In this document: piece by piece, positions 1-14,172 of the stretch
Layout of the letters: every line of letters starts with the position of its first letter
Position numbering within the stretch: position 1 is the first letter of the stretch
From: Bdellovibrionota bacterium
GTDB lineage: Bacteria; Bdellovibrionota_C; UBA2361; JBGSMV01
Length of the DNA: 14,172 nt
Assembly: GCA_044356455.1 (NCBI GenBank)
Contig: JBIKWF010000114.1
Location: forward strand, 1-14,172
Direction: 5' to 3'
Notes under the pieces: model-generated
The model's database searches: none
Told to the model about the DNA's origin: nothing
Seen by the model: the letters and a program-made list of their open reading frames with translations, nothing else
Program-made: the position numbers and the translations under genes

Positions 1-327
1 CAGGATCTCCCGGTGGTGAGCGCTTACCCTCCACTGCTCTCCATAGAGGAGGCTACCAACAACCAAATCACTACCAAGGAGTACCTAAGTCTCGTTGATG
101 CCACGGGACGAGTGGTTGTCGATGGCAAAGGGAGTATTCCAAGTAACCTTGAGGAGATTCTGGTTCGCCTCAATATCAAACCAAAGAGCTGGCTTGATAC
201 CACCACGAACTATCGCCACCGATTTCGAAGGATGGTCGGGCCCGCTCGGGCGCTTATCGAAGCTGCTGAGAAAGCGGGGAAGTGCTGGTTCCATGGAATC
301 AATGCGGCGCGTGTAGCCTTCTCTTAA
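1..327 (+). mobile_element. 3' part of a probable REP-associated/IS200-like Y1 (HUH) transposase; 5' end lies outside the window
   Basis: Frame is open from base 1 (CAG GAT CTC CCG GTG...) to TAA at 325-327. The segment YLSLVDATGR...KGSIPSNLEEILVRLNI...W...FRRMVG resembles, from memory, the C-terminal extension of long RAYT-like transposases (YLxLxDxTGR...G.IP...IL.RL). The catalytic HUH/Tyr region is not in the window. Confidence 0.6.
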
Positions 328-549
328 AAAGATTCACTTGCGCCTCCTCATTTTTAGTCTGTGAATGGCGATGGCTGCGTAAAGATGCCAGATTCGGTGC
401 CCGACCCAGCAGAATAACACTTCTTTACTTCACGTATTCTCAAACTCGCTGTGGGCTTTTCCCCGCTGGCAGTGTCTAGGAGCCTATCATCTATCTTTGG
501 AACTTGGGTGTCCCAGGGAGAAAGAAAGAGGGCAGATCTTAATCTAATG

Positions 550-578
550 TTCAGTCACACCTCTTCGAATGGTATGGT
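550..578 (+). promoter_or_regulatory. Possible sigma70 promoter for the ORF at 606
   Basis: TTCAGT (550-555), 17-bp spacer, TATGGT (573-578) preceded by TGn (extended -10). Weak match to consensus. Confidence 0.25.
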
Positions 579-605
579 TAGATACTCCTAGTGGAGGCTT
601 ACGAC

Positions 606-1136
606 ATGACCGAGCCGAAATTCGAAATAGAGACGAAAAGTTTCAACTCTGAGTACATGGAAGTCTTGTATCATGAACAAGACAAGATTCTTTTTCTCTC
701 CAAGGACGCGTTTTCCGATTCGAAGATTTTTCTAAGAGCCGTGTTTGGTCGTTTCAATCCGCCCCACGATGACGAGTCTCTGAGTGCCCCACACTGGCAA
801 ACTATCTCTGAGCGATTAGCTCGCTATTTCGGCTGTCAGGTTTCTCTCTCGCGTACCGGTGCAAAGTTCCGAGAGGATGTTTGGCGGGTTTTCCTTGATG
901 GGTCGGTAAAAGGGGTATTGAGGTGGCATGATAACGGGAAAGAGATGGATTTGCGGCGAATAGAAATTGCTCTCCCCTACTACGAGGTTGCTACTCAGAT
1001 AATTCTAGACCCTGAGCCCAAGTGGCTAAGCGGAGTTGCGTTAACAGAAAAAGAGCTTGCGCGTATGAAAAGCTACGTTTCAGAAATGCTTACGTTACGA
1101 AACATATCGGTTGAGTTCGTCGCTAATCCAGTTTGA
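606..1136 (+). CDS. Hypothetical protein, possibly a tandem Imm74-like immunity protein
   Basis: The ORF track starts at GTG 591, but GGAGG (593-597) lies 8 nt before ATG 606, which is the more likely start. FNPPHDDESLS...WQTISERLARYF and KWLSGVALTEKELARMKSYVSEML...VEFV both resemble the Imm74 C-terminal pattern as I recall it. Confidence 0.55.
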   Translation: MTEPKFEIETKSFNSEYMEVLYHEQDKILFLSKDAFSDSKIFLRAVFGRFNPPHDDESLSAPHWQTISERLARYFGCQVSLSRTGAKFREDVWRVFLDGSVKGVLRWHDNGKEMDLRRIEIALPYYEVATQIILDPEPKWLSGVALTEKELARMKSYVSEMLTLRNISVEFVANPV

Positions 1137-1309
1137 GACAGGTTTTCAGCGATAGTACCGCGACGCCTCTGCCAAATGTTGAAGAGTGGAATTCCACTGA
1201 AGTGCCGACATGCTGATAATTTTCTAGCTCCCCCTGCGGTCAGGCTACGGCGCAGCGGCTCAGGCGGGGAGACGAGACCGCAAATTACCCGCAAAGTCTC
1301 TCGGGCTAG

Positions 1310-1418
1310 GAGTGTGTCCCGTTAAAACATATATCTTCATTTTGGACACAATCCGTAGGTGGGCTGTCCCGCTGCCACCACAACATGTAGTGGTAGAAAT
1401 TTTCTACGGGACAGACTC
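1310..1418. mobile_element. 109-bp MITE-like/REPIN-like non-autonomous element
   Basis: Terminal inverted repeats GAGTGTGTCCCGT (1310-1322) and ACGGGACAGACTC (1406-1418) match at 12/13 positions (15/18 when extended). CTAG flanks both sides (1306-1309 and 1419-1422). No ORF of meaningful length inside. Confidence 0.6.
1346..1393. promoter_or_regulatory. Tandem NrdR-box-like motifs
   Basis: CCACAACATGTAGTGG (1378-1393) is a strong match to acaCwAtATaTwGtgt. A weaker ACACAATCCGTAGGTG (1346-1361) lies 32 bp upstream. Confidence 0.4.
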
Positions 1419-1468
1419 CTAGTTAGGACTCCAGGAAGTATAATTGCCCACCTCGAGCAAAATCTCGT

Positions 1469-1482
1469 GACAATTTCCCGAC
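1469..1482 (-). promoter_or_regulatory. Candidate FleQ/FlrA-type enhancer-binding-protein site
   Basis: Reverse strand reads GTCGGGAAATTGTC versus FleQ consensus GTCAnTAAATTGAC (11/14). It lies within an imperfect inverted repeat CTCGTGACA/TGTGACGAG (1464-1494), just upstream of a sigma54 promoter. Confidence 0.35.
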
Positions 1483-1522
1483 AGCTGTGACGAGCCCACT
1501 GCCTCTTATCAATAACTTACCT

Positions 1523-1539
1523 TAGGCATAGTAGTTGCC
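1523..1539 (+). promoter_or_regulatory. sigma54 (-24/-12) promoter of the motA operon
   Basis: TAGGCATAGTAGTTGCC gives GG(1525-26)-N10-GC(1537-38). RBS GGAGGA (1555-1560) and ATG 1569 follow. Confidence 0.65.
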
Positions 1540-1568
1540 ATAGGAAGGGTTGTTGGAGGACTACGCGC

Positions 1569-2360
1569 ATGCTCACAAGAACCTGGCAAACACCTTTTCT
1601 TTTCCGTGATGAAGTAGATCGCAGCGTTTTGTGGGGCTTCGGGGTCTCTGCGCTGCTCGTGGGCGGGGCGGTTCTTTTTAGCGGAAATATCGCGAATTAT
1701 TTCGATTTTCCGGGCTTTCTGCTGGTGGTAGGGGGAACTTTCGGAGCGACGCTCGCAAACTACTCGTTGCGTGAAATTGGCTATGCCTGGAAGGCATTTC
1801 TGCGTGTTTCTCAGCATGAACCAGCCGACCCGATCGATCGCATCGATCGCTTGGTTCGGCTAAGCCAAGCAGTAAGAACGCAGGGCGTTATGATTCTTGA
1901 TCGCGAAGCTGAAATTACTCGCGATCCATTCATTCGCACTTCGTTTGAGCTCGTCGTGGATGCAACGCCCGTTGATGATATTCGCCGAATTCTTGAGACA
2001 GAACTTAGGAGTTCCCACGAGAGATCCACGCGTGCGGTGCAGGTATTTGAGACTGCAGGAACTTTTGCCCCCGCACTTGGACTCATTGGTACTCTGGTTG
2101 GTCTTGTGCAGATGTTGGGCGCCCTCAATGATCCGACGACGGTTGGTCCTGCGATGGGCCTTGCGCTTCTTACCACGCTTTATGGTGCTATTCTCGCGAA
2201 TCTCATTTTCCTTCCTGTGGCGGGGAAACTTCGCCTCTTTAATGAAGAGGAGTGGCTCCTAAAATCCCTTTCTATTGAAGGCGCGATAAGTCTTGCAAAA
2301 CAAGAGAATCCGCTGGTGATGGAACAGAGACTCCAAAGTTTTCTACCCCGTAAGCACTAG
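1569..2360 (+). CDS. motA: Flagellar stator A subunit (MotA/PomA/MotP family)
   Basis: 263 aa with four hydrophobic segments. Motifs LLVVGGTFGA, APALGLIGTLVGLVQML and GPAMGLALLTTLYGAILAN..FLPVAGKL. Strong RBS. Confidence 0.95.
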   Translation: MLTRTWQTPFLFRDEVDRSVLWGFGVSALLVGGAVLFSGNIANYFDFPGFLLVVGGTFGATLANYSLREIGYAWKAFLRVSQHEPADPIDRIDRLVRLSQAVRTQGVMILDREAEITRDPFIRTSFELVVDATPVDDIRRILETELRSSHERSTRAVQVFETAGTFAPALGLIGTLVGLVQMLGALNDPTTVGPAMGLALLTTLYGAILANLIFLPVAGKLRLFNEEEWLLKSLSIEGAISLAKQENPLVMEQRLQSFLPRKH

Positions 2361-2378
2361 AGAAGGAGGCGCGCGCGC

Positions 2379-2876
2379 GTGGGATATTCAATTGCAACTC
2401 CGCAGCAGAGGCCTATCACGAGCGCCTTCATGGTCCAGTATATAGCCATGATCTTAATAATTCTAACCGTTATTGCTGGGGTGCTTACCCGCCGTACTGT
2501 GGTAGGTAGCGCCGCCCAGATTCCGCAAACAGCAAACGATCCATTCCTGGTTTCAAGTGCGCGTCCTATTTCCGATTGGTCTGATTTTCGGCCCATTCCT
2601 CAAGCATACCTGCAGTGTATGAGCGAGAATGAATGGACTCCCTTCCGCGAAGTTCTCTCTCAGCACGATTTGACGCTTGCGATTGAACTATTTGTCCCTT
2701 CCTTAACGGTTGGCTTTGCCGAAGCTGAGAATGTTCGCGGTCAGTTATTAAGCACGGTAATGAGCAGCGACGCGGTGCTTGTTTCGTTTGCAGCGCAGCC
2801 ATTCGGGTCTCCTTCATTTATGCGACATCGCTGGCTAAAGACGCTGGCCTCTTCGAAGGTTAGCGATGAATTCTGA
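2379..2876 (+). CDS. Single-TM membrane protein, possibly a degenerate MotB paralogue lacking the catalytic Asp
   Basis: AGGAGG RBS (2364-2369) before GTG 2379. N-terminal TM FMVQYIAMILIILTVIAGVL. C-terminal alpha/beta pattern reminiscent of an OmpA-like fold. The stop overlaps the start of the next gene. The coding call is more secure than the functional call. Confidence 0.7.
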   Translation: MGYSIATPQQRPITSAFMVQYIAMILIILTVIAGVLTRRTVVGSAAQIPQTANDPFLVSSARPISDWSDFRPIPQAYLQCMSENEWTPFREVLSQHDLTLAIELFVPSLTVGFAEAENVRGQLLSTVMSSDAVLVSFAAQPFGSPSFMRHRWLKTLASSKVSDEF

Positions 2877-3465
2877 CATTTCCGCCAATCTTAGTAGCCC
2901 CGGGCTTCAGAGCCCGTATCCGCAGGGAGGAGCGCCGCGTCAAAAAAACCAGGTCTGGCTGGTGACCTTTGGCGATCTTTTGACACTCCTTTTGGGTTTC
3001 TTCATCACGGTAATCGCACTCACACGAGAGGAAAATATAAGAGCTTCAAATAGGTTAGCTCCATCGGCGGCTCCTATAACTGCTCAAGCCGCGTCTGGCA
3101 TCCCGCTTGCTGAAGAGACTAGGGAAGGGTTGGGGCATGCTCCCTCGAGTAGGCCACTTCTCGTGCTCACGGATGAGCACGTGGCCGACCCGCGAAGTGC
3201 AGTGCTTGGAATGTGGCTAAGCGAGTGGATTGAACGTGGAGCCACCAAGTTCGAGTTCTCGATGTGCCAGGAAGGTGCTGAAGAGCTGAAGGTAGGCGAG
3301 AAGATAGCAGCCTTCCTCGAAGTGGCTCTGCCGCCTCAGATCGAGGTGCGCTTCTCGGATGTAGGAATTAGTTGCAGCGAACTTAGGGAACGCGCCCTTG
3401 GAGTTGAAAATGCTGCTCTTGCGCGGGTGGTAGTGCAGGTAAGTTTGGTTTCGAATCATGGCTGA
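2866..3465 (+). CDS. motB: MotB-family stator subunit with canonical TM segment but divergent periplasmic domain
   Basis: WLVTFGDLLTLLLGFFITVIAL is the MotB/PomB TM signature with the conserved Asp (D37). Only 199 aa. No GHTD or NxxLSxxRA motif. Confidence 0.8.
   Translation: MNSDISANLSSPGLQSPYPQGGAPRQKNQVWLVTFGDLLTLLLGFFITVIALTREENIRASNRLAPSAAPITAQAASGIPLAEETREGLGHAPSSRPLLVLTDEHVADPRSAVLGMWLSEWIERGATKFEFSMCQEGAEELKVGEKIAAFLEVALPPQIEVRFSDVGISCSELRERALGVENAALARVVVQVSLVSNHG
3095..3111 (+). promoter_or_regulatory. Intragenic sigma54 promoter candidate, upstream of fliL
   Basis: CTGGCATCCCGCTTGCT gives GG(3097-98)-N10-GC(3109-10). It is near-consensus and nearly identical to the flhB promoter. 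Confidence 0.55.
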
Positions 3466-4027
3466 AGAAAAGGAAAAGAAAGAAGAAGCCGCGCCGGCCT
3501 CTGCACCTGCAGCCGGTGGAGCGAGCATGCTGCTCAAGGTGGGACTTGGGGTGTCCATCCTTTTTGGCATCGCTGGGTTCGCTACGGCGGGAGTGGTGAT
3601 GGCGAAGAAGAAGGCAGCGGATGCTGAGGCGGCTGCCGTAGAAGAGGTGGCAAGCGACGCTGCCGAAGGTCATGGGGAGGATGCTGCAACGGAAGTTTCT
3701 GCAGAAGACGAGCTCGAAGAAGGTGAGCAGGTCATAGGAGCCATTTTCCCGCTTGATACCTTTGTCATTAATCTTAATGGTGGCAAGTACTTACGTGCGC
3801 AAGTTCGGCTCGAGTTTGAGGGCAGGGATGTTCCTAAGAGGTTCTATCCGCGCATTGTTCCCGTAAGAGACGAGCTTCTTGGGATATTAAGTTCGAAACG
3901 CGCAGAGGACCTTTTGACATCTCAAGGAAAGGACAATCTCAAGAAAGAGATAAAGGACAGTATTAACGAGCTGTTACGCAAGGAGGACGTTAAGAACGTC
4001 TACTTTACACAGTTCGTTGTCCAGTAA
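3458..4027 (+). CDS. fliL: Flagellar basal body-associated protein FliL
   Basis: Charged N-terminus, one TM and an acidic linker, then LDTFVINL..GKYLRAQVRLE, VRDELLGILS and VKNVYFTQFVVQ. Lies directly before fliM. Confidence 0.95.
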   Translation: MAEEKEKKEEAAPASAPAAGGASMLLKVGLGVSILFGIAGFATAGVVMAKKKAADAEAAAVEEVASDAAEGHGEDAATEVSAEDELEEGEQVIGAIFPLDTFVINLNGGKYLRAQVRLEFEGRDVPKRFYPRIVPVRDELLGILSSKRAEDLLTSQGKDNLKKEIKDSINELLRKEDVKNVYFTQFVVQ

Positions 4028-4063
4028 GGGTAAGTTTCTAACGTTGTTTTGACGGTTGATGGC

Positions 4064-5092
4064 ATGAATCAGGTTTTAACCCAAGACGAAATCAACTCGC
4101 TCCTCCGCGGTCTCTCCGACAGCGATGTGGAGCAGGATAGCGTTGAGGCCGTCGACAATAAGGTCAACGCCAAGAAGTTCGACCTCGCCAACCAAGAGCG
4201 CATCATCCGCGGTCGTATGCCGACCATGGAACTTATCCATGATCGCTTCGCGCGAAGTTTCCGTACCATTCTTGCAAAGTTTCTTGGAAGAACCTGCTTC
4301 GCCAACGTCGGCGGCATTGAGATGATCAAGTTCGGTTTGTTCATGAAGAAGCTTCCGCTTCCTTCTTCTCTGCACATCTTCCGCATGCCGCCTCTCCCTG
4401 GTTATGCCCTGATGGTGGTTTCTTCTCCCTTAGTATTTGGAATTATCGACGCCGTTTTCGGCGGTAGTGGACAGGGTAGAGTAAAGATTGAAGGCCGTGA
4501 GTATACCCCCATTGAGAACCGTCTCGTGGGTAAGGTCGTCATGATGGCGCTCGACATCCTCAAGGATGCCTGGGCACCTATCCATCCTGTTGATTTCGTC
4601 TACGTTCGTTCCGAATTCAATCCGCTTGCGATTGCGATAGTTCCACCCACGGATGTGGTTATCACGGTAAATATCGAAGTAGAGCTTGAGCAAGAAAGCA
4701 CGGTGCTTACTCTCTGCACTCCTTACTCAACAATTGAGCCTCTGCGCGGTAAGCTCGTCACTGGTTTCCAAAGCACACGCCTTGAAGTTGATAGTTCAAC
4801 CTCAAAGCGCATGGAACGCAGTATTCGCCAGACGATGGCAAACCTCAGTGTGCAATTGGCTCAGGGGTCAATTAAGACCAAAGAACTTCTCAATCTCAAA
4901 GTGGGCGATGTGATGACGATGGATACCAATCCATCGGACGAGGCTCTTGTTAAGCTCGAGGGCAGTCCAAAGTTTTACGCCTACTGCGGTACGTATCGCG
5001 GAAATCGCGCTGCTCGGATCACTCGTCCAGTGCCGGCACGTGATTTGATTAACTTGAAGAACAGGCAGGAGCTTCTGAAAAATGGCGGGTAA
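4064..5092 (+). CDS. fliM: Flagellar motor switch protein FliM
   Basis: MNQVLTQDEINSLL (CheY-binding peptide), RIIRGRMPTMELIHDRFAR, IEGREYTPIE and a C-terminal SpoA domain. ATG 4064 is preferred over TTG 4049. Confidence 0.97.
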   Translation: MNQVLTQDEINSLLRGLSDSDVEQDSVEAVDNKVNAKKFDLANQERIIRGRMPTMELIHDRFARSFRTILAKFLGRTCFANVGGIEMIKFGLFMKKLPLPSSLHIFRMPPLPGYALMVVSSPLVFGIIDAVFGGSGQGRVKIEGREYTPIENRLVGKVVMMALDILKDAWAPIHPVDFVYVRSEFNPLAIAIVPPTDVVITVNIEVELEQESTVLTLCTPYSTIEPLRGKLVTGFQSTRLEVDSSTSKRMERSIRQTMANLSVQLAQGSIKTKELLNLKVGDVMTMDTNPSDEALVKLEGSPKFYAYCGTYRGNRAARITRPVPARDLINLKNRQELLKNGG

Positions 5093-5438
5093 AGACGACG
5101 TTTCAGCAGGACTTGAAGGAGTTGCCTCGGCAGCTGACAAGGTCGCTGCGGCTGCCGGTTCGGCAGGAGCAAAGCAGCCTCGTACGCTAGACTTTATTCT
5201 CGATGTTACCTTGCAGGTGACGGTAGAGGTAGGTCGGGCGCGGATGACTATCCAAGATCTCCTCCAATTAGGACAAGGTTCCGTGATTGAGCTCGAGAAA
5301 TTGGCTGGTGAGCCTCTTGATATCTACGTGAATGGTAAACAGGTCGCCCGAGGTGAGGCAGTAATTGTAAATGAGAAGTTCGGTGTACGCCTTACCGACA
5401 TCATATCTCCAGATGATCGGTTAGAAACGCTCGCCTAA
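5082..5438 (+). CDS. fliN: Flagellar motor switch protein FliN
   Basis: LDFILDVTLQVTVEVGR...LLQLGQGSVIELEKLAGEPLDIYVNG...GEAVIVNEKFGVRLTDI. Overlaps the fliM stop. Confidence 0.97.
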   Translation: MAGKDDVSAGLEGVASAADKVAAAAGSAGAKQPRTLDFILDVTLQVTVEVGRARMTIQDLLQLGQGSVIELEKLAGEPLDIYVNGKQVARGEAVIVNEKFGVRLTDIISPDDRLETLA

Positions 5439-6049
5439 TGTTGGGTCGAGCCTCCCAAGGAAGGGGGTCCATGAGTAGTATTTTTGAAAGATATCATTCT
5501 TTAGCCTTGCGCGCGGTAACAGTGGCTTTCCTGCTACTTGTTCCTCACGCACCACTTGTGGCTGAGGAGACGGCTCAGCACGTTTCGGAGCAGACAATCG
5601 CATCTGCCTCAGAGAACTCTCACTCCTCCTCGGAAACGCAGGCAGCTCCCAAGCGCGATCTTCAGGCAGCGGTGGCATCCCTTCGTCAATCCCCCCAGCC
5701 CGAACCAGAGGTAAGCCCTTGGCCTCTCGCTAAAGGGCTCGCACTTTGTCTCGCCGTCTTCTGTGTCATCGTCTTCCTTTTAAAGCGCTTAAATCCTCAT
5801 TCCCTGCATTCCGGAAAACGGCGCCTTGCCGTGCTCGAGCGACTTCCCCTTTCACCTAAAAGTTCGCTTGTTTTGATTCAAGTTGATGGCCGCACAAGAG
5901 TCATTGCGGTGGGATCAGAGCAAGTCCAGATGCTCGATGGATGGGAGAAGCTACGCTCGCCAGCCCGTGAGTTCGGTGAAGTTCTTGCGACCTTACCAGA
6001 AGCTTCGACCGAGTTGGGAACGCGAGAACAGGGAAAGGGGGCGGCATGA
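5438..6049 (+). CDS. fliO: Flagellar biosynthesis protein FliO (alternative start ATG 5471)
   Basis: TM LAKGLALCLAVFCVIVFLLKR followed by LAVLERLPLSPKSSLVLIQVDGRTRVIAVG (FliO pattern). Located between fliN and fliP. TAATG overlap with fliN. Confidence 0.88.
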   Translation: MLGRASQGRGSMSSIFERYHSLALRAVTVAFLLLVPHAPLVAEETAQHVSEQTIASASENSHSSSETQAAPKRDLQAAVASLRQSPQPEPEVSPWPLAKGLALCLAVFCVIVFLLKRLNPHSLHSGKRRLAVLERLPLSPKSSLVLIQVDGRTRVIAVGSEQVQMLDGWEKLRSPAREFGEVLATLPEASTELGTREQGKGAA

Positions 6050-6801
6050 AACGCACTCTCGCCCTCTTCGTATTTTTACTTCTTCCGGGTGTTGCCTTTG
6101 CGGCGGACAGTTCAGTACTTCCGGACCTTTCCATAAATATTGGTGGATCCGATCTGACATCGGATGGTTCGCTCTCTGCTTCGCTCAAGATTGTTTTTCT
6201 CATGACGGCACTCTCGTTCGTGCCGGCCATGATTCTCACGATGACAAGTTTTACCCGTATCGCGGTAGTGCTCGGCATGGTGAGAACGGCACTTGGTACC
6301 GCCTCTCTACCCCCGAACACGGTGATTACGGGACTCGCACTCTTTCTCACGATCTCTATTATGCAGCCTGTCTACACAGAAATGTATAATGAGGGGTTAA
6401 AGCCATATCTGGATGGTACGATGGGTGACAAGGAGGCCCTTGAGAAGGGGTTCGCACCTTTGAAGCGCTTCCTTGTAAAGCACTCGCGAGATAAAGACCT
6501 CGCGCTCTTCTTAGAGATTACTAAATCCCCGATTCCTGAGGATGAGAATGATGTTCCGTTTCCGGTAGCTGTACCCGCATTCATCTTGAGCGAGCTAAAA
6601 GTAGCATTTCAGATCGGCTTTCTGATCATGTTGCCCTTTCTTGTGCTCGATATGGTGGTGTCATCCGTACTGACCTCCATGAGTATGATTACTCTGCCGC
6701 CAGTCGTTATCTCAATGCCTCTTAAACTTATGTTGTTTGTGGTGGTAGATGGCTGGCATCTTATCGTCGCTTCTCTTGTTCAGACATATCATACAGGTTG
6801 A
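6046..6801 (+). CDS. fliP: Flagellar export gate protein FliP
   Basis: Signal-peptide-like N-terminus, MTSFTRIAVVL..VRTALG...PPN, VPAFILSELKVAFQIGF and PLKLMLFVVVDGW. ATGA overlap with fliO. Confidence 0.98.
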   Translation: MKRTLALFVFLLLPGVAFAADSSVLPDLSINIGGSDLTSDGSLSASLKIVFLMTALSFVPAMILTMTSFTRIAVVLGMVRTALGTASLPPNTVITGLALFLTISIMQPVYTEMYNEGLKPYLDGTMGDKEALEKGFAPLKRFLVKHSRDKDLALFLEITKSPIPEDENDVPFPVAVPAFILSELKVAFQIGFLIMLPFLVLDMVVSSVLTSMSMITLPPVVISMPLKLMLFVVVDGWHLIVASLVQTYHTG

Positions 6802-6803
6802 TT

Positions 6804-7073
6804 ATGGGTGTTGATGACTTTCTCAGATTTGGTCAAGTCGGAATAGAGACAGCCATGCTGGTATCTGCTCCAGTTCTTGTGTTGGGACTGGTGGCGGGTC
6901 TTGCCGTAAGTATCTTTCAGGCAGCGACCCAGATAAATGACTCTGCTCTCGCCTTCATTCCCAAAATTGGAGCAGCAGTTGCGGGGCTCTTAATCTTTGG
7001 CCATTTTATGGTGAACCGCATTGCTGGCTTCACTATGTGGGTCTATGGGCAGATTCCCAACGTTAGTCCTTAG
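6804..7073 (+). CDS. fliQ: Flagellar export gate protein FliQ
   Basis: SAPVLVLGLVAGLAVSIFQAATQINDSALAFIPKI. 89 aa from ATG 6804 (TTG 6798 is an alternative start). Confidence 0.97.
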   Translation: MGVDDFLRFGQVGIETAMLVSAPVLVLGLVAGLAVSIFQAATQINDSALAFIPKIGAAVAGLLIFGHFMVNRIAGFTMWVYGQIPNVSP

Positions 7074-7218
7074 CAAATCGCGACCGGAGGGAGCGATTTG
7101 GAGCGCACCGGAAGGCGACGCCGTGCACGCGGCGCTCGCAGGTGCGCGATGTTGGAAATCGGCCCGGATGGCCGATTTCCTTCAGTAATCTCGCGGACTC
7201 GAAGGGATCCCGTGAGAT
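7074..7218. repeat. Array of four consecutive stem-loops (REP-like or structured RNA element)
   Basis: Stems: CAAATCGC/GCGATTTG (7074-7100); GCGCACC/GGTGCGC with nested CGCCG/CGGCG (7103-7147); GGAAATCGGCC/GGCCGATTTCC (7154-7180); ATCTCGCGG/CCGTGAGAT (7188-7218, one G-T pair). Confidence 0.7.
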
Positions 7219-7238
7219 ATAAAGGTTAGTGGTCTGAT

Positions 7239-8060
7239 ATGAATTTTGAACTTCTCAAGATTGCAGAAGCCGCCCTTGGAAGCATGGACGTCATGTGGAC
7301 CTTGGTGCTTCTGATCGTGAGATTTACGGCGCTCATTGCGCTTCTGCCTGGAATCGGGGCTGGTATGTATGGGCTTACGATTCGGATGCCCGCCGTAATT
7401 GTCTTGGCAACGGCTTCTTGCCTCGCGGGGACTTACGCAGCGCCGCCCACCGACTGGATGACTATGGTCATTCAAGTAGTAGGGGAAACCCTTTTCGGTT
7501 TAAGTTTGGCGCTTATTCCATTGCTGATGGTGGCAGGTGTTCAGCTTGCAGGAAACTTGGCAAGCACTACCATGGGTCTTCAACCTTCACAGCTTATCGA
7601 TCCCACTGCGCAAGTTGCCCTTCCAGATGTGTCGAAGATCTTTGGTGATCTGAGCATAATGCTCTTTCTTTTCATGGGTGGCCATCACGTCATCATATAT
7701 GCGGCAGCGGGCATGGGGGGAGAGATAGTACCAGGCACCTTTATGGTCGGTGGGGCCTCGATCGATGCAATAATGGAGCAGACCCTGCTCATGTGGCGTA
7801 TGGGAGCTACCATTGCTGCTCCGGTAGTGGTGGCATTACTGCTTGCCAATTTTGTGATGGGACTTATCTCCAAGGCTGTTCCGTCAGTGAATATCTTCAT
7901 CGTCAGCTTCCCGCTGACTATAGGCGTAGGACTGTTCCTCTCGGTACTTATGGTACCTGAGCTCATGAACATAGTGGACGCTAAGGTGAGAACTCTTGAG
8001 CCTGCGGTCCATCAAGTGACCCGTGACGCAACCTCTGTCGTCATACCCCCGTCAAAGTGA
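7239..8060 (+). CDS. fliR: Flagellar export gate protein FliR
   Basis: 273 aa, very hydrophobic. GVQLAGNLASTTMGL...IDP, LFLFMGGHHVII and GLISKAVPSVNIFIVSFPLTIGVG. Located between fliQ and flhB. Confidence 0.96.
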   Translation: MNFELLKIAEAALGSMDVMWTLVLLIVRFTALIALLPGIGAGMYGLTIRMPAVIVLATASCLAGTYAAPPTDWMTMVIQVVGETLFGLSLALIPLLMVAGVQLAGNLASTTMGLQPSQLIDPTAQVALPDVSKIFGDLSIMLFLFMGGHHVIIYAAAGMGGEIVPGTFMVGGASIDAIMEQTLLMWRMGATIAAPVVVALLLANFVMGLISKAVPSVNIFIVSFPLTIGVGLFLSVLMVPELMNIVDAKVRTLEPAVHQVTRDATSVVIPPSK

Positions 8061-8143
8061 CGGACTCCTGGCGCGAGACGCACGCGCTGCTCTCTAACCT
8101 ATCGATTCGCCTGCCTCTGCGCCGCCTGCCGCGCATACTTTCT

Positions 8144-8160
8144 TTGGCATCCTCCTTGCT
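8144..8160 (+). promoter_or_regulatory. sigma54 promoter of flhB-flhA-flhF-flhG-(orf)-fliA
   Basis: TTGGCATCCTCCTTGCT gives GG(8146-47)-N10-GC(8158-59). Intergenic, about 70 bp before flhB. Confidence 0.8.
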
Positions 8161-8184
8161 TTGTTAATTCCCACGACGTGGTTT

Positions 8185-8202
8185 GTGTCAGAGCAATGAC
8201 AC
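8185..8202. promoter_or_regulatory. Palindromic FleQ-like activator site downstream of the sigma54 promoter
   Basis: GTGTCA-GAGCAA-TGACAC; the core GTCA-N6-TGAC (8187-8200) has the geometry of a FleQ box. Confidence 0.5.
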
Positions 8203-8228
8203 GGTTATCTCGTTAAGGTTTATAGCGC

Positions 8229-9323
8229 ATGTCAGAGTCATCGACTCCAGAAGAACGTACCGAAATGCCGACTGATAGGCGGATGGGAAAACTGCGCTCA
8301 GAAGGTGCGCTCTTTATCTCTCAGGACACGGTGCAGCTGGCTTCGCTCGTAGCGGGACTCTATCTGTTAATCTGGCTGTGGAACTGGCTCTATGAGGACC
8401 TGCATATCGTTCTCGTGAAGTCGTTCACTATGGCGGGGGATAGAACAGAGCTTACCGTCGCTGCACTGCATGAAGGCTTTCTCAAGCTTCTTCTTCTTAT
8501 CGCGCCGCACATTCTCCTTTTGGCGGGCGGCGTTTCAATAGTGGCAAGCCTTGCCGTGTTTCTTCAAACAGATTGGAACGTCAAAGAGAAGAAGATCAAA
8601 TTCGATTTTAACTTCCTTAACCCTATTAGCGGAATCATGAAGATCTTCTCCGTACAGGGTTTTGTAGTCACTGGAAAAGCAATCCTTAAGCTCGCCATCA
8701 TTCTCCCGATTGCCTATTACGCGCTCATGGAGAAAGCGCCGCTCATGCTTGGTCTCATGCATCTTTCTATTGAGCAGACGCTAGAATTCACCTCCGACAC
8801 GATGCTCTGGATTTTCTGGAAGATATTTAACGTGTTGTTTGTTTTTGCGGTCTTTGACTACGTGTGGGGTAAATTTCAATGGCTCAAGCAAAACAAGATG
8901 ACCAAGTCTGAGGTTAAAGACGAACGAAAATCTGTTGAAGGTGATGAAGAAACAAAGCGTAAAATTATTCACAAAGGAATGTCACGCATAGCGCTGCGTC
9001 TCAAGACGTCCGTTCCTAAGGCGCATGTAATTGTGACGAATCCTACGCACATCTCAATAGCGCTCAGATATGACCGAGCCTCAGATGCGGCGCCGGTAGT
9101 GGTTGCCAAGGGGAAAGGGTTTATGGCCCTCAGAATCCGAGAAATCGCTCGAGAGCACGGCATCCCGATCGTTGAGCGTAAGCCGGTTGCACGCGCGCTC
9201 TTCGAATCAACTGAGGTAGGAGCCATTATCCCACGCGAGATGTTTCGCGCGGTGGCTGAAATCCTAGCCTACGTATATCGATTAAAAAATCCCTACGCGC
9301 AGCGTGCGCAGCAGGCATCGTAG
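8229..9323 (+). CDS. flhB: Flagellar export switch protein FlhB
   Basis: ERTEMPTDRR, KMTKSEVKDERKSVEGD, autocleavage motif NPTH and APVVVAKGKG. Confidence 0.98.
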   Translation: MSESSTPEERTEMPTDRRMGKLRSEGALFISQDTVQLASLVAGLYLLIWLWNWLYEDLHIVLVKSFTMAGDRTELTVAALHEGFLKLLLLIAPHILLLAGGVSIVASLAVFLQTDWNVKEKKIKFDFNFLNPISGIMKIFSVQGFVVTGKAILKLAIILPIAYYALMEKAPLMLGLMHLSIEQTLEFTSDTMLWIFWKIFNVLFVFAVFDYVWGKFQWLKQNKMTKSEVKDERKSVEGDEETKRKIIHKGMSRIALRLKTSVPKAHVIVTNPTHISIALRYDRASDAAPVVVAKGKGFMALRIREIAREHGIPIVERKPVARALFESTEVGAIIPREMFRAVAEILAYVYRLKNPYAQRAQQAS

Positions 9324-9351
9324 TAGAGAAGGGAACTGGTAACGAGGAACT

Positions 9352-11433
9352 ATGGCAGGAGCAGAGGGCGTAAAGGTAAGCAAGCTTAAGAATACGCTTG
9401 CGATCCCGATAGCGATCATCGGGATCCTTGTCATATTGATCTTCCCGATCCCAACGTGGCTGCTCGACGTTCTGCTCGCGCTCAATTTTACTATTTCTCT
9501 CGTGGTGCTGTTTGCTTCACTGTATGTGGAGCGCCCCCTAAAATTCTCGTCATTTCCTGCAATTCTACTTATTACGACCATGTTCCGCCTTGGTATGAAC
9601 GTGGCCTCAACACGTCTTGTACTTCTCAACGCCGAAAGTGGTCTTGCAGCAGCGGGAGAGGTAATTCGAGCGTTCGGTGAGTTCGTGGTAGGCGGTAACT
9701 ACGTCATCGGTGTGGTTATCTACATTGTAATATCGATCGTAAACCTCAAAGTTATTACGAAAGGTTCTGGTCGTATTTCTGAGGTAGCAGCACGATTCAC
9801 CCTTGATGCCATGCCTGGTAAGCAAATGGCTATCGACTCTGACCTCAACACCGGTCTTATTAACGAGTCAGAAGCAAAAATTCGCCGCAAAGAACTTCAG
9901 CAAGAGGCGGAGTTCTACGGAGCGATGGACGGTGCCGCCAAGTTCGTAAGTGGAGACGCCACTGCCGGACTTTTCATCACGGCCATCAATATTATCGGTG
10001 GTTTGTTCATCGGTGTCATTCAGCATGACATGGAGTGGCTTGAGGCTGCGGGTATCTTTACCATTCTTACGATTGGTGATGGACTGGTTGCGCAGATCCC
10101 TTCGATTATGATCTCCTTGGCGTCAGGTCTTATTGTGGCGCGCGCGGGTTCGGGAGATGACCTTGGAACTGAGATCTTTGGTCAGCTCGGCTCCTCAGAG
10201 AAGCCGCTCTACTTAACCGCGGCAGTGTGCGGCGGATTCGCTATCTTGCCCGGCTTGCCCGCTCTTCCGTTCATATTTCTGGGTCTTACTGCCGTGGGAT
10301 TAGCCCATATGAGAAAAGTGCAGGTCAAAGCAGTAGAGGCTAAGGTTGTCGCAGATGAAAAAGCTCTGCCAGATCCGAAGCTTCCTAAGCCCGGGAGCAC
10401 CGAGGAGGTTACGGGACTTCTCGGCATGGACCTTCTTGAGCTTGAAGTGGGCTATGAGCTTGTCTCATTGGTGGAAGGTGGTGAGCTTGTCGAGCGCATT
10501 CGGTCGGTAAGGCGCCAGTTTGCTACTGATTACGGGCTCGTGGTGCCGCCTATTCACATTCGAGACAATGTGCGCATTAAGCCAGGTGAATACCGCTTGA
10601 TGCTCAAGGGAGCACTGATCGGCTCAGGAGAACTTAAAGCGCACCATCTTCTCGCCATGGATCCAGGGAACGCGTCTGCTCCCATGGAAGGAATTCCCAC
10701 CAAGGAGCCCGCCTTTGGCCTTGATGCAAAGTGGATACCTGGACACGAGCGTGAGCGTGCGCAGTTCTCTGGCTACACGGTCGTCGATCACCCAACCGTC
10801 ATTACCACGCACTTAACGGAGATGCTCCGCAGCAATCTGCATGAACTTCTTGGACGTCAAGAAACCCAGCATCTCCTCGACAACGTCGCGAAGCTTGCGC
10901 CTAAGGTAGTAGAGGAACTTGTACCAGGACTCCTCACCGTAGGGCAGGTGCAGCGAGTGCTTGCGCAGTTACTAAAAGAGCAGGTGAGCATTAGAGATCT
11001 ACGCACTATTCTCGAAGTGATTGCGGATTGGGCACCGTCAGTAAAACACCCAGAAAAGTTGGCTGAGTTCGTGCGCCGCAAGCTTTCGCGTTCAATTACT
11101 GCAAAGTACGTAAATGCAGAGGGGATTTTGCCTTTGGCGAGTCTTACCCCCTCCTTAGAGAAGGCACTGAGCGAAGCTGTTCAGCAAACGGATGAGGGGT
11201 CCTTCCTTGCACTAGAACCAGGCGCCGCCCAGGTGCTCATTAACAAGTTTACTAAGGTCGCGGAGAAGTTCATGGAGCTTGGCTCGACTCCGCTGTTTCT
11301 TGCGCCTTCGCATCTAAGAGCCGCATTGGCGCACTTTGTCGATCGCTTTGTCCCGGGCGTACGCGTCATTAGTCACCAAGAAATTGCGCCAAATACGCGC
11401 GTGCAATCACTCGGGGTAATTTCATATGAGTAG
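9352..11433 (+). CDS. flhA: Flagellar export ATPase-platform protein FlhA
   Basis: 693 aa. FHIPEP motif EVAARFTLDAMPGKQMAIDSDL, EFYGAMDGAAKFV, TIGDGLVAQIP and EPAFGLDAKWI. Confidence 0.99.
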   Translation: MAGAEGVKVSKLKNTLAIPIAIIGILVILIFPIPTWLLDVLLALNFTISLVVLFASLYVERPLKFSSFPAILLITTMFRLGMNVASTRLVLLNAESGLAAAGEVIRAFGEFVVGGNYVIGVVIYIVISIVNLKVITKGSGRISEVAARFTLDAMPGKQMAIDSDLNTGLINESEAKIRRKELQQEAEFYGAMDGAAKFVSGDATAGLFITAINIIGGLFIGVIQHDMEWLEAAGIFTILTIGDGLVAQIPSIMISLASGLIVARAGSGDDLGTEIFGQLGSSEKPLYLTAAVCGGFAILPGLPALPFIFLGLTAVGLAHMRKVQVKAVEAKVVADEKALPDPKLPKPGSTEEVTGLLGMDLLELEVGYELVSLVEGGELVERIRSVRRQFATDYGLVVPPIHIRDNVRIKPGEYRLMLKGALIGSGELKAHHLLAMDPGNASAPMEGIPTKEPAFGLDAKWIPGHERERAQFSGYTVVDHPTVITTHLTEMLRSNLHELLGRQETQHLLDNVAKLAPKVVEELVPGLLTVGQVQRVLAQLLKEQVSIRDLRTILEVIADWAPSVKHPEKLAEFVRRKLSRSITAKYVNAEGILPLASLTPSLEKALSEAVQQTDEGSFLALEPGAAQVLINKFTKVAEKFMELGSTPLFLAPSHLRAALAHFVDRFVPGVRVISHQEIAPNTRVQSLGVISYE

Positions 11434-11440
11434 GAATCAC

Positions 11441-12436
11441 ATGGAAATAAGAACCTTTCGCGGAAAAGAGCTCGGCGCCGTCATGGGGCACGTTCGGACC
11501 ATGCTCGGAGAGGAGGCTATGATCGTGAACACGCGCTATCTCCCCGACAAATCCGTTGAAGTTGAAGTAGCTGTCGAGACGGCAGCTCCTGTGGCGAGAG
11601 CTCCTTTTGTCGCTCCGCTTGTGCGCTTAACGGATGCACGTATAGCGGACGAGCATCCCGCCGTTGATCTTTTGCGCAGTGCGGGGGTTCGTGCACCTTT
11701 GCTGCCAAGAATTGAGAGCCGACTTTCTAGCACGTTGCCCTTGAGCGAGACCTTGCCTCAAGCGCTTGCGGCTTCGCTCGCCTTTGATAGCTCGCTTGCG
11801 CCCCAGAGGCCGGGTGACCCGCGTGTGGTCGCACTCGTCGGACCAACGGGCGTCGGTAAAACCACAACCCTTGCAAAGCTAGCTGCACAGCTGCGCCTTG
11901 CCTTCGATATCAAGATTGGGTTCATTAGTGCTGACTCATTTAGAGTTGGCGCGGCTCATCAGCTGCAAAGTTATGCAACGCTACTTAAGATTCCCTGCCG
12001 CACCGTGTGCCCGCCAGGCGCGCGCCGCGTCGGCGCTGCGATGGTGGAAAGCATCGACGAAGCAATCGAAGAGTTCCGGGGCATGGATCTGATCTTGGTA
12101 GATACCGCGGGTACCAGTGCGCGGGATCGAGAGCGTCTCCAGTTGCTTCAGGAATCATTGGGAGAAGGGGAGCATATTGAGCGCGTGCTTGTGGTGCAGG
12201 CCCCTTCAAACGACCGAGACCTCGCCGATGTGGCAGAATCCTTTGCTCGTCTGCACTTTTCGCGGCTGATTGTAACGAAGATTGATGAAAGCGCGCATTT
12301 GGGGCCCGTACTTAACCTTGCGAATCAACTGAAGAAACCGCTTGCCTTTTTATGTAGCGGACAGCGGGTTCCGGAGGACATAGAACCGGCCAGTGCCGAA
12401 CGCGTGTCTTGGATGCTAACTAGCCGATTTAATTAG
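11441..12436 (+). CDS. flhF: SRP-type GTPase FlhF (alternative start 11426)
   Basis: MEIRTFRG N-terminus with AGGA upstream, G1 GPTGVGKTT, G3 DTAG, G4 TKIDE and GQRVPEDI. Confidence 0.96.
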   Translation: MEIRTFRGKELGAVMGHVRTMLGEEAMIVNTRYLPDKSVEVEVAVETAAPVARAPFVAPLVRLTDARIADEHPAVDLLRSAGVRAPLLPRIESRLSSTLPLSETLPQALAASLAFDSSLAPQRPGDPRVVALVGPTGVGKTTTLAKLAAQLRLAFDIKIGFISADSFRVGAAHQLQSYATLLKIPCRTVCPPGARRVGAAMVESIDEAIEEFRGMDLILVDTAGTSARDRERLQLLQESLGEGEHIERVLVVQAPSNDRDLADVAESFARLHFSRLIVTKIDESAHLGPVLNLANQLKKPLAFLCSGQRVPEDIEPASAERVSWMLTSRFN

Positions 12437-12476
12437 TCAAATTAAGTTCTCATAAAAATCTGAGCCATAGAGGCGT

Positions 12477-13403
12477 ATGCAGCAATCAAATAAGAGAGAT
12501 CCCGTGATCCAGGATCAGGCTGAATCACTGAGACGTACAAGGTTTATGAAACAAGCGGTTGAGCAGAAGGTTACGCGAAGTCGCGCCGCAGTAAGTCGCG
12601 TCATGAGTTTTACCAGCGGCAAAGGTGGCGTTGGTAAGACCAGCATGGTGGTAAATACCGCTGTGGCGCTCGCGCGTGCGGGAAAATCCGTTCTTATCCT
12701 CGATGCGGACTTAGGGCTTGCGAACGTAGATGTGCTGCTTGGACTAAAGCCCACCGCAACTCTTCTCGATGTATTTGAAGGCCGCGCCTCCCTTGATGAA
12801 ATCATGGTCGAAGGGCCTGAAGGAATCTCAATTATTCCGGCCGCAAGTGGTGTTGAATCTATCTGCAATCTAGACGCAGGGCGTCAGATGCTTCTTATGC
12901 AAGCGGTCGAGAACATGGCGCCGCAGTTCGATTATCTCCTTATTGATACTCAAGCCGGTATTAGTTCTGACGTCATGTACTTCAACTCAGCGGCGAGCGA
13001 AATCGTCGTGGTCATCACTGGTGAACCCACGTCACTGACTGATGCCTATGCGCTTATTAAAGTGCTCTCTCAGAACTACGGCGAACATTCCTTTTCCGTA
13101 ATTGCGAACAATGTGCGTGACGAGCGTGATGGACAGCGTGCCTTTGGGCGCCTCCATGGTGCGGTCACGCAGTTTCTTCAGGTTCAGGTGCGCTATCTTG
13201 GGTTTGTCCCGGCTGATAGCGCCATGCAGGAGGCAATACGTTCGCAGCGCTCGCTCATGGAGCTTTTCCCAAGCTCGAAAGCGGCGCTCGCGGTAGGACA
13301 GATTTCAAGACGAATTGATGAGGCGTTCCATGAGCATCGAGTGAAGGGGGGCATGCAGTTCTTCTTCAATCGATTGCTTGAGGTGAGCGCTTCTGACCGG
13401 TAG
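12477..13403 (+). CDS. flhG: MinD-like ATPase FlhG/FleN
   Basis: N-terminal DQAESLR activator motif, deviant Walker A SGKGGVGKT, DADLGLANVD and EPTSLTDAYALIK. Follows flhF. Confidence 0.96.
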   Translation: MQQSNKRDPVIQDQAESLRRTRFMKQAVEQKVTRSRAAVSRVMSFTSGKGGVGKTSMVVNTAVALARAGKSVLILDADLGLANVDVLLGLKPTATLLDVFEGRASLDEIMVEGPEGISIIPAASGVESICNLDAGRQMLLMQAVENMAPQFDYLLIDTQAGISSDVMYFNSAASEIVVVITGEPTSLTDAYALIKVLSQNYGEHSFSVIANNVRDERDGQRAFGRLHGAVTQFLQVQVRYLGFVPADSAMQEAIRSQRSLMELFPSSKAALAVGQISRRIDEAFHEHRVKGGMQFFFNRLLEVSASDR

Positions 13404-13429
13404 TCACGGAAGACGCGAAGGGAGAGAGC

Positions 13430-13660
13430 ATGGCTGCAGAAGTAAAAAAGAAAGTACGCTACGCGTACATTCATAAATTTGCTGCTGCCGTAGCACTGCT
13501 CTGTTTTGGTGTAATTGTGGCTGCCGGAATGATGGCTGAAGCCCGGTTCGTCACCATCGCGTTTAGGGCGTTTGTGGTGACCCTCGCTATTTCAGTAGTG
13601 AGCAGGGTGATCGTTAGTATTCTGGCTTCGTACGAGGAGATGAACAGTGGCAAAGCTTAA
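13430..13660 (+). CDS. Small hypothetical membrane protein (76 aa, two TM helices)
   Basis: GGAGAG RBS, basic N-terminus and two hydrophobic stretches. Fills the flhG-fliA gap and overlaps the fliA start. Confidence 0.8.
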   Translation: MAAEVKKKVRYAYIHKFAAAVALLCFGVIVAAGMMAEARFVTIAFRAFVVTLAISVVSRVIVSILASYEEMNSGKA

Positions 13661-14172
13661 GAAGTCAGCAGTTGAGGCATATAAACAAATAGACGACTAC
13701 GAGAAGGAGCAGCTCATTAAGAGTTATCTGCCGCTCGTGAAAAAGGTGGTGCACCGCCTCTCTGGCCGCTTGCCAAAGGATGTCGATATTCGCGAGATGC
13801 TTAATTCAGGAATCATCGGTCTTGTGGATGCTTTGGAGAAATATGATCCAAAGCACGAGACGAATTTTTCGACCTATGCCCAGTTCCGTATCCGCGGCGC
13901 TATTCTTGATAGCTTCCGGAGTCAGGATTGGCTTCCTCGGTCACTGCGCTTTAAGTCTCATCGAATCGAGCAAGCCTACCACCGGGTTGAGCAGAAACTT
14001 GGCCGTCCAGCCACTGACGAAGAAGTTGCGGTTGAGCTCGGAGTGAATATTGATGAGCTCCAAGCACTGCTTGGAGAAGTAGGTAGCATCGTGATGCTGA
14101 GCTTCGAGGAGCTTGGATTTGGGCACGGAGAAGAGCGTTTTAAGGCCGACGAGATGCTCGCGAGCCGCTCTG
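13647..14172 (+). CDS. fliA: RNA polymerase sigma-28 factor FliA/WhiG, 3' end truncated by the window
   Basis: Not in the ORF track because there is no stop in the window. GAGGAG RBS (13634-13639) then GTG 13647. Manual translation gives LIKSYLPLVKKVVHRL..RLP, GIIGLVDALEKYDP, FSTYAQFRIRGAILDSFRSQDWLPRSLR and LGRPATDEEVA. Confidence 0.96.
   Translation, partial: MAKLKKSAVEAYKQIDDYEKEQLIKSYLPLVKKVVHRLSGRLPKDVDIREMLNSGIIGLVDALEKYDPKHETNFSTYAQFRIRGAILDSFRSQDWLPRSLRFKSHRIEQAYHRVEQKLGRPATDEEVAVELGVNIDELQALLGEVGSIVMLSFEELGFGHGEERFKADEMLASRS

Follow-up and report, generated by a model that had tools for sequence, protein, structure and literature searches.

Present 5:2 models of the flagellar stator require a pair of equivalent B chains, each with its Asp, that work alternately, and the locus studied here raises the question of what kind of stator is encoded when motA is followed by two MotB-like genes of which only the second carries the aspartate. 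The window, i.e., the whole 14,172-nt stretch that was analyzed, is a flagellar operon of the source genome (G000, Bdellovibrionota), reading from motA onward to fliA in the ORF list. An original prediction made from the letters had placed the two genes after motA with an 11-nt overlap and had ascribed to their products a similar layout with one transmembrane (TM) helix each; sequence and ORF list confirm the coordinates and the overlap, and a single hydrophobic segment is present in each of the two proteins, here called B' and B. The features of the locus are:

1569..2360, plus strand: motA, a PomA/MotC-type A subunit (Pfam MotA_ExbB and NCBIfam PomA/MotP matches)
2364..2369, plus strand: AGGAGG ribosome-binding site, 9 nt 5' of the GTG start of B' (sequence)
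2379..2876, plus strand: B', Asp-less MotB paralogue of 165 aa with a GTG start, assigned by AF2, structural matches and hhalign
2436..2447, plus strand: B' Gln20 (PomB T21 position) and Ala23 (Asp slot), compared with 150 family representatives
2664..2669, plus strand: B' His96-Asp97, a near-invariant motif (best 150 family representatives)
2866..3465, plus strand: B, Asp-bearing MotB of 199 aa with D37 at 2974-2976, assigned by Pfam, alignment, AF2 and hhalign
3265 and 3373, plus strand: B Cys134 and Cys170, in place of the GHTD and GxG positions (profile alignment)
3458..4027, plus strand: fliL, overlapping the stop of B (Pfam FliL, E 8e-23)
4049..14171, plus strand: fliM, fliN, fliO, fliP, fliQ, fliR, flhB, flhA, flhF, flhG, a small ORF and fliA (partial), with fliO named by Pfam and the other names given by reading translations

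Three further frames of the window are without a Pfam match: a 5'-cut ORF at 1-327, which may resemble a transposase C-terminus, one of 181 aa at 591-1136, and a hydrophobic one of 76 aa between flhG and fliA (13430-13660). A sigma-70 promoter was looked for and none was found. In small shares of two metatranscriptome runs, read-length pieces at a depth of 2-3 covered motA, B and fliL and none covered B'; reads as sparse as these are no evidence for or against B' expression.

Profile and structure comparisons show that B' is a genuine MotB paralogue without the Asp. Its single, N-terminal TM helix lies in MotB register in the profile alignment and the AF2 model and is the most conserved part of the protein, and the 39-row B' alignment has the consensus F..QY.SLILIILTF and one invariant His. 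The by-eye register that had put Ala where the membrane aspartate (E. coli D32, PomB D24) should be agrees with the profile-profile alignment, in which the residue is Ala23. Asp occurs at this slot in none of the 39 alignment rows and in none of the best 150 family representatives, which carry Ser (100), Ala (39), Thr (8), Gly (2) or a gap (1) there and, at position -3, Gln in 135 and Glu in 4. The His-Asp motif is present in all 150 of these representatives, which were chosen by a profile that rewards it; it immediately precedes a strand that, in homologues with intact OmpA motifs, has GHTD at its end, and in two such intact B' proteins HDL or HEL directly precedes IEGHTD.

The AF2 model of B' (pLDDT 79) consists of the TM helix at residues ~17-36, a low-confidence linker and, at ~60-155, a degenerate OmpA-like domain of beta-alpha-beta-alpha-beta-beta order. 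All of the top 30 VIA structural matches are OmpA-like domains, assigned from their titles or, in a few cases, from what we presume the proteins to be; they include H. pylori MotB, PomB, MotS and D. vulgaris DVU_2228, and their Z-scores are middling, all below 8 (best Z 7.4, rmsd 3.1, 96 aligned residues). In hhalign comparisons, the window-type B' profile reached a probability of 96.2% over TM plus domain against Asp-less, OmpA-intact first genes and 86.5%, for the domain alone, against Asp-bearing second genes. An OmpA-like C-terminus lacking GHTD and LSxxRA, as had been claimed for B', is thus supported by both homology and structural matches, and what was found for ORF 2379-2876 is a MotB-like rather than an unrelated fold. 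The fold comparison gave a divided answer at one point: the top VIA matches of B' are OmpA-like, but Foldseek returned nothing at E <= 1e-3 for either chain, and the matches of the B model were mixed, with unrelated rows tied. The top Foldseek rows, IspF for B' and Rid/L30e for B, were rejected as generic alpha/beta likenesses with E not <= 1e-3. Searched against PDB sequences, the B' profile yielded chance rows only, a search of the ESM Atlas gave only matches below 0.9, and B' has no match in Pfam or NCBIfam. Both chains are absent among the 13 OmpA-domain matches of G000 in Pfam. Since neither Pfam nor NCBIfam detects B' genes, annotation passes the family over.

B is the more conventional chain at its N-terminus and shares the degeneration at its C-terminus. 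The predicted WLVTFGDL is present with D37 as its Asp, which is invariant in 38/38 alignment rows, and Pfam MotB_plug matches at E 5e-7, although only over residues 26-51, i.e., the TM segment. The window-type B profile scored 99.3% against intact second genes and 95.7% against first genes, and weak Pfam OmpA matches occur in 7 of the 38 B members, the window's own B having none. On this evidence B has an OmpA-like fold, degenerate and without peptidoglycan-binding motifs: GHTD, LSxxRA and NRRV are found in 0/38, 1/38 and 0/38 B rows, as compared with GHTD in 19/19 ordinary MotBs, and in 0/39, 1/39 and 0/39 B' rows. The loss of wall-binding motifs from B' had thus been read correctly, while the same loss in B had been overlooked. 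A cysteine pair is present in 33 of the 38 B members; Cys134 and Cys170 probably form a disulfide and probably close the former GHTD/GxG pocket. An amphipathic plug helix after the B' TM was not found, there being no Pfam match and an unconserved segment with Pro in 29/39 rows, and the median hydrophobic moment after the TM is 0.39 in window-type vs. 0.55 in intact B'. In B, the MotB_plug match ends at profile position 38-39 of 58 and the AF2 helix continues to residue 62 through an unconserved segment. As judged from alignments and models, a conserved plug helix is not evident on either chain.

The A subunit next to these chains retains its ion-site and torque residues. The closest solved relative of the window MotA is PomA (E 2e-43), and its T175, T202 and T203 correspond to PomA T158, T185 and T186 of the Na+ site, with equivalents in 37, 28 and 37 of 37 loci, respectively. 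R103 and D111 stand at rotor-contact positions (R/K in 35/37, E/D in 36/37). Only these MotA residues suggest Na+ as the ion of the stator. A TGA seemingly inside motA of two relatives (G012 and G016) proved to be the normal terminal stop. The neighboring fliL adjoins B in 29 of 36 window-type loci; seven relatives are without fliL in the operon, and 5/5 of those tested have it elsewhere in the genome. G000 itself has a second, stand-alone fliL at 8408-9118 of L002 (C168).

The gene order is widely conserved. Among 40 fetched motA loci (of 43 places in 41 genomes, two G000 places and one contig-end place being left out), 36 have motA-B'-B-(fliL)-fliM, two are stand-alone motA-B'-B sets with intact OmpA motifs, and two hold one long PomB-like gene. 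The order that the original prediction had proposed to examine is thus a conserved one, and B' and B overlap in 32 of the 36 loci, with starts chosen automatically. In a profile search, 84 of the 88 genomes from this bacterial order carry B', as does 1 of 33 others, without internal stops; the profile was itself built from 36 relatives and G000. The four genomes of the order without B' are also without MotB_plug and FliG_C matches. Scans of genome contigs with single proteins gave one locus each, and the profile retrieves 386 proteins at 50% clustering; a public record labelled as a Deltaproteobacteria MAG also holds a member of the B' family. For B', the 7 pairs out of 10 that could be computed (3 were saturated) give dN/dS values of 0.16-0.36, indicating purifying selection, and B has values of 0.23-0.58; when only the three least saturated pairs are taken, B' has 0.16-0.29, B has 0.23-0.40 and motA has 0.02-0.17. 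Because of these values, B' is taken to be constrained as much as the Asp-bearing B. That B' is a decaying duplicate would suit its fast evolution (~27% identity to a same-genus copy) and its loss of motifs, yet with no stop in the matches of 85 genomes, 386 representatives at that clustering level and dN/dS well below 1 this reading is scarcely credible, and the initial argument against simple decay stands.

The window is one of three stator loci in G000, of which the other two had escaped the original prediction. One (C35; L001 7301-9544) consists of motA, an Asp-less B' (FAAL) and an Asp-bearing B outside the flagellar genes, with GHTD, LSxxRA and NRRV intact in both OmpA domains. The other (C24) is an E. 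coli-type MotAB. Apart from the window-type pair, 36/37 relatives encode another MotB whose plug match is complete; it is E. coli-type in 19 of 20 loci read, and the MotA of this ordinary MotAB is highly conserved (64-84% to the G000 copy). The window stator as the organism's only stator is ruled out by this separate MotAB, and the presence of an ordinary MotB in 36/37 relatives implies that motility does not depend on the window-type unit, which may thus do without torque generation. Sets of the C35 type were also seen in G001, G031, G057, G058 and G061.

In a set of 20 loci read, 17 carry two B-like genes, and in 17/17 the first is without Asp and the second with it; two further motA-B'-B loci of this kind were seen beyond the 20. 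Depending on the locus, sister orders have kept the wall-binding motifs on the two chains alike, on a single chain, or not at all. Among 80 MotB loci outside the class, 3, one in Desulfobacteria beside fliL/M and two in Nitrospirota, consist of motA, an Asp-less B' and a second MotB, with the second-gene Asp not displayed in one of them (L170). The graded motif series and the occurrence of the layout outside the class therefore place the loss of Asp early and the loss of the wall anchor later. In a 77-row quick tree the window-type B' stands apart from intact B', with long branches meeting, and in a 55-row tree (11 long or odd rows dropped, then thinned) all B' together is not rejected (lnL 0.99 higher, p-AU 0.56); a single origin of B' is allowed, not shown, by the trees. 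One relative (G045) has lost B': at L130 1457-2891 its motA is directly followed by a single Asp-bearing B without GHTD and then fliL, and no full-length B' match was found elsewhere in its genome. Some loci depart from the common pattern: an intact-B'-type protein (P0164) has Asp at the slot, L162 3561-6336 (G096) has a PomA-type motA with two Asp-bearing MotBs of which the first is without GHTD, and G063, outside the order, holds a window-type and a sister-type operon (L133, L136). The window-type operon of G063 is carried by a contig of 3.3 kb on which the frame of fliL becomes unrelated, and the bin is perhaps mixed.

Whether B pairs with B' is hinted at by gene overlap, complementary helix residues and plug asymmetry, which together suggest a heterodimer. 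In the coiled-coil register, D+13 is a core position flanked by D+12 (Ridone 2023, bioRxiv 10.1101/2023.03.05.530362). Among 14 less-diverged pairs, which are related so that the counts are not independent samples, 12 carry Arg/Lys at D+12 of B and 11 carry Asp/Asn at +13 of B'; the two pairs without Arg/Lys are also without Asp/Asn, and one pair has Arg without a partner. Arg/Lys at D+12 occurs in 0/92 ordinary MotBs, and the lone B of G045 has Ser there; the L080 pair breaks the Arg rule. In the nine pairs with a MotB_plug match on both genes, the match extends to position 56-58 on B' and to 44-55 on B, and the post-TM hydrophobic moment is greater on B' in 10 of 14 pairs, lower in 3 and tied in 1. 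Plugs act in trans (Hu 2023, PMC10374538), so that one retained by B', which has no Asp, would lie over the live channel. A single Asp-bearing B with a full plug match was seen at G063 C315. Both hints come from relatives, as the window's order has lost the Arg/Asp-Asn pairing and the plug; it has Gly at -1 and Phe at +9 of B opposite Thr/Ile/Val in B'.

These observations also bear on two rival readings, a brake and a scaffold. B' could be a brake that forms inactive A5B'2 units or poisons A5B2 ones and in this way sets how many stators are active; a chain lacking Asp might inhibit when placed in the MotA pore, and G045 shows B able to stand alone. However, gene overlap implies a fixed ratio rather than regulation, and chain-specific Arg vs. 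Asp/Asn together with the plug asymmetry fits B:B' better than two homodimers, which makes a brake distinctly improbable. The second possibility, that B' is a MotB-derived accessory scaffold beside an A5B2 stator and outside the MotA pore, would account for the new invariant His-Asp motif in its periplasmic part and for its strong divergence from MotB. We consider it very improbable, as a mere membrane anchor needs no conserved F..QY.SL.L..L.F helix in MotB register.

The explanation toward which we lean, by a small measure, is a MotA5:B:B' stator of the Na+ type that has a single Asp and is anchored through proteins, not through the wall. The operon would then encode a second stator with a heterodimer stalk, in which the TM helices of B and B' form a pair within the ring of MotA subunits. 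In PomAB, one Na+ site comes from PomA alone and the other from PomB T21 and D24 (Hu 2023, PMC10374538), and at the T21 and D24 positions B' has Gln and Ser/Ala. With one charged site, therefore, the alternating 36-degree cycle as written cannot apply to A5:B:B'. The ion would be taken by B D37 alone, and the other half-channel would be filled by B', whose face there is uncharged (Gln at -3, Ser/Ala at the slot), although a weak uncharged site on B' would fit as well. Each ion would yield one step, either of 72 degrees or as stroke-and-reset, instead of alternation between two Asp; a stroke-and-reset or escapement alternative is also allowed by the structures of Deme 2020 (bioRxiv 10.1101/2020.05.12.089201), according to which the plug is not the sole seal. 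The stronger claim, that of a torque-generating 5:1:1 stator that has only one ion-binding Asp, lacks a plug and does not bind peptidoglycan, is one that we put forward tentatively.

A protein anchor would be needed because the wall-binding motifs are gone from both chains. The degenerate OmpA-like domains may dimerize and be held by a FliL ring or by a scaffold in the periplasm, for which the His-Asp motif of B' and the Cys-closed domain of B are possible contacts, with FliL as the candidate holder, and wall-anchored torque would be supplied by the ordinary E. coli-type H+ MotAB encoded elsewhere. Stators held in protein cages are described for C. jejuni (PMC12222027) and Borrelia (bioRxiv 10.64898/2026.10.14.759253). 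A related reading is that A5:B:B', or a similar complex, does form but, having one Asp, no plug and no wall anchor, makes no torque; it would serve at the C-ring as a placeholder, clutch or load/assembly sensor, and the motor would be driven by the ordinary MotAB. It draws on the near-universal ordinary MotB and its conserved MotA, on the plug plus linker and peptidoglycan-binding domain as flagellar stator hallmarks (Puente-Lelievre 2025), which are degenerate here, and on the rotor-disengaged retained stators of Borrelia (bioRxiv 10.64898/2026.10.14.759253). The retention of the MotA ion-site threonines (37/37), the B Asp (38/38) and the rotor-contact charges nevertheless speaks against it, as do the cages that hold C. 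jejuni stators, and we regard it as unlikely.

In comparison with PomA5PomB2 and MotA5MotB2 as the available accounts describe them, the window shares a PomA-type A subunit with T158/T185/T186 equivalents, single-TM OmpA-like B chains and a place beside fliL-fliM. Unlike them, it has two distinct B genes, one of them Asp-less, no GHTD/LSxxRA/NRRV or conserved plug, a conserved Cys pair in B, and a conserved Gln and His-Asp in B'. Pseudomonas, in the accounts available, likewise combines a PomA/MotC-like stator (MotCD) within flagellar genes with a separate E. coli-type MotAB. Each Pseudomonas stator set has one Asp-bearing B gene, whereas the operon set of G000 has B and B', in addition to a third motA-B'-B set. 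The nearest operon described is that of the Na+-driven stator of Aquifex aeolicus, with one motA followed by motB1 and motB2, but the TM/N-terminal regions of the two are 97% identical, with one Gly/Ser difference, and each MotB chimera worked alone with MotA (Takekawa 2015, PMC4525482, in the text available); being near-identical and functional singly, neither is an Asp-less partner. Myxococcus AglR/AglQ/AglS also has one A-type and two B-type genes; it differs in being ExbBD/TolQR-type and non-flagellar, with both B chains predicted to bear Asp, and whether they form hetero- or homodimers is stated as unknown in the accessible text (PMC9389320).

No description of an Asp-less tandem MotB was found in the literature searched, which lay mainly outside subscription journals and supplements. 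The terms tandem, aspartate and D32 are absent from the main text of a 205-genome stator phylogeny (PMC12505986), and its data set, in which B is the gene right after motA, may contain Asp-less MotBs unremarked; the accessible parts of PMC12704724, PMC9093738 and PMC11658791 hold nothing on such genes. The window adds the doubly anchor-less form and the graded series of motif loss, together with a sister locus of G000 that is still intact. If a natural, conserved one-Asp heterodimer exists, step size, ions per turn and both models become directly testable. If, in addition, it generates torque without plug or peptidoglycan binding, an alternating two-Asp, 36-degree cycle would not be required, and a whole bacterial order would have exchanged wall anchoring for a protein anchor. 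The OmpA-intact copy at C35 is the more convenient reagent, whereas with the window copy one can also ask how a stator stays in place when it does not bind the wall.

G000 further shows a large flagellin expansion: its Flagellin_N matches number 25, of which 22 approach the full length of the domain, and they lie on many contigs in frames of 288-640 aa. The genome also carries two extra FlhA/SctV-family genes: one at L004 6426-11992 (G000:C7) near YscJ/FliF-like, FliMN_C, TPR and sigma-70 genes, and one at L003 6610-12403 (G000:C184) near a T2SSE ATPase and two T2SSF genes.
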